Shown: positions 1 through 64,000 of the stretch, piece by piece
Layout of the letters: every line of letters starts with the position of its first letter
How positions within the stretch are numbered: the first letter of the stretch is position 1
Source: an uncultured Actinomycetota bacterium
GTDB lineage: Bacteria; Actinomycetota; UBA4738; HRBIN12
NCBI GenBank assembly: GCA_963724415.1
Contig: CAVRUS010000011.1
Coordinates: forward strand, 561 to 64,560
Direction: 5' to 3'
DNA length: 64,000 bases
Notes under the pieces: generated by a model
What the model saw: the letters and a program-made list of their open reading frames with translations, nothing else
Told to the model about the DNA's origin: nothing
The model's database searches: none
Made by a program: the position numbers and the translations under genes

Positions 1-13
1 CACTTTCAGGCGC

Positions 14-38
14 GCCCCGGGGCGACCCCCCCCGGGGC
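14..38 (+). other. GC-rich hairpin (gccccgggg / ccccggggc, 9-bp stem) ending 4 nt before the GTG at 43
   Basis: Self-complementary arms read directly in the sequence. It could terminate an upstream gene outside the window or act as a 5' structural element. Confidence 0.3.
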
Positions 39-42
39 TTCG

Positions 43-624
43 GTGTTCCCGAGGTTTGTGCAGCCCACGTCGTGGCGCCGCGCTCTTCAAGGCCGGTATC
101 GTGGCCTCATGGACACCTGGAACGCGCTGCGGGCTCGCCGGAACGTCCGCACGTACGAGGACGCACCGATCCCCGCGAAGCAACTCGATCAGATCCTCGA
201 AGCGGCCAGGCGCACTCCGTCTTCGATGAATCAGCAAGGGTGGGACTTCGTCGTCGTGACCGACCGCGACGACCTCCGCGAGCTCTCGAAGGCGTGGCGC
301 CACGCCGCGCACGTCGCGACGTCCGCGGCGACGATCGTGCTGGTGATCCCCGAGACCAGCGACCGCGACGAGCGCGACACCCTCTGGTACGACCTCGGGC
401 AGGCAACGATGTCGATCATGGTCGCGGCCGCCGACCTCGGGATCGGCAGCGGACACGCCTCGATCGGGGATCAGCAGCTCGTGCGCGAGCTGCTGGCCAT
501 CCCCGCGGCCCGGGAGCCCGCGATGTTGATCGCGCTCGGATCGCCGGCGGATCGATCGCTCACTCCGGTCGACCAACCCGCTCGGCGGCCGTTCGACGAC
601 GTGGTCCATCCTGGTCGCTGGTGA
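43..624 (+). CDS. nitroreductase family protein
   Basis: 193-aa ORF. The N-terminal RNVRTYEDAPIP and the later LGQATMSIMVAAADLGIGS motif are typical of the NADH/flavin nitroreductase fold. GTG at 43 or ATG at 109 are both possible starts. Confidence 0.75.
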   Translation: MFPRFVQPTSWRRALQGRYRGLMDTWNALRARRNVRTYEDAPIPAKQLDQILEAARRTPSSMNQQGWDFVVVTDRDDLRELSKAWRHAAHVATSAATIVLVIPETSDRDERDTLWYDLGQATMSIMVAAADLGIGSGHASIGDQQLVRELLAIPAAREPAMLIALGSPADRSLTPVDQPARRPFDDVVHPGRW

Positions 625-742
625 GCGAGTGATCCGTCATCGAGCCGACCGTAACTCGCTGAGCGCGCTGAGCGTCCAGTGCGGGCCCGGGCACGTGGTC
701 GACGACCACAAGAAACTCCCCCTCTGAGAGTGCCAGGCGCGG

Positions 743-1478
743 TGAGTCAGCCGCTCCACGGATGCAGGCCGGCCTCGCAGAACGACAGCGCCATGGGATC
801 GGGGTGCTCCTCCTCCCAGGCTTCCAGCGGGTCCAGGTACCAGAGGATGACCTTCCAGTCCTCGCCGTCGAACCCCATCTCGAAGCTCGCGAGGTGTCGC
901 TCGGCGCCGTCTCCCTCGTCGATCGCGGCGGTCCACGCCAGGTGGTAGGTCCGGCGTCGGGGGATGTCGGGACCACACGTGCCCACCCCGATCACGGTCG
1001 CGGAGCCGCCGCCGAGCTCGTCCGTGAACGCAGGGTCGATCCCGGAGATGACCGCGTCGAGCCGTTGCGCGTACGCCGATCTCGGGAGGAGGTCGACGAT
1101 GAAGTCCGCGCTGCTCAGGCCGTGTCCGGTGAGGACGTCGGCGTCCGCACACCCCGGGAAGTACTGACGCTCGACCCTGGCACACTCGATCGTGTCCGCT
1201 CTGCTGAGCCGGAGGAGGGTGGCGGCGTCCCGTTCGAGGAGCGCTCGCCCGATCCGAGTCGCCGTGTCGCAGAAGGCGTCATCCGTCACAGGACAACCGG
1301 CTCTCGTGAAGGTCGGCTCGGGGATCGGGGTCACGGTCGGAGATGGCGTCGAGACGCTCGGCGGGGGAGCCGATGGGCTCGGCTCCGGCGCGTCCGCGGA
1401 TCCGCAGGCGATCACGCCGACCAGCAGCAAGGACGCGAGGACCGACCACCTCATCTGCTCACACCTACGTAGGGAGGA
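743..1478. repeat. direct repeat copy A (about 736 bp, about 97% identical to 2518-3253)
   Basis: Near-identical nucleotide runs and near-identical six-frame ORFs: 747-1454 vs 2522-3247, 762-1472 vs 2537-3247, 637-1185 vs 2430-2960. Confidence 0.9.
747..1454 (-). CDS. putative lipoprotein (signal peptide with LVGVIAC lipobox), duplicated gene copy 1
   Basis: 235-aa ORF with N-terminal MRWSVLASLLLVGVIACGS followed by a Pro/Ser-rich linker. No recognisable domain. Confidence 0.65.
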   Translation of the reverse strand: MRWSVLASLLLVGVIACGSADAPEPSPSAPPPSVSTPSPTVTPIPEPTFTRAGCPVTDDAFCDTATRIGRALLERDAATLLRLSRADTIECARVERQYFPGCADADVLTGHGLSSADFIVDLLPRSAYAQRLDAVISGIDPAFTDELGGGSATVIGVGTCGPDIPRRRTYHLAWTAAIDEGDGAERHLASFEMGFDGEDWKVILWYLDPLEAWEEEHPDPMALSFCEAGLHPWSG

Positions 1479-1574
1479 GCCCGCCCGGTCGATGTCAGGC
1501 GACGCGGTCGAGCATGCTCCGAGTCAGTAATGTGCTGGACGGTGTGGGGCGAAGCCCACGTCAGGAGGGGTTCG

Positions 1575-1706
1575 ATGAACATCGGCGAGGAACGGCGGAC
1601 GATCTACATCGAGCCGATCGAGGAGCCGCCTCCGGCGGAGGATCCCGTCCCGATCGCCGAGCCGGTTCCGGACCCGAGGAGGGATCACGAGCTCGAGCCC
1701 GCCTGA
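1575..1706 (+). CDS. small ORF (43 aa, Pro/Glu-rich) with strong SD
   Basis: AGGAGGGG lies 6 nt upstream of ATG 1575 and the stop is TGA 1704-1706. It ends 8 nt before the ATG of the next gene. It is below the size cut-off of the ORF track. Confidence 0.4.
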   Translation: MNIGEERRTIYIEPIEEPPPAEDPVPIAEPVPDPRRDHELEPA

Positions 1707-1713
1707 CGATCGC

Positions 1714-2520
1714 ATGGATCCCTCGTCGGTTCGTGTACCCGACGGGATCGAGCCGATCTCCGCGTATCGCGCGTGGTTCTACTCGATCGAGGGCCGGAAG
1801 GCTCAGCTCCGTCCGCTCTCCGCCCCGAACATCTCATCGCGCGGGAACGGCTGGGACGGGGCGGGGGCGAACTGGGTGACCGCTTCATGCGCGCTGGTCG
1901 GGTCGTCGACCCATGAGGTGCCTTCGGAAGACTGCAGCTGTGGCTTCTATTCGCTCAAGGAGCTCGATCATGCCGTGGACCTTGCATCGCCCTTCCGTTT
2001 CATGTCGATCCCTGGCCGAAAGGTCGATCAGGTCGTCCTCGGCCGCATCCTGCTCTCCGGCAAGGTCATCGAACACGACTTCGGTTATCGGGCCGAGCGA
2101 GCTCGGATCGCTGAGCTGATCCCGTTCCGTGGCTCGGAGCGATCCGTCATGGTCCTGGCAGATCGCCTCGGGGTCGGGATGGGGTCCGCCGTGGAACCGA
2201 CCTCTCTGGAAGAGGAGATCCACGTCGCGCTCGCAGGCCCCGCGGCGCCACGGCCCGTTCGCGCGAAGGCTCCCTCCGATCCTACGGAAAGTGCGGTGCT
2301 CGGTGTCCTCGCGATCGTCTCGCTGATCGCCGCCTTCGTCGTCGCGGCCGCGTGGGGTCAGATCTGGGTCCCGTTGATCGTCGTGTCGATCGGTCAGATC
2401 GGGCGCTCCGCCGACTCGATGGCGAAGGCCTACCGGGCTCTGCGTGACTGGTCCGGCAGTGGATCGAACCGTCCGAGGTTGCTGCCACCGGTTCCCACCG
2501 GCCGCGGCGTGAAGCGCTGA
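1714..2520 (+). CDS. hypothetical protein with C-terminal transmembrane segment
   Basis: 268-aa ORF between the two repeat copies. It has a hydrophobic stretch AVLGVLAIVSLIAAFVVAAAWGQIWVPLIVVSIG and no domain I recognise. Confidence 0.55.
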   Translation: MDPSSVRVPDGIEPISAYRAWFYSIEGRKAQLRPLSAPNISSRGNGWDGAGANWVTASCALVGSSTHEVPSEDCSCGFYSLKELDHAVDLASPFRFMSIPGRKVDQVVLGRILLSGKVIEHDFGYRAERARIAELIPFRGSERSVMVLADRLGVGMGSAVEPTSLEEEIHVALAGPAAPRPVRAKAPSDPTESAVLGVLAIVSLIAAFVVAAAWGQIWVPLIVVSIGQIGRSADSMAKAYRALRDWSGSGSNRPRLLPPVPTGRGVKR

Positions 2521-3253
2521 GTCAGACGCTCCACGGATGCAGGCCGGCCTCGCAGAACGACAGCGCCATGGGATCGGGGTGCTCCTCCTCCCAGGCTTCC
2601 AGCGGGTCCAGGTACCAGAGGATGACCTTCCAGTCCTCGCCATCGAACCCCATCTCGAAGCTCGCGAGGTGTCGCTCGGCGCCGTCTCCCTCGTCGATCG
2701 CGGCGGTCCACGCCAGGTGGTAGGTCCGGCGTCGGGGGATGTCGGGACCACACGTGCCCACCCCGATCACGGTCGCGGAGCCGCCGCCGAGCTCGTCCGT
2801 GAACGCAGGGTCGATCCCGGAGATGACCGCGTCGAGCCGTTGCGCGTACGCCGATCTCGGGAGGACGTCGACGATGAAGTCCGCGCTGCTCAGGCCGTAT
2901 CCGGTGAGGACGTCGGCGTCCGCACACCCCGGGAAGTACTGACGAGCGACCCTGGCGCACTCGATCGTGTCCGATCTGCTGAGCCGGAGGAGGGCGGCGG
3001 CGTCCCGTTGGAGGAGCGCTCGCCCGATCTGGGTCGCCGTGTCGCAGAAGGCGTCATCCGTCACGGGACAACCGGCTCTCGAGAAGGTCGGCTCGGGGAT
3101 CGGGGTCGCGGTCGGAGATGGCGTCGAGACGCTCGGTGGGGGAGCCGATGGGCCTGGCTCCGGCGCGTCCGCGGATCCGCAGGCGATCACGCCGACCAGC
3201 AGCAAGGACGCGAGGACCGACCACCTCATCTGCTCACACCTACGTAGGGAGAG
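2518..3253. repeat. direct repeat copy B
   Basis: See copy A. It includes the gene start and about 24 nt upstream. Confidence 0.9.
2522..3247 (-). CDS. putative lipoprotein, duplicated gene copy 2
   Basis: Shares the MRWSVLASLLLVGVIACGS start with copy 1 and is about 95% identical in amino acids. The 429-aa extended ORF upstream is antisense of the 3390-3920 gene and is rejected. Confidence 0.65.
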   Translation of the reverse strand, partial: LRRCEQMRWSVLASLLLVGVIACGSADAPEPGPSAPPPSVSTPSPTATPIPEPTFSRAGCPVTDDAFCDTATQIGRALLQRDAAALLRLSRSDTIECARVARQYFPGCADADVLTGYGLSSADFIVDVLPRSAYAQRLDAVISGIDPAFTDELGGGSATVIGVGTCGPDIPRRRTYHLAWTAAIDEGDGAERHLASFEMGFDGEDWKVILWYLDPLEAWEEEHPDPMALSFCEAGLHPWSV

Positions 3254-3389
3254 CCCGCTCGGGACCTTCGCGCTGGTTCGAGTCGTTCTGCGACAACCCT
3301 TGCGCTCCGCGCAGGGGCACTCGTACGCTCCACGCGCGCAGCCCTTCCCTTCCGAGCTGCGGCCGATCCGGCAAGCGAGGAGGGTCAGG

Positions 3390-3920
3390 ATGGCGCGCAC
3401 CAGGGTCCGCAAGCTGGCCCCTATCGTCATCGGGCTGCTGCTCACCGCCTGCTCCTCCGAGGCGTTCGAATCCTCGCGGCACGGGTACAGCCTGGAGGTG
3501 CCTTCAGGCTGGGAGGTCACGGAGTACCCCGGAACGTGGACGCAGCTCGAGGAGTTCTCGCCGGGGGCAGAGGTTCCGGGGGAGGACGTCGTCGCTCCGC
3601 CGGACCTGTCGTCGTTCCTCGTGAGCAACTCGATGGAGATCCCCTCCGACATGACGGCGGCCGAGTGGCAGGAAGCCTTCGATGCGCTCGTGGCGCCGGC
3701 GCTGACCGAGGAGTGCCCCGGTACGACGGCAAGCGACGTCGTCGCGGGCGAGCCGGCGGCGGCGGTGGAACAGCCGTGCGAAGGGTCGATCATCGTCGGG
3801 CGGCGTCTCACGCACGCAGGACGCGGGTACTACTTCACGATCCGGTTCCCGGCCGATGATGCCGCTGCGAGGGAGACGCTCGAGAGCGTGGTTCAGTCGA
3901 TCGAGTTCATCGACGACTGA
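3390..3920 (+). CDS. putative lipoprotein (LLLTACSS lipobox)
   Basis: ATG at 3390 is preceded by GAGGAGGG. N-terminal MARTRVRKLAPIVIGLLLTACSSE. Its 3' end overlaps the convergent cyclase gene by 14 nt. Confidence 0.65.
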   Translation: MARTRVRKLAPIVIGLLLTACSSEAFESSRHGYSLEVPSGWEVTEYPGTWTQLEEFSPGAEVPGEDVVAPPDLSSFLVSNSMEIPSDMTAAEWQEAFDALVAPALTEECPGTTASDVVAGEPAAAVEQPCEGSIIVGRRLTHAGRGYYFTIRFPADDAAARETLESVVQSIEFIDD

Positions 3921-6900
3921 CCGTCAAGTGACCTCGGCGTGGGCCGGTGACGGTCGGGCGGACTCGATCCGCTCGAGGAGCGACACGGCGCCGATCCCCG
4001 TGAGGAACGCCGTGCTCTCGGCGAGGGCCTCGGTCGTGAGCTCCTCGTCCGGCAGGACGTGGGCCATGTCGGCGGCGCAGAACGCCTGATCCAGGCGGCG
4101 CGTCGAGCGCCCGCCACTCGCCGAGCGCTCGCTCGTACCCGGCGAGGGCGTCCTCGCGGCGGCCCTCGAGCGCCGCCAGGCCGGCCTCCGCCGTGCGGCG
4201 GACCGCGTCGATCCAACGTCCCCGGAGCGGCGCCATCGCCTCGAGCGCACGGCGGAGCCGATCCGGGTCGCGCAACCAGACGGCCGCGCGCGCGGCCTCC
4301 CGGGCGGCGTAGTGCGCGTTGACGCCGCTCGGTTCGAGCTCGACCGCTTCGATCGCGGCCTCGAACGCCGGGGCGGGATCGCCGCCCAGGAGGTGGACCA
4401 GCGCGGATTCGCGGCCGAACCACGTGTGCATCGCGAGCTGCTCCGCGGCCTCGATCCGCGGCGCGATCCCGTCGAGCCGGCGGCGCGCGGCGGCGACATC
4501 TCCCCGATGCGCCTGGAGGAGGATCTCGCAGAACTCGCGCGCGAGCTCGTTCTCCGTACCCAGTTCACGCCCCTCGAGGCGGTGGAGCGCCTCCTCGGCC
4601 TCTTCCCAGCTGCCCAGCTCGATGGCCCCCTCGGCTGCGTTGGTCAGCCCGTGCATCTCGCCGGCGCGGTCCCCTGCCCGCCGGGCCGTCTCGGCGCTCT
4701 CGAGGATCGCGCGGAGCGCTCCGGCCGGATCCTCCTCCAAGCTCCCGATCCCGATCGCCATGAGCGCCCAGCTCCGGTAGCGGAGGCTGCCGATCTCGTC
4801 GGCCAGCTCCAGCTCGCCGCGTCCGAGGATCGTCGCCTCCCGGTGGCGGCCGAGGTTGAAGTACGCGCCACCCTTCGCGTCCAGGGCCTCGATCATCACG
4901 TCGGTGAGGTGGAGCCGCTCGGCGATCGTCAGCGCGCGCTCGGCCAACGGGATCGCGGCCTCCACCGCGCCGGTCGCGCGCAGGGCCTGGGCGAGCTTCG
5001 CGCACAGCCGCGCCGCGACGTCTTCGTCGGCGTCGCCGAGGGCCTCCAGCGCGCGCTCCATCCGCTCCGCCGCCTCGGCCCGGCGGTCCTGTGGGCGGAG
5101 GACCTCGTACAGGTCGGCCGTCGCCCGGCCGGCGGCCGCGTGATCGCCCAGCTCCTCGTGGAGCGCGATCGCCTCCTCGTACAGCGCCTCGGCTCGGTCG
5201 AACCACGCCGCGAGTGTGGCGGCCGATGCGGCGGTGGTGAGGAGGGAGGCTCGCTCCGGCCCCTTCGGCGTCACGTCGAGGGCGATCTCCGCGTAGCCGA
5301 TCGCCTGCTCGGGCGAACCGAGCGAGAGCGCCCGCTGCGCCGCCTGGGAGAGCCAGTCGCGGGCGCGCGCGGCCAGCGCATCGGCCTCCGGTCCCTCCGG
5401 CGAAGCGCGGTACGCCTCGACGTAGTGGGTGGCGACGACGCCGGCGAGCTCGTCGTCGCTGAGCGACTCGAGATGGTGCGCGGCCGCGAGGTGCCGGCTC
5501 CGCCGGTCGGGCTTCGAGAGCGTCGAGTAGGCGACCTCCTTGATCAGCGCCTGCAGGAACGAGTACTGGCCTCGCTCCGGCGAGCGCGCGTCGACCTCGA
5601 GCCCGAGGAACTCCCTCCGGACCAGCTCGCGCAGCCGCGCCTCGACCTGCTCCCGGCCCGAGCCGGCGACGGCCGCCAGGCCTTCGACCGTGAAGGTCAT
5701 GCCGACGACCGAGGCGTCCTGCACCAGCGCGCGGTCCTCGGGCGGCAGCACGTCCAACCGTGCCGCGATCAGCGCGTGGAGCGTCTCGGGGATGGTGTCG
5801 AGGGTCCCGACCTCGCCCACGAGGACGTACGCGTCGTCGCGCGCTTCGAGCGCGCCGCGGTCGACCAGCATCCGGACGGTCTCCACGGCGTAGAGCGGCA
5901 TCCCCTCGGCGCGCGCGACGATCCGCTCGACGCTCTCCGGCGGCATGCCGTGGACGAATCCCTCGACGAGCTCGGCGATCACCGGGTCGGGGAGTCGCTC
6001 GAGGTGCATCGCGGTGAAGCTGCGCTGGCCGGATCCCCAGTTCGGGCGCTTGTCGGCGAGCTCGGGTCTCGCCATCGTGACGATCAGGATCGGATGGCTC
6101 TTCGACCACTCGAGGATCGACTCGATGAAGTCGAGCAACCCCGGGTCGGCCCACTGGAGGTCCTCGAAGACCATCACGATGGTGCCCTGCTCCGCGATCC
6201 GCTCGAAGAAGGCCCGCCACGCGGCGAACAGCTCCTCGCGGTCGCCGTGCGGAGCGGGGTCGAGCCCGAGCAGGTGCGCGAGCCGCGGCTCGATCCATCG
6301 CCGCTCGTCGGGATCCGAGACGAACTCGGCCACCGACGCCGAGAGCTTGCGCCGTGAGGTGGCCGGGTCGTCGGTCTCGGCGATCCCGGCCCGCATCCGG
6401 ACCATCTCGCCCAGGGCCCAGAACGTGACGCCGTCGCCGTAGGACGGGCATCGGCCGCGATGCCAATAGAGCACCTCGACGAAGCCGTCGATCCACTTGA
6501 GCAGCTCCCAGGCGAGCCGCGACTTGCCGACGCCGGCGATCCCGGTGACCGAGACGAGCCGAGCCTTCCGTTCGGCGCCGGTCGCGCGGACGAGCTCCTT
6601 GATCGAGCGGAGGTCCTCGGCGCGACCGACGAACGGAGGCTCGATCGCCTCGCCGCGGCCGGCGCCGCGGAGCTCGCCGAGGACGCGGAGCGCGCGCCAC
6701 GCGGGAACGACCGTCTCCTTGCCCTTCAACGTGAGGTCGCCGAACTTCTCGAACGCGATCGCGCGGCCGGTCGCCCGGACCGTCGTCTCGCCGACGAGGA
6801 CGGTGCCGGGCTCGGCCATCGACTGGAGCCGGGAGGCCGTGTTCACCAGGTCGCCCGCGACGATCCCCTGCGAGGTGGCGCCGACCGTCGCGGCGGCCTC

Positions 6901-7410
6901 GCCGGTGAGGACGCCTGCGCGGGCACGGAGGTCGGCGCCGACGTCCGCGCCGAGGGTCTCGACGGCCTCGAGCAGCTCGAGCGCCGCCCGGACCGCACGC
7001 TCGGCGTCGTCCTCGTGCGCCGCCGGCGTCCCCCAGACCGCCATCACGGCGTCGCCGATGAACTTCTCGACGAGACCGCCGTAGCGCTCGATCGTCTCCC
7101 GGGCCGTCTCGAAGTAGCGGGACAGCAGGTCGCGGACCTCCTCGGGGTCACGGCCCTCCGCGAGGTTCGTCGAGCCGACGAGGTCGGCGAACAGGACCGA
7201 CACGAGACGGCGCTCGGTCGACGGCGTGGCGGCGGCCGGGACGGGCGGGGCCGCGCTCGTGCCGATCGTCGCCCCGCACTCCCCGCAGAACTTGCTGTCG
7301 GGAGCGTTGGGCGCGCTGCATGCGTCGCAGACGATCACGAGCGCCGAGCCGCATTCCTTACAGAACTTGCGGCCCGGCTCGTTCTCGGTCCCGCAGTTCG
7401 AACAGTTCAC
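3907..7410 (-). CDS. double zinc-ribbon / class III adenylate-guanylate cyclase / STAND (AAA) NTPase / TPR protein, paralog 1
   Basis: 1167 aa. N-terminal CxxC pairs (CSNCG..CKECG, CDACS..CGECG). Cyclase motifs VSVLFADLVGST and KFIGDAVMAVWG. P-loop GIAGVGKS. A long TPR-like helical C-terminal region. The last 60 aa or so are low-complexity. Confidence 0.85.
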   Translation of the reverse strand: MNCSNCGTENEPGRKFCKECGSALVIVCDACSAPNAPDSKFCGECGATIGTSAAPPVPAAATPSTERRLVSVLFADLVGSTNLAEGRDPEEVRDLLSRYFETARETIERYGGLVEKFIGDAVMAVWGTPAAHEDDAERAVRAALELLEAVETLGADVGADLRARAGVLTGEAAATVGATSQGIVAGDLVNTASRLQSMAEPGTVLVGETTVRATGRAIAFEKFGDLTLKGKETVVPAWRALRVLGELRGAGRGEAIEPPFVGRAEDLRSIKELVRATGAERKARLVSVTGIAGVGKSRLAWELLKWIDGFVEVLYWHRGRCPSYGDGVTFWALGEMVRMRAGIAETDDPATSRRKLSASVAEFVSDPDERRWIEPRLAHLLGLDPAPHGDREELFAAWRAFFERIAEQGTIVMVFEDLQWADPGLLDFIESILEWSKSHPILIVTMARPELADKRPNWGSGQRSFTAMHLERLPDPVIAELVEGFVHGMPPESVERIVARAEGMPLYAVETVRMLVDRGALEARDDAYVLVGEVGTLDTIPETLHALIAARLDVLPPEDRALVQDASVVGMTFTVEGLAAVAGSGREQVEARLRELVRREFLGLEVDARSPERGQYSFLQALIKEVAYSTLSKPDRRSRHLAAAHHLESLSDDELAGVVATHYVEAYRASPEGPEADALAARARDWLSQAAQRALSLGSPEQAIGYAEIALDVTPKGPERASLLTTAASAATLAAWFDRAEALYEEAIALHEELGDHAAAGRATADLYEVLRPQDRRAEAAERMERALEALGDADEDVAARLCAKLAQALRATGAVEAAIPLAERALTIAERLHLTDVMIEALDAKGGAYFNLGRHREATILGRGELELADEIGSLRYRSWALMAIGIGSLEEDPAGALRAILESAETARRAGDRAGEMHGLTNAAEGAIELGSWEEAEEALHRLEGRELGTENELAREFCEILLQAHRGDVAAARRRLDGIAPRIEAAEQLAMHTWFGRESALVHLLGGDPAPAFEAAIEAVELEPSGVNAHYAAREAARAAVWLRDPDRLRRALEAMAPLRGRWIDAVRRTAEAGLAALEGRREDALAGYERALGEWRALDAPPGSGVLRRRHGPRPAGRGAHDRGPRREHGVPHGDRRRVAPRADRVRPTVTGPRRGHLTVSRR

Positions 7411-7510
7411 GTCGAAACCTCTCCTCGCCGGGGGCCGAAGCGTACCCGGAGCCTTCGAGGACCGCGCTAGGCGTGGCGTCAGCCCTTTGACACTCCCTCA
7501 GCGCGAGCGC

Positions 7511-8026
7511 ATGGTTGCCCCAGGTGGAGACCGCGGCTGGGGAGTAGAGGTGGGGAGCCCGATCGGAACGCCCGAGGTTCCGCCTCGAGTCGACGTCCCT
7601 GCCGCCCCTGCGAACCGCCGGCCCTTCGTGCTCGTGATCCTGGGGCTCGCGGTCGTCACGATCGTCGCGATCGTGCTCTTCTCAGCCGGCGGGTCCGTCG
7701 GGTCCTGCTCGGAGGAGGATCTACAGCTCGCTCAGCAGATCCCTCCCTACGGCGGCGCGGAGCTCGAGTACTTCGACGATCCCGAGGGCCCCGGCTGCGT
7801 CACACAGCTCGAGGTCGAAGCATCGGCGACCGAGGTGCTCGATCACTACGAAACGGTTCTCGAGGACGACGGCTGGGAGGTCACCGTTCAGGACGTGCCG
7901 GTTGTGGAGGGTCCCGAAGGAATGACCGTAGCCGACTTCGTCGCCGTTCGCGGCGCGTCGGAGGTGACGATCGCCCTCGAAAGCTTCGATGGTCAGGTGA
8001 GCGCCGCGATCCGGGTCGATGCCTGA
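7511..8026 (+). CDS. membrane-anchored hypothetical protein
   Basis: Start at MVAPGG; the upstream part of ORF 7226-8026 overlaps the cyclase gene. It has a TM helix FVLVILGLAVVTIVAIVLF. Its 3' end is repeated at 25083-25219. Confidence 0.5.
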   Translation: MVAPGGDRGWGVEVGSPIGTPEVPPRVDVPAAPANRRPFVLVILGLAVVTIVAIVLFSAGGSVGSCSEEDLQLAQQIPPYGGAELEYFDDPEGPGCVTQLEVEASATEVLDHYETVLEDDGWEVTVQDVPVVEGPEGMTVADFVAVRGASEVTIALESFDGQVSAAIRVDA

Positions 8027-8105
8027 GGCCGACGGACGGGAGTGCCCGGCCCTCAGCTATCCCGGCTCAGGGACGAGCGCCGAAACGGGCCGGTTGGTTG
8101 GATCG

Positions 8106-8540
8106 CTATCCGGTTGAAGGGCGTGGACCGGTGGCCGTGAAGTCCGCGGTCGAGCCGACCACGTCGACCTCGACCGTTTCGAACGACTCCTCGAGGATCC
8201 GACGGAGCCCGTCAGCGGTGTCCCCGAGGTTGTCGAAGTCGCCCTGCCAGTTGAACGCGCGCAGGCCCGCACGAGCCTGCGGCCGGTGTCGTTCCTCGAG
8301 GCCCAGGACGGTGCCGCCGAACAGCACACCTTCGGGCGCCAGAACATCGGCGATGTTCCGGATCGCCACGGCCTTGTTCGACTGCGGTCCCCGCAGGCAG
8401 TGGAGGACGTAGGTCAGCGCCACCGAGTCGAACGGACCCTCGACCGGCAGAGGCTTCATCACGTCCGCCTCGACGGGGGTCGGGTGCATCGCCGCGTGCC
8501 CGGAGGCCCAGAAGGGTTCCACCCTTCGTCGCCGGCGCAC
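8106..8540 (-). pseudogene. class I SAM-dependent methyltransferase, 5'-truncated fragment
   Basis: Only the C-terminal half is present (FDSVALTYVLHCL...LAPEGVLFGG). The GxGxG motif I region is absent upstream. Confidence 0.4.
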
Positions 8541-8735
8541 AGCGAGACATGGTGGTCCTGACGGTAGGTCCTGCGTGCCGTTCTCTCCGTAAGCCGTTTG
8601 GGCGGCTTTACGGAGAACCGCCGTCGGGTTATCGAAGCGGACACAGCGTAGTCACGATCGCGCTTGATCGTTCATCCGCTCAGTTGACAGAGGGGCAGCC
8701 GGTCGCCTGGCCGGCGCCGAGGGAGGTGGTCTCCG

Positions 8736-9545
8736 GTGGCGAGACTCGCGAGGACACGCGAAGCGATGGCCCCGAGGCGAGGCGTGCGCCTGCACCCGGT
8801 CGAGGTGAAGGACGGCAAGGCGTTCATCGGAACGAGACATATCCACCTCGGTCGTCGGAAGGACAAGAAGGATCCTCGCGACAGGATCGCGAGCCTTCCG
8901 CGACCGAGGCGAGCCACTGCGGTCCAGCTTCCCGACTTCAGATACTGGGCCGATTCCGTGTGGCGAGGCGATCAAGGGTCGTTCCCTCATTGCGTCGCGT
9001 ACTCGGCCGTCCATCGGATCGAGAACTCGCCGACGACATATCCGGCGTCCGGCCCGGTGGTCGCTCCGACGGACGTCTACGCGCGGGCGCAGCAGATCGA
9101 CGAGTGGCCGGGTGAGGCCTACGACGGAACCTCCGTGCGTGCCGGCGCGAAAGTGATGTTGGAGAAGGGTTTCATCTCGGAGTACCAGCGGATCACGTCG
9201 CTCCAGGAGCTCATCGACTTCCTTCGTTCGCCAGCGTCCGCGGGCGGCGGACCCGTGTTGATCGGGATCGACTGGCACGAGGACATGTTCTCGCCCGTCT
9301 ACGAGCAGGACGCGCTCGGCGACTATCGATGGCTGCTGATACCCACAGGGGCGGTCTCCGGCGGACATGCCGTCCTCGTGAACGGGGTCAACGTTCCTCG
9401 GGAGACGTTCAGGATCCTGAACTCATGGGGCCGTGACTGGGGCGTCGACGGCCGGGCGTCGATCCGCTTCGCCGACATGGATGACCTCCTGTTCTCGCAG
9501 GGTGGAGACGCCTGGAGGTACGTCGAGCAGCGCTCTGCGACGTGA
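8736..9545 (+). CDS. papain-like (C1 family) cysteine peptidase
   Basis: DQGSFPHCVAYSA matches Gln19/Cys25 of papain, GGHAVLVNGVN matches His159, and NSWGRDWGVDGRASIRF matches Asn175 of the NSWG motif. GTG 8736 has an upstream GGGAGG; ATG 8766 is the alternative start. Confidence 0.8.
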   Translation: MARLARTREAMAPRRGVRLHPVEVKDGKAFIGTRHIHLGRRKDKKDPRDRIASLPRPRRATAVQLPDFRYWADSVWRGDQGSFPHCVAYSAVHRIENSPTTYPASGPVVAPTDVYARAQQIDEWPGEAYDGTSVRAGAKVMLEKGFISEYQRITSLQELIDFLRSPASAGGGPVLIGIDWHEDMFSPVYEQDALGDYRWLLIPTGAVSGGHAVLVNGVNVPRETFRILNSWGRDWGVDGRASIRFADMDDLLFSQGGDAWRYVEQRSAT

Positions 9546-9586
9546 AGCAGGTCTGACGTGGAGCACACGCTGAGGGGGGCTCGCTG

Positions 9587-10531
9587 ATGGACTGGCCTGT
9601 GGTCGAGGTCGTGATCGGACTTTCGTTCATGTTCTTCTTGATCAGCATCGTCGCGTCCGCGACGAACGAGGCGATCGCCGGCATCTTCAAGTTGCGTGCG
9701 CGTTCGCTCGAGCAGGGCATCAAGAACCTCCTCACAGGCTCGACCGTTCCGGCCGCCAGGGTGGATCTCGAGATCGTCAGGAAGCTCTACGACCACGCGC
9801 TCGTGAACGGGTATCAGAAAGGCACCGACAAGAAGGAGCCCAAGCACGAACACGAGGATGCCTACAAGGGCGGGCCTTCGTACCTGTCTTCACGTTCGTT
9901 CCGGAACGCGCTCCTCGACATCACCGAGTTGCTCGAGGCGACGGCCGACCCCGCCGACGACCCGATCCCCGTGAAGGAACTCCGCGAGGCGGTCGAGGCG
10001 AAGATCAACGACCTGCCGAGCCACCTCAAGCACTCGCTGATGGCGATCTGGAGGTCCGCCAACAAGGATGCGGCCGAGTTCCGCGAGGGCGTGGAGCGAT
10101 GGTTCGATCGCGGCATGGAGCGCGTCTCCGGCTGGTACAAGCGACGGACGCAGGTGATCCTATTCGTGGTTGGGTTCGTCGTTGCGATCGCGATCAACGC
10201 GAGCGCGCTCACGGCAGCGGACCAGCTCTGGAAGGACGACGGGCTCCGGAAGGGCCTCGTTGCTCAAGCGGATCAGCAACAGGAGTCCGTCGAGGGGACG
10301 ACTGCGCTGGAACAACTCAGAGAGCTCGAGTTCCCGATCGGGTGGGGGGAATCGACTCGGCCGGACGACGTCGGAGGGTGGTTGCTCGCGATCGTCGGAT
10401 GGGTGATCACCGGTCTCGCTGTCACGCTCGGCGCGCCGTTCTGGTTCGACGCGCTCGGGAAGGTGAGCAACCTCCGGGCGGCGGGCGCCAAACCAACCAG
10501 TTCGGTCACCCCGCCAACGTCGACGAAGTAG
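9587..10531 (+). CDS. hypothetical membrane protein
   Basis: 314-aa ORF with the SD GAGGGGGG. It has N- and C-terminal TM helices and somewhat lower GC than its surroundings. Confidence 0.6.
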   Translation: MDWPVVEVVIGLSFMFFLISIVASATNEAIAGIFKLRARSLEQGIKNLLTGSTVPAARVDLEIVRKLYDHALVNGYQKGTDKKEPKHEHEDAYKGGPSYLSSRSFRNALLDITELLEATADPADDPIPVKELREAVEAKINDLPSHLKHSLMAIWRSANKDAAEFREGVERWFDRGMERVSGWYKRRTQVILFVVGFVVAIAINASALTAADQLWKDDGLRKGLVAQADQQQESVEGTTALEQLRELEFPIGWGESTRPDDVGGWLLAIVGWVITGLAVTLGAPFWFDALGKVSNLRAAGAKPTSSVTPPTSTK

Positions 10532-10647
10532 GTCGCGGAGGTGAAGCTCAACATCGAGTCGCCCTGATGCGACCTCCGCTCAGAGGACGTTCCGAAGCAT
10601 CGTCGGCGTCGCGTCTTCTTCCGGCGTCTCGCCCTCTGACTTCTGCT

Positions 10648-11685
10648 TCAGATAGCGATCGCTGAACTCGGTGTTGAGCTCGACCCACATCGGGAGGTGA
10701 TCGGACATCTGGTAAGTGCGCCAATCCCGGTAGTAGCGCTCCTTGCCTGCTTCATCGCGGTGTTGCCCCTGGACGACGTCTCATAGGCGCCGCCCATGTC
10801 GTCGATGTAGGTCATCTCGTCGTCGTCTTTGTACACCGAGTCGTAGTAGTTGAAGACGCCGCCCTTCGCCTCCTTGAGCTGATCGGCAGCATCCATCGTG
10901 ATGAATGCGATCTGGTCATAGAACTTCGTGCGCGGCGCGTTGGACGGAAGCTCCTTGAGTCCTTCCGGCACGACGAACCCCGCATCGAGGAGGGCCTTCA
11001 TCGTCAGGTCCTCCGGCGAGAAGATGTTGAAGTCTCCGAGCAGGATCATGTTGGGAGCCCACGCGAACGGCTCGTTCGCACGCGCGGCGAGGAACTCCGC
11101 GAGCAGACCGATCTCAGCCACGCGACGCGGATCCTCCGCCACAGCGCTGCCATACAGGATGTGCGTGGTGCAGATCGTGAACGCGAACCAGCCGACCCGG
11201 AATCCGACGATGAACGGCGTCCGGGCGAGCTGGTCGGCGGGGCGGTACTCGCCTCCTCCCATCGCGATCGGGGGGATCACGACCTCGCCGGCGAGGCCGC
11301 CGAAGGAGACCTTGCGTTCGTCGTACAGGAACGCCATGCGTTCCTAGTTGCCCGGCATCCCTTCCGTGACGTCGGTGAGGATGTACCGCCACCACCGGCC
11401 GAGGTAGTAGCGGAGTCGGTTCAGTGCTTGCAGATCGTCGCGGACCTCCTGGATCGCGACGACGTCGAATCGGCTGACGATCTCCGCGATATATAGGAGC
11501 GACTCCTGTGACCGCTCGCCGTACTTGGGCGAGTCGAACTCCCGGATGTTCCACGTCGCGAGGAGCAGGTTGTCGATCGTGCGACGTGGGATCTGGTGAT
11601 CGAGCTCGTCCTTGACCGTAAGGAGGCGATCGGCCGTTCGACGATCGCGATCACTGGCCGGGTCCAGGTCCGTGTATGAGGGCAT
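10648..11685 (-). pseudogene. endonuclease/exonuclease/phosphatase (EEP) family protein interrupted by an in-frame TAG at 11341-11343
   Basis: The N-part LLATWNIREF (11344-11685) and the C-part MILLGDFNIFSPED (10648-11337) are in the same frame, separated by a single amber codon (..GMPGN*ERMAFLY..). Confidence 0.7.
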
Positions 11686-11690
11686 GGTCC

Positions 11691-12734
11691 TCAGCCGATA
11701 ACCGGTGAGCCACTCACCGACTGGCTCGGCGACTGGCAATCGACGAAGGCATCGATTCGCATCGGCTCCGAGGGCGAGCTGGTCGAGCCGCTCGTGTTCG
11801 AGCCAGTCACCACAACGCGAACGGCGGGGCAATCGCTCGTCGTCGGGGTGTAGGAAGACATCGTAGCTCCGACGATATCCGTGCAGCCGTCCGGACCGTC
11901 CTCAGAGCGACAGGCGCCCTGCCACTGGTACGTGAGGTCCGGCGGGGGTGAGCCAGCCCAATCGCCTCCGATCGCCACGAAGGTCGGTTCACGATCGTCG
12001 ATGAAGGGTTCTCCTTGGGGAAGCGGGATGAGGCCGAGGGCGGCTGCCTGCTGGGCGAAGACCACCTCGTCTGGCGGGTTGAAATTGACGCTGACGAGCC
12101 TTGACTCTCCCGTGTCGAACGAGTGCTCGAGACCCATCCCCGGAGGGATCAGCCACGTCTGACCGTTCGGATCGATGGCCTCTACCGACCCCGCGAAGGT
12201 GGAGACCACGAACACGGGGTCGGCGTCGCAGGTCGTGCTGATCTGTACTGCGTCTGAGACCAGGAGCGTCCCCAAGCCGCAGAGGTCTTCTTGGCCACCG
12301 GCCTTGAACGTGCACAGTGCCCGACCACCGAGGATCCGGAACACCGTATTTTCCTGTTCGCGGGTGACCGCCGAGGCGATCTTCCCGGTCCCTGGGTCTT
12401 GACTGAATTGACACAGGGCGAGCTGACCGAACGCGAGGTCGACCACTCCGCTTCGGTCCACCCGCAGCCGCGTCAGGCAGGCGACCTGTCGGCGTTCCGT
12501 GAGTTCCGCAAAGGAGCCGCCGTCCGGCGGCAGGATCTCGATGAGTCCGCCGCCTGGATCTGCGAAGTCGTCATCGAACACGCACTCGGGTGAGTCCGAG
12601 TCGGTGGGCGACGGGGTCGCTGTCGTGGTCGACGTCTGCGTGTTCGACGGGGTGTTCGAACCCGATCCTCCCCCGGCGCAAGCCGCGAGCAGAACGAACT
12701 GCGCGACGAGGACGATCGAGCGCTTACCCCACAC
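11691..12734 (-). CDS. putative secreted lipoprotein (LLAAC lipobox), Cys-rich
   Basis: GTG start with an upstream GGAGG. N-terminal MWGKRSIVLVAQFVLLAACAGG followed by a Thr/Ser-rich linker. Confidence 0.6.
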   Translation of the reverse strand: MWGKRSIVLVAQFVLLAACAGGGSGSNTPSNTQTSTTTATPSPTDSDSPECVFDDDFADPGGGLIEILPPDGGSFAELTERRQVACLTRLRVDRSGVVDLAFGQLALCQFSQDPGTGKIASAVTREQENTVFRILGGRALCTFKAGGQEDLCGLGTLLVSDAVQISTTCDADPVFVVSTFAGSVEAIDPNGQTWLIPPGMGLEHSFDTGESRLVSVNFNPPDEVVFAQQAAALGLIPLPQGEPFIDDREPTFVAIGGDWAGSPPPDLTYQWQGACRSEDGPDGCTDIVGATMSSYTPTTSDCPAVRVVVTGSNTSGSTSSPSEPMRIDAFVDCQSPSQSVSGSPVIG

Positions 12735-12827
12735 TCACGTGCCTCCGACGGTGCCAGGCGTCAACGAGTGCCTTCTCCCAGCGCCGCAGGCTGGCCATCA
12801 GGCCTTGCACAGCCACGCCGAGCGGCG

Positions 12828-14277
12828 TTACCACGAACACCCCGACGAAACCTCCCAACAACGGGACGATGATTCCCGGGTCGCGATCCACTCGGACGGG
12901 ACGAGCTCGCCCGTTTCGGTCAGAGCGCTCGTGGTGGTGACCGAGTGCATGAAGAGCGATTGCTGTCCAGTTTCAAGTTTGAGAGTGGCAGCGAACGGAT
13001 CGCTGGGATCGGCCTCGAGCGTGAGGACCGCGGGCGACGAGAACGCAGTCGCATCGCCGGGGGATAGGACGATCTGTCCCGAGAGTCCCTCCAGATCGGC
13101 GCGCGCCCCGTAGGCTTTCAGGGTCAACCCGTCGACGGAGCGGAGCTCGAACGTTGGCGGAACACCTCCCTCGCCCGACCCGATGACCAGATGAAGTGAG
13201 CCCTCGCATCGGGTCACCGCTTCCTCGCCCGTGAACTCGACCAGCGACGTGAGGTCTCCTCGCGATACCTCGAGCGTGACGCCTGGCCCGGGCGCACTGA
13301 AGCACAGACTCGGCGTCGATCGCGTGCGGGTGAAGAGCGCGACCCCGATGGGATCCGGGAGCGAGCCGAAGGGCGCGATGTCAAGGCTCCGCCCTTCTAC
13401 CCTGGCGCCGCCGCTGGAAACGTATTGCGGGCTCGACCACGTGAGCTCGACTGGCGTCCTCGCGATCCGGACCTCTCCGTCCACGCACTCGCCATCTAGG
13501 TCGTCCGCCAACCTGTCGCATCTCGTGTCCGGCAGCGGAAGGAGGACCACCGCCGTTCCGTCCGTCGCCCCGCTTACCGCGAGCTCTCGGACGTATCCGC
13601 CCTCGAGCGACCAGCGTACGGATCCGGGACCTCCCCTCATCGTGAGGTGACGGAGCGTCGTGACGCTCTGCGTCGTCACGGTGGCCGCCACCGGCGGTCG
13701 CCAGTCGTGGAGCACGTTGTACCCGGTGATGGCAAGGCTCGCGCCCACCATCGCGAGGATCAAGGCGAGGACGCCTGAGGTGCTCGATGCCTGGGGCCGA
13801 GATTCCCGAAATGCGCTCGCGAGGATCGCACGATCCTCAGGGGTGAAGACTGGCCGTCGCGCGCCACCCCAGAACTCGTCGTGTTCCTGGAGATCGGAGG
13901 GGTAGATCCACGCCTCCTTCACCCGTCCATTGGCCATCGAGAACCGGACGCATTGCCGATCGCTCAACGCCCGCCCGTTCCTGGAGGCCGTGAGGTGTTG
14001 CCACGCCACCAGGTCCGGTCCGCGCTCCGATACGTCCTCGAGCTCGATCCGGACGCTGTCGTCCGAGAGTTCGCCGAGCGAACGGAAGTACGCATCGATC
14101 TTCTCGACGCCGGCGAACGTCCCTGCGACGCGGCTGCGTCCCGGGACGTGCAGGACGGCGTCCGGCGCGAAGACGAGATCTCCCCGCGAATCGCCACTGA
14201 GGAACGAGGCGTAGTCGCGCTCGAAGTCTGAGCGTCGGCGCGACCGCGCCGGTTGGCGGGTTCGTCCACAGCGCACG
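12828..14277 (-). CDS. SnoaL/NTF2-like domain / TM / extracytoplasmic domain protein (start uncertain)
   Basis: DYASFLSGDSRGDLVFAPDAVLHV...ANGRVKEAWIYPSD is a SnoaL-like fold, followed by the TM helix VLALILAMVGASLAITGY and a domain of about 300 aa. The upstream 130 aa of ORF 12828-14630 are RG-rich and rejected. The GTG at 14277 is a guess. Confidence 0.55.
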
Positions 14278-14593
14278 ATGGTTCGCCCCCTGGTCGATGC
14301 GCTCCGGAGTCTGCTACCGATGGGAACCGACGTCCCGTGGTTCTTTCGGGGGACAGAGGAAGCACTATTGATTCGGCATGACGTAGGCGTACGGTCACGG
14401 AGCGGGGGTGGACCGTGGCGTTCGATTTCGCGTACGAGCAGGAGCTCGAGAACGAGGCTCGCGGACGGGCCCGGGCTGGAAGCCGGGGACGCCTCTCCGC
14501 ACCCGACCCTCCGACTACCCAGGAACCATCGTTCCACTCGTGGTCCAGGGGGAGACGCTCGGGGGATACGTCTTCGATGAAAGGAGGCCCTGA

Positions 14594-15298
14594 TTGAACG
14601 CTTACGAGCAGGGGCAGTGGCGAGCGACACATAAGAACGGACAGATCCCTCGTGGTGAGCTCGCGGAGATCCCCGGCGATCAAGACAAGGATCTCCTAGG
14701 GCCGGCCCTCATGCATCCCGAGGCCACATGGAACTTCCAACGCATGCGGGAGGCGGCCAAGCACGTCGGCGTGAACCTGGAGATCTCGTACAGCTACCGC
14801 ACCTACGAGAAGCAGGTGCACAAATACGAGATCTTCAAGAACGGCGGGAATCTCGCCGCCACCCCCGGCACCTCGAATCACGGGTGGGGCCTCGCGCTGG
14901 ATCTCAGCATCCCCGAGTACCCGGCGGCGAATAGCAACGCGCAGTTCAAGTGGCTAAAGGCCAATGCTCTTCGATTCGGTTTCCACAATAACGATGCTTC
15001 GTCCGAACCATGGCATTGGGACTACGAAGGCGGACATCCTATGGAGGAGGACCAGATGACCCCGGAAGAGAAGGCGGAGTTCGAGGAACTGAAGAAGTTG
15101 GTCGCGGACCACGAGAAGCTCATCACGGCGTTGCGCGAGGGTTTGGGCTCGGCCGACGACCCCGCGGCGTTCTTGGGGGCAGGCAACCGCGTCGCGACTT
15201 CGGTTCGGAGGTCCGAAGAGGAGAAGAAGGAAAACAGCGACGGTGATGATGGGGCGAAGAAGGCAAAGGGTGCCAAGGGTGTGAAGACGCCAGGCTGA
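14594..15298 (+). CDS. M15B/VanY-like D-Ala-D-Ala carboxypeptidase (peptidoglycan peptidase)
   Basis: Motifs SNHGWGLALDL and SEPWHWDY. TTG start with AAGGAGG 6 nt upstream. GC is clearly lower, with a Lys-rich tail. Confidence 0.8.
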   Translation: MNAYEQGQWRATHKNGQIPRGELAEIPGDQDKDLLGPALMHPEATWNFQRMREAAKHVGVNLEISYSYRTYEKQVHKYEIFKNGGNLAATPGTSNHGWGLALDLSIPEYPAANSNAQFKWLKANALRFGFHNNDASSEPWHWDYEGGHPMEEDQMTPEEKAEFEELKKLVADHEKLITALREGLGSADDPAAFLGAGNRVATSVRRSEEEKKENSDGDDGAKKAKGAKGVKTPG

Positions 15299-15334
15299 AC
15301 AGTGCCCTTCCGGTCGGCGCCGAACGAGAGGGCG

Positions 15335-16165
15335 ATGTCCGATCCATCGACTCTGCCGATGAGAGGCAGTGGCACGATGCGAGCAGAGGCGGAACGGCTC
15401 GCGTGCTTCCCTGGGGAACGGCTCGAGTTCCGCGCGTGGCCTGGATCCAACCGCCGGGACGAGGACATCGAGTGGTCGGGGGGTGGTGCCCCCACCGCGG
15501 CGAGCGGCCGCACGTTCCGTTCATCGTTCGAACGCGCCGGCGCCCACACCGTTCGCGCTCGCTGCGGCGAGGCAGCGGTCGAGTTCGTCGTCACCGTGTG
15601 CCCTGTGGCCGACTGGATCGCGGAGGCGGCCGAGTTCTACGGACCGTCCCTCGACCTCGAGGGCATCCGCGTCAAGTCCAGCCGTTTGGTCCTGGGCAAG
15701 AGTGGCACGGGTTTCACCTGCAACCGGGTGATCCGTTTCAAGCGGCCACGGACCGAAGCGGATCTCCCCTCATCGTCCACCCTCGTGCACGAGCTCGGCC
15801 ACGTCTGGGAGCACCAGGACGGACGCGCGCAACTGGTGCGCGGGCTCGTCGAGCAGGTGGGGAGATGGTTCGGGCGGGATCCGTACGACTACGGCGGTCC
15901 GGCTGGCACGGCTGCGACGACGGACCTGTCGTCGCTGCGTCTGGAGAGCCAGGCGCAGATCATCCAGGAACTGTGGCGAGCTCGCCACGGCGCTCCCGAG
16001 GACAGGCGTGAGAACGCCTTCACGCCCACCTACGTCGCAGACCTGCAGCGGCTCGTCGACGGGGCGGGGATCGGCACGAGGCCACCCCGTGGGAGGACGG
16101 CCGCGTCCACGATCGACGGTGTCGTCGCAGGAATCGTCAACGTCGTGGTAGACCTCGCGGGTTGA
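15335..16165 (+). CDS. HExxH zincin-like protein (DUF4157-like)
   Basis: TLVHELGHVWEHQDG resembles the HELxHVxQ signature. The ATG at 15335 is preceded by GAGAGGG. Confidence 0.5.
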   Translation: MSDPSTLPMRGSGTMRAEAERLACFPGERLEFRAWPGSNRRDEDIEWSGGGAPTAASGRTFRSSFERAGAHTVRARCGEAAVEFVVTVCPVADWIAEAAEFYGPSLDLEGIRVKSSRLVLGKSGTGFTCNRVIRFKRPRTEADLPSSSTLVHELGHVWEHQDGRAQLVRGLVEQVGRWFGRDPYDYGGPAGTAATTDLSSLRLESQAQIIQELWRARHGAPEDRRENAFTPTYVADLQRLVDGAGIGTRPPRGRTAASTIDGVVAGIVNVVVDLAG

Positions 16166-16194
16166 CGGATCACGTCGCGGGAAGGGAGCGATCC

Positions 16195-17962
16195 ATGACC
16201 GACGAGCACCATCGAGCGGGCGCCTCAGAGGCTCCTCCACGACCGAAGGATGAGTCCGGGCCCGAGCTGGAATTCACTCGACGCCCGCGGATGGTCCGGT
16301 GGCTGTCGCCGACGCAGCTCGTTCACACGGGACGTCAGGCGCTCTTCGCCGTCCTGATGTCGGGCTACTCGGACAAGCGAGAGATCCAAGCGGCGCTCCC
16401 GTCGCCGGGTGTCGTCGACCGCTCCGACAACGACGCGATCTGGATCGACTTCGTCTCCGACCTCGGTGACGGCTTCAATCCCACGTACACGCTCGCATAC
16501 CTTCTGGCCAAGCCGTCCCTCGATCTTCCCGATCCCAAGCCCCGCGGAAGCATCCTCGTGATGGGCGGCGATCAGGTGTATCCGGTCGCGAGCCAGAAGC
16601 GCTATCGGAACAAGCTGGTCGGTCCGTTCCGAGCAGCGCTCCCGTACCTCGCCGAGGATGAGCCGGAGCTGTTCGTCGTCCCGGGCAACCACGATTGGTT
16701 CGACGGGCTCACGTCGTTCATGCGCGCCTTTTGCCAACGGGGATGGGTCGGAGCGTGGAGGATGCAGCAGACGCGCTCGTACTTCGCGGTCAAGCTCCCG
16801 CATCACTGGTGGCTCTGGGGAGTGGACATCCAGTTCGACAATTACATCGACTGGCCCCAGCTCGAATACTTCCTCACGGTGGCCGAGGGCGTGCAGAAAG
16901 GCGACGGGGTCATCGTCTGTCTCGCCAAGCCGAGCTGGGTCGACGCGAACGCCGCGGAACCCAACCCTGGATCCGGACGTGTATGCGACGTTCGACTACC
17001 TCGAGCGGAAGGCGATCATCGCCCGCGGAGCGTCGATCCCGCTGGCGATCAGCGGCGACCGGCATCACTATGCCCGGTACGAGGAACGCTCCGACGGACA
17101 TCGTCAGCGCATCACGTGTGGAAGCGGCGGTGCCTTCCTCTCCGATACCCACGGCCTTCCCGATCCGATCGTGGTGCCGCATCCAGAGGCGAGCAGACGA
17201 TCCCCCACGCCGCCAAGCACCTACTCGCTCGAGAAGCGCTACCCGGAGAAGCGCGACTCCATCAAGCAGGCGCGGCTCCATGTCTGGTCCCTGCTCTGGC
17301 GCAATGACGCGTTCCCGGTGCTCGTCGGCGCCGTGGCCTTCGTCTTCGCTTTGCTGGGACGAGGCGCGATCGCTCAGGGCGGGCAGTCGCTCTGGGCGAT
17401 GCCCGATGACTGGTGGCGGCGCGTCCTCACGTGCCTCATCGCCGGGTTGCTCCTCCTCGCGCTGGTCGGGTTCACGAAACACGCGCAGCTCCTCCGTGCC
17501 TGGGGGCTCGGGCTTCTCCACACGGTCATGCATCTCGCAGCGATCGCCGCCACTGCGTGGGCGGCCAGTGGCATCGTGCACGCCTGGGGGCCCGGTCTCT
17601 CGAAGGACTGGCATATCGGCCTGACGCTCGGCGGCACCTTCGTGCTGTATGCGATCGTGGGCTGCGAGATCTTCGCCCTCTATCTCCTGATCGCCGACGG
17701 ATTCCGCATGAACCGTACGGAGCTCTTCGCCGCGATGCGGGTGCAGGACCGCAAGGGCTTCCTGCGGATGAAGATCGACGCTGAGGGGTGCACCGTCCAT
17801 CCCGTGAAGGTCGAGAAGGTCCCTCGGAAGTGGCGGTTGCAGCCCACGGGCGGACCCAGTGACCCGTGGTTCACGCCCGTCGACCGCCGATCCGGTCCCG
17901 GAGCTGATCGAGCCACCGTTCCTCGTCCCTCGTGGTGGTCCGGAACCTCGGAGGGGAGCTGA
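16195..17962 (+). pseudogene. calcineurin-like metallophosphoesterase with C-terminal membrane region, frameshifted near 16950-16975
   Basis: GDQVYP and GNHDW are in frame 1. SGDRHHYARY and four TM helices are in another frame (ORF 16658-17962). The total length is not a multiple of 3. Confidence 0.7.
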
Positions 17963-17963
17963 C

Positions 17964-20395
17964 ATGACCAGACTCTCGTGGCCCATCGAGAACATCAAAC
18001 GCCAGTACGAGGTCGTCGTGGTCGGTTCGGGATACGGCGCGTCGATCGCCGCTTCCCGACTCGCTCGCGTGGGGCGGCGCGTCTGCGTGCTCGAGCGCGG
18101 CCGCGAATGGCAGACCGGCGAGTACCCGGACACCCTGCGCGAGGCCGCTGCACAGATGCAGGTCGACGCTCCCGGCGGACGGTGGGGGTCCACGACCGGT
18201 TTGTATGACTTCCGCGTGAACGACGAGATCGACGTGTTCCTCGGCTGCGGGCTCGGCGGCACGTCGCTGGTGAACGCTGGCGTCGCGCTGCGGGCCGATG
18301 ACCGCGTGTTCGACGACGACCGTTGGCCGAGTGTGTTCCGAGACCCGAACGCGCTCACGGATGGATACGAGCGGGCCACCGCCATGCTCCGGCCCTCCCC
18401 GTACCCACGGGCATCGAGCCTGCCCAAGCTCGATGCGCTCGAGGTTTCGGCCGACCACCTCAGCGAAAGCGGGGTATCCCGCTGCCTTCGACCGGCCGCC
18501 GATCAACGTCCACTTCGGCGAGGCCGGGCCCAACCATGTCGGCGTCTACCAGCAACCGTGCACGCTGTGCGGCGACTGCGTGTCGGGCTGCAACTCCGCC
18601 GCGAAGAACACGCTGATCATGAACTACCTGCCGGACGCGAGGAACCACGGTGCCGAGATCTACACCCGGACGTGGGTGCAGCGACTCGAACGACGGGACG
18701 ATGGCCGTTGGGTCGTCCACTTCCAGCTCCGGGATGCGGGGCGCGAGACCTTCGACGCGCCGACCCTGTTCGTGATCGCGGACATCGTCGTCCTGGGTGC
18801 CGGCGCGCTCGGCTCCACCGAGATCCTGCTGCGCTCCCGGGACGCGGGACTCCCGGTCTCGGACGAGCTCGGAACCCGCTTCACCGGCAACGGCGACGTG
18901 CTCGCGATCGGCTACAACAACGACCGCGAGATCGAGGGCATCGGCTACGGGGCTCGGTCGGTGGATCGCGAAGGAGCCCGTGGGGCCCTGCATCACCGGC
19001 ATCATCGACCTGCGGGGCAGCCCCCGGCTCGAGGACGGGTTCGTGATCGAGGAGGGCGTGATCCCCGGCGCGCTGTCGAGCCTGCTCCCAGAGGTTTTCG
19101 CCGGCATGGACGCGATAATGGGCGAGGACACGGATCGCGGGCTCAAGGACTTCCTGCTCGAGAGCGCGCGCGAGCTCGGAGGCCTGTTCCGCGGGCGCGA
19201 GAGCGGTGCGCTGCGCAACACCCAGACCTACCTGGTGATGTCCCACGACGACGGTCAGGGGCGCATGCGGCTCGAGGACGATCGCCTCCGGATCTCCTGG
19301 CCGGACGTGGGTGAGCAGTCGATCTTCCGCACCGTGAACGAGCGCCTCCGGCAGGCGACGGCCGCGCTCGGGGGCCACTTCGACGAGAACCCGTTGTGGA
19401 CGAGGCTGTTCGGCCACGATCTCGTCACGGTGCATCCCCTCGGCGGGTGCGTCATGGCAGACGACGCCGGCGGCGGCGTGGTCAACGATCGGGGTCAGGT
19501 GTTCTCCGGGGCCACGGGGGACGGTGTCTACGAGAGCCTCTACGTGATGGACGGCGCGGTGATCCCGCGCCCGATCGGCGTCAACCCGCTCCTCACGATC
19601 TCGGCGGTGGCCGAGCGCTCGGTCGCGCTGCTCGCGCGCGACCATGGCTGGCCGGTGGACTACGACTTCGAGGAGCCGCCCGTCGTCGCCGCGGGCGCCC
19701 CTGCTCGGCTCGGCGTGGAGTTCACGGAGACGATGCGGGGCGCCTTCGCCATGCGCGAGGCGGCGGGAGAGCCGACACGGGAGGACTACGAGCGCGCGGC
19801 TGCCGAGGGCGTACGGATCGCCCGCGCCGGGCACGACGCCGCCCGGATGCAAGGCCGGCCGGCGACGACGGCCGATTTCCCCGGCGGCGGGGCCTTCGAG
19901 TTCACGCTCACGATCACGTCGAGCGACCTCGATGCCATGATCGGTGACCCGGATCACGCGGCGACGATGGTCGGTACGGTCCGCGCCTCTACGCTGTCAC
20001 CCGATCCGCTGATGGTGACGAATGGGCGGTTCAACCTCTTCCTCGACGACCCGACGAACGAGCGGCGCAAACGTATGCGGTACCAGATGGACCTCAGCAG
20101 CGAGGACGGCACGGCCTACACGTTCGAGGGGTTCAAGGAGATCGCGGACGATCGCGGCGTCGATGTGTGGACCGACACCACCACGCTCTACGTCACGATC
20201 CGGGAGGCGGGACGGGTGGACGGACGGGTGGGACTCGGGATCCTGCGGATCAGCCCGAAGGACTTCATGCGCCAGCTCACGACGATGCGCGCGATCGGCG
20301 CCAGAGGGGTCCTCGAGGCGGCCGAGGCGAAGGTGCGGTTCGGACGGCTGTTCGCCGGCGAGCTGCAGGAGGTGTACGGAGCGCTCCTGGTCTGA
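17964..20395 (+). pseudogene. cholesterol-oxidase-like GMC oxidoreductase with a C-terminal extension of about 200 aa; two frameshifts (about 18470 and about 18960)
   Basis: YEVVVVGSGYGASIAASRLARVGRRVCVLERGREW is the FAD Rossmann motif. GVYQQPCTLCGDCVSGCNSAAKNTL and the C-terminal part lie in two other frames. The SD GGAGGGGAG precedes ATG 17964. Confidence 0.75.
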
Positions 20396-20404
20396 TCCGG
20401 TCGG

Positions 20405-21949
20405 TCAGACGCCGTGGTAGGAGTCCCAGAGCTGGCCCAGGTACCAGGAGCCGAACGTGGCGAGCGTGGCGGCCCGCTCGGCGATCGAGTCCGTGTTCGT
20501 CGCGTGCATGCTCGACACGAGCTTCGCGACGTCCCCGACGTCCAGCCGGAGCACCCCGGCGCCTGCGACCGGCCCGCTCGCGTCGTCGCCTTCGTGCAGG
20601 GTGGCCGGGATCGTCGTGATGTCACCCCATATGTCGGCGCCGGGGTCGTCGCGCAGATGCGCTCGCCCGGCGACGCGGTAGCTCCGCCCGCCGTGCTCGA
20701 AGGCGAGCTCGTACACCACCTCCTTCGCGTCGGGCTCGTCCGACGGCGCGAACAGGTTGAAGAGCCCGTCGACGCACGGGAGTCGGTCGCCGAAGGCGGG
20801 GAACGAGAGGTCTCCCGTCAGGGAGCCTGCGTGCTCGGGGTCCGACACGAACCGCTCGACGTCGTCGACGTCGATGTTGGCCCTGAGCGCGAGGGTCGTC
20901 CCGTCGGCCTGGCCCTTCGCCGCCCCCTCGGCGGGATCGGTCGCACCCAGCGCGAAAGGCCCGGTCATCGTCTCGCTGAACATCACACCACGACGCCCAC
21001 CGGCCATCCGAGTGACATCGGGGGTCAGCGCGAGTCCCTCCTCGGCCGCCGATGCCAGGTAGCGCTTCGCATCGCGGTACCCCATCGAGATCAGTGCGTC
21101 GGCGTCGATCCGCCCCTCGTAGAGATCGGGGTCGAGGGGGAGCGGCGAAGCGGGTTTGACCACGTGGAGCCGGATCGGCCGTGTCTGCCCGAAGGCTCCC
21201 TCCCCTTTCTCGATGCGACCGTTCAGCTCGCGGATACGATCCAGGTCCTCGAACAGCGCGCCGTTGGCCGACAGCTCGATCATGTGCACGTACTGGCGGA
21301 ACGGGCCCGGGTGATACTCCGGCTCGTTGCCGATGCACCAGACGAGCCAGATCTCCTCGGCTCCCCGGCGCACGGCTTCCCAGAGGTTGGCGTCGCGGAT
21401 CCAGACCGAATCGACGTAGGTGGCGTCGCCGCGCCGCACCGGGGGCATGAAGATCGGCAGTGAGATCCCGGCGACCAGCAGGTCGAGGTCGACGTCGGTG
21501 TGGTCGATCGCTTCGTTCGTCTTGGTCGTGTAGTTGCACACGTTGAACGTGCCCTGGATGCCCCGCGCGGCTCGGATCGAGTCGACGTCGACTCCCAGGT
21601 CGGGGAAGACGTGCCCCACGATGCCGTCGGCGTCGCCGAGGGCCATCAGATGCGAGGCCCGGACGTAGTCGGCGAGGGGCGCGAACGACACGAAGTCGCG
21701 GACGTTGAGCCGCCGCCACCGATCGCACATCTCGGGCGGTGTGAGCCCCGAGAGCAGCATCGCGAGGTTGATCGTCCCGCCCGAAGTCCCGTCGGCGTGG
21801 AAGAACACGAGCCCAGCGTCGACCAGCGCCCGGATCGCGCCTGCCTGGTAGGCGACCCGCATCCCGCCACCCGCCAGGACGAGGGACCGCCTCGGCCCCG
21901 TGTCGCCCTCTGGAGCGGCCCCGCTGGGCACGTGCGGCTCGGCGGTCAT
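20405..21949 (-). CDS. patatin-like phospholipase with a C-terminal domain homologous to the GMC protein C-terminus
   Basis: LVLAGGGMRVAYQAGAIRAL is the oxyanion motif and DGTSGGTINLAML is GxSxG. The C-terminal 200 aa align with the C-terminus of 17964-20395. Start taken at MTAEPH; the upstream RG-rich part is rejected. Confidence 0.8.
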   Translation of the reverse strand: MTAEPHVPSGAAPEGDTGPRRSLVLAGGGMRVAYQAGAIRALVDAGLVFFHADGTSGGTINLAMLLSGLTPPEMCDRWRRLNVRDFVSFAPLADYVRASHLMALGDADGIVGHVFPDLGVDVDSIRAARGIQGTFNVCNYTTKTNEAIDHTDVDLDLLVAGISLPIFMPPVRRGDATYVDSVWIRDANLWEAVRRGAEEIWLVWCIGNEPEYHPGPFRQYVHMIELSANGALFEDLDRIRELNGRIEKGEGAFGQTRPIRLHVVKPASPLPLDPDLYEGRIDADALISMGYRDAKRYLASAAEEGLALTPDVTRMAGGRRGVMFSETMTGPFALGATDPAEGAAKGQADGTTLALRANIDVDDVERFVSDPEHAGSLTGDLSFPAFGDRLPCVDGLFNLFAPSDEPDAKEVVYELAFEHGGRSYRVAGRAHLRDDPGADIWGDITTIPATLHEGDDASGPVAGAGVLRLDVGDVAKLVSSMHATNTDSIAERAATLATFGSWYLGQLWDSYHGV

Positions 21950-22016
21950 CGGACCGGAGTCGAGGAGAGCCCTTCTGGGGGCCTCGAGCGCGCCGGCCGG
22001 GTCGCGAGGGAGATGT

Positions 22017-22430
22017 TCACCGTCGGATGCGCCTCCAGAACGCGAGTCCGAGCGCCCCGGACAGGAGGTCGAACCCCGCCACCAGCAGCGCCACCCCGGA
22101 GAACACGCCGCGAGCGACGCCGATCCCGACCGCCGCCGAGGCACCCACCTTCTGGAGGGCGGCCCAGAAGACGACGATGGGGTGCTCCGCCCGGTCCAGG
22201 AGCGCGTGGATCAGCATGCCGCCGAACAGCACCATGAACATGCCGACCGTGGCGAACAGCTGTCGGGTCGCCTCCGTGTTCTCGACCGAGAGCCGGTCCA
22301 GCACGAAGCCGGGAGCCACGATCTGGGTGAGGCCGGAGGCCACCGTGATCGCCGCGATCGCGAGGAGAACGAGACGGAGCGGGTCTGCGACCAGGCGCCG
22401 CCGCACGCCAACCGCCGCCGGATCGCTCAT
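22017..22430 (-). CDS. small membrane protein
   Basis: 137 aa with 3-4 TM helices. Its start overlaps the stop of the upstream gene in a TGATG arrangement. Confidence 0.55.
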   Translation of the reverse strand: MSDPAAVGVRRRLVADPLRLVLLAIAAITVASGLTQIVAPGFVLDRLSVENTEATRQLFATVGMFMVLFGGMLIHALLDRAEHPIVVFWAALQKVGASAAVGIGVARGVFSGVALLVAGFDLLSGALGLAFWRRIRR

Positions 22431-22894
22431 CACCGCGCCCGCACCGCGAAGAAGATCGCCATGGTGAGCCACTCCGTGCTCCACAGCCCCACCCGGATGG
22501 ATGTCAAAGACTTCCATCGGCGCAGCGCCTCCTCGAGCTCCGCCGGGTCGGTGATCCCTTCGGCCATGCGCCGGTTGATCGGCAGGATCAGGGTCACCGT
22601 GAGCGCGGCGCTCCCGACGACCAGCGTCAGGACCAGGATCGGGACCCAGACCAGCCCGGTGCCCCACTCCGCCACGAGCATGATCCCGGCGGTGGCGATC
22701 ATGATGGTGGTCAAGGCCGTGAACACCCGCAGGGCCGCCTTCACCTGTGGCACGAAGTGCAGGTAGTAGTTCTCGACCGTGAGGTGCGGAGTGATCGGGA
22801 AGGAGAACAGCACAGTGGACCACCCGGTCCCGAAGTACATGGACGCGCCCATGAGGAGGACCACCTCGTCGACCAGGACCAGCGTCCGCGTCAT
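22430..22894 (-). CDS. small 4-TM membrane protein (possibly DUF1772-like)
   Basis: 154 aa and hydrophobic. Translationally coupled to 22017-22430. Confidence 0.55.
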   Translation of the reverse strand: MTRTLVLVDEVVLLMGASMYFGTGWSTVLFSFPITPHLTVENYYLHFVPQVKAALRVFTALTTIMIATAGIMLVAEWGTGLVWVPILVLTLVVGSAALTVTLILPINRRMAEGITDPAELEEALRRWKSLTSIRVGLWSTEWLTMAIFFAVRAR

Positions 22895-22900
22895 GCCGGT

Positions 22901-23788
22901 TCAGCGCACGAGCTCGTCGTCGCCATACGGAGCCTTCGGCGGGTCGAGCCAGTCCTGGCTCAGCCCGAGGTCGAACACGCTCTCCATCCCTTCGCCCGGC
23001 TGCGGCGTCCCCTCCCAGCTCAGGAACCACGCCTCGAAGTGGTCGTCGAGGGCCCCGGAGAAATCGCCGAGGTACGCGGTGAAGACGGGCTTGGGGTCGA
23101 TGTGAAGCTCCTTCAGCGGCTGGACCCGCGGGTGGTTCCCGAGGTACATGCGCGCTATCGCGCCGCCGCCGAGCCCGACCTGCATGTGGCCCTTGAAGTA
23201 GACGCCGGACTTCATGAGCATGCCGCGGAAGCGGCAGTAGTTGATCGCACCGATATCGAGCGGGATCCGGAACCCTCCCGGCCGGTCGATCTCGATGCGC
23301 ATCCCGAGCATCCCATCCTTGTCGTACTGGCTGCTCACGACCTGGTCGGAGACTTCGAAGTCCAGGTTGGCCTGGTGCTTGGGCATGCCCCAGATCCCCT
23401 TGCCCCCTTTGACCGAGATCTCGCTGCTGACCGGGAGGTCCACGACGTACTGTCCGGTGCCGAACCAGCGCCGGAACAGCGCCGGCACCAGGGGCGGCGC
23501 CGGCCCGCCCCCGTGCGTGCAGGCGATCGCGATGCTGAACTCGACGTACTTGCCGATGTCGGTGAACCGGTAGTTCACGACCGTGATCACGAGCACGGCG
23601 TGACCCCCGAGTCGGAACGGGTGGAGCTCGTTGCCGGGGAGCATGGCAGCGGCTCGGCGACGGTCGATCCGGAAGGCGGCCATGAGCGCGCCCGTCTTCA
23701 CGGAATCGACGGGGAGCCGGAACGGGATCCCGTCCACCAGCGCGTTGCGCCCGGCCTGGGCCTTGATGCGACGCGGCATGGCGGTCAT
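22901..23788 (-). CDS. acetoacetate-decarboxylase-like (ADC fold) family protein
   Basis: The C-terminal 295 aa of ORF 22901-24391, from MTAMPRRIK, resemble ADC-like proteins. The upstream RG-rich part overlaps the neighbouring gene and is rejected. Confidence 0.45.
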   Translation of the reverse strand: MTAMPRRIKAQAGRNALVDGIPFRLPVDSVKTGALMAAFRIDRRRAAAMLPGNELHPFRLGGHAVLVITVVNYRFTDIGKYVEFSIAIACTHGGGPAPPLVPALFRRWFGTGQYVVDLPVSSEISVKGGKGIWGMPKHQANLDFEVSDQVVSSQYDKDGMLGMRIEIDRPGGFRIPLDIGAINYCRFRGMLMKSGVYFKGHMQVGLGGGAIARMYLGNHPRVQPLKELHIDPKPVFTAYLGDFSGALDDHFEAWFLSWEGTPQPGEGMESVFDLGLSQDWLDPPKAPYGDDELVR

Positions 23789-23820
23789 CCGCGGCACCTC
23801 GAAGGGGTCATCTTCATCGG

Positions 23821-24879
23821 CTACCTCTTCAGCTCGTCGAGCATCAGTGGGAACACGTCGCGTGCCGCGTCCTTGCCCATGAATACGTCCAGGTGGCTGT
23901 AGTTCGGCAGCACGCGCAGAGAGTGGTAGTTGGGGCGCCGTCGATCGAACAGCTCGAAGGTCCGCTCCTGGCTCTCCGCCGAGAAGCACCGGTTGAGCTT
24001 GCCGGCGAAGAACGCGAACCTCGCGTCCGTTTGCGGCGGCTGGGCGAGGAAGTCGGCGGGAAGCGCAGGCAAGCCTTCGACCGAGACGAGACGTCCGCGT
24101 TGGACGCACTGCGCCATCTGCTCGAAGAACGTCATCGGGACGAACCCGAACTCCGAGCGGAGCCATTCGTGCGTCTCGCCATTGAGGTTCTCGTGCCGCC
24201 AGAGCGCCGGGAAGCCCGTGCCGTACGTGAAACTGACCATCCGGCAGACAGTGTTGTCGCACTCGTGGTGGAACGCGCGCACGAGCAGCACCATGATCTT
24301 CGCGAACGTCGTCGGCGCCTCGACGCCCCAGTGGGGGTCCATGTACCTCGACGCCATCTTCACGAGCGGCGTCAGGTACCGGATCTTCCATCGCGAGACC
24401 ATCGGGATGACCGGGTGCAGCGAGACCGCGTTCGTGACGATCGTCGTGACCTCAGGCACCAGGCCGGCGACGGCCGACATCATGAAGCTCGTCGAGCCCT
24501 GGCAGTGGATGATCGCTTTCATCTCGTCGCTGCCGGTCTCGCGCAGCACCGTGCGCACGGCCTCCGGGTGGTCGTACGCGGCGGCGCGATCGAGGGTCCA
24601 CTCGTTCGGGGCGAAGTCGATGCTGGCGCGCCAGTTCTCGAGCCAGACGTCGTAGCCCTCCTCGACGAGCACGTTGACGAGGTTCGACCGGACCGGCGCC
24701 CGGAAGACGTTCGCGCGGACGCCGGCACCGTGGACGAGCATCACCGGCCCGCGGTCGGGCGGGCGCGAACCACGGACGTTGATGACGTTGCCCTCGTGCC
24801 CGTCCGCCGTCGTGAAGCGCACGACGCGGCCAGGCCCGGTCGCGGCCGCTCCCGCTGCGTTCGGCGCGCCCTCAGGCAT
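23821..24879 (-). CDS. alpha/beta hydrolase (lipase-like)
   Basis: Start at MPEGAP with GGAAGGA upstream. IIHCQGSTSF is the nucleophile elbow, and there are a Gly-rich oxyanion region and a C-terminal His. Confidence 0.65.
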   Translation of the reverse strand: MPEGAPNAAGAAATGPGRVVRFTTADGHEGNVINVRGSRPPDRGPVMLVHGAGVRANVFRAPVRSNLVNVLVEEGYDVWLENWRASIDFAPNEWTLDRAAAYDHPEAVRTVLRETGSDEMKAIIHCQGSTSFMMSAVAGLVPEVTTIVTNAVSLHPVIPMVSRWKIRYLTPLVKMASRYMDPHWGVEAPTTFAKIMVLLVRAFHHECDNTVCRMVSFTYGTGFPALWRHENLNGETHEWLRSEFGFVPMTFFEQMAQCVQRGRLVSVEGLPALPADFLAQPPQTDARFAFFAGKLNRCFSAESQERTFELFDRRRPNYHSLRVLPNYSHLDVFMGKDAARDVFPLMLDELKR

Positions 24880-25082
24880 CCGATGTCCTTCCCGCCGCGT
24901 GGACCGATCGAGGTGTGCCCGACCGGCGCGCCGGCACTGCACCCGCGAACAGTACGACCGCCCGTTCGCGTGGCGCAAATCCTTGCCATGTTCGGCCGCC
25001 GCTCTTCGGGCGGCGCTCTGATCCACGTATCGCATTGCCGTAGGTTCCATGGCCTACGAGAGCCAGCCGACGGGATGCCCTC

Positions 25083-25219
25083 AGGACACGCCGGCGGAGG
25101 GTCCCGAAGGTGTGACGGCAGCCGACCTCGTCGCCGTCCGCGGCGGGTCGGAGGTGACGATCGCCCCTCGAAAGCTTCGATGGTCAGGTGAGCGTCCCGA
25201 TCCGGGTCGACGCCTGAGG
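25083..25219 (+). repeat. degenerate copy (about 85% identical) of the 3' end of gene 7511-8026, with a 1-nt indel
   Basis: Compare 7890-8029 (..gagggtcccgaagg..gtcggaggtgacgatcgccctcgaaagcttcgatggtcaggtgagcg..) with 25082-25219. Confidence 0.7.
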
Positions 25220-25556
25220 ACATCGGAGGGAGAGATGACCGGGTCGAAGGAGTCGTCGGCCATCTAGGTCGCCGGACCTCTTCCGGGTTCGACCCCGAAC
25301 GGGGGCGAACCTACACTCGCGAACATGCAGCGTCGCAGCGGAGGACGCAGCCTCGGGTCGGTCTATCGCCTCGACCCGTTGACGTTCGAGGGGGAGAGGA
25401 TGCCCGTAGGCGCGGAGGTGCTCGGCGTCGCCGTGGACGAAGCCGCCGACTCTCTGTGGGTCTACGTCGGTGAGTCCTCGGATCCGAGCCCCGAGTGAGC
25501 CAGAGTCGAACGGGTGTGCTGCATCGCGACGCGGCTGCTCCAGGAGGTCGCGCGGA

Positions 25557-26009
25557 TCAGTTCCGGTCCGAGACCTCGGCGGCGATCTCCCCGGCGCGCC
25601 GATAGCTGAGCTCGGCGCCGAGCCGGAGGAACTCCCGGATCCCGGCGAGCTGTTCCGCCGTGAAGCGGCTGCCCGAGGCGAGCCATGCGGCGGCAACGGG
25701 ACCCCAGGCGTGCTCGGCGAGCTCGCGGAAGCGCTCGGTCGTCTCGACCAGGACCCGGCGCCGGTCGGAGGGATCCGCGAGGCGCTGCACGTAGCCGGCT
25801 CGCTCGAGGCGGTCGAGCACCGCGGTGATCGCGCCGGTGGTCAGCCGACTCTCTTCGGCCAGACGGCCCGCGGGGACCGTGCCGAGCCTGGCGAGGATGT
25901 CGAGGCAGATCACGTCGGTCCGATTCACCCCGAGCCACTCGGCGATCGCGGCGTCCATCGCGTCCGCGGCGTTCTGGTTGATCCGCATCTCCGTGATGAT
26001 CTCGGCCAT
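25557..26009 (-). CDS. MarR family transcriptional regulator
   Basis: 150 aa from MAEIITEMRINQ. The winged-HTH region TTGAITAVLDRLERAGYVQRLADPSDRRRVLVETT is present. It is divergent from the epoxide hydrolase gene. Confidence 0.8.
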   Translation of the reverse strand: MAEIITEMRINQNAADAMDAAIAEWLGVNRTDVICLDILARLGTVPAGRLAEESRLTTGAITAVLDRLERAGYVQRLADPSDRRRVLVETTERFRELAEHAWGPVAAAWLASGSRFTAEQLAGIREFLRLGAELSYRRAGEIAAEVSDRN

Positions 26010-26126
26010 CTCGTCACGGCGGGATAGGCGAGAGCGCCTTGACGGTCGAGTATCTTGAGAAGTAAGATTCTTAGACATCGTGGGGATGATACCCCAGCCG
26101 CGAGGAGAAGGGAAGGAGCCAGCTCG

Positions 26127-27254
26127 ATGACCGGCACCGACACCGAGATCCGCCCGTTCCGCATCGACATCCCGCAGGCCGACCTCGACGACCTCCGGGC
26201 TCGCCTGGACCGCACGCGCTGGCCCGACGAGCTGCCCGGCGTCGGCTGGGACTACGGGGTGCCGCTCGGCTACGTGAAGGAGCTCACCGAGTACTGGCGC
26301 GCGGGCTACGACTGGCGCGAGTGGGAGAGCAGGCTCAACGCGTACCCGCAGTTCACCACCACGATCGACGGGCAGAACGTCCACTTCCTGCACGTCCGGT
26401 CGCCCGAGCCGGACGCGCTGCCCGTCATCCTCACGCACGGGTGGCCGGGCTCGATCGTGGAGTACCTCGACGTCATCGACCGGCTGAGCGATCCGAGGGC
26501 GCACGGAGGCGATCCGAGCGACGCGTTCCATCTGGTGATCCCGTCGCTCCCCGGGTACGGGTTCTCCGGTCCCACCCACGAGGCCGGCTGGACCAACCCA
26601 CGCATCGCGAAGGCCTGGGCGGTGCTGATGGGCCGGCTGGGCTACGACCGCTACGGCGCCGTCGGCAACGACGCGGGCTCGATGATCAACCCCGAGCTGG
26701 GGCGGCACGACCCCGAGCACGTGCTCGGCGTCCACGTCACGCAGATCTTCTCGTTCCCGACCGGTGACCCGTCGGAGATGGCGGACCTCACGGAGGAGGA
26801 GCAGCGGGAGCTGGGAACGCTCCAGTGGTTCTACGAGAACAAGATGTCGTTCAACACGCTGATGGCCCAGCAACCGCAGACGCTGTCGTTCGCTTTGCTC
26901 GACTCACCGGTCGGGTTGCTCGCCTGGAACGCGCAGCTGCTCGGCGAGGAGCTGGATCGAGACTTCGTCCTCACGAACGTGATGCTCTACTGGCTGACCG
27001 GAACGGCGGGCTCCGCGGCTCGGCTGTACTACGAGAACGCCCATGCCACGCCGCCGACCGAACCGACCACCGTTCCGATCGGGCTGGCCGCGTTCGCGGG
27101 GGACTTCAGCGGCATCCGCCGCTTCGCGAACCGGGATCACTCGAACATCGTTCGCTGGACGACGTTCGAGGGCGGCGGCGGCCACTACGCGGCGCACAAG
27201 GTGCCCGATCTCCTCGTCGGCGACGTGCGGGAGTTCTTCCGGGACCTGCGCTGA
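26127..27254 (+). CDS. epoxide hydrolase (microsomal-EH-like, EHN domain + alpha/beta hydrolase)
   Basis: [27 protein letters not shown] is the EH N-terminal domain and HGWPGS is the hydrolase motif. The SD GGAAGGAG precedes ATG 26127. Confidence 0.85.
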
Positions 27255-27284
27255 CGTCACCGGTGACGGCGTGATCGGCTGGCC

Positions 27285-30200
27285 CTAGCGCGTCGCCATC
27301 TCGAGTTGCTCGGCCACGCCGGCGGAGACGACGTTCCCCTTCTGCGCGTACAGCTCCCGCGCTCGGCGGAGAGCGTCCATCCGTTCGGCGGAGTCTCCGA
27401 CTGCGGACAACACCGTGGCGAGGTCCATGAGACTGTCCGCGCACATGTTCGTGTCGTCGGTCTCTTCGGCGAGCTCGACCGCCGCTCGCGCCAGGGTTGC
27501 CGCCTCGGCATGCTCGCCGCGCGCGGCAAGGACCTTCGCCTTGGCGCTCCGCCACAAGACCTGGGTCGCGAGATCGTCGTCGGCCCCGATCTCCTCCGCG
27601 ATGCGACAGAACTCCTCGGCCTCCTCCAACCGTCCCTGGGCGCAGATCGCATGCGCCAGAAGCGCTGCCGCGGTGGCCTGGTACCCGAGGTCCCCGAGCC
27701 GGGTGACCTCGTCGTACCCAGCTCGGAGGGCTCGCTCCGCGGCCGCCGGATCTCCCGCGAGCGTCTCGATGAACCCCTCGGCCTCGGAAGCGAAGGACGC
27801 CCGCATCCTGAGCCCGTGGTCCTCGAGGATCTCGAGGCTCTTGCGGACGAGTCGTCGAGCTTCATCGATCCGACCCTGCATCGCGTTCAGTGCCGCCATG
27901 CTCCGGATCGCGCCCGCCTCCGCGGTCGGATTCCCCTTCGCGAGCTCCATGATCCTCTCGCATCGAGTCATGACGTCGGCCACCGGCGCCGGCCCGAACA
28001 GGCCGGTACCCGCGTACATGCGAAGGCTTTCGGCCTCCTCATATTCGGCGCCGGCCTTCCGCGCGTGCTCGATCGCCTGTTCGAGCGCGCGGTCGGCCTT
28101 CGCGTAGGTGCTCTGCGTGAAGTGCACGTCTCCGAGCAGGCGGTACGCCCTCGCGAGCCCGAGGTCGTCACCCAGCTCCTCGAGGACGGGGATCACGCTC
28201 CCCAGCGTCTCCAACGCCTCCTCGGATCGATGCTCGGGATCCGTGAACTCCCTCAGTAGGAGCGAGACGATCTGGACGTGGGCCTCGAGGCCACGGTCTC
28301 CGTTCGCTCGCGCGCGATCGACGGCGTCGCGCAGCATCGCCTCGGCACGGGCGATCTCTCCCGTCTCCATCAGCGACTGCCCGAACTCCGGGACCAGCGC
28401 GAGCCGCCGCGGGTCATCGAGCGGGAGGAGGTCGTAGCTGCGCCCCAGAAGGGTGGCGGCCGCCTGGATGTCGCCCCTCGCCAGCGCTCGTCGGCCGACC
28501 GAGGCGAGCGTCGCGCTGGCGCGGCCGATCAAGGCGTCCGTGTCATCATCGGGTTGACCGAGCTCCATGCGGTAGCGAGCCGCTCTCTCGAGGTGATAGG
28601 CGAGGATCTCCTCGTTCTCTCCGATCCGGTCGCCGGTGGTCCGCTCGAGCCAGCCGGCGAAACGCAGGTGGAGGTCGGCCCGCAGCTCCTTGGGGGCCTG
28701 GCGGTACGCCCCCTCCTGGATGAGGAGGTGATGGAAGCCGAACGCATCCTCGCCGAACGAGGCGGAGTGGTCGGGGGCGATCAGCTCACGCCGAACGAGG
28801 CTCTGCAGGATCGGACCCACGCGCGAACGCAATCCATCGGGGACCAGATCGACAACGGCTGCCCACGAGAAGATCTTGCCGATCACGGCGCCGCCGTGGA
28901 TCACGGCTCGCTCTTCCGCCGTGAGTCGATCCAGGCGAGCCCCGACGAGGGCCTGGATCGTCGGCGGGACCGTCGCGAGCGCGGCCTCCCTCGTCGACCC
29001 CCCGGCGTCCGCACCCTGGGCTTCGAGCACGCCGTCGTCCCGGAGCATCTTGACCATCTCCACGACGAACAGCGGATTGCCGCTTCCCACCTCGGAGATC
29101 CGTCCGCGGAGCCCGGCGCTCAGATCGCCGCCCTGGAGGAGCTCGTCGATCAACGTCCCGATCTCATCCGCTGCCAGCGGCTGCAGGTGAAGGATCGCCG
29201 CGTTCGGCAGGTGGGCCGCCCATCCGGATCGTTCCTCCAGCACATCGCTCCGGGCGAGGCAGAGGACGAGGATCGGGGCGTCCCGGCACGAGCGCAGGAG
29301 GTACTCGAGAAGATCGAGGAGCGCGGGTTCGGCCCACTGCAGGTCGTCCAAGATCACGACGAGCGGATGTTCCCGGGCTACCTGCTCCAGCAGCCGGCGG
29401 ATCGCCCAGAAGGTCTCCTGCATCCCCACGGTGGCGTCCGCCAGACCGATCGCTGCTGCGACCCGGTCGAACAGCAATCCTGATTCCTCGGCGCCGCGCA
29501 AGAGCGCCTGCAGCTTGGAGCGGGCGATCTCGAGGGGATCGTCGAGATCGATCCCCGCGAGCTCACGGACCGCCTCGGCCACCGGCCAGAACGTGATGCC
29601 GTCACCGTAGGGGAGGCATCGTCCCTCGATCGTGATCGCTTCGCCTTCGATGCCGGTGACGAATTCGCTCGCGAGCCGTGACTTGCCGGCCCCAGCGGTT
29701 CCCGTGACCGTGAGGAGCCGGCAGGCTCGCTGCGCGATAGCCAGGTCGAACGCCTCGCGCATCCGGCCGATCTCATCAGCACGACCCACCAGGGGAGGAT
29801 CTGCTCGCTTCGGCCGCTCGCCGAACGCGGTGGTGTCGAGCAGTCGGTAGGCCGTTACCGGCAGGCGCTTCCCTTTGAGGACCAGGGAGGCTCCTTCATC
29901 GACCGAGACGGAATCGCGAACCAAATCGTAGGTCTCCCGCCCGAGGAGGATCTCCCCAGGGGCCGCGGCTTGCTGGAGTCGAGCGGCCAGGTTCACGGCT
30001 CCTCCGACGACGGCTGGGCCCGAAGCGGAGCCAGAGACGAAAACCTCTCCGGTGCTCACGCCGGTTCGCGTGGTGATCGAGACACCGGCCGTGCGCTCCA
30101 GGTCGTCGTTGAGCGAAGTCAGTGCGCTCCGCATGTCGGCCGCCGCACGCGTCGCCCGAAGGGCATCGTCCTCGTGCATCCGCGGGATGCCGAAGACCGC

Positions 30201-30473
30201 CATCACCGCGTCGCCGATGTACTTCTCGACCGTGCCACCGTGCCGTTCGAGCACGCGGCGCATCTCCTCGAAGAACCTGGTCATCACCCGCCGAACCGTC
30301 TCGGGGTCGAGCTCGTCGCCCATCGGGGTGGAGCCGACCACGTCGCAGAAGACGATCGAAACGGTCTTCCTCGCCATGCCGAGCGCGGGCACGGCCGTCA
30401 GCGGGGTGGCACATGACATACAGAAGCGGGCGGGTTCCGGGTTGTCCCGGCCACACGATCCACAGATCGGCAT
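27285..30473 (-). CDS. zinc-ribbon / class III cyclase / STAND NTPase / TPR protein, paralog 2
   Basis: 1062 aa. CGSCG..CMSC ribbon, VSIVFCDVVGST and KYIGDAVMAVFG cyclase motifs, P-loop GTAGAGKS, and a TPR C-terminus. Confidence 0.9.
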   Translation of the reverse strand: MPICGSCGRDNPEPARFCMSCATPLTAVPALGMARKTVSIVFCDVVGSTPMGDELDPETVRRVMTRFFEEMRRVLERHGGTVEKYIGDAVMAVFGIPRMHEDDALRATRAAADMRSALTSLNDDLERTAGVSITTRTGVSTGEVFVSGSASGPAVVGGAVNLAARLQQAAAPGEILLGRETYDLVRDSVSVDEGASLVLKGKRLPVTAYRLLDTTAFGERPKRADPPLVGRADEIGRMREAFDLAIAQRACRLLTVTGTAGAGKSRLASEFVTGIEGEAITIEGRCLPYGDGITFWPVAEAVRELAGIDLDDPLEIARSKLQALLRGAEESGLLFDRVAAAIGLADATVGMQETFWAIRRLLEQVAREHPLVVILDDLQWAEPALLDLLEYLLRSCRDAPILVLCLARSDVLEERSGWAAHLPNAAILHLQPLAADEIGTLIDELLQGGDLSAGLRGRISEVGSGNPLFVVEMVKMLRDDGVLEAQGADAGGSTREAALATVPPTIQALVGARLDRLTAEERAVIHGGAVIGKIFSWAAVVDLVPDGLRSRVGPILQSLVRRELIAPDHSASFGEDAFGFHHLLIQEGAYRQAPKELRADLHLRFAGWLERTTGDRIGENEEILAYHLERAARYRMELGQPDDDTDALIGRASATLASVGRRALARGDIQAAATLLGRSYDLLPLDDPRRLALVPEFGQSLMETGEIARAEAMLRDAVDRARANGDRGLEAHVQIVSLLLREFTDPEHRSEEALETLGSVIPVLEELGDDLGLARAYRLLGDVHFTQSTYAKADRALEQAIEHARKAGAEYEEAESLRMYAGTGLFGPAPVADVMTRCERIMELAKGNPTAEAGAIRSMAALNAMQGRIDEARRLVRKSLEILEDHGLRMRASFASEAEGFIETLAGDPAAAERALRAGYDEVTRLGDLGYQATAAALLAHAICAQGRLEEAEEFCRIAEEIGADDDLATQVLWRSAKAKVLAARGEHAEAATLARAAVELAEETDDTNMCADSLMDLATVLSAVGDSAERMDALRRARELYAQKGNVVSAGVAEQLEMATR

Positions 30474-30599
30474 GTCGGTCGGAGTGTAGGCACCCGACCT
30501 CGACCACCGATAGTGCTGCGCGAGAGAGGCCTGCCGAGTTGACCAGATGGGTCGACCGCATCAGAGTCGCCGCACGGCTCAACTCGGGGAGGGGGTCAC

Positions 30600-30764
30600 G
30601 TGCCGAAGCGATACCGGATCGAGATGACGCTGTTCAACGGCAACACGCAGCTGGAGCCAACAGACACACATCCTGAGGACTATGAGAGCGACGAGGAGGC
30701 GAAGGCGAAGTTCGCGGAGAAGAAGAAGGCTGCTCGCGAAGCGGGTAAGGGACGGCCCGCCTAG
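30600..30764 (+). CDS. small ORF (54 aa, Lys/Glu-rich)
   Basis: GTG at 30600 is preceded by GGGGAGGGGG. Product: VPKRYRIEMTLFNGNTQLEPTDTHPEDYESDEEAKAKFAEKKKAAREAGKGRPA. Confidence 0.4.
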   Translation: MPKRYRIEMTLFNGNTQLEPTDTHPEDYESDEEAKAKFAEKKKAAREAGKGRPA

Positions 30765-30770
30765 TCGCGG

Positions 30771-31337
30771 TTACCCCGTGTCCTGATCGTCCGAAGGCTT
30801 CGCCCCCGCGCCCGGGATCGTCTCGCTCGGCGGCAGATGGAGCAGGCTCTGCACGCGGCGGACACCTGGAACCTCGCGGGTGAGGTCGACGACCTCCCCG
30901 AAGGTGTGCCGGTCGTGAAGGTCGCCGGACAGGTACGCCACGCCGTTGACCACGTCGATCACAAGGTCGTCCGCACTCAGATCGGGTCGTCGTTCGAGAC
31001 TGGCTCGGACCTGACCGGCGATGCGAGCATCCTTTCCTTGGCCGGCGCCGAGGGGTCCCGCCTCCACGTCCTCTGTCGGACGTCCGGGCCGAGGAGCCGC
31101 GATCGGCTCGGGGCTGGGCACCCGAGAGACGGCGGTGTCGAGAGGACTCGGCGGGATCGGTGCCAGGTTCTCGGGAAGCGGCGACCCATCGTCTTCCCGG
31201 TGGTACGAAGGCCGGCGGGTGATCCTGGTGAGCATCGACCGGAGGTGTTCTCGCCGCGAGCCTCCGTTGATGGGATCGAACAGATAGACAGCGGCGGCCC
31301 CAGCGAGGGCCGCCAGGATCGCACTGCGGGTCCGCAT
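30771..31337 (-). CDS. BON domain-containing protein
   Basis: Start at MRTRSAILAALAGAAAVYLF (signal/TM) with a GAGGAG SD. C-terminal IAGQVRASLERRPDLSADDLVIDVVNGVAYLSGDL is a BON motif. Confidence 0.65.
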   Translation of the reverse strand: MRTRSAILAALAGAAAVYLFDPINGGSRREHLRSMLTRITRRPSYHREDDGSPLPENLAPIPPSPLDTAVSRVPSPEPIAAPRPGRPTEDVEAGPLGAGQGKDARIAGQVRASLERRPDLSADDLVIDVVNGVAYLSGDLHDRHTFGEVVDLTREVPGVRRVQSLLHLPPSETIPGAGAKPSDDQDTG

Positions 31338-31461
31338 GATGTCTCCTCGGGGGTCGGCTCCGGTCCGAACTCGGCCCTTCCATCCTCCGCAAGTCGGGCC
31401 CGGGCGGCATCGACAGGAAGACCTACCGCATCCGCGGGAGGGGTGGAGGAGGGCGGAGCCG

Positions 31462-32118
31462 ATGGTCGAGGATGGACCGATGTCCCCGAGCGAACCCGCA
31501 CCACGGAGCGGCCTGACCGCGCGCTTCGTCCAGCTGTTCGCCGGCCTGGTGCTCTTCGGTGTCAGCCTCGCGCTCCTCGTCCGGAGCGAGCTGGGTCTCG
31601 ACCCTTGGGACGTCTTCCACCAGGGCCTCTCGGTCGCGACCGGCCTGTCGATCGGCGCGTGCACGATCGTTGCCGGCGTCGTCGTTCTCCTGCTCTGGAT
31701 CCCGCTGCGTCAGCGGCCGGGTATCGGCACCGTCGCCAATGTCGTGCTGGTTGGGCTCTCGCTCGACGCCGTCCTGCTCCTGATCCCTCCTACCGCCGAC
31801 CTCGGGCTCCGCTGGGCCTATCTCGTCGCAGGCATCGTCCTGAACGGGATCGCGACCGGCGCCTACATCGGTGCCGGGCTCGGCCCCGGACCGCGGGACG
31901 GGCTGATGGTCGGGCTCGCGCGCGACGGCCGGTCGCTCCGCGTCGTGCGGACGGCGATCGAGGTGTCGGTGCTCATCGTGGGATGGCTCCTGGGAGGGAC
32001 CGTCGGCATCGGAACGGTGCTCTTCGCGTTGACGATCGGGCCGATCGTCCACCGGACGGTGCCCGCGTTCTCTCGGCACGCGGTCCACGTTCCGCGAGGA
32101 GGGTTCCCCGCGACGTAG
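31462..32118 (+). CDS. membrane protein (YczE/YitT-like)
   Basis: ATG at 31462 with SD GGAGGAGGG. About 5 TM helices. Confidence 0.55.
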   Translation: MVEDGPMSPSEPAPRSGLTARFVQLFAGLVLFGVSLALLVRSELGLDPWDVFHQGLSVATGLSIGACTIVAGVVVLLLWIPLRQRPGIGTVANVVLVGLSLDAVLLLIPPTADLGLRWAYLVAGIVLNGIATGAYIGAGLGPGPRDGLMVGLARDGRSLRVVRTAIEVSVLIVGWLLGGTVGIGTVLFALTIGPIVHRTVPAFSRHAVHVPRGGFPAT

Positions 32119-32137
32119 CCGCTGCGAGATCGATCGC

Positions 32138-32455
32138 TCAGAGGATCGAGTCGTGGATGAGGATCGAGGTGATCGCCGCCCCGAAGGCGGCGAACCCCAT
32201 CCCGATGATCGCGAGGGCGATCCCGAAGCCGGCGGTTCCCCGTCCACGTGCACCGCCGGGAGCATGCATCGCGCGCGCGGCGAGCCAGATGCTCGCGATC
32301 CCGAGGACGAGGCCCACCAGGAAGATCCCGAGCGGCCACGACTCGAACAGTCGCGCCGTCACGAAAGTCCCGAGGATCGAGAGCACTCCCATCGTCAGCG
32401 ACAGGTCACCGACGAGGGCGACGTCGGGAACGTCGGGATCATTTGGCGCCTTCAT
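32138..32455 (-). CDS. small membrane protein
   Basis: 105 aa with three hydrophobic helices. Confidence 0.45.
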   Translation of the reverse strand: MKAPNDPDVPDVALVGDLSLTMGVLSILGTFVTARLFESWPLGIFLVGLVLGIASIWLAARAMHAPGGARGRGTAGFGIALAIIGMGFAAFGAAITSILIHDSIL

Positions 32456-32577
32456 AGTGAGGTGATCATCGACTGGGATGCGCGGCGTGCCTAGACGGGA
32501 ACGTGCTCAACTCATGACGCCGGAGTCCTCGTAGCGCGTGGGCTGTTCGTCCCAGCGGTCTGGGCACCTCAGGAAGG

Positions 32578-33355
32578 TCAGCGAGCGATCGCTCCCGCCG
32601 CTCGCACGATCGCGGGGAGGACCTCGCCGATCGGAGCTCGGATCGTCACGTCGGCTCCGTCGTCGAGCGGGGTCTCGCCCTGGTTCACGATGACCAACCG
32701 CGCGCCGCGCCGGTGGGCATCGACGGCGAGCGTCGCGGCCGGCTGCACGGTGAGCGTCGTCCCGATCGCGAGGAACAGGTCACACGCGCTCGAGGCCACG
32801 ACCGCCGTCTCGAGCACGAGCGGATCGAGGCGCTCGCCGAACGCCACCGTCGCCGACTTCTGGATGCCGCCGCACTCGGTGCACGCAGGGTCGGGCTCGC
32901 CGGCGCGGACGCGATCGAGCTGCTCCTGCATCGGCGTGCGGCGGTCGCACGACAGGCACTTCGCCTGGTGGATCGTCCCGTGCAGCTCGAGCACCCGCTC
33001 GGAGCCGGCCGCCTGGTGGAGCCCGTCGATGTTCTGGGTCATCAGCGCGAGCAGCGTGCCGCGCCGCTCCAGCTCGGCGAGCGCACGATGCCCGTCGTTC
33101 GGCTGCGCCGTCCACGCCGGGTGGCGCATCCGCTCCTGCCACGCCTGGACGCGGACCTGTGGATCGCGCACGTAGTCCTCGATGTTCACGAGCTTCATCC
33201 GCTCGGGGTTCGTGGTCCACACGCCGTTCGGCCCTCGGAAGTCGGGGATGCCCGACTCGGTGCTGATGCCCGGCCCCGGTCAGGACGACGATCCGCTCGG
33301 ATGTGCGGATATCGCCGGCAACTCGTTCGATCGAACGTTCGGGCTCGTCGCTCAC
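32578..33355 (-). pseudogene. Sir2-family NAD-dependent deacylase with a frameshift in a G/C run near 33270
   Basis: The C-terminal catalytic and Zn-binding part (QNIDGLH, CLSCDRR, CTECGG) is in ORF 32578-33222. The N-terminal GAGISTESGIPDFRGPNG is only readable after a 1-nt shift at ..accggggccgggcatc.. Confidence 0.7.
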
Positions 33356-33431
33356 GCAGTGGAGCCTAGGCCGGTTCACGAGCGAGTTGTCGGATCTGAT
33401 TGGATATAACGACTCTGTTATCATCGCGCAG

Positions 33432-33737
33432 ATGAGAGCAGGCACGATTCTTCGGGAGGCTCGGCATCGAGCCGGGCTCACGCAGCGTGAGCTCGCGCGC
33501 AGGGCGGGTGTGCCCCAGCCGGCGGTCTCCCGGATCGAGCGCAACCACGTCTCCCCGCGACTCGAGACGCTCGACGTCCTGCTCCGCGGATGTGGCCTCG
33601 CCCTCGACCTGGTTGAGCGACCCGGCCTCGGCGTCGATCGGACGTTGATCCAGGAGCGACTGCGCCTCTCGCCGATCGAACGCGCGCGGCTGACCGCCCG
33701 GGAATGGAACCGGACGCGCGGCCTCTCGTCGGGGTGA
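33432..33737 (+). CDS. XRE-family HTH transcriptional regulator
   Basis: LTQRELARRAGVPQPAVSRIERN is the HTH. The upstream region is AT-richer (ggatataacgactctgttatcat). Confidence 0.75.
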   Translation: MRAGTILREARHRAGLTQRELARRAGVPQPAVSRIERNHVSPRLETLDVLLRGCGLALDLVERPGLGVDRTLIQERLRLSPIERARLTAREWNRTRGLSSG

Positions 33738-33809
33738 CACCCTCTGAGCGAACCTGCCTTCGACCCCATCGCCGGTCTCCGGACGCTCGTCGAGCACGGC
33801 GTCCGCTTC

Positions 33810-34235
33810 GTGTTGATCGGCGGCTACGCGGCTGCGCTCCGCGGCTCGCCGATGATGACGGGCGACGTCGACATCTGCCCGGCTCGCGATCGCGGCAACC
33901 TCGATCGGATGGCCGAAGCTCTGCAAAGCCTGCACGCCCGCCTCCGTGGAGCACCGGCCGATGTCCCGTTCTTGCTCGACGGCCGGACACTCGAGGCGGG
34001 TGACCACTTCACGTTCTCGACCGACGCGGGTCCCATGGACTGCCTGAGCACGCCGGCCGGGACCGATGGGTTCGTGGACCTCGATGCGTCGGCCACCGAC
34101 GAGGACCTCGACGGGCTCGTCGTCCGCGTGGCCTCCCTCGACGACCTGATCCGCATGAAGCGCGCTGCCGACCGGCCACAGGACCGGATCGCGGTCGAGT
34201 GGCTCTCTGCGCTCCGCGACGAGCTCGAAAGCTGA
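33810..34235 (+). CDS. nucleotidyltransferase-fold protein (AbiEii-like / MNT-like)
   Basis: LIGGYAAALRGSPMMTGDVDI fits the GG..A....GS....T.D.D pattern. It starts 70 nt after the XRE stop, and the ORF is open back to 33738 so a non-ATG start is possible. Confidence 0.55.
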   Translation: MLIGGYAAALRGSPMMTGDVDICPARDRGNLDRMAEALQSLHARLRGAPADVPFLLDGRTLEAGDHFTFSTDAGPMDCLSTPAGTDGFVDLDASATDEDLDGLVVRVASLDDLIRMKRAADRPQDRIAVEWLSALRDELES

Positions 34236-34328
34236 GCGCCGGCGCTCTCGCGGGCGCCTGAGTCGATACGGTCTTGCGTGTCGCCGAGACGGCTGGCCGA
34301 CACCTTTCCGTGAGCGGAGGAGGGTTCG

Positions 34329-34658
34329 ATGGCACAAGCGAACGCGATCATCGTCAGGATCCGGGCGGACGCGGCCGAGGAGTTCGAGCGGCTGTTCGAG
34401 GCGGAGGAGCTGCCGATCTGGGACGAGTTCGTCTCCACCGGCGCCTTCCTGAAGGCGCGGCTCGCTCGCGTGGAGTACGGGTCGGAGGAGCGCGAGGACG
34501 TCGCCCTCTATCTGATCTATGCGGAGGTGCCGGGGATGGCCGAGCACTCCGCGCACGACCGCGATCCACGGTTCGGGACCTTCCTCGAGAAGGCTCGTGG
34601 GCTCCAGCCCGAGAGCCCATCCGTCTTCGGAGGCAACGTGATCTTCGAACGCGGATAG
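34329..34658 (+). CDS. hypothetical small protein
   Basis: 109 aa. The SD GAGGAGGG precedes the ATG. Confidence 0.55.
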   Translation: MAQANAIIVRIRADAAEEFERLFEAEELPIWDEFVSTGAFLKARLARVEYGSEEREDVALYLIYAEVPGMAEHSAHDRDPRFGTFLEKARGLQPESPSVFGGNVIFERG

Positions 34659-34705
34659 GCGGATCCCGCCTCGTCCTCGGGAAGCGCGTGGCATAGGCTC
34701 CACTG

Positions 34706-37700
34706 GTGCTGACCTGCGCGAACTGCGGGCGAGAGTCTCCGGAGGACTTCGCGTTCTGCCCGGCGTGCTCGGCGCCGTTGGCTCCGGCCGGCGGCCAGGA
34801 CGTCCGGAAGACCGTGACGGTCGTCTTCTGCGACGTCACCGGCTCGACCGCGATGGGCGAACGCCTCGATCCCGAGTCGCTCCGCCGGGTGATGTCGCGC
34901 TACTTCGCCGAGATGCGGGCGGCGCTGGAGCGCCACGGGGGCACCGTGGAGAAGTTCATCGGCGACGCGGTGATGGCGGTGTTCGGCGTCCCGGCGATCC
35001 ACGAGGACGATGCCCTTCGGGCCGTTCGCGCCGCCGCTGAGATGCGAGAGGCCCTCGCAGGTCCTCAACAAGGAGCTGGAGCGCGACCACGGCGTTTCGC
35101 TCGCCGCCCGGATCGGGGTGAACACCGGCGAGGTTGTCGCGGGTGACCACGGCCGACACGCTCGTCACCGGCGACGCCGTGAACGTCGCCGCCCGTCTGG
35201 AGCAGGCCGCGGAGCCGGGGACCGTCCTCATCGGCGAGGAGACGCTCCGCCTCGTCCGGGACGCGGTGGTCGTCGAGCCGGTCCCACCGCTCGAGGTCAA
35301 GGGCAAGTCGGAGCCGCTCGCCGCGTTCCGTCTGGTCGAGGTGACGGCCGGGGTCGCCGGGGTCGCGCGTCGCCTGGACTCGCCGATGGTCGGCCGGGAG
35401 CGTGAGCTCGCCCGGCTCCGGCAGGCGTTCGAGGCCGCGATCGCCGACCGCTCGTGTCAGCTGTTCACGATCCTCGGCACCCCCGGGGTCGGCAAGTCCC
35501 GGTTGGTCGAGGAGTTCCTCGGTTCGCTCGGAGAGGCCACGGTCCTTCGAGGTCGCTGCCTCCCGTACGGCGAGGGGATCACGTTCTTCCCCGTCGGGGA
35601 GGTCGTGAAGGAGGCGGCCGGCCTCGAGGACTTCGACGCACCGGACGAGATCGAGCGGAAGATCTGCGCGGTGCATCGGCACGGACGGCCCGGCGTGCTC
35701 GACGCTCGCGCAACTGTTCGCCGCGGCCGATCGTGACAGCTCGGTCGAGGAGACGTTCTGGGCGGTCCGGTCGTTCCTGGAGGCGGTCGCGCAGACCGCA
35801 CCGCTCGCCGTGGTGTTCGACGACATCCACTGGGGAGAGCCCACGTTCCTGGACCTGATCGAGCACATCACGGACTGGGCGCGCGAGGCGCCGATCCTGG
35901 TGCTCTGCGTCGCGCGGCCCGAGCTGCTGGACGAGCGGGCGGGCTGGGGCGGCGGCAAGTTCAACGCCACGACGATCTCCCTCGAGCCACTCTCCGACGA
36001 CGAGTGCGGCGACCTGATCGGGAACCTGCTCGGCCGCGCGCCGCTTCCGGAGGAGGCGCGGGACCGGATCCTCGCCGCGGCCGAGGGCACGCCGTTGTTC
36101 GTCGAGGAGATGCTCTCGATGCTGATCGACGAAGGATTGCTGGCTCGCGACGGCGACCGATGGGTGGCGACCGGATCGCTGTCCGACCTGCGGGTGCCGC
36201 CGACGATCCAGGCGCTGCTGGCCGCGCGGCTCGATCAGCTCACCGGCGACGAACGCGCGGCGATCCAGCGGGCGGCGGTGTGCGGCAAGCAGTTCCACGT
36301 GGGCGCGGTGGCGGCGTTGCTGGACGGCGAGGGCCGGGAGGTGCGGCCGACCCTGATGAGCCTGGTCCGGCGGGACCTGATCCGGCCGGACCGGTCGATC
36401 GCTGGCGGGCGAGGACGCGTTCCGGTTCCGCCACCAGCTGATCCGCGACGCCGCCTACGAGGCCGCGCCCAAGGCGCTCCGCGCCGAGCTCCACGAGCGG
36501 TACGCCGACTGGCTCGAGGGCGTCGGGGAGGCTCGTGTCGAGGAGTTCGAGGAGATCCTCGCCTACCACCTGGAACGGGCGCACCGACTGCTCGAGGAGC
36601 TCGGACCACTGGACGAGGCCGGGCGCGAGCTGGGGCTCCGGGCCGCCGGGCACTACGCGGCGAGCGCCCGCCGTGCGTCGGATCGGAGCGACGATCGGGC
36701 GGCCGCGACACTGTTCCGGCACGCGGCCGACCTCCTTCCCGAGGGTCATCCGGATCGACCGCGCGCCCTGTACGACGTCGGGCGCGCGAGCCTGCGCGGC
36801 CTCGACCCACGCGTGGCGTCCGCCGCGCTCGACGAGGCCGTGGCGGCTGCCGCCGCGAGCGGACAGCGATCGATCGAGTGGATGGCCAGGATCGACCGGG
36901 GCCTCATGCAGATGATGATCGACCCGCATCGGGTTCACCAACGACGACTTCCGGGCGGAGGTGGCCGCGGCGAGGGCCGAGCTCGAGGCGGGCGGCGACG
37001 ACGAGGCGCTCGCGATCGTGTGGATGGGGCTGGTGCAGGTGGAGTGGATCCCGTGCCGCTTCGACGCGGCGAGGGAGGCGACGATCCACGCCGTCGAGCA
37101 CGCTCGTCGCATCCGGGATCGGTCGCTCCTGATGGACGCGATGTCGCTCCAGGGTGGGCGCCGAGCTGCTCGGCTCGACGACGCCGGCCGAAGGGAGGCC
37201 GTCTGCTCGATGCGGTGACGGCCGAGTTCGGACAGGAGGACTTCATCGGACATGCGGCCCTGATCCAGGAAGCGTGCTTCGACGCGTTGACCGGAGATTT
37301 CGATCGGGCGCGCGAACGGCATCAGTGAGTCCGAGGCGCTCGCCGAACGATTCGGTTCGGACCTGTGGGTCACGGCGAGCTACGAGTTCGGCGGCGAGAT
37401 CGAGATGATGGCGGGCGACTCCGAGGCGGCGGAGCGATCGTTCCGCAAGGAATACGAGATCCATCAGCGCCTCGGCGACGAGGGACACGGGTCGACCGCC
37501 GCGGCCTACCTCGCCCTGGCGCTCTGCTCGTCTCGGTCGGTTCGACGAGGCGGAAGAGTTCGCCACGATCGCGCGCGACGATCGGCGCCGACGACGACCT
37601 GGCCACGCAGGCGAGCGCCCGCTCCGCCCAGGCGCTGGTCCGGTCCGCACGGGGCGAGCACGACGAGGCGCACCGGCTCGCGCGAGAGGCCGTCGACATG

Positions 37701-37893
37701 TACGCGGGAGGCGCAGAGTCCCTGGTTCCACGGGGACACCCTGATGACGCTCGCGGAGGTCGCACGCGCGGCCGGCCTCGACCGAGGAGGCGGCGGAAGC
37801 GGCGCGCGCCGCGTTGGCGGCCTACGAGCGCAAGGGGCACGAGCCGGGGATGGCGTCCGCGCGGGCGTTGATCGACGAAGTCTCGGCCGGCTG
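34706..37893 (+). pseudogene. zinc-ribbon / cyclase / STAND / TPR paralog 3, disrupted by at least 6 frameshifts
   Basis: The pieces lie in different frames (34706-35146, 35134-35736, 35810-37132, 36961-37218, 37405-37971) yet align collinearly with paralog 4: CANCG..CPAC ribbon, VTVVFCDVTGST, GTPGVGKS, VFDDIHWGEPTFLDLIEH. Confidence 0.8.
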
Positions 37894-37895
37894 AC

Positions 37896-38483
37896 TCAGC
37901 CAGACGGGTCGCGCTCGGCGTCGGGGAGCGTGGGCGCATCGGTCGGATACAGGCCGGCGACGAAGCCGTAGACCTGGTCGCCGGCCCTGGGGATCTTGGC
38001 GAACGTGCGAGCGAGCTCCTGGACCTGTGCCCAGAAGGTGCGCACATCCTCGATCGGGATGCGGGCGTGCGAGAGCGTGCACCGCAGCTCATCGGCCACG
38101 TGAGCCGGGCCGGACTCGGCGGCTGCCTGCGCGAGCCCGTTGATGGCGGCCGCGACCTGCTTGTCCTCGGGACGGCTGAGCACGCCGATGTAGAACGTGC
38201 GGGCGACCCGTCCGTAGAACCGCTCCTCGATCGCCCGCACCCGCCGCGTGCGCACCACCCGGAGGAGGCCGGCATCGACGAGGAGGTTCACGTGGTAGGC
38301 GATGGAGCTCTTGGGACGGTCGACCGCCTTCGCCATCTCGGTGACCGTGGCGGCACGCTCGAGGAGCAGCTCGAGGAGGGTGGCTCGCAGGGGGTCGGCC
38401 AGCGCGCGCAGCTGGTCGTGCGCGGTGACCACGACCATCTCCTCGAGGTCGTAGTCGGGGATCGTCTGCTCATTGGACGACAT
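37896..38483 (-). CDS. ArsR family transcriptional regulator
   Basis: LADPLRATLLELLLERAATVTEMAKAVDRPKSSIAYHVNLLVDAGLL is the ArsR HTH. Confidence 0.8.
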   Translation of the reverse strand: MSSNEQTIPDYDLEEMVVVTAHDQLRALADPLRATLLELLLERAATVTEMAKAVDRPKSSIAYHVNLLVDAGLLRVVRTRRVRAIEERFYGRVARTFYIGVLSRPEDKQVAAAINGLAQAAAESGPAHVADELRCTLSHARIPIEDVRTFWAQVQELARTFAKIPRAGDQVYGFVAGLYPTDAPTLPDAERDPSG

Positions 38484-38547
38484 ATCTAGAACATCCTAGT
38501 ATCCTGGACCATTCGATGGAAGTCCGTCCGATGAAAGGAGTGTAGAC

Positions 38548-39138
38548 GTGGCTGAGGTCGTTCTGTTCCATCACGTGCAAGGGCTGACCGACGGGGTCCG
38601 AGCGTTCGCCGAGGAGCTGCGCACCGGTGGGCACACCGTGCACACGCCCGACCTCTTCGAGGGTGCGCGCCCGGAGAGCATCGACGACGGCTTGGCGTTC
38701 GCCGGAAAGATCGGGGACGAGGTGCTCACCGCGCGCGTCGACGCGTCCGTGGCCGACCTTCCCGACGGCCTGGTGTACGCGGGCATCTCCTTCGGGGTCA
38801 GCGAAGCGCAGCGACTCGCCCAGACCCGACCGGGTGCGCGCGGAGCGCTCCTCTACGAGGGCTGCATGCCGATCACCGGAGAGTGGGCCTTCGGACCGTG
38901 GCCGGACGGGGTCCCGGTGCAGATCCACGGCATGGACAAGGACCCGGTCTTCGGGTTGGACGGCGACCTCGATGCCGCCCGCGAGCTGGTCGACACGGTC
39001 GGACCCGAGCTCGCCGAGCTGTTCGTGTACCCGGGCGACCGACACCTCTTCACGGACAGCTCCCTCCCGTCGTACGACGCGGAGGCGACCGCGCTGGTGG
39101 CGGAGCGCTCGCGCGAGTTCCTCGACCGGGTGAGCTGA
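38548..39138 (+). CDS. dienelactone hydrolase family protein
   Basis: GTG start with SD GAAAGGAG. Fold-typical order of a nucleophile region and a C-terminal His (GDRHLF). Confidence 0.65.
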   Translation: MAEVVLFHHVQGLTDGVRAFAEELRTGGHTVHTPDLFEGARPESIDDGLAFAGKIGDEVLTARVDASVADLPDGLVYAGISFGVSEAQRLAQTRPGARGALLYEGCMPITGEWAFGPWPDGVPVQIHGMDKDPVFGLDGDLDAARELVDTVGPELAELFVYPGDRHLFTDSSLPSYDAEATALVAERSREFLDRVS

Positions 39139-39162
39139 CGTCGGCCCGAGCTCGGCTCCGGG

Positions 39163-39696
39163 ATGACCGTTGACGGATGTCGGCGTCGAGCCGACCATGC
39201 CGGTATGAAGGCGGAGGACGTCGTCACCTACGACTACCCAGAGGAGTCGTACACGGAAGTGATCCCGGGGCTCACCCAGGCGAGCGCCGCGCACTCGCCC
39301 GCCGAGATGCTGTCGATGTTCGATGTCCTGATCGACGTCGGCGGACGGGATCGGTGGGCCGGCGACCCCGATCCCCGCTACAGCTTCCACCCGATCGACG
39401 ATGTCCCGTTCATCGCCGATGCCGAGATGATCCACACGGTGGGGGAGAGGATCGCCTCGCTCGTCAGCGAGGGGAAGCACGTCGCGGTCAACTGTATGAG
39501 CGGCGTGAACCGATCCGGGCTCCTCGTCGGACGCGCGCTCGTGGCGCTCGGCTACACACCCGAGCAGGCGATCGAGGCCGTGCGCCGGGCGAGAGGACCG
39601 ATGGCGCTCAGCAACCAGCACTTCGTGCGCTTCCTCCTGGTCGACTGCACCCCCGGAGCCCTGGCGCGACGCCGCCAGCTGTCACTTCCGCTCTGA
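39163..39696 (+). CDS. protein tyrosine / dual-specificity phosphatase
   Basis: VNCMSGVNRSG is the CX5R P-loop. ATG 39205 is an alternative start. Confidence 0.7.
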   Translation: MTVDGCRRRADHAGMKAEDVVTYDYPEESYTEVIPGLTQASAAHSPAEMLSMFDVLIDVGGRDRWAGDPDPRYSFHPIDDVPFIADAEMIHTVGERIASLVSEGKHVAVNCMSGVNRSGLLVGRALVALGYTPEQAIEAVRRARGPMALSNQHFVRFLLVDCTPGALARRRQLSLPL

Positions 39697-39784
39697 TCTT
39701 CGGGCGCGCTGAGCCCGATTGACCGACGTACTCGCTGGGTAGGGGTTCGTATGTGCTCGGAACGACTCGATGAGGAGGTCTCCG

Positions 39785-40171
39785 ATGCCGGATGGAGAGA
39801 CGGTCAACGTTCGCTACATGGTCGACGACGTCGATGAGGCGATCGCGTTCTACACGGAAGTGCTCGGCTTCGAGCTCCTGAGCAACGCGTCGCCCGCGTT
39901 CGCGGACGTGCGCCGCGGCAACCTCCGACTGCTGCTCGCGGGACCGAGCAGCTCGGCGGGACGTCCGATGCCCGACGGGAGGAAGCCGGAGCCCGGCGGA
40001 TGGAACCGGATCCACTTCATCGTCGATGACATCGACACCGAGGTGACGCGTCTGCGCGGCGAGGGTGCCACGTTCCGGAACTCTGTCGTGGAGGGCCCAG
40101 GCGGCAAGCAGATCCTTCTCGAGGACCCATCCAACAACGTCGTCGAGCTGTTCCAGCCCGCCGGCCGATAG
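39785..40171 (+). CDS. VOC (glyoxalase/bleomycin-resistance) family protein
   Basis: SD GAGGAGG lies 7 nt before ATG 39785. Typical beta-alpha-beta-beta-beta module sequence. Confidence 0.65.
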   Translation: MPDGETVNVRYMVDDVDEAIAFYTEVLGFELLSNASPAFADVRRGNLRLLLAGPSSSAGRPMPDGRKPEPGGWNRIHFIVDDIDTEVTRLRGEGATFRNSVVEGPGGKQILLEDPSNNVVELFQPAGR

Positions 40172-40250
40172 CCGATCTCCGGTACGGCGGCGGGGGCGAC
40201 GACCTCTCGGCGAGCGGGCCCGAGGCTGCCCGGATTAGACTCGACCGAAG

Positions 40251-41000
40251 GTGACCACCTCGAACGGACATCTGATCGAGATCGAGCACGTCCGCAAGAG
40301 CTTCGGTTCCCACCTGGTCCTGGACGACATCGACCTCTCGATCTCCACGGGGGAAGCGGTCGTGATCGCGGGGCCATCCGGCTCCGGCAAGTCCACGCTC
40401 CTGCGCTGCATCAACGGCCTCGAGACGATCGACGAGGGCGACATCCGGTTCGACGGGCGCTCGGTGCCCGCGGCCGGGAACGACGTGTTCCGACTGCGCG
40501 CCGAGATCGGGATGGTGTTCCAGTCGTTCAACCTCTTCGCGCACAAGTCGGTGCTGGACAACATCACGCTCGGCCCGATCAAGGTGAAGGGCATGTCCCA
40601 GCAGGACGCGACCAGCCTGGCGCGCGGCCTCTTGGAGCGCGTCGGCATCCCGGAGAAGGCCGACGACTTCCCGGCCGACCTCTCGGGCGGCCAGCAGCAG
40701 CGGGTCGCGATCGCCCGTGCGCTCGCCATGGAGCCGAAGCTGATCCTCTTCGACGAGCCGACGTCGGCGCTCGACCCGGAGATGATCCGCGAGGTGCTCG
40801 ACGTGATGCGGGATCTCGCGCACGACGGCATGACGATGATCGTCGTGACGCACGAGATGGGGTTCGCCCGCGAGGTCTGCGACCGGATCGCGTTCGTCGA
40901 CGAGGGGAAGATCGTGGAGGAGGGTGCGCCGGAGGAGTTCTTCGAGGGAGCGAAGAGCCAGCGAGCGAAGGACTTCGTCGACAAGATCCTCCGACACTGA
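40251..41000 (+). CDS. polar amino-acid ABC transporter ATP-binding protein
   Basis: Walker [10 protein letters not shown], signature [15 protein letters not shown], Walker [12 protein letters not shown]. Confidence 0.9.
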
Positions 41001-41068
41001 GGAGGTAGTAGAAGAGAGAAGAGGGGGCGGAGCGGCCCGCGCGGAGGGCGGGCCCGAAGGGAGGAACG

Positions 41069-41971
41069 ATGGCACACGTACGGTGGAACCGCCGGTGGCC
41101 GGTGGTGCTCGTTTCGGTCTTCGCGCTGGTCGCGGCCGCGTGCGGCGAGGACGAGCCCGAACCGCCGGCCGATGACGGCCAGACCCAGGAGTTCCCCGCC
41201 GGGTCGACGATGGCCGAGCTGCAGGAGGCGGGCGAGATCACGATCGGCGTGAAGTTCGACGTCCCGCCGTTCGGGTTCAGGAACCCGCAGACCGACGCGA
41301 TCGAGGGCTTCGACGTCGACCTGGGTCAGGCGATCGCCGACGAGCTCGGCGTGGAGGCGAACTTCATCGAGGCGATCTCGGACAACCGGATCCCGTTCCT
41401 CGTGGACGGCACGGCCGACCTGATCCTGTCGACGATGACCATCACGACGGACCGGGACGCGGAGATCGACTTCTCGATCCCGTACTACATCGCCGAGGGC
41501 CGGGTGCTCGCACCGGTGGACTCCGACATCACCGGAGTCGAGGACCTGGCGGGGACGACCGTATGCACGGCGACCGGATCGACGTACGAAGAGAACCTCG
41601 CGGCGAATGCTCCGGACGCCGAGCTCCGTCTGGTCGATACATACTCCGAATGCTTCGAGCTGATCCAGACGGGCGCCGTGGACGCCGTGTCCACAGACGA
41701 CGTGATCCTCACCGGGATGATCATCCAGGACGACACCCTGGAGCTGAAGGGTGAGGGATACACGGTCGAGCCGTACGGCGCCGGCATCGCCGATGGTGAC
41801 ACCGAGTTCAAGGAGTTCGTCGACGGCGTGATCCAGGCCTTCATCGACGACGGTCGGTGGGATGCCACGTACGAGAAGTGGATCGGGCAGTACACCGGCG
41901 AGTCCGACTCCGCTCCGACGATGACCCTCGAGGAGGCGCTCGAGTTGCGTCCGTGCGAGGAGACCTGCTGA
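41069..41971 (+). CDS. amino-acid ABC transporter substrate-binding lipoprotein
   Basis: Signal plus lipobox VFALVAAAC. Family 3 SBP-like sequence. Confidence 0.8.
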   Translation: MAHVRWNRRWPVVLVSVFALVAAACGEDEPEPPADDGQTQEFPAGSTMAELQEAGEITIGVKFDVPPFGFRNPQTDAIEGFDVDLGQAIADELGVEANFIEAISDNRIPFLVDGTADLILSTMTITTDRDAEIDFSIPYYIAEGRVLAPVDSDITGVEDLAGTTVCTATGSTYEENLAANAPDAELRLVDTYSECFELIQTGAVDAVSTDDVILTGMIIQDDTLELKGEGYTVEPYGAGIADGDTEFKEFVDGVIQAFIDDGRWDATYEKWIGQYTGESDSAPTMTLEEALELRPCEETC

Positions 41972-41990
41972 TCGAGGCGGTCGCGAGCCG

Positions 41991-42653
41991 ATGAGCGGGC
42001 TCTGGGAAGTGCTGGTCCAGCACTTCCCGGAGTTCCGCTCGGGGTTCTTGGTCACCGTCCAGCTCGTGGCGGTGTCGTTCGTGATCGCGATCGGCGTGGG
42101 CCTGTTCGTGGCCGCCCTCCGGGTAGCCCCCGTCCGATGGGTCCGATGGGTCGGCGGGCTGTACGTGGAGTTCTTCCGCAACGTCCCGTTGCTCGTGCTG
42201 CTGACGATCGCATACCTCGGGCTCCGGCGCGCCGGGATCCCGATCGGGCCGTGGGTGGCCGGGACGGCGAGCCTCGGCCTCTACACAGCGGCCTACGTGG
42301 CCGAGACGATCCGCTCGGGCATCTTCGCGGTGGGGAAGGGGCAGATCGACGCCGGCCTGTCGCTCGGGTTCACGCACCGGCGGGTGCTGTCCGTGATCGT
42401 GATCCCCCAGGCGGTGCGGAGCGTCATCCCCCCGCTCGGGAGCCTGATCATCGCGATGATCAAGAACTCCGCGATCATCGGCGTGGTGTTCGCGCTCGCC
42501 GACGACCTCCTGAAGGAGGCTCGGCTGATCGGCTCCGCGACGTTCCGGTACAACGAGGTGTTCTTCTGGGCGGCCGTCGGGTACCTGCTGTTGACGGTCA
42601 GCGTGACCTTCGCGGTCCGGGCGCTCGAACGACGGCTCGTGGTCAGGCGATGA
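41991..42653 (+). CDS. amino-acid ABC transporter permease (HisMQ-type)
   Basis: Polytopic membrane protein with an EAA-like loop. Confidence 0.8.
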   Translation: MSGLWEVLVQHFPEFRSGFLVTVQLVAVSFVIAIGVGLFVAALRVAPVRWVRWVGGLYVEFFRNVPLLVLLTIAYLGLRRAGIPIGPWVAGTASLGLYTAAYVAETIRSGIFAVGKGQIDAGLSLGFTHRRVLSVIVIPQAVRSVIPPLGSLIIAMIKNSAIIGVVFALADDLLKEARLIGSATFRYNEVFFWAAVGYLLLTVSVTFAVRALERRLVVRR

Positions 42654-42673
42654 GCTGAGGGCGGTGAGCTGAG

Positions 42674-43498
42674 ATGGGCTATCTCTTCGACCCGGACAAC
42701 TGGGAGTGGCTCTTCTCGGGGAACAACTTCTGGTTCCTGCTCCGCGGATTCTGGATCAACATCCAGATCGCGTTCGTCGCGATGGTGCTCTCGCTCACGA
42801 TCGGTCTCGTGCTCGCGCTGCTCCGGGTCTCCACGCGCCGGATCCTGAGCAGGGTGGCGGGCGTGTGGGTGGACGTATGGCGCAACCTGCCGTTGATCTT
42901 CGTCATCCTGTACTTCTTCCTGGTGATGCCGGAGGCCTGGCGCGAGGCCTACGAACGCTGGGTCCCGGAGTGGTTCCCGACCGCGTTCCAGACGCCGTTC
43001 TTCCTGGCCGCCGTGGCCGGTCTCACCATCTACAACTCGGCCGTGCTGGCCGAGATCATGCGGGCGGGCATCGTGTCGCTGGAGCGAGGTCAGGGAGAGG
43101 CCGCGGCGTCGATCGGGCTCCGCCACTGGCAGGCGATGCGGCTCGTCGTGCTGCCCCAGGGGCTCCGGCGGATGGTGCCGGCCACGGTGTCGCAGCTGAT
43201 CACCCTGATGAAGGACACCACGCTCGTCAGCATCATCGGGATCCAGGAGGTGATGCGGCACGCGCGGATCGTCGTCTCCACGAGCGGCAGCCCGTTCGTG
43301 GGGACGGGCGTGGACGCGCCGCTCCTGCAGGTGTTCCTCACGGTCGGGATCATGTTCGTGATCGTGAACCTCACGCTCTCGCGGCTGTCGCGGCGCCTGG
43401 AGCTCCGTGAGCGGCGCCGCACCGGTGTGCAGGTCGAGAAGGTCGCGGGGCTCGAGGACCAGCTCGCGATCCAGACCGCCCTCCCCGACGAGCCGTAG
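42674..43498 (+). CDS. amino-acid ABC transporter permease
   Basis: Second permease of the operon. Confidence 0.8.
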   Translation: MGYLFDPDNWEWLFSGNNFWFLLRGFWINIQIAFVAMVLSLTIGLVLALLRVSTRRILSRVAGVWVDVWRNLPLIFVILYFFLVMPEAWREAYERWVPEWFPTAFQTPFFLAAVAGLTIYNSAVLAEIMRAGIVSLERGQGEAAASIGLRHWQAMRLVVLPQGLRRMVPATVSQLITLMKDTTLVSIIGIQEVMRHARIVVSTSGSPFVGTGVDAPLLQVFLTVGIMFVIVNLTLSRLSRRLELRERRRTGVQVEKVAGLEDQLAIQTALPDEP

Positions 43499-43523
43499 CC
43501 GCGAAGTCGGTAGCCTTGCGCCG

Positions 43524-44123
43524 ATGGCTCTCTCGACGCGGTTCGACGAAGCACTGGTCTACGCCCACGAGCTCCATCGCGAGCAGACCAGGAAGGGCGA
43601 CGACGTCCCGTTCGTCTCCCATCTCCTCGGGGTGTCATCGCTGGTGCTCGAGGAAGGCGGGTCCGAGGATCAGGCGATCGCCGCGCTCCTCCACGACGCG
43701 GCTGAAGATCAGGGCGGCCGGTCCACGCTCGAGGAGATCAGGTCACGGTTCGGGGACGACGTCGCGAGGATCGTCGAGGCGTGCACCGACTCGTTCGAGG
43801 ATCCGTTGCCCCCGTGGCGTTCCCGGAAGGAGGCCTACGTCGAGCGACTGCCTCATCAGTCGGCTGATGCGCTCCTCGTTTCGCTCGCCGACAAGGTCTA
43901 CAACGCGGGAACGCTCGCTCTGGCCCTCGCCGAGCACGGCCCCGCGTACCTCGACGGGCTGATGGGCGGGCGGGAGGGGAGGCTCTGGTACTACAGAGCG
44001 CTCACCGACACGTTCGTGAGGATCCCCGGCTTCGACAGTCGATTGATCGATGTTCTTCGCCGGATCGTCGAGGAGGTCGAGTCGCTGGCATCTCGAGAGA
44101 CCGCCAGCGAACCCTCTCCGTAA
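43524..44123 (+). CDS. HD domain phosphohydrolase
   Basis: HDAAED and H..LGV motifs. Start at MALSTRFDEA. Confidence 0.65.
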   Translation: MALSTRFDEALVYAHELHREQTRKGDDVPFVSHLLGVSSLVLEEGGSEDQAIAALLHDAAEDQGGRSTLEEIRSRFGDDVARIVEACTDSFEDPLPPWRSRKEAYVERLPHQSADALLVSLADKVYNAGTLALALAEHGPAYLDGLMGGREGRLWYYRALTDTFVRIPGFDSRLIDVLRRIVEEVESLASRETASEPSP

Positions 44124-44139
44124 CGCGCGGGCGCACGAT

Positions 44140-45030
44140 TCAGTGAAGGTCACGCACCATCGCTCGGAGATGCTCGAGCTTCTCGGGGTTGCTGACGGCG
44201 TGCATGGTCTGCACCTGACCGTCAACGATGTCGAGCGAGACGGCCGCGATGGCCACGTCGTCGGCATCGAGGAACAGCGCGCCGGGCTGGCCGTTGATCT
44301 CGGCGCGACGCATCGTGACGACGCCCAGGCGCCTGCCCTGTGTGGCACCCGCCTGCAGGAGCCGGGCAACCTTCTCGCGACCGTGGACCGGCTTCGGGAA
44401 GGCGAACCCCTTGCCACCGCCATCGGCGTACGCGACAACGTCGGCCGCAAGCATGCTCACGAGGTCCTCGACTTCCCCCTCCGCCGCCGCCGCGAAGAAT
44501 CGCTGCGCGAGCTCGTCCCGTTCCGCCTTCGACGCATCGAACCGCGGCTTCCCGGCCTGCACCTGCCGGCGCGCGCGGACCGCGATCTGGCGGCAGTTCT
44601 CCTCGCTCTTGCCCACCACCGATGCGATCTCGTCGTAGTCGTACTCGAAGACCTCCCGCAGCAGGAAGACGGCACGCTCGACGGGCGTGAGGCTCTCGAG
44701 GAGCACCAAGAACCCCATCGAGAGCGAATCGGCCGTCTCCGCGTGACGCTCGGCATCCGAGGTCTCGTCCGTGAGCAGTGGCTCGGGGAGCCACGTGCCC
44801 ACGTAGGACTCGCGGCGTACCCGCGCGGACCGCAGGTGGTCGATGCACAGGCGGGTCGCGACGGCCGACAGGTAGGACTTCGGCGACTGGACCTGCGTGC
44901 CGGCGGCGGTCTCGCGGTGGTAGCGCAGGAACGCCTCTTGCACGATGTCCTCAGCGTCGGTGGCGCTACCGAGCATCCGGTAGGCGATCGAGAACAGCAG
45001 CGGCCGCAGCTCGGCGACAGGGTCGTCCAT
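44140..45030 (-). CDS. ECF41-type RNA polymerase sigma factor with SnoaL-like C-terminal extension
   Basis: Sigma2 region DIVQEAFLRY and sigma4 region. The ECF41 signature YVGTWLPEP is followed by a C-terminal extension of about 120 aa. Start at MDDPVAEL. Confidence 0.85.
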   Translation of the reverse strand: MDDPVAELRPLLFSIAYRMLGSATDAEDIVQEAFLRYHRETAAGTQVQSPKSYLSAVATRLCIDHLRSARVRRESYVGTWLPEPLLTDETSDAERHAETADSLSMGFLVLLESLTPVERAVFLLREVFEYDYDEIASVVGKSEENCRQIAVRARRQVQAGKPRFDASKAERDELAQRFFAAAAEGEVEDLVSMLAADVVAYADGGGKGFAFPKPVHGREKVARLLQAGATQGRRLGVVTMRRAEINGQPGALFLDADDVAIAAVSLDIVDGQVQTMHAVSNPEKLEHLRAMVRDLH

Positions 45031-45071
45031 GCGCGCCTCCAAAGCGGATCGTCGTCTCCATCCTCCCACGG

Positions 45072-45098
45072 GACGAAGGAGGCCCTCGATCCGTGACA
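45072..45098 (-). promoter_or_regulatory. candidate ECF41-type promoter (TGTCACG-N16-CGTC) upstream of the sigma factor gene
   Basis: Minus-strand reading is GTTGTCACGG atcgagggcctcctt CGTC. The -10 element lies about 42 nt upstream of ATG 45030. Confidence 0.5.
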
Positions 45099-45130
45099 AC
45101 GGCTGCGTGACTCTCCTCGGAGCCGGACCG

Positions 45131-45158
45131 TGTCACGGGCGCGTCGCCTCCTCTCGTC
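45131..45158 (+). promoter_or_regulatory. candidate ECF41-type promoter (TGTCACG-N17-CGTC) upstream of divergent gene 45185
   Basis: TGTCACG at 45131-45137 and CGTC at 45155-45158, followed by SD GAGAGGAG and ATG 45185. Confidence 0.4.
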
Positions 45159-45184
45159 TCGTGTGATGAGAGGAGTGATGCGAG

Positions 45185-45379
45185 ATGCAGACCGATCAGC
45201 GAACGGACCAAGACTGGGTGGGGCCGGATCTCCCGAGCCTCAGCGGTGTCGTGTTCGGCTCGATCCTGTTCGTGACGGGCATGATGCTCATGCTGACGGT
45301 GATCGGGGCACCCTTCGGGATCCTGCTCTTCGCGGCAGGGCTCGGGTGGATGACGACGCCGAAGGACCGCCGGCGATGA
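45185..45379 (+). CDS. small membrane protein (64 aa)
   Basis: Strong SD. Two hydrophobic helices. Its stop overlaps the next ATG in an ATGA arrangement. Confidence 0.55.
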   Translation: MQTDQRTDQDWVGPDLPSLSGVVFGSILFVTGMMLMLTVIGAPFGILLFAAGLGWMTTPKDRRR

Positions 45380-45604
45380 CGATCCGGGCGACGACGGCGC
45401 GGCGGATCCTGCGGAGGCAGGGGATGCCTCCGCGGGAGATCCGCGCCGTCTTGGCTGCGGACGATCCGCTCGTCGGCGGCGACTCCTGGAGCTCCATCGC
45501 GAGCGGCTGGGGGAGTGGCTCGAGGAGCAGCGCAGGCTGGTGTCGAGCATCGAACGCTCCCGACCAAGGCGATGACGATCCTCATGTCGCGTCGGAACTC
45601 GCAT
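45377..45604 (+). CDS. hypothetical protein (75 aa)
   Basis: ATG overlaps the stop of 45185-45379. No recognisable domain. Confidence 0.3.
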
Positions 45605-45640
45605 TGAAGTTCTGAGGCACCAGATGCCGATGGGTATCGG

Positions 45641-46120
45641 GTGCTGACCGAGGAGGATCTCGTCGAGACCGCCCTGCTCCGGTACGCCCAGAAGCGGGCG
45701 ACCGAGTGGGGCGCGGATCGGTTCGCGGCGGAGTTCCGGCGCCGTGACCTCGAGGAACGGTGGGTCGAGGCGGCCCGAACGAACACGACGCCGTACACAC
45801 CCCTCGAAGTCACGGAACCGGCCGCACTCTCCGGGCCCGTCGACGCCTCCGCGCAGGACCTGGTCGTCGAGACCGCCACACGCGACGAGTGGCGCCTCAC
45901 GAGACCGGCCCACGTCCGGCACGCGTCGGTGCCTCGGCCGCCCGCCGATGCACCGCGAGACCGATCGCGGCCGACTCGGCCGCCGGAAGCGGAAGCAGGT
46001 CACGAAGGACGCCGCCTGGACGATCCCGGCAGCGGAGGTCGCGCGGATGTCGCCCGCGGCGCGTCGGCTCTACGGCCTCGAGGACCCCGTCACGCGCTGA
46101 CGGTTCGGTTGGTCGGCTAG
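45641..46120 (+). CDS. hypothetical protein
   Basis: 159-aa ORF; the C-terminal half is low-complexity. Confidence 0.3.
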   Translation: MLTEEDLVETALLRYAQKRATEWGADRFAAEFRRRDLEERWVEAARTNTTPYTPLEVTEPAALSGPVDASAQDLVVETATRDEWRLTRPAHVRHASVPRPPADAPRDRSRPTRPPEAEAGHEGRRLDDPGSGGRADVARGASALRPRGPRHALTVRLVG

Positions 46121-46130
46121 CCTCGAACGG

Positions 46131-46454
46131 ATGCCAGGGAACAGGAGCGCCCGGGTCGCGCTCGTGTGCGGCATCGTGGGACTGGCCACGCAGTTGGTCA
46201 GCGCCATCCCGCTCGTGGTGTTCGCGCGGCGGAACGGTGATCTGCTCCCCGGGTTCGTGGTGCTGATGGTGGGGATCGTCCTCGGCGCCATCGCCGTCGT
46301 CGCCGGAGTCCTCGGGCGGGGGAGTGCCGAGCGCGGGACGCCGCAAGAGCGTCGGGCCACCGTCGGCATCTGGCTCGGCGGGTCCGCGATCCTGGCGAGC
46401 GTGCTCCTCTCGATCCTGCTCGTCTCGGCGGCGGTCTCGACGTTCGAGTTCTGA
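46131..46454 (+). CDS. membrane protein (107 aa)
   Basis: Three TM helices. Confidence 0.5.
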   Translation: MPGNRSARVALVCGIVGLATQLVSAIPLVVFARRNGDLLPGFVVLMVGIVLGAIAVVAGVLGRGSAERGTPQERRATVGIWLGGSAILASVLLSILLVSAAVSTFEF

Positions 46455-46675
46455 ACCCGGTCGTGGCGTCGGGACGAAGACGTACACTGGAACAGACGCG
46501 ATCCCCATCCATCGGAGGGGAGAAGCAGGAGCTTCGGAGATCGCATCCGCCGATCCCGTTCCATCGCTGGTCCAGCGACGCTTGATATCCCGAGCGATCC
46601 TTGCTCTCGATCTGGCTCAGTTGGCCCGGACGGTTGCGGGTCCACGCACGACAACGAACGAAGGAGCACATACCT

Positions 46676-46981
46676 ATGCAGCATGTTCGTATCGCAACGT
46701 ATGACATCAAGGACGGCACCTTCGAGGAGCTCTCCCGCACCGCCCGTGAGGGCATGCTCCGCACCTTCCAGGACCAGGCCGGCTTCATCCGGTACGGGGT
46801 CGCCGACCTCGGCGACCGCAAGCTCGTCTCGCTGAGCCTCTGGGAGACCCGCAAGGACGCCGACGCATCGGTCCCGGTGGCCGAGCGCTGGGTGCGCGAG
46901 CACCTCGCGAACAAGGTGGAGCTGAAGTCGACCCAGATCGGGGACATGGCCTTCTTCGAGGGCGCGCCCGCGAAGGTCTGA
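46676..46981 (+). CDS. ABM (antibiotic biosynthesis monooxygenase)-like small protein
   Basis: SD AAGGAG lies 8 nt before ATG 46676. MQHVRIATYDIK....LWETRKDADAS is the typical ABM pattern. Confidence 0.55.
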   Translation: MQHVRIATYDIKDGTFEELSRTAREGMLRTFQDQAGFIRYGVADLGDRKLVSLSLWETRKDADASVPVAERWVREHLANKVELKSTQIGDMAFFEGAPAKV

Positions 46982-47282
46982 CCGATACCACGCGGCCGCA
47001 TCGCGCTACTGCACGAGCGCGGCCGTTGGGGATGGGGGGTCCACTCCGGTGGGCCCCCTCTTCCACGGAGGGAGCGAGGGCACCATGACGATCCTGCAGG
47101 ATCCGGTCCGCCCGTTCGATCCCTCGATGCCTGCGCCGTCGCCTCGACCGGGCGATGAGGTCCTGACCGCGATGCGACCCCGAGGTTCGAGGGGGAAGAC
47201 CTCGTTCGAGCTCGCATCACGCGGCGGGTACGTGACGGCACGTCACGACGGGGCGGCGAACGGCGAGAGCTCGATCTAGCGC

Positions 47283-49478
47283 TCAGGGAGTGCGGATCAG
47301 GTGGTTCGCGACGTCGGCTTCGAAGTCGTCGAGGCTGAGCTCGGCGATGCGATCGACATCCACGGTCTGCAGGCTGAACGAGAACGTCGTCCCGACGCCG
47401 AGCTGAGAGTCCACCCAGATCCGTCCGGACATCGCCTCGACGAGCGTGCGCGCGATGTAGAGCCCGAGTCCCGTGCCCGGCCGGCGCGCCGCGCCGTTCT
47501 GCACACGGTAGAAGCGGTCGAACACCAACTCGCAGTGCTCCGGCGCGATGCCTTCGCCCTGGTCGCTCACGGAGATCGTCACCGAACCCTCGGCCGTCCG
47601 AGTGCCGACCGTGATCGGCAGGCCCGCCGGCGTGTACTTGTCCGCGTTCGTGAGCAGGTTCAACACGATCTGCTCCACGCGGAACGGATCGGCGAACACG
47701 ATCGTCGCCCGGTCCAGGTCACTGAGCACGACCGGGCGATCCGAGTGCTGCTCCCGGAACTCCGTGACGACGCGGGTGAGCACGTGGCCGAGCGGCATCG
47801 GCTGGAGGTCCACCACGAGGCCGCCGGCCTCGATCAGCGAGACGTCGAGCATGTCGTTCACGACGCGCTCGAGACGTTGCGCCTGGCGCAGCATGATCCG
47901 GTAGTACTCCTGCAGCTTCTCGGGCGAATCGTCGACGGTGCCCTCGACGAGGCTCGTGAGGAACCCGCGGAGCGGCGTGAGCGGGGAGCGCAGCTCGTGG
48001 GAGACCATCGAGACGAAGTCGCGCTTGATCTGCTCGGCCTTCATCTCCTCGCCGGCGTCGCGCACCACGACGATCTGCTGGGGCGGCGCGTCCTCGTCGT
48101 CGCGGATCGTGCTGGTCCGGAGGCGCAGCTCCTTCGTCGCGCCGTCCTTCGTGGTCGCCGTGGTGTCGCCGAGCCGGCCGTTGCCGTCGTCCTCCGCGGC
48201 GAGCACGGTGATCATGCCGAGCCCGAGGAGCTCCTCGCAGCGCTTGCCGATCGCGTCGTCCTCCGAGTAGCCCACGATCGCGTGCATCGCCGGGTTCCAC
48301 GACCTGATCAAGCCGTCCGGGTCAACCGTGAAGACGCCGTCGGAGGTGTGCGAGACGATCTCCGAGAGTCGGGCGCGCTCGAGGGTCTTGCCGTACAGGC
48401 GGTGGTTCCACAGGCGAGCGGCGATCTGGCTCGCGAAGCCGTCGACGAGGACACGCTCCGTCGCCGTGAGGGCCTCCTCCCGGTAGACCGCGAGCACCCC
48501 ACGGACGTCCTCGCCGTCGCCGACGAGGGCGATCTGGGGGGCGACCCCGCTGTGCACCGCGACGAACGCGTCCAGCGGATCGACGCCGGCGTCGTCGATC
48601 GTGAGGTGGCGGATGCCATTCGAGGTGTGCACGGCGACGGCGGTGTCGTCCACGACGACGAGCTCCACGCGGTCGGCCGGGAGCAGCTTCTCGAGCAGCC
48701 CGAGGAAGTCGCCGAAGCGCTCGGTGGTGGCCATCGGTGCGGAGAGCACGCGGCCCGCCTCGTAGAGGCTCCGCATCTGTTCGCGCTCCTTGACGCCTTC
48801 GACCCACCGTTGGTACGTGACGTAGGCGAGCCCGACCGGCGCGATCATCAGGATCAGCGCGACCGGCTCCGCGGCCCAGACCAACGCCGCGAGGATGCCC
48901 AGGGCGACGTTGCCGAGCCAGTGCAAGACGTTGATCGCGAGCGGGAGACGGAACACGTCGAGGAACCGGGTGCGCTCGACCATCGACACGACCAGCATGA
49001 TCGCGGTGGCGTTCACGGCGAAGGCGACGTACATCGCGGCCAGGACGGCGGCCCAACGCGCCGGGTCGGCCGGTCCCGAACCCCACCCGCCGAGGACGGC
49101 GAACGTGAGCTCCGCGAGGGTGAGCCCGATCAGGAACTGCGAGACGTTGTAGGTGATCTTGAACGGCTTCCAGCGGTTCAGGCCCTCGCCCACGACGACG
49201 CCGAGGAGCACGGCGACCGTCAGGACGCCGGGCGACACGAGGAGGAGCGCGCCGGCCCACACGCCGTCGGTGAGCGCGAAGTTCACGGTTTCGGTGCCGC
49301 GCCGCAGCGGGATCGAGTACCGCTCGGCCGCGATCGTGAGTCCCGCGATCACCGCGACGGCGAGGAGGTCCTGCATGTCCCAGCGCGTGATCTCGGGCAC
49401 GCGGATCGCGAGGCAGCCGATCGCGAGCAACGCCGCGCCCGTGATCAGGAGCTTCACCGAACGAGGAAGTGCCTTCAT
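47283..49478 (-). CDS. sensor histidine kinase (polytopic membrane N-domain, PAS, HisKA, HATPase)
   Basis: H-box FVSMVSHELRSPLTPLRGF and N/G boxes in the C-terminus. Six or more TM helices at the N-terminus. SD GAGGGGA. Confidence 0.9.
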   Translation of the reverse strand: MKALPRSVKLLITGAALLAIGCLAIRVPEITRWDMQDLLAVAVIAGLTIAAERYSIPLRRGTETVNFALTDGVWAGALLLVSPGVLTVAVLLGVVVGEGLNRWKPFKITYNVSQFLIGLTLAELTFAVLGGWGSGPADPARWAAVLAAMYVAFAVNATAIMLVVSMVERTRFLDVFRLPLAINVLHWLGNVALGILAALVWAAEPVALILMIAPVGLAYVTYQRWVEGVKEREQMRSLYEAGRVLSAPMATTERFGDFLGLLEKLLPADRVELVVVDDTAVAVHTSNGIRHLTIDDAGVDPLDAFVAVHSGVAPQIALVGDGEDVRGVLAVYREEALTATERVLVDGFASQIAARLWNHRLYGKTLERARLSEIVSHTSDGVFTVDPDGLIRSWNPAMHAIVGYSEDDAIGKRCEELLGLGMITVLAAEDDGNGRLGDTTATTKDGATKELRLRTSTIRDDEDAPPQQIVVVRDAGEEMKAEQIKRDFVSMVSHELRSPLTPLRGFLTSLVEGTVDDSPEKLQEYYRIMLRQAQRLERVVNDMLDVSLIEAGGLVVDLQPMPLGHVLTRVVTEFREQHSDRPVVLSDLDRATIVFADPFRVEQIVLNLLTNADKYTPAGLPITVGTRTAEGSVTISVSDQGEGIAPEHCELVFDRFYRVQNGAARRPGTGLGLYIARTLVEAMSGRIWVDSQLGVGTTFSFSLQTVDVDRIAELSLDDFEADVANHLIRTP

Positions 49479-49491
49479 GTCGTGTCTCCCC

Positions 49492-51183
49492 TCAGCTCCA
49501 TGCGACGGAGCTCCACGAGTTCGAGCTCCAGGAGTTCGAGCTCCATGAGTTCGAGCTCCATGAATTCGAGTTCCAGTACATGCCGCTCCACGAGTTGGAG
49601 CTCCACGAGTTGCTCGACCATCCGCTGTTCTCGGCGATCAACGACGACCACGCGGTGGAGGACCAGGAGTTCGACGACCAGGAGGTCGACGACCACGAGT
49701 TCGAGTCCCACGGAGCGCCGAGGACGTCCATCTCGCCGGTCACGAGGTCCGGCTCGCCGTCGTGGTTCACGTCCGCGTACACGTGGAACTTCCCGCGGCT
49801 GCCCTCGAGGGAGCCGACGCCGAGCGACCGGATCAATCCCGCGTTCGCCCAGTCGCCGCTGCCGATGCTCTGCAGGGCGCCGAGCGCGTCGACCATGCCG
49901 GAGCCGCCACCCGTGCGGTACTGGGAGGCTCGGAACGTGCTCCCCATCAGGATGCTCTTGACCGCGCTCGGCTTGAGGGTCGGGTTCGCCTGGTACAGCA
50001 GGGCCGCCACGCCGGAGACCACCGCGCCGGCCTGCGACGTGCCGGTCCCCTTGAAGTAGTCCTCGTCGACGACGGCGTCCTGATGGAACCCGTCGATCGT
50101 GCTTCCCACGTCGCGCGTCGCCACGATCGTCGTGCCGGGGGCGACGATGTCGGGCTTCGTGAACCCGTCCTGGGTGATGGCGCTGCTGGAGAAGGGGGCG
50201 ACCTCGTCGTCCTTGCGATCGGCGGTCTGGTGCACGTCGACCGCTCCGACCGTGATCACGAACGGGTCGTCGCCGGGCTTGTTGATCGTCCCGGGCCCGC
50301 GGTTCCCGGACGAGACGACCACGGCGATCCCGGCGGCCCACGCACGCTCCACCGCTGCGTTCAACGGGTCGATCGCGTAGGGCTGGAGGCTGTCCGTCCC
50401 GAAGGAGAGGTTCAACACCTTGATGCCGTACTGCGCACGATGGGTGACGACCCACTGGAGCGCCGCGATCACGACCGAGACGTCGGTGGATCCGTCGGGA
50501 CCGGCGACCTTGACCGAGACGAGCTTGGCCCCGGGTGCGACCCCGCGCCACTTGCCGTCGGAGGCCGCGCCGTTGCCGGCGATCACGCCGGCCATGTGCG
50601 TGCCGTGCCCGTAGGCGTCGTCGCCGCCGGCGTCGGGCGTGAAGTCCACGCGCGCCACGACCCGGTCACCGAGGTCCTCGACCTGCGCGACCCCTGTGTC
50701 GATCAGCGCGACCGTGACGCCGGACCCGTCGGCGCCGGCGGGGAGCTGCGACAGGCGGATCGACTTCCGCCACGCGAGGTTCGGCTCGATGTCGTCCCAC
50801 GCTCCCGTGCCGACCGCCGTCATCTGGATCCGGCCGTCGACGTACACGCCGCTGATCGACGGGTCGCGCGCAAGCATCGGGAGTCGGTTCTGCGGGACGT
50901 CGGCGGCGAACCCGCCGATCAGGGGGAGCGGTCTGGTGACGTGTCCGCCGACGGCCTGGACGAGGTCCTCGGCGAGATCGGCGGAGGGGATGCGCTCGTG
51001 AACAACGATGGAGAGGGTCGGGGCCGCCGGAGCGAACGGTGCGTGCGCCAGGGCGGCGACGAGAAGGGCGCTCACGACGAGACCGATCAGGACCGTGAAC
51101 TCGTGGCGTTGTGGGCTGGTCGCGACAGCCAGGCGGGGGGTGCCGATCGGGGCCAATCTGCTTCCTTCCGTGTTCCGGCACAT
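49492..51183 (-). CDS. S8 family (subtilisin-like) serine peptidase with C-terminal Trp/Ser pentapeptide repeats
   Basis: ALIDTG (Asp), HGTHMAG (His) and GTSQAG (Ser). Start taken at MCRNTEG, though MDRDG is also possible. The stop is 13 nt upstream of the kinase start. Confidence 0.85.
   Translation of the reverse strand: MCRNTEGSRLAPIGTPRLAVATSPQRHEFTVLIGLVVSALLVAALAHAPFAPAAPTLSIVVHERIPSADLAEDLVQAVGGHVTRPLPLIGGFAADVPQNRLPMLARDPSISGVYVDGRIQMTAVGTGAWDDIEPNLAWRKSIRLSQLPAGADGSGVTVALIDTGVAQVEDLGDRVVARVDFTPDAGGDDAYGHGTHMAGVIAGNGAASDGKWRGVAPGAKLVSVKVAGPDGSTDVSVVIAALQWVVTHRAQYGIKVLNLSFGTDSLQPYAIDPLNAAVERAWAAGIAVVVSSGNRGPGTINKPGDDPFVITVGAVDVHQTADRKDDEVAPFSSSAITQDGFTKPDIVAPGTTIVATRDVGSTIDGFHQDAVVDEDYFKGTGTSQAGAVVSGVAALLYQANPTLKPSAVKSILMGSTFRASQYRTGGGSGMVDALGALQSIGSGDWANAGLIRSLGVGSLEGSRGKFHVYADVNHDGEPDLVTGEMDVLGAPWDSNSWSSTSWSSNSWSSTAWSSLIAENSGWSSNSWSSNSWSGMYWNSNSWSSNSWSSNSWSSNSWSSVAWS
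49495..49710. repeat. 15-nt tandem repeat (about 14 units of gagctccaNgagttc) encoding (SNSWS)n
   Basis: Periodic DNA. The protease C-terminus reads NSWSSTSWSSNSWSS...SNSWSSNSWSSNSWSSNSWSSVAWS. Confidence 0.85.
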
Positions 51184-51399
51184 GGCGTCGGCCGGACGAA
51201 GGCCCACTTTGACCCCACGCAGGCCGACGGCGCTATCACTCGAAAGGGCATTCTCGACTCCGCCACGACCGTCGCGGTCCATCGGGCAGACGACCGACGT
51301 CCCGCCCGGACGGGGGATGCCCGGACCGGGACCTTCGGTACCTGTTGGGGGGACAACGACCGTTCGACTGACGGGAGACGGTGTGGTTGTCTCGCGGCG

Positions 51400-52083
51400 A
51401 TGGATCCGGACGTCGCAGAGGCGCTGGCGAAGAGCTTCCTGGGACGACTCCCCTCCGAGGTCGTCGACCCGCTGCTCGAGGACCAGGTCCGCCTCGACTA
51501 CCCGGCGGGCACGACCATCTACCGAGGTGGCGAGCCTGCCCGCGCGATCCTCGTGGTCTCGGGGCTGATCCGGATCTACGTGGCCTCTCGCCGGGGCCGC
51601 CAGGTGACGATCCGCTACGGGCGTCCGACGGACGTTCTCGGGACCGCGCTCATCATCGGCGGGCCGCTCAACGCCCACGCCCAGACCCTGTCGCCGACCA
51701 GCGTCTTGCAGATCGACGCGCGCCGGCTCGAGGACGCCGCACGCCGCGACGCTCGTCTCGCCTACGCGATGGCGGAGCAGGTGAGCGACCGGCTCGATGA
51801 GGCGATCGAACAGATCGCGATCAACACCTTCGGGTCCGTGATGCAGCGGGTCGCTTCCCAGCTCCTCGAGCTCGCTTCCACGCAGCAACGGCCGGAGGCC
51901 CCGCTCGTGGCGGAGGTGTCCCAGCAGGAGCTGGCCGATGCCATCGGATCCGTCCGGGAGGTCGTCGCGCGCGCCCTCCGGGGTCTGGGCGCCGCCGGGA
52001 TCGTGGCGACCTCGAAAGACCACATCGAGATCCTCGATCCCATCCGCCTCCACGAGGAGTCCCGGAGCAGTCGCCGCGCGTGA
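51400..52083 (+). CDS. Crp/Fnr family transcriptional regulator
   Basis: cNMP-binding beta-roll (GEPARAILVVSGLIRIY) and C-terminal HTH (ELADAIGSVREVVARALRGL). Confidence 0.8.
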   Translation: MDPDVAEALAKSFLGRLPSEVVDPLLEDQVRLDYPAGTTIYRGGEPARAILVVSGLIRIYVASRRGRQVTIRYGRPTDVLGTALIIGGPLNAHAQTLSPTSVLQIDARRLEDAARRDARLAYAMAEQVSDRLDEAIEQIAINTFGSVMQRVASQLLELASTQQRPEAPLVAEVSQQELADAIGSVREVVARALRGLGAAGIVATSKDHIEILDPIRLHEESRSSRRA

Positions 52084-52255
52084 CTTGAGTCACTCGACAT
52101 CGCTACCCAAGTCACTGACACGCGCGGCACAAAGAGGAACGCTTCTCCATGACCCCCGTTGGGCCGCAGATGTCGGCCTGCCATGGATCCGGCATGGACG
52201 CCCATGGATCAGAAGGAAGCGTCCGAATGAACAACGAGTACGAGCAGAGACAGCC

Positions 52256-52707
52256 ATGACCACCTACTTCGAGAACGTCATCAAGATCGAACAGGCCACG
52301 CGAGGAGGTCTTCGCGTTCCTGGCAGATCTCGAGAACGTCCCCAGTTGGAATCCGGCGATCGAGGTCCACATGGAAGACTTCTCCGTCTTCCGTCGGGGT
52401 CGGGATCGAGTACCGACAGATCCGTTCCGCGCCGGAGAGGAGCGAGGAGGTTCTCGAGGTCACCGCGTTCGAGCCCCCGCGCCGCTTGATCATCGAGCTT
52501 CAGGTCGGGCCGTTCCGGGCACGGACCGGCTATACGCTGGAGGCGGCAGAGGCAGCGACGCGGCTGACGAACTGGGTGGAGCTGGAACCTCCGTCGATCA
52601 TCTCGCGGGTCGTGGTTCCGCTCGCTGCGTCGCAGAGCAAGGCCGTGGTCGCATCGAACCTCGAACGGCTGAAGCGGATCCTCGAAGACACGCGACTCAG
52701 CATCTAG
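52256..52707 (+). pseudogene. SRPBCC (Bet v1-like / polyketide cyclase) family protein with about 2 frameshifts
   Basis: MTTYFENVIKIEQAT, REEVFAFLADLENVPSWNPAIE and RRLIIELQVGPFRARTGYTLEA lie in three different frames. The length is not a multiple of 3. Confidence 0.6.
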
Positions 52708-52760
52708 CGGCTGGATCCCGGTCCGCCCGCCGCCCGTCGGTGGCGCGTACGCTCGCCGAC

Positions 52761-54041
52761 GTGAACGCGAGGTCGCAGGAGCTCCGGCGGTCCGTGCCAG
52801 CTCTGGTGGCAGGGCTGACGGTCACGATCGTGTTCCTCGCGGTGCTGAGCATCGTGCTCACCGCGGCCGGCCCGGACGGGCTCGCCCTCTCGGACCAGCG
52901 CGAGAGCGAGTGGATCGCGCTCCTGTACGGCCTCCCGATGATCCCGAGCCTCATCCTCACGCTCCGGTACCGGATGCCGTTGCTGCTCACCGGGAACGTC
53001 TTCGCGATCATCTTCTTCGTCTCGCTCGGGGATCGGGTCTCGTTCGAGGAGCTCGCCGGCGCGACGATGCTCGCCGGAGCGATCGTGCTCGTGACCGCGT
53101 TCCTCGGGCTCACAGGGCAACTCGCGCGATGGATACCCGCTCCCATCGTGCACGGCCTGATCGCGGGGGCGGTGATGCCCTTCCTCGTCGGCGTCTTCTC
53201 CTCGCTCAGCACGTCCGACGGCGAGTGGCGGGTCGCGGTCATGGTCGGGGCCGCCGTGGTCGGATACCTCGTCGGGCAGCGGCTGCTCGGCACGCGGTTC
53301 CCGGCGATCGTGCCGGCGTTCCTCGCGGGATCTCTCGCCGCGCTGCTGACCGGGCAGCTCGGCGAGTTCTCCTCGACGTTCTCGCTCCCCTCGTTCGAAC
53401 TCGTCCGCCCCGTGTTCTCGCTCACGGCGATCCTCACGGTCGCCCCGGTGCTCCTCGCGGTGATGACCGTGCAGTCGAACATCCCGTCCGTGATCTACCT
53501 GCGGGGCCAGGGATTCGCGCCGCCCGAGCGGTTGATCAACCTCGTGAGCGGCGGGACCACGCTCGTCGGATGCCTCTTCGGACCGGTCGCCGTGTCGCTC
53601 GCGCTGCCGCCGGTCCTGGTGACGGCAGGGCCCGACGCAGGGGAGCGGTCCCTCCGCTACCGGGCGCTCTTCCTCCCCGTGGCGGCGGGGCTGCTGATCG
53701 CGCTGTTCGCCGCCGTGGCCGCCGACCTCGCACAGCTGATCCCACCGGTGTTGCTGCTGGCGATCGCGGGGCTCGCTCTGGTGCCCGCGTTGGTGGCAGC
53801 CCTCAAGGCGATCAGCGAGGGCCCGCTCGTCTTGGGGCCGCTGTTCGCGTTCGCGATCGCGCTGTCGGACATGACGATCCTCGGCCTCGGCCCGTTCTTC
53901 TGGTCCCTCGTCGTCGGCACGGCGATCTCGTCGTTCCTCGAACGGGACGGGATGAAGGAGCTAGGGCAGCGAGCGAGACGCCGGTGGCGGGGCGCCGTCA
54001 ACTGGTGTTCCCGCGGGCGACAGCGCATTGTTCTGATCTGA
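52761..54041 (+). CDS. BenE-family benzoate/H+ symporter-like membrane transporter
   Basis: About 426 aa with about 12 TM helices. The GTG start is inferred. Confidence 0.55.
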   Translation: MNARSQELRRSVPALVAGLTVTIVFLAVLSIVLTAAGPDGLALSDQRESEWIALLYGLPMIPSLILTLRYRMPLLLTGNVFAIIFFVSLGDRVSFEELAGATMLAGAIVLVTAFLGLTGQLARWIPAPIVHGLIAGAVMPFLVGVFSSLSTSDGEWRVAVMVGAAVVGYLVGQRLLGTRFPAIVPAFLAGSLAALLTGQLGEFSSTFSLPSFELVRPVFSLTAILTVAPVLLAVMTVQSNIPSVIYLRGQGFAPPERLINLVSGGTTLVGCLFGPVAVSLALPPVLVTAGPDAGERSLRYRALFLPVAAGLLIALFAAVAADLAQLIPPVLLLAIAGLALVPALVAALKAISEGPLVLGPLFAFAIALSDMTILGLGPFFWSLVVGTAISSFLERDGMKELGQRARRRWRGAVNWCSRGRQRIVLI

Positions 54042-54096
54042 CGGCATACGCTCATTCCAGGTACTCAGGCTCGACCCGTCGAGTGCCGACGACACG

Positions 54097-54747
54097 ATGC
54101 ATGAAGGTCGATCCGGCGCGCGCGCGACCGAGTCGGCTGCGCCTCGCGCTCGCTTCGCACGACTGCTCGGCATGCATGTCGTCGAGCGTGAGTGGCGCGC
54201 GAGCGGTCATCAGGTCGCCGGCGTGTGGCTCGGACGGCTCCCCGAGGGATGGTTCGTGTTCCACGACGTCCCGGCGGGAGAGCGAGGCGCCACGATCGAG
54301 CAGGTCGTGTTCGGCCCCGGCGGCGTCTTCACGATCACGACGAAGAGCCTCGCGGGATCGATCCGCGTGAACCCTCGGAGCATCGTGCACGACGGCCACC
54401 GCACGAGCCTCCTCGCGAAGGCGTCCGCGGAGGCTCGGCGAGCCGGGAGCCTCCTCTCTGCGGCGGTCGGCCGGGACGTCGAGGTCCGTGGACTCCTCGC
54501 GATCCTGGCGGACGAGTGGATCGTGCGGCAGCTGCCCACCGACGTCTACGTCGGTGGTCCGGGGAGCGTGAAGCACTGGATGCTCCAGCAGCCCCCGGTC
54601 CTCCGCTCCAGCGACGTGATCGTGCTGGCGGCCGCGGCCTCGCGGCCCGGCACGTGGACGGCCCAGCCGGAGGGTCCGCTGGCGAGTGTCTCGATGCTGC
54701 CGTCCCGCGAGAGCACCCGGATCCGAACCGCCCCGTCGGCGACGTAG
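54097..54747 (+). CDS. NERD domain-containing protein
   Basis: FHDVPAGERGATIEQVVFGPGGVFTITTKSLAG matches the NERD core. Confidence 0.5.
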   Translation: MHEGRSGARATESAAPRARFARLLGMHVVEREWRASGHQVAGVWLGRLPEGWFVFHDVPAGERGATIEQVVFGPGGVFTITTKSLAGSIRVNPRSIVHDGHRTSLLAKASAEARRAGSLLSAAVGRDVEVRGLLAILADEWIVRQLPTDVYVGGPGSVKHWMLQQPPVLRSSDVIVLAAAASRPGTWTAQPEGPLASVSMLPSRESTRIRTAPSAT

Positions 54748-54905
54748 CCTGCCCGCAGCGGTGTCCCCCATCCGGAGGACACGGGACGTGTCGGGCCCCT
54801 TCCGATCAGCATCCGATCCGTGCTCGGACTCGGCTGGATCGCTCGACCTCGCAGATACCTGCCGTAGGTGTCAAGTCGGTCACCCATCTGGCCGATGGAA
54901 CGACC

Positions 54906-56312
54906 ATGTCCCTCCTCAATGGCGTCCCGTACGCGCCCGTCTCCCCGCCTCAGATGGGTCGTCCCCGACGGCGCGCGACCGACACGGTGGTGGGTGGCTC
55001 GATCGGGCCGCAGCCGCTCCGCCGCGAGACCGACGGCTGGCTCGAACGCTGGATGGAGACGGTTGCCGATCTCGCTCGGCTGAAGCGCTCCCACCCGATG
55101 CTCGACGCCGTGATCGAGGAGCAGGACGGTCGACGGATCCGCATCGGCGAGCGGTGGCTCTTCGACTTCGCCTCGTGCAACTACCTCGGCTTCGATCTCG
55201 ATCCCGAGATCATCGCGGCGGTCCCGGAGTACCTGGCCCGGTGGGGGACCCATCCGTCGTGGTCGCGCCTCCTCGGGAGCCCGGTCCTGTACGAGGAGAT
55301 CGAGGCGAAGGTGACCGAGCTCGTCGGCGGGGAGGACACCCTCCTGTTCCCGACGATCACCCACATCCACATGTCGGTGATCCCGGTCCTCGCCGCCGCG
55401 GGCGCGATCTTCCTGGACGGCCGGGCGCACAAGACGATCTACGACGGCGCGATGATCGCGCGCGGACACGGCGCGACGGTCCAACGCTTCCGGCACGACG
55501 ACGCGGAGCATCTCGAGGAGCTGCTCCGCGCGAGCACGATCACGCCCCGCGTGATCGCGCTCGACGGCGTGAACTCGATGCTCGGCAACGCTCCGGACCT
55601 GCGCGCGTTCGCACGGCTGGCCCGCGAGTACGACGCGTTGCTCTACGTCGACGATGCGCACGGCTTCGGCGTGGTCGGCGAGCGCTCGCCGGACGAGCTC
55701 TGCGACTGGGGCACGCGCGGCAACGGCATCGTCCGTCATCAGGGCGAGACCTACGAGAACGTGATCTTCGTCGCCGGCTTCTCGAAGGCGTACTCGTCCC
55801 TCCTGTCGTTCCTCACGCTGCCCACGCGGCTGAAGGACGTGCTGAAGGTGGCGGCGCCTCCGTACCTCTACTCCGGACCGTCGCCGGTGGCTTCGCTCGC
55901 CACGGCGATCGCGGGCCTGGACGTGAACGACCGGCGCGGCGATCTGCAGCGCCTCGAGATGCACCGCAAGACCGCCCGGGTCCTGGATCGGATCCACGAG
56001 CTCGGCATCTACACGCCGAACCGCTCGGGGTACCCGCTGATCGAGATCCCGCTCGCCGACCACGAAGACATCGACGCGGTCGGCCAGTACCTCTTCGACG
56101 GGGGCATCTACCTGACGATGGCCGCCTATCCGCTCGTCCCGATGGACGAGGTCGGCTTCCGGATCCAGATCACCGCCGCCAACGACGACGAACAGATCGA
56201 GCGGCTCTGCGAGGTGCTCGGGGAGATCAACGAGCGTTTCGAGCTGCAACACGACGGACACCGCGAGCTCCTCCGGGGACGGGCCGCCCGAGCAGGAGGG
56301 GCAGTGGGATGA
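54906..56312 (+). CDS. PLP-dependent alpha-oxoamine synthase family enzyme (AONS/KBL/serine-palmitoyltransferase-like)
   Basis: FASCNYLGF, VDDAHGFGVVG and the GFSKAYSS lysine motif. Confidence 0.8.
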   Translation: MSLLNGVPYAPVSPPQMGRPRRRATDTVVGGSIGPQPLRRETDGWLERWMETVADLARLKRSHPMLDAVIEEQDGRRIRIGERWLFDFASCNYLGFDLDPEIIAAVPEYLARWGTHPSWSRLLGSPVLYEEIEAKVTELVGGEDTLLFPTITHIHMSVIPVLAAAGAIFLDGRAHKTIYDGAMIARGHGATVQRFRHDDAEHLEELLRASTITPRVIALDGVNSMLGNAPDLRAFARLAREYDALLYVDDAHGFGVVGERSPDELCDWGTRGNGIVRHQGETYENVIFVAGFSKAYSSLLSFLTLPTRLKDVLKVAAPPYLYSGPSPVASLATAIAGLDVNDRRGDLQRLEMHRKTARVLDRIHELGIYTPNRSGYPLIEIPLADHEDIDAVGQYLFDGGIYLTMAAYPLVPMDEVGFRIQITAANDDEQIERLCEVLGEINERFELQHDGHRELLRGRAARAGGAVG

Positions 56313-57004
56313 CCAAAGGTCCGGTCGCGGCGGGGTTGGGCCGCGTGGAGGAGCTCAGCGAGGCGGGCGACTACGAGGCCGCCCTCTCCGAGCTCGATCG
56401 ACAGCTCGAGGAACACCCCTTCGAGCCCGCCGTGCACACCGCGCGCGGCTGGGCTCTGGAGAACCTCGGTCCGAACGGTTTGCCGGCAGCGCGGGCGGCG
56501 TACCTGCGCGCCCTCGAGCTCGATCCCACCGCCCTCTGGGCGAAGGAAGGACTCTCGAACGTGTCCCGGCGGATGGGCGACGTCGACGAGGCGAACCGGC
56601 TGGCTCGCGAGGTGATCGACGAAGGGATGCCGCGGTGCGATGAGGAGATCGACCTCCTCGAGCTGGTCGGATGGTGTCAGCTCCGGCTCGGTGAGTACGA
56701 CCGGGCGGTGGCGACCCTCCGCCGCGCCCTCGAGCTCGACGGGCGATGGACCGCGGTGCGTTTCGACCTCGCGCTCGCTCTGATGTGCGTCGGCGACCGT
56801 GGGCGAGCGTTCCTCGAGTACCAGCGGGGGATCCACCAGGCCATCAACGGCGGCGTCGAGCGGTTGCGCGGTGTCGTCCGGATGGGGCTCGACGACCTGG
56901 AGGAATGCCTGTCGGAACGACCCGCCCTCGCGGCGACCCGGGAGGCGATCTCGGCCCGCGATCTCCTCCGGTCCACACTCCGAGTGGCCTCGCGAACGGC
57001 GTGA
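56309..57004 (+). CDS. TPR repeat protein
   Basis: Its ATG overlaps the stop of the previous gene in an ATGA arrangement. TPR-like helices (AAYLRALELDP...). Confidence 0.65.
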   Translation: MTKGPVAAGLGRVEELSEAGDYEAALSELDRQLEEHPFEPAVHTARGWALENLGPNGLPAARAAYLRALELDPTALWAKEGLSNVSRRMGDVDEANRLAREVIDEGMPRCDEEIDLLELVGWCQLRLGEYDRAVATLRRALELDGRWTAVRFDLALALMCVGDRGRAFLEYQRGIHQAINGGVERLRGVVRMGLDDLEECLSERPALAATREAISARDLLRSTLRVASRTA

Positions 57005-57007
57005 TGC

Positions 57008-58382
57008 ATGAGCTGGCTGTCGGATCGCGTCCGGATCCTCCGCCCGCTCCGGCATCGAGACTTCCGGCTGCTCTGGACCGGGATGACCGCGTCGCTGATC
57101 GGCGACGGCATCTTCCTCGTGGCGCTCGCGTGGCAGGTCTACGAGCTCTCGAACGTCCCGACCGCGCTCTCGATCGTGGGCGTCGCGATGACGCTGCCGC
57201 AGATCGTCTTCCTCCTGATCGGCGGTGTGGTGAGCGACCGGTTCGACCGGCGCTGGGTGATGATCGCGGCGGACGCGATCCGCGCCGTGAGCGTGGCCGC
57301 CCTCGGGGATGCTGTCGATCGGCGGCGTCCTGGAGCTCTGGCACATGATGATCGTGGCCGCCACGTTCGGGGCCGGGACCGCGTTCTTCGGTCCGGCCTT
57401 CGATGCGATCGTGCCGCAGCTGGTGCCCGGCGCGGATCTGAACCAGGCGAACTCCCTCGACCAGTTCATCCGTCCGGCCGCGGCCCGCATGCTGGGCCCC
57501 GCCGTCGGGGGATGGCTGATCGGCATCTGGGGCGGGAACCCCGGCCCGGCCTTCCTGATCGATGCGCTCACCTTCGTCGTGTCGATCGCGTGCGTCGCCC
57601 GCATGAGGGCGCGTGAGATCGACCGTTCCGCGGACGGAACCGAAGACCGCGTTCCAGGACGTCAAGGAGGGGTTCCGCTTCGTCCGCTCGCGGGTATGGC
57701 TCTGGGGCACCTTCCTGGCCGCGACCCTCGCGTACCTGATCTTCTGGGGACCCTCCGAGGTCCTGTTGCCGTTCATCGTCAAGAACCACATGCACGGGTC
57801 GGCGAGCGACCTGGGGTTCATCCTCGCGCTCGGCGGCGTCGGGGCGATGTTCGCCGCCGTGGTGATGGGGAACCGCGAGATGCCCCGCCGCCACATCACG
57901 TTCATGTACGGGGTCTGGACGCTCTCGACCCTCGCGGTCGCCGGCTATCGGGCTCGCCTCGCTTCCCGTGGCAGGCGATGGTCGCGTGCTTCGTCTTCAA
58001 CGCCCTGGAGGGAGCGGGCACGATCGTCTGGGCGACCACGAAGGGCCGCCTCGTCCCGGAGCGCCTGCTGGGCGTGTCTCGAGCTTCGACTGGTTCATCT
58101 CGATCGGCCTCGTGCCCCTGTCCTTCGCGATCACCGGCCCGGTGGCCGCTGTGTTCGGGGCCCGGAGCGACGCTCGTCGGCGCGGGCATCCTGGGTGCGA
58201 TCGTCACGCTCGGGTTCCTGTTCCTGCCGGGGATGCGGGACATCGAGCGCTCCGGGGACCTCGCGCGCGCCTCGGCGGAGGACGACGAGTTGGCTCTCGG
58301 GTTCCTGGCCGACGACCCGATGGTGCCGATCGGCGCCGGGGGAACCCCCCGGGGGTCCGAAGCCGCTGAGATCGGCTCCTGA
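57008..58382 (+). pseudogene. MFS transporter with at least 3 frameshifts
   Basis: Collinear MFS pieces are found in frames 57008-57616, 57309-58382, 57613-58395 and 57968-58369. One shift is at a GGGG run near 57310. Confidence 0.65.
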
Positions 58383-58407
58383 GCAGCGGCGATGAGCCTA
58401 AGGCGCG

Positions 58408-61400
58408 GTGTTCGGAGGACCCGATACCCAACGGGTGAAGCAACGGGCCTGGTTGGCGTACTCCATCGGCGGCGCCCTCGTGACCGCGGCGTACCTGTTC
58501 GTGCCCGGTCTCCGCCTCGGGCCGATCTTCAACCTGATCGCGATCTCCTCGCCGATCGCGATCCTGATCGCGGTGAGGCTGTGGAAGCCCCAGACCCGCC
58601 TCCCGTGGTACCTGTTCGCGCTCGGGATGACGTTCTTCGTGGCCGGCGACGTCATCACCTACAACTACGACCGCTTCTTCGGCACCGAGCTCCCGTTCCC
58701 GTCGGTCGGCGACGTCTTCTACCTGTCCGTGTACCCGTGTCTGGTGGCCGGCATCCTGCTCCTCGTCCGTCGGAGCAATCCGGGTGGTGACCGCGACAGC
58801 GTGATCGACTCGCTGATCGTCGCGATCGGCGTCGGGACGGTCTCGTGGGTCTTCCTGCTCTCGCCGCTGGCGCACGACTCGGTCGTCGACGCTGCTCCAG
58901 AAGCTCACCGCGATGGGCTACCCGGTGGTGGACCTGATCCTGCTCACGGTGGTGGTCCGGCTCGCGATCGGCGGCGGCCGCCGGACGCCGCGTCCTTCTA
59001 CCTGCTGGCCAGCGCGGCGTTGGCGCTGTTCGCACGGACTTCCGCTACAGCTACATCTTCGTGCAAGGCGACGTCTACGACCAGAGCGGGATACCTCGAG
59101 GCCGGCTGGGCGACCTTCTACATCCTGTGGGGGGCCGCGGCCTTGCACGGATCGATGCGGACGTTGTCGGAGCGGGTCGTCGACGTCGTTCCGCGGCTCT
59201 CCCGTAGCCGGCTCAGCGATCCTCGCGCTGGCCTCGTTGCTCGCGCCCTGCGTGATGATGATCCAGCACCTCCTGCGGAAGCGACCGAGGACCTCCCCGT
59301 GCTGATCGGGGCGGCCGGCGTCTTGTTCCTCCTGGTCGTGATGCGGATCGCCGGGTTGGTGCGGAAGCAGGAACAGTCGGCGGTCCGGGAGCGGGCGCTC
59401 CGCGGCGCCGGGACCGCCCTCGTGACGGCGACGAACCGGGAGGGCATCTACGCGGCGACCTTGCAGGCGGCGCGGTTCCATCGCGGGCGGAGAGCTCGGT
59501 GATCCGTGTGTTGGTCGCCGAGGAAGCGCTCGAGGAGTTTCACCGTCGTGGCGGCCGAGGGAGGAACGGAGGAGTCATCGGCCGGACGATCTCGCTCTCG
59601 AGCGCTCCGCGACTGGAAGCGCGACCGGCTCCGTTCGCACCGCTCCTACGAGGTGCCGATCTCAGGAAGCGGAACTCGCCGGACCCCTCGCCCTCCCGGT
59701 CGAGAGTGACGTTCCTCCTGAGCGGGCCGCTGTTCATGAAGGACGAGCTCCGAGGTCTGCTCGTGGTGGGAAGCCAGATCGGCCCTTCCGAAGGAGAACC
59801 GAGACACGCTCGAGGCTCTGACCTCGCAGGTCGCGCTCGCGCTCGATAGCGCCGCGCTGACCGAGGACCTGCTCCGCCAGCAGACCGAGGCGCGGTTCCG
59901 ATCGCTCGTCCAGAACTCGACGGACGTCGTGATGGTGGTCGACGCCGATTCGACCGTCCGCTACGTCAGCCCGTCGGTGGCGGGTGTGTTCGGCTACGAC
60001 CCCTCGGAGCTCGAGGGGACCAAGCTCACGGGCCTGATCCATCCCGACGACAAGGCGCCCGTGCTCCAGTTCCTGACCGCCACGAGCCGCGAAGGAGGGG
60101 TCCCGACCACGCTGATCGAGTCGCGGATGCGGCACCGAGACGACTTCTGGCTCCACATCGAGACGCTCCGAACGGACCTGATGCACGATCCCAACGTGAA
60201 GGGGATCGTCCTGAACTCCCGGGACGTATCGGAACGCAAGGCGTTCGAGGAGCAGCTGGCGCACCAGGCGTTCCACGACTCGATCACCGGGCTCGCGAAC
60301 CGCGCGCTCTTCCGCGACCGCGTCGAGCACGCGCTGGAGCGCCTGACGCGCACCGACCTGCCGATGTCGGTCCTGTTCATGGACCTCGACGACTTCAAGA
60401 CGATCAACGATTCGCTGGGGCACGCGGCCGGCGACCGCCTGCTGGGGGAAGTGGGGGAGCGGCTGCGAACGTGCCTCCGGACGCCGGATACGGCCGCCCG
60501 CCTCGGGGGCGACGAGTTCGCGATCCTGCTCGAGGACGGTGGCGAGGGAGTCGGTGCGGCCGACGTCGCCGTCCGGATCCTCCAGGCGTTGGACGCTCCG
60601 TTCCAGCTCGACGGGAAGGAGGTCTTCGTCCGGGCGAGCATCGGGATCGCGAGCTCGGGCGTCGACGGGACGATCGGGCCGGAGGGAGCGGAGGAGCTCC
60701 TCCGCAACGCGGACGTCGCGATGTACATCGCGAAGGAAGCGGGGAAGAACCGGTATCAGGTCTTCGAACCGAAGATGCACGACACGGCGCTCCGCAGGCT
60801 GGAGCTGAAGGCTGACCTGCAGCGAGCCGTCGACAACGAGGAGTTCGTCCTCTTCTACCAACCGGTGATCCATCTGGCGAGCGGGGAGATCGAGGGGTTC
60901 GAGGCCTTGATCCGCTGGAACCATCCGACCCGGGGTCTCGTGATGCCCCTGGACTTCATCCCCCTCGCCGAGGAGACGGGCCTGATCGTTCCGATCGGTT
61001 CGTGGGTGCTCGCGGAAGCGTGCCGGAGCGGGCAGGAGCTGCAACCGGCCGGGACCGACGAACGCCCGCTGCACGTGGCGGTCAACCTGTCCGCGAAGCA
61101 GCTGCAGCGTCCGGGGATCGTCCAAGAGACCGCGCAGGTGCTCCTGGACTCCGGGTTGCCGCCCGAGCGTCTCGTGCTCGAGATCACCGAGAGCGTGATG
61201 ATGCAGGACATGGTCCTGTCCAACGAGCGCCTCACGCAGCTCGGGGTCCTGGGCGTCAAGATCGCCGTGGACGACTTCGGGACCGGGTACTCGTCGCTGA
61301 ACTACATCCGACGCTTCCCCGTGGACATCCTGAAGGTGGACAAGTCCTTCGTCGACGGCGTCAGCGAAGGCGGCGAGGAGTCGGCGCTGACCGCCGCGAT

Positions 61401-61602
61401 CATCGAGCTCGCGGGCATCCTCAACCTCCGCCCCGTGGCCGAGGGGATCGAGCGTGCCGATCAGCTGGAGAAGCTCCTCGAGCTCAACTGCGAGCTCGGG
61501 CAGGGCTACTACTTCTCGGAGCCGCTGTCGTTCGACGGTGCCCGGGAGCTCCTGCGGAACCGGCGGATCCTCGCCAGCAGAGACGCGGAGCTGACGACGT
61601 AG
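58408..61602 (+). pseudogene. membrane sensor / PAS / GGDEF / EAL signalling protein; the 58880-59810 segment carries about 8 frameshifts, and 59929-61602 is intact
   Basis: Polytopic N-domain, PAS (MVVDADSTVRYVSPS), GGDEF (RLGGDEFAIL) and EAL (EALIRW, KIAVDDFGTGYSS). The middle of the protein is readable only by hopping frames. Confidence 0.7.
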
Positions 61603-61626
61603 CGCCTCCTCGCCCTCGCCTCATCC

Positions 61627-61664
61627 GAGGCCCGGGCGGTCTGCGGGTCGCCCGCCCGGGCCTC
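61627..61664 (+). terminator. putative intrinsic terminator hairpin (13-bp GC stem gaggcccgggcgg / ccgcccgggcctc)
   Basis: Lies 25 nt after the EAL gene stop. A perfect inverted repeat with a 12-nt loop, followed by cgcgttccttcc (a weak U tract). Confidence 0.4.
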
Positions 61665-61850
61665 CGCGTTCCTTCCATCGGTAGGACCGGGGGACCTCCT
61701 GCTCGGGTGCCGGGATCCCGGCGCCTCTCGGGAGGCCGCTGCCAACCCTCCGAGGAAAGATGTAGCCGCCCCACGTGACGCGAGGAGGACGGGCGAGGGA
61801 ACGTTCGGTGTCGGCTTCGGCGGCCGAGCCCCGCCACCTATGCTCCTGCC

Positions 61851-64000
61851 GTGAAACGGTGCCCGAGCTGCGGGGAGGAGAACGCCGACCGGGCGCGGTT
61901 CTGCCAGCGTTGTGCGACGCCGCTCGAGGAGGCCGCGCCCCCGCCCGGTGACGTCCGGAAGGTCGTCACGATCGTGTTCGCCGACGTGACCGGTTCCACG
62001 GCGCTCGGCGAGCGCCTCGATCCCGAGGCCCTCCGACGCGTGATGGGTCGGTACTTCGACGAGATGGCCGCTGCGATCGAGCGCCACGGCGGGACGGTCG
62101 AGAAGTTCATCGGCGACGCCGTGATGGCCGTGTTCGGGATCCCGCGGCTCCACGAGGACGACGCCGTCCGGGCCGTGCGCGCGGCGATCGGGATGCGCGA
62201 GGCGCTCGAGGCGCTGAACCTGGATCTGGAGCGCGAGCACGGCGAGGGACTGGCCGCGCGGATCGGCGTGAACACGGGCGAGGTCGTGGCCGGCGACCCG
62301 TCGGCCGGGCAGCGCCTCGTCACCGGCGACGCGGTGAACGTCGCCGCGCGGTTGGAACAGGCGGCCGCGCCCGGCGAGATCCTGCTCGGCGATCCCACCT
62401 ACCGTCTGGTCAAGGACGCCGTGGAGGTCGAGCCCGTGGACGCCCTCGCCCTGAAGGGGAAGCAGCAGCCGGTGCCGGCGTTCCGGCTGATCGCCGTGGC
62501 GGCCGACACCGCGGGACACGAGCGCCACCTCGATTCGCCGATGGTGGGCCGCGCGAAGGAGCTCTCCCTGCTGGAGCACGCCCTCGAGCGCGCGGTCACC
62601 GACCGCACCTCGCACCTCTTCACCCTGATGGGTCCGGCCGGGGTCGGGAAGTCCCGGCTCGTGGCCGAGTTCCTCGGCGGATCGGTGAGCGAGGCGACGG
62701 TCCTGCGCGGCCGCTGCCTCTCCTACGGCGAGGGCATCACGTTCTTCCCGCTCGCCGACGTGGTCCACCAGGCGGCGGGGATCCTGGACAGCGACCTCCC
62801 GGCGGTCGCTCGCTCGAAGCTCGACGACGTCCTCGGCGACGCGCCCGATCGGGATCGCGTCGCGGGACTGGTGGCCGGTCTGTTCGGCTGGGCGGATCCC
62901 GGTGCGACCGAGGACGCGTTCTGGGCGGTCCGCAAGCTCCTCGAACACCTCGCACGCGATCGCCCGCTGGTGGTCGTGTTCGACGACATCCATTGGGGAG
63001 AGCCGACGTTCCTCGACCTGATCGAACACCTCGCGGACTGGACGCGGGATGCCGCGGTCCTGTTGCTGTGCATCGCGAGGCCCGAGCTCCTCGAGGTTCG
63101 CCCCGGTTGGGGCGGCGGCAAGATGAACGCGACCTCGATCCTGCTCGAGCCGCTCGCCGGCGACGATGCGTCGCAGCTCGTCGACAACCTCCTCGGGCGG
63201 GCCGACATCCCGCAGGTCGCGCGCGACCGGATCCTCGAGGCGGCCGAGGGCAACCCGCTCTTCGTCGAGGAGATGCTCGCGATGCTGATCGACGACGGCC
63301 TCCTCCGATTCGAGGACGGTGCGTGGCGATCCGTCGAGGACCTGGCGAACGTGACCGTGCCGCCGACGATCCACCTGCTCCTGGCCGCGAGGCTCGACCG
63401 GCTCGACGCCGATGAGCGCGCGGTGATCGAGCGCGGCTCGGTGGAGGGCAAGGTGTTCCACTCCGGCGCCGTCGCGACGCTCAGCCAGGAGACGGCCCGC
63501 CCGAACGTTCGGTCCCGGCTGCTGGCACTGGCCCGCAAGGAGCTGATCCGGCCGGACCGGCCCGAGTTCGCCGGCGAGGACGCCTTCCGGTTCCGGCATC
63601 TGCTGATCCGTGATGCCGCGTATCAGGCGATGCCGAAGGAGCAGCGAGCCGATCTGCACGAGCGCTTCGCGGGCTGGCTGGCGGAGGCCGCGCGCGAGCG
63701 GATGGCCGAGTACGAGGAGATCCTCGGATACCACCTCGAGCAGGCCTACCGGTACCGGGAGGAGCTCGGCGCTGCCGACGAGGCCGCGCGGGGGATCGCG
63801 ACGCGCGCGGCCGAGTATCTGTTCGCCTCGGCGGTCCGCGCGGACGAGCGCAACGACCTGAACGCGGCGAAGGCGTTCCTGGAACGCAGCGTCGCGCTCT
63901 CGGACGGAGGTCTCCAGGGGCGATCGCTGCTGCTGCTGGCCGAGGTCGTCCAGGAGCTGGGCGAGTACACGGCGGCACACGAGATCGTCCTGCGCGCCCG
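61851..64000 (+). CDS. zinc-ribbon / class III cyclase / STAND NTPase / TPR protein, paralog 4 (3'-partial at window end)
   Basis: GTG start. CPSCG..CQRC ribbon, VTIVFADVTGST and KFIGDAVMAVFG cyclase motifs, P-loop GPAGVGKS, VFDDIHWGEPTFLDLIEH. It continues beyond position 64000. Confidence 0.85.
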   Translation, partial: MKRCPSCGEENADRARFCQRCATPLEEAAPPPGDVRKVVTIVFADVTGSTALGERLDPEALRRVMGRYFDEMAAAIERHGGTVEKFIGDAVMAVFGIPRLHEDDAVRAVRAAIGMREALEALNLDLEREHGEGLAARIGVNTGEVVAGDPSAGQRLVTGDAVNVAARLEQAAAPGEILLGDPTYRLVKDAVEVEPVDALALKGKQQPVPAFRLIAVAADTAGHERHLDSPMVGRAKELSLLEHALERAVTDRTSHLFTLMGPAGVGKSRLVAEFLGGSVSEATVLRGRCLSYGEGITFFPLADVVHQAAGILDSDLPAVARSKLDDVLGDAPDRDRVAGLVAGLFGWADPGATEDAFWAVRKLLEHLARDRPLVVVFDDIHWGEPTFLDLIEHLADWTRDAAVLLLCIARPELLEVRPGWGGGKMNATSILLEPLAGDDASQLVDNLLGRADIPQVARDRILEAAEGNPLFVEEMLAMLIDDGLLRFEDGAWRSVEDLANVTVPPTIHLLLAARLDRLDADERAVIERGSVEGKVFHSGAVATLSQETARPNVRSRLLALARKELIRPDRPEFAGEDAFRFRHLLIRDAAYQAMPKEQRADLHERFAGWLAEAARERMAEYEEILGYHLEQAYRYREELGAADEAARGIATRAAEYLFASAVRADERNDLNAAKAFLERSVALSDGGLQGRSLLLLAEVVQELGEYTAAHEIVLRA

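Follow-up and report, generated by a model that had tools for sequence, protein, structure and literature searches.

A tryptophan-tailed subtilase and a sensor with a MASE9-like membrane domain as a recurrent gene pair and candidate signalling unit

Relation to described systems

The membrane domain MASE9 (Pfam PF20972) was defined by Galperin and Chou (bioRxiv 10.1101/2021.11.05.467447), who argue that ligand binding takes place within the membrane; the paper names no ligand or partner, does not mention a protease, and a link to a Trp-tailed subtilase is absent from it. The sensor kinase described here, encoded in a 64-kb stretch of DNA (the window), resembles MASE9 proteins in having approximately eight predicted segments, two short ones of which form a probable intramembrane hairpin, and short, poorly conserved loops. 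Its family also shows the promiscuous fusion to HD-GYP, GGDEF-EAL and kinase modules seen for MASE9, and relatives within the HMM family pass the Pfam cutoff. The window domain itself, however, obtains no Pfam MASE9 score, and represents a divergent branch.

The gene immediately upstream codes for an S8 subtilase with Trp recurring every five residues in its tail. The best matches in sequence and fold are subtilases of the AprX/Tk-SP type (PDB codes 3afg and 9ues; 29–39% identical), with which the protease shares the pre-pro architecture, the catalytic Asp/His/Ser and the presence of terminal extensions, and JGI lists its homologues as "serine protease AprX". The alignment of the model with Tk-SP, however, covers the catalytic region only (query residues ~139–406), and the Trp-every-5 tail lacks a counterpart in any solved structure. 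Mycosins are S8 enzymes of actinobacteria that a C-terminal anchor keeps at the membrane. Among NCBIfam models, the one for these type VII secretion-associated proteases (TIGR03921) fits the catalytic domain best, but its score of 132 falls well short of the cutoff of 278.75. Unlike mycosins, the window protease lacks a C-terminal transmembrane helix, and its neighbourhood contains no ESX genes.

Subtilisin, Epr and Vpr release the Phr pentapeptides of Bacillus, and fungal tandem-repeat precursors are cut by Kex2. In plants, receptor kinases receive peptide ligands produced by subtilases (SBTs; PMC13082318). In the plant and Bacillus systems, as in one candidate reading of the present locus, an S8 protease acts ahead of a membrane receptor or signalling pathway and the signals have around five residues, but the precursors are separate small proteins, whereas here the repeats and the protease form a single polypeptide and processing is hypothetical. 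Sensors without an ectodomain that depend on a genetically linked partner for input, as we propose here, are found in BceS-BceAB, LiaS-LiaF and GraS-VraG (PMC7951975). These intramembrane-sensing kinases have two transmembrane segments, in contrast to the ~8-segment MASE9-type domain, and work with transporters or small membrane proteins rather than with a secreted protease. In LapD-LapG (PMC3032553), a membrane signalling protein is likewise paired with an extracytoplasmic protease, but LapD, a c-di-GMP receptor, has a folded domain in the periplasm and acts inside-out, the protease LapG is of the cysteine type, and neither is related in sequence to the window pair.

The protease and its tail

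The protease gene (positions 49492–51183, minus strand; assigned from the ORF list, Pfam and homologues) has two candidate starts, ATG 51183, giving 563 residues, and TTG 51156–51154, giving 554. The TTG appears the likelier start because it is preceded by the Shine-Dalgarno sequence GGAAGGAAG (51161–51169) and because 554 residues is the length of most homologues, whose "MAPIGT" start aligns to it. With the TTG start, the alternative ATG and the Shine-Dalgarno sequence both fall within the intergenic region shared with a divergent Crp/Fnr gene (51157–51399), a presumed promoter region in which a sigma-70-like consensus was looked for and not found.

The annotation of the product as an S8 protease whose tail is built of Trp/Ser pentapeptides is well founded: Pfam Peptidase_S8 matches residues 153–423 of the 563-residue form with 161.8 bits, and 5419 homologues were retrieved. 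The AlphaFold2 (AF2) model has an N-terminal hydrophobic helix (residues 19–37 of the 554-residue form; 51046–51102, minus strand), presumably a signal anchor or Sec signal peptide. Its hydrophobicity is conserved in alignment A1, and it is the one feature that points to export. It is followed by an I9-like propeptide (residues 47–106 in the same numbering; 50839–51018, minus strand), modelled as a confident β-α-β fold (pLDDT 82–95) for which the best Foldseek matches are the pro-forms of Tk-SP and Tk-subtilisin. In the catalytic domain (49915–50727, minus strand), to which Tk-SP 3afg and 9ues are the nearest solved structures, Asp162 (50698–50700), His193 (50605–50607), the oxyanion Asn294 (50302–50304) and Ser383 (50035–50037; all in 563-residue numbering, minus strand) are invariant in alignments A1 and A4, and the enzyme is predicted to be active. 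Between catalytic domain and tail lies a conserved motif, GVGSLEGSRGKFHVYADVNHDGEPDLVTGEMDVLGAP (49711–49821, minus strand), with the pattern G.GSLE.SRG...GE.D[IV].G formed by invariant columns in A1. The motif is modelled with pLDDT 43–66, has a weak FG-GAP-like match (18.5 bits, below the cutoff of 22.1), and is also present in distant Trp-tailed S8 proteins, ahead of many distant tail types.

The tail comprises the last 72 residues, W492–S563 (WDSNSWSSTSWSSNSWSSTAWSSLIAENSGWSSNSWSSNSWSGMYWNSNSWSSNSWSSNSWSSNSWSSVAWS; 49495–49710, minus strand). It has 14 Trp residues, and 12 of the 13 spacings between them are five residues, the remaining one being ten. Five Trp form a first block, the linker SSLIAENSG leads to a second block of three, and SGMYW and five more Trp complete the chain, which ends in VAWS-COOH. 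This division into three blocks is kept in 113 parsed homologues, with lineage-dependent numbers of Trp in the first (4–6) and last (4–9) blocks. Overall, the copy number ranges from 4 to >40, and the sole invariant is Trp at the strict period of five; the four remaining residues of the unit are the same throughout a given protein and specific to the lineage (SNSWS, ARAWA, GISWD, AIKWG, SILWR and others). Among closer orthologues the pN/pS of the tail is 0.05–0.33 (at pS 0.36–0.61), a constraint equal to that of the catalytic domain and indicative of purifying selection on the peptide.

No entry in Pfam, NCBIfam or the PDB matches the tail, and a search of Pfam and NCBIfam for the wall-binding repeats LysM, SLH, GW, choline-binding, ChW and WxL also gave no match. 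While the remaining model is confident, the tail has a pLDDT of 24–36 and no secondary structure, and is predicted to be intrinsically disordered. In the clade of the window the Wimley-White interfacial free energy of the tail is approximately −15 kcal/mol. Tails in other clades are 24% charged, with an interfacial free energy near zero or unfavourable, and simple membrane partitioning can therefore not be the conserved property. The first-pass annotation had proposed a search for similar tails on other exoproteins; in samples of full-length, prokaryote-like matches, 10/10 tails were on S8 proteases and none on other exoenzyme classes. Of 120 homologues of one Chloroflexi-type member, 108 carry the tail.

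The gene junction, the sensor and the recurrence of the pair

Both genes are on the minus strand, and the protease stop TGA (49494–49492) is separated from the kinase ATG (49478–49476) by 13 nt, ggggagacacgac (49479–49491), which starts with a Shine-Dalgarno sequence GGGGAG (49486–49491) located 7 nt ahead of the ATG. A scan of this spacer for terminator-like sites found none, and spacers of 1–23 nt are kept in more than 70 related loci. Because of the short gap with its Shine-Dalgarno sequence, the lack of a terminator and the conservation of short gaps, co-transcription, as read from the gene arrangement in the first-pass annotation, is very likely. The same annotation described the kinase as lacking an adjacent response regulator, which agrees with the outcome of tblastn searches with CheY, PhoB and NarL (E ≤ 1), where no receiver domain was detected anywhere in the 64-kb window. 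Nor is there a Response_reg gene within 8 kb in loci L001, the 98%-identical strain, and L002. The divergent Crp/Fnr-family regulator upstream of the protease was also confirmed (227 residues; 51400–52083, plus strand; start read, cNMP_binding 8.8e-14 and HTH_Crp_2 2.8e-14 in Pfam). Among the related loci it is common only to the window and the 98%-identical strain, and it is thus a local neighbour outside the conserved module; a search for Crp-box enrichment found none.

The sensor histidine kinase (731 residues; 47283–49478, minus strand) begins with the MASE9-like polytopic domain (residues ~1–230; 48789–49478), assigned by profile comparison with alignment A3. A GAF-like linker domain (~240–365; 48384–48761) scores just 14.7 bits with GAF_3 (E 0.041), and clear GAF domains occupy the equivalent position in relatives, e.g., L031 and L034. 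The Pfam-assigned PAS (370–474; 48057–48371), HisKA (485–552; 47823–48026) and HATPase_c (597–704; 47367–47690) domains follow, with the H-box His494 at 47997–47999, the N box at residue 607, and the G1 and G2 boxes at 639 and 668. Although the membrane domain of the window kinase has no Pfam match, hhalign aligns A3 with a Pfam-MASE9-positive domain at 95.6% probability (E 1.3e-8), and two family members (L056 and L057) that match the A3 HMM at ~1e-40 score 26.6 and 26.2 bits with Pfam MASE9 (cutoff 24.3). It has a conserved motif, R102..K107..(F/Y)N111, and the probable hairpin is located around residues 70–100. Given the very short outer loops and the hairpin, the protein is best described as a sensor that has no ectodomain for ligand binding.

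Wherever the protease is at least 55% identical and downstream DNA is available, the kinase orthologue follows at a distance of 1–23 nt, and each Trp-tailed S8 gene that was examined and has sufficient flanking sequence adjoins a gene for a MASE9-like domain. In an iterative HMM search of all ORFs in 51 loci, nearly all occurrences of the membrane domain were in the gene that immediately follows the Trp-tailed S8 gene; in L034, an additional same-strand copy lies farther downstream. The pairing persists down to ~31% protease identity, and the Pedococcus locus L049 has neither tail nor sensor. In the opposite direction, 44/46 metagenome loci fetched via the membrane domain have an ORF with a Trp-every-5 tail ending 2–23 nt upstream. 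In both directions, loci were sampled through either the tail or the sensor, so that unpaired members could have escaped. The pair was also present in 12/12 context look-ups, including cultured Planosporangium, Dactylosporangium and Salirhabdus as well as Chloroflexi MAGs, and its range spans Actinomycetota, Chloroflexota and Bacillota. The membrane domain is constant while the output varies, with at least seven arrangements: PAS-HK, GAF-HK, PAS- or GAF-GGDEF-EAL, GGDEF, HD-GYP, and stand-alone membrane proteins followed by a HisKA_3 kinase or by an ECF sigma factor. A number of partners consist of the membrane protein alone (238–277 residues) and carry no output. Across phyla, the element that travels with the Trp-tailed protease is the membrane domain and not the kinase part.

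Possible coupling of protease and sensor

The recurrence of the pair across three phyla suggests that the protease supplies the input for MASE9-like sensors, and we tentatively favour, at somewhat less than even probability, a reading in which it is the extracytoplasmic partner of the sensor and the tail couples the two. The genes would then form one co-transcribed and co-inherited signalling unit. The first would give rise to a subtilase made as a pre-pro-enzyme, exported, and ending in its mature form in the disordered Trp tail; the second to a sensor whose sole membrane or extracytoplasmic part is the divergent MASE9 domain. After removal of the propeptide, the tail would retain the enzyme at the membrane and be presented to the MASE9-like domain, either at the membrane interface or in an intramembrane pocket, and how active the cytoplasmic output is would depend on whether protease and tail are bound, displaced or trimmed; in the window, this output is a PAS-HisKA-HATPase kinase signalling to a response regulator encoded elsewhere. 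We infer export, the physical contact and the direction of signalling, and gene pairing alone does not give the direction of control. The reading is based on the two-way, cross-phylum pairing with variable outputs on a constant membrane domain, on the restriction of the tails to S8 enzymes in the samples, their purifying selection, predicted disorder and, in the clade of the window, interfacial free energy, on the short sensor loops and the intramembrane ligand binding argued for MASE9, and on the mycosin model, of a membrane-held S8 family, being nearest in NCBIfam. The charged tails of other clades, the lack of charge complementarity between tails and sensor loops, and the missing Pfam MASE9 score of the window domain count against it.

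The tail could instead be a built-in tandem precursor of peptide signals, with enzyme and pheromone precursor in one polypeptide. The attached subtilase or a sister protease would cut after each Trp to yield pentapeptides such as SSNSW or SSTSW, which would enter the membrane as ligands of the MASE9-like domain in an autocrine or quorum-type circuit. A C-terminal tail predicted to be disordered would be accessible, the strict Trp period with lineage-specific intervening residues is what peptide specificities would produce, and units that are identical as protein while their codons drift, the copy number range, the proposed intramembrane ligand site of MASE9, and the precedents of plant subtilases (PMC13082318), Bacillus Phr and Kex2 all fit. 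Yet a cleavable string has no need of the conserved SSLIAENSG, SGMYW and VAWS or of a fixed three-block layout, and no cleavage-site motif besides Trp is seen; we regard a precursor role as unlikely. About as unlikely is a nutritional or wall-remodelling exoenzyme that is merely co-expressed with the sensor and whose tail binds cell-wall or other glycans, a binding that the first-pass annotation had considered. Trp at regular intervals with Ser, Thr or Asn as neighbours is a typical feature of sugar-stacking surfaces, and the tail is presumably extracytoplasmic, but near-obligate two-way adjacency in three phyla with so many outputs is difficult to explain by co-expression alone, and the tail is predicted to be disordered, matches no known wall-binding repeat in Pfam or NCBIfam and, unlike typical carbohydrate-binding modules, was found only on S8 proteases in the scanned samples. 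A reversed flow of control, or a membrane protein that acts as a handling factor, is a still more doubtful option. Prompted by PAS or GAF inputs from the cytoplasm, the MASE9-like protein would use the tail to dock, mature or release the protease. This would resemble LapD, which holds the periplasmic protease LapG in an established case of inside-out control over proteolysis (PMC3032553), or a C-terminal tag served by its own polytopic partner, and would account for the conserved core of protease and membrane domain, the output-less partners, and the several GGDEF-EAL partners with the architecture of LapD. In the window kinase, however, every box expected for kinase catalysis is present, an argument for outside-in signalling, the MASE9-like domains offer almost no periplasmic surface for a folded protease, and no catalytic residues like those of a sorting enzyme were identified.

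The first-pass annotation also viewed the 15-nt repeat as contingency-type and prone to slippage. Such a locus would change rapidly in copy number and thereby vary the protease surface. The lineage differences in Trp number and three adjacent units that differ only at the wobble base are compatible with this, and the count of about 14 units is correct for the peptide. It does not hold for the DNA, where the repeat is interrupted and degenerate and TRF finds two period-15 arrays (49508–49611, 6.9 copies; 49642–49704, 4.2 copies; 79% matches in each), with mixed Ser codons and a longest exact repeat of 17 nt. A 15-nt unit is moreover a multiple of three, and slippage would give neither a frame shift nor on/off switching. 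The 98%-identical strain has an equal copy number and differs at 1 of the 249 nt compared. Together with the purifying selection on the tail peptide, these observations largely refute slippage, which we regard as highly improbable; the middle block has three Trp in 113/113 parsed homologues.

The subtilase and its tryptophan-repeat tail

The protease is encoded on the minus strand (49492–51183, stop TGA 49494–49492) and belongs to Peptidase_S8 (Pfam PF00082; 161.8 bits against a cutoff of 21.8, residues 153–423, numbered from ATG 51183 in a 563-residue protein). The catalytic Asp162 (DTG), His193 (HGTH), the oxyanion Asn294, and Ser383 (GTS) are present in that order and are invariant across homologue alignments of 42 and 148 sequences, and on these grounds the enzyme should be active. 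Homologues are mostly 554 residues long and start with MAPIGT, which aligns to TTG 51156–51154 in the window, with GGAAGGAAG before it; for both reasons, this TTG is a likelier start than ATG 51183.

An AF2 model based on 42 close homologues was uninformative (mean pLDDT 47), while one based on 148 sequences reached a mean pLDDT of 76.8 with a confident catalytic core. The latter has a hydrophobic N-terminal helix (residues 19–37) and a confident α/β unit (47–106) similar to an I9 propeptide; a Pfam I9 match is absent on the window protease. The best Foldseek matches are pro-forms of subtilases, and the nearest solved structures are Tk-SP (3afg, 9ues) and classical subtilisins. As judged from the model, the protease would be made as a pre-pro-subtilase, and we infer that it is exported. 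Identity with a T7SS mycosin (TIGR03921) was rejected, based on a score of 132.3 bits against a cutoff of 278.75, a tail that lacks a hydrophobic helix, and the absence of ESX genes within 8 kb in L001, the locus of a strain with a 98%-identical protease. Ahead of the tail, a D-x-N-x-D-G-x-x-D stretch (49756–49782, residues 468–476, VYADVNHDG) weakly resembles an FG-GAP repeat (18.5 bits, cutoff 22.1) and may be a candidate calcium-binding loop.

The final 72 residues of the protease (49495–49710) read WDSNSWSSTSWSSNSWSSTAWSSLIAENSGWSSNSWSSNSWSGMYWNSNSWSSNSWSSNSWSSNSWSSVAWS and hold 14 tryptophans, with 12 of the 13 spacings being exactly five residues, which bears out the Trp pentapeptide array described in the first-pass annotation. 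The further proposal of a contingency-type repeat prone to slippage does not stand. At the DNA level, TRF identifies two period-15 arrays with only 79% matches; serine codons are mixed among the units, and the longest exact repeat is 17 nt. Comparison between strains, which the same annotation had proposed, reveals no change in copy number in L001 and one difference in 249 nt of the tail region. Since the unit is a multiple of three, frame switching would be impossible. Among ten orthologues compared, tail pN/pS is 0.05–0.33 at pS 0.36–0.61 in the closer ones, climbing to about 0.6 in the most distant, and is much like that of the catalytic domain (0.15–0.46); the tail peptide itself is therefore under purifying selection. 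We reject a phase-variable repeat on the basis of these properties, and consider a contingency locus very improbable.

The tail has a three-block layout in 120 of the 120 best homologues (65–98% identity). In the 113 that could be parsed, the first block has 4–6 tryptophans (five in 100) and is followed by a linker, SSLI(A/S)EN.G; the middle block always has three, and the last block, which opens with SG(M/T)xW, has 4–9. Judging from these block counts, copy number shifts slowly, and in the last block only.

In the AF2 model from 148 sequences, the tail lacks secondary structure and has a pLDDT of 24–36, the remainder being confident, and it is probably disordered. In a search of PDB sequences, the C-terminal 122 residues returned 0 matches at E≤10, and Pfam and NCBIfam gave nothing real on either the tail or the kinase N-terminus. 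Membership of the pentapeptide-repeat proteins, with their A(D/N)LXX β-helix, was rejected because there is no Pfam match, every position of the unit (xxxWx) but the tryptophan varies, and the low-confidence tail model contains no such helix. In the window clade, the tail has a Wimley-White interfacial free energy of about −15 kcal/mol; in the Arg-rich clade, where 24% of the residues are charged, the median is about zero, and in the Arg/Glu-rich clades partitioning is near zero or unfavourable. Plain partitioning to the membrane interface is therefore not the shared property of the tails. The charges of tails and sensor loops were also compared, and showed no complementarity.

With the 75-residue tail region as query, phmmer returned 54 matches at E≤1e-3 among 1.84 billion representatives, with units such as GNSWT (32 copies), ARAWA, GRRWS, GISWD (37 copies), GVRWT, AHRWA, and others; many share a motif ahead of the tail, G.GSLE.SRG...GE.D[IV].G. 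The idea that Trp-repeat tails might be found on other exoproteins was not borne out, as all ten full-length matches scanned carry Peptidase_S8, and in the samples scanned the tail is confined to one subtilase branch. A query of the ARAWD type retrieved cultured Planosporangium and Dactylosporangium along with Frankiaceae and Nanopelagicales MAGs, and one of the GISWD type Chloroflexota and Dehalococcoidia MAGs and Salirhabdus salicampi (Bacillota); 108 of the 120 best homologues of a GISWD-type member have at least four W-5-W spacings. Across the types, only the tryptophan and its five-residue period never change; at the remaining positions, the window clade has Ser/Asn/Thr and other clades have Ala/Arg/Glu/Asp, Gly/Ile/Asp, or Ser/Ile/Leu/Arg. 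A few phmmer matches are eukaryotic low-complexity sequence. Several matches, long low-complexity proteins with Trp at period five (P0125, P0129, P0134, P0146, P0152, P0156, P0159, P0172; for example, WNGQV in 93 copies, or ERAWR), are eukaryotic-looking or otherwise unrelated, and probably share periodicity only, not ancestry, with the tail.

Pairing of the tailed protease with a MASE9-type membrane domain

The sensor histidine kinase gene (47283–49478) starts 13 nt past the protease stop, with GGGGAG 7 nt upstream of its ATG (49478), so that the short gap with a Shine-Dalgarno sequence noted in the first-pass annotation is confirmed; a scan between the two genes found no terminator-like site, and the proposed co-transcription is left standing. 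The kinase (731 residues) consists of a polytopic N-terminus and a weak GAF-like region, followed by PAS, HisKA (64.2 bits), and HATPase_c (102.5 bits; Pfam), with intact H (His494), N (607), G1 (639), and G2 (668) boxes. In tblastn searches with CheY, PhoB, and NarL, no receiver domain was found within the 64-kb window, in agreement with the earlier view that an adjacent response regulator is lacking. L001 and the related locus L002 have none either.

MASE9 (PF20972) is described as having eight predicted segments, including a short pair that makes an intramembrane hairpin, with poorly conserved periplasmic loops and ligand binding thought to take place within the membrane (Galperin and Chou, bioRxiv 10.1101/2021.11.05.467447). 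One member has been studied so far, and the defining paper names no ligand or partner and never mentions a protease (Galperin and Chou). The Pfam model does not match kinase residues 1–379, even at E≤10. The window domain is instead placed with MASE9 through its relatives. A profile of our membrane-domain alignment (A3, 16 sequences) aligns with the MASE9-positive region of the L045 protein with an hhalign probability of 95.6% (E 1.3e-8), including an R..K..(F/Y)N motif. The kinases of two other loci, L056 and L057, score 26.6 and 26.2 bits with Pfam MASE9 (cutoff 24.3) and also match the A3 HMM at about 1e-40, and Chloroflexi sensor partners score 22.1 and 17.5 bits. By inspection, A3 is consistent with the description by Galperin and Chou, with a probable hairpin at about residues 70–100 between basic cytoplasmic loops, and outer loops of about 3–12 residues. 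This indirect evidence suggests that the kinase membrane domain is a divergent MASE9.

The pairing was analysed from both sides. The protease-side sample comprised 49 loci from species-representative genomes, nearly all of uncultured Actinomycetota. Wherever the protease is at least 55% identical and the locus extends beyond it on the downstream side, a kinase orthologue (47–99% identity) starts 1–23 nt past the protease stop; more distant S8 genes (31–48% identity) carry other tails of the same period (TSSWY, GFHWT, GNSWS, STSWS, ASSWS, NASWA). An iterative HMM search, seeded with kinase residues 1–240 and run on all ORFs of at least 120 residues on both strands of 51 loci, matched only the gene directly 3′ of a tailed protease, save for a second copy farther downstream in L034. 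A match was present in every one of these loci having a clear tail and enough DNA; the Pedococcus locus L049 has neither tail nor membrane-domain match, and L039, where the tail is a weak VVSWG one, has no match either. The sensor-side sample, fetched with a narrower alignment (A5), comprised 50 metagenome loci selected by membrane-domain similarity (44–89% identity). In 46 of them, the sequence reaches at least 150 nt upstream of the sensor; 44 of these 46 have an ORF with Trp at every fifth residue that ends 2–23 nt before the sensor start, and a further one, L084, has a short remnant tail. In context look-ups, the MASE9-like gene adjoins a Trp-tailed S8 gene in 12 of 12 cases. Among loci sampled via tail or sensor, with a handful of look-ups as the cross-phylum evidence, the tailed protease and a MASE9-type domain without an ectodomain thus form a near-obligate, two-way pair across phyla.

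What follows the membrane domain is variable. Downstream architectures identified by Pfam are PAS-HisKA-HATPase (window clade), GAF-HisKA-HATPase, PAS-GGDEF-EAL, GAF-GGDEF-EAL, GGDEF alone, HD-GYP alone, and GGDEF followed by a second membrane domain and HD-GYP; there are also stand-alone membrane proteins for which the next gene encodes a HisKA_3 kinase or an ECF sigma factor. The output domains are interchangeable behind a constant membrane domain.

Possible roles of the protease and its tail

We infer that, on the extracytoplasmic side, the sensor is partnered by the protease, with the tail as the coupling element. Our tentative preference is for a tether or co-sensor, in which the propeptide is removed, the tail then would hold the enzyme at the membrane, and the membrane-held tail would be read by the MASE9 domain. 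Such a system would resemble intramembrane-sensing kinases, which likewise depend on accessory proteins, and the variation in outputs is what is expected if the protease contacts the membrane domain and the output is interchangeable. A rather unlikely alternative is that the tail is cut after each tryptophan to yield lineage-specific pentapeptides that act as the ligand; such release would fit a period that is strict, units that differ by lineage, and a copy number that varies, but the conserved linkers in the tail argue against it. In its boldest form, which we regard as quite improbable, the tailed subtilase would be the long-sought MASE9 input, an attached protease releasing tandem Trp pentapeptides as membrane-partitioning signals for the adjacent MASE9 domain. 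If true, this would constitute a protease-pheromone fusion circuit found in Actinomycetota, Chloroflexota, and Bacillota, with kinases, c-di-GMP enzymes, or sigma factors as its outputs.

It is doubtful that the tail is a glycan or wall anchor, as first proposed, with the pairing reflecting co-expression only; searches with the protease and with its isolated C-terminus gave no Pfam or NCBIfam match to the wall-binding repeats LysM, SLH, GW, choline-binding, ChW, or WxL at E≤10. Inside-out control, or a membrane protein that serves as a handling factor as in LapD–LapG, appears distinctly unlikely.

Subtilases, MASE9, and orphan kinases are already known. In the searchable literature, we found nothing on Trp-rich subtilase tails, MASE9 partners, or HD-GYP with subtilisin, nor a tail with Trp at every fifth residue combined with near-obligate pairing with a MASE9 sensor, and the C-terminal repeat is apparently undescribed so far. 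We regard the pair as a sensor with an accessory partner; a fusion of protease and pheromone, which would be categorically new, is nevertheless a real possibility. MASE-type membrane domains stand at the head of many bacterial kinases and c-di-GMP enzymes, and a near-obligate gene partner across phyla is a concrete, testable candidate for the input of MASE9. If the protease or its tail drives the sensor, bacterial two-component and c-di-GMP signalling would be tied in a new manner to proteolysis outside the cell, or to peptides that the bacterium makes itself. Because there are cultured carriers (Planosporangium, Dactylosporangium sucinum, Salirhabdus salicampi), the idea is open to genetics and biochemistry.

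Neighbouring genes and variant loci

The Crp/Fnr gene reported to be divergent from the protease gene is indeed located upstream (51400–52083, plus strand). It is found beside the pair in the window and L001 only, and L002 has NERD and BON genes in its place. The Crp box (TGTGA-N6-TCACA, at most two mismatches) has 6 matches against 11.8 expected, none of them in the intergenic region; a link between Crp and the pair is not supported. From the ORF list and L001, the window also encodes an ECF-type sigma factor with a SnoaL-like C-terminal domain (44140–45099, minus strand) and a BenE-family permease (52371–54041, plus strand), neither of which is kept beside the cassette in other loci. Long ORFs at 47301–49961 (plus, 886 residues), 49762–52083 (plus, 773), and 49475–50551 (minus, 358) overlap the protease and kinase genes, either antisense or out of frame, and were rejected as usual artefacts of DNA with 68.7% G+C; the second contains the real Crp gene as its 3′ part. 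Translated from the plus strand, the tail repeat gives an ELHEF-type pseudo-repeat.

The window clade has no REC genes beside the pair. In the clades with Arg-rich tails, a REC-only gene of about 126–140 residues is located directly beside it (L054, 10308–10730; L055, 5621–6001; L056, 5612–6004; L057, 5398–5781), adjoining the protease start in L055 and overlapping it by 4 nt in L056. In the Dactylosporangium locus L053, REC-HDOD and REC-HD-GYP genes surround the pair (4263–5832 and 10078–11214). These genes suggest candidate cognate regulators, and hint at the form that the regulator of the window kinase may take.

The REC-S8-kinase trio of L055–L057 is found in a conserved housekeeping neighbourhood. 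All three loci have an IMPDH-family gene upstream, and L056 and L057 have groES on that side as well; downstream, L055 and L056 share a GMP synthase gene. L056, labelled “Acidobacteria bacterium”, also has tsaE, tsaB, rimI, and tsaD upstream. We take this synteny to be typical of Actinomycetota, and the L056 contig may for that reason be mis-binned.

In some MAGs, the protease-kinase cassette occurs as two paralogous copies, with identities to the window protease of about 77% and 68%; L004 and L011 are about 20 kb apart on one contig (CAWIUW010000013.1), and L003 and L013 come from one MAG. L013 has a shortened tail (…STSWSPPRGRH) and a kinase match split in two, and the kinase match in L014 is fragmented; these would be either decaying copies or assembly frameshifts. 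L110 (2918–9425) has two tandem pairs of an S8 protease with a SITWD tail and a MASE9-like protein (187 residues as called in the first pair, 277 in the second), followed by an ECF sigma factor gene, and a third, 277-residue MASE9-like copy farther upstream (812–1645). The stand-alone membrane protein might here be an anti-sigma factor, for which the protease would take the part of site-1 protease. In L111 (1537–14251), at least five S8 genes with AVNWN/SVNWN tails form an array, some of them split by frameshifts, together with one stand-alone MASE9-like gene of 238 residues (A3 HMM, E 2e-24) and an HD-GYP gene at the edge of the locus.
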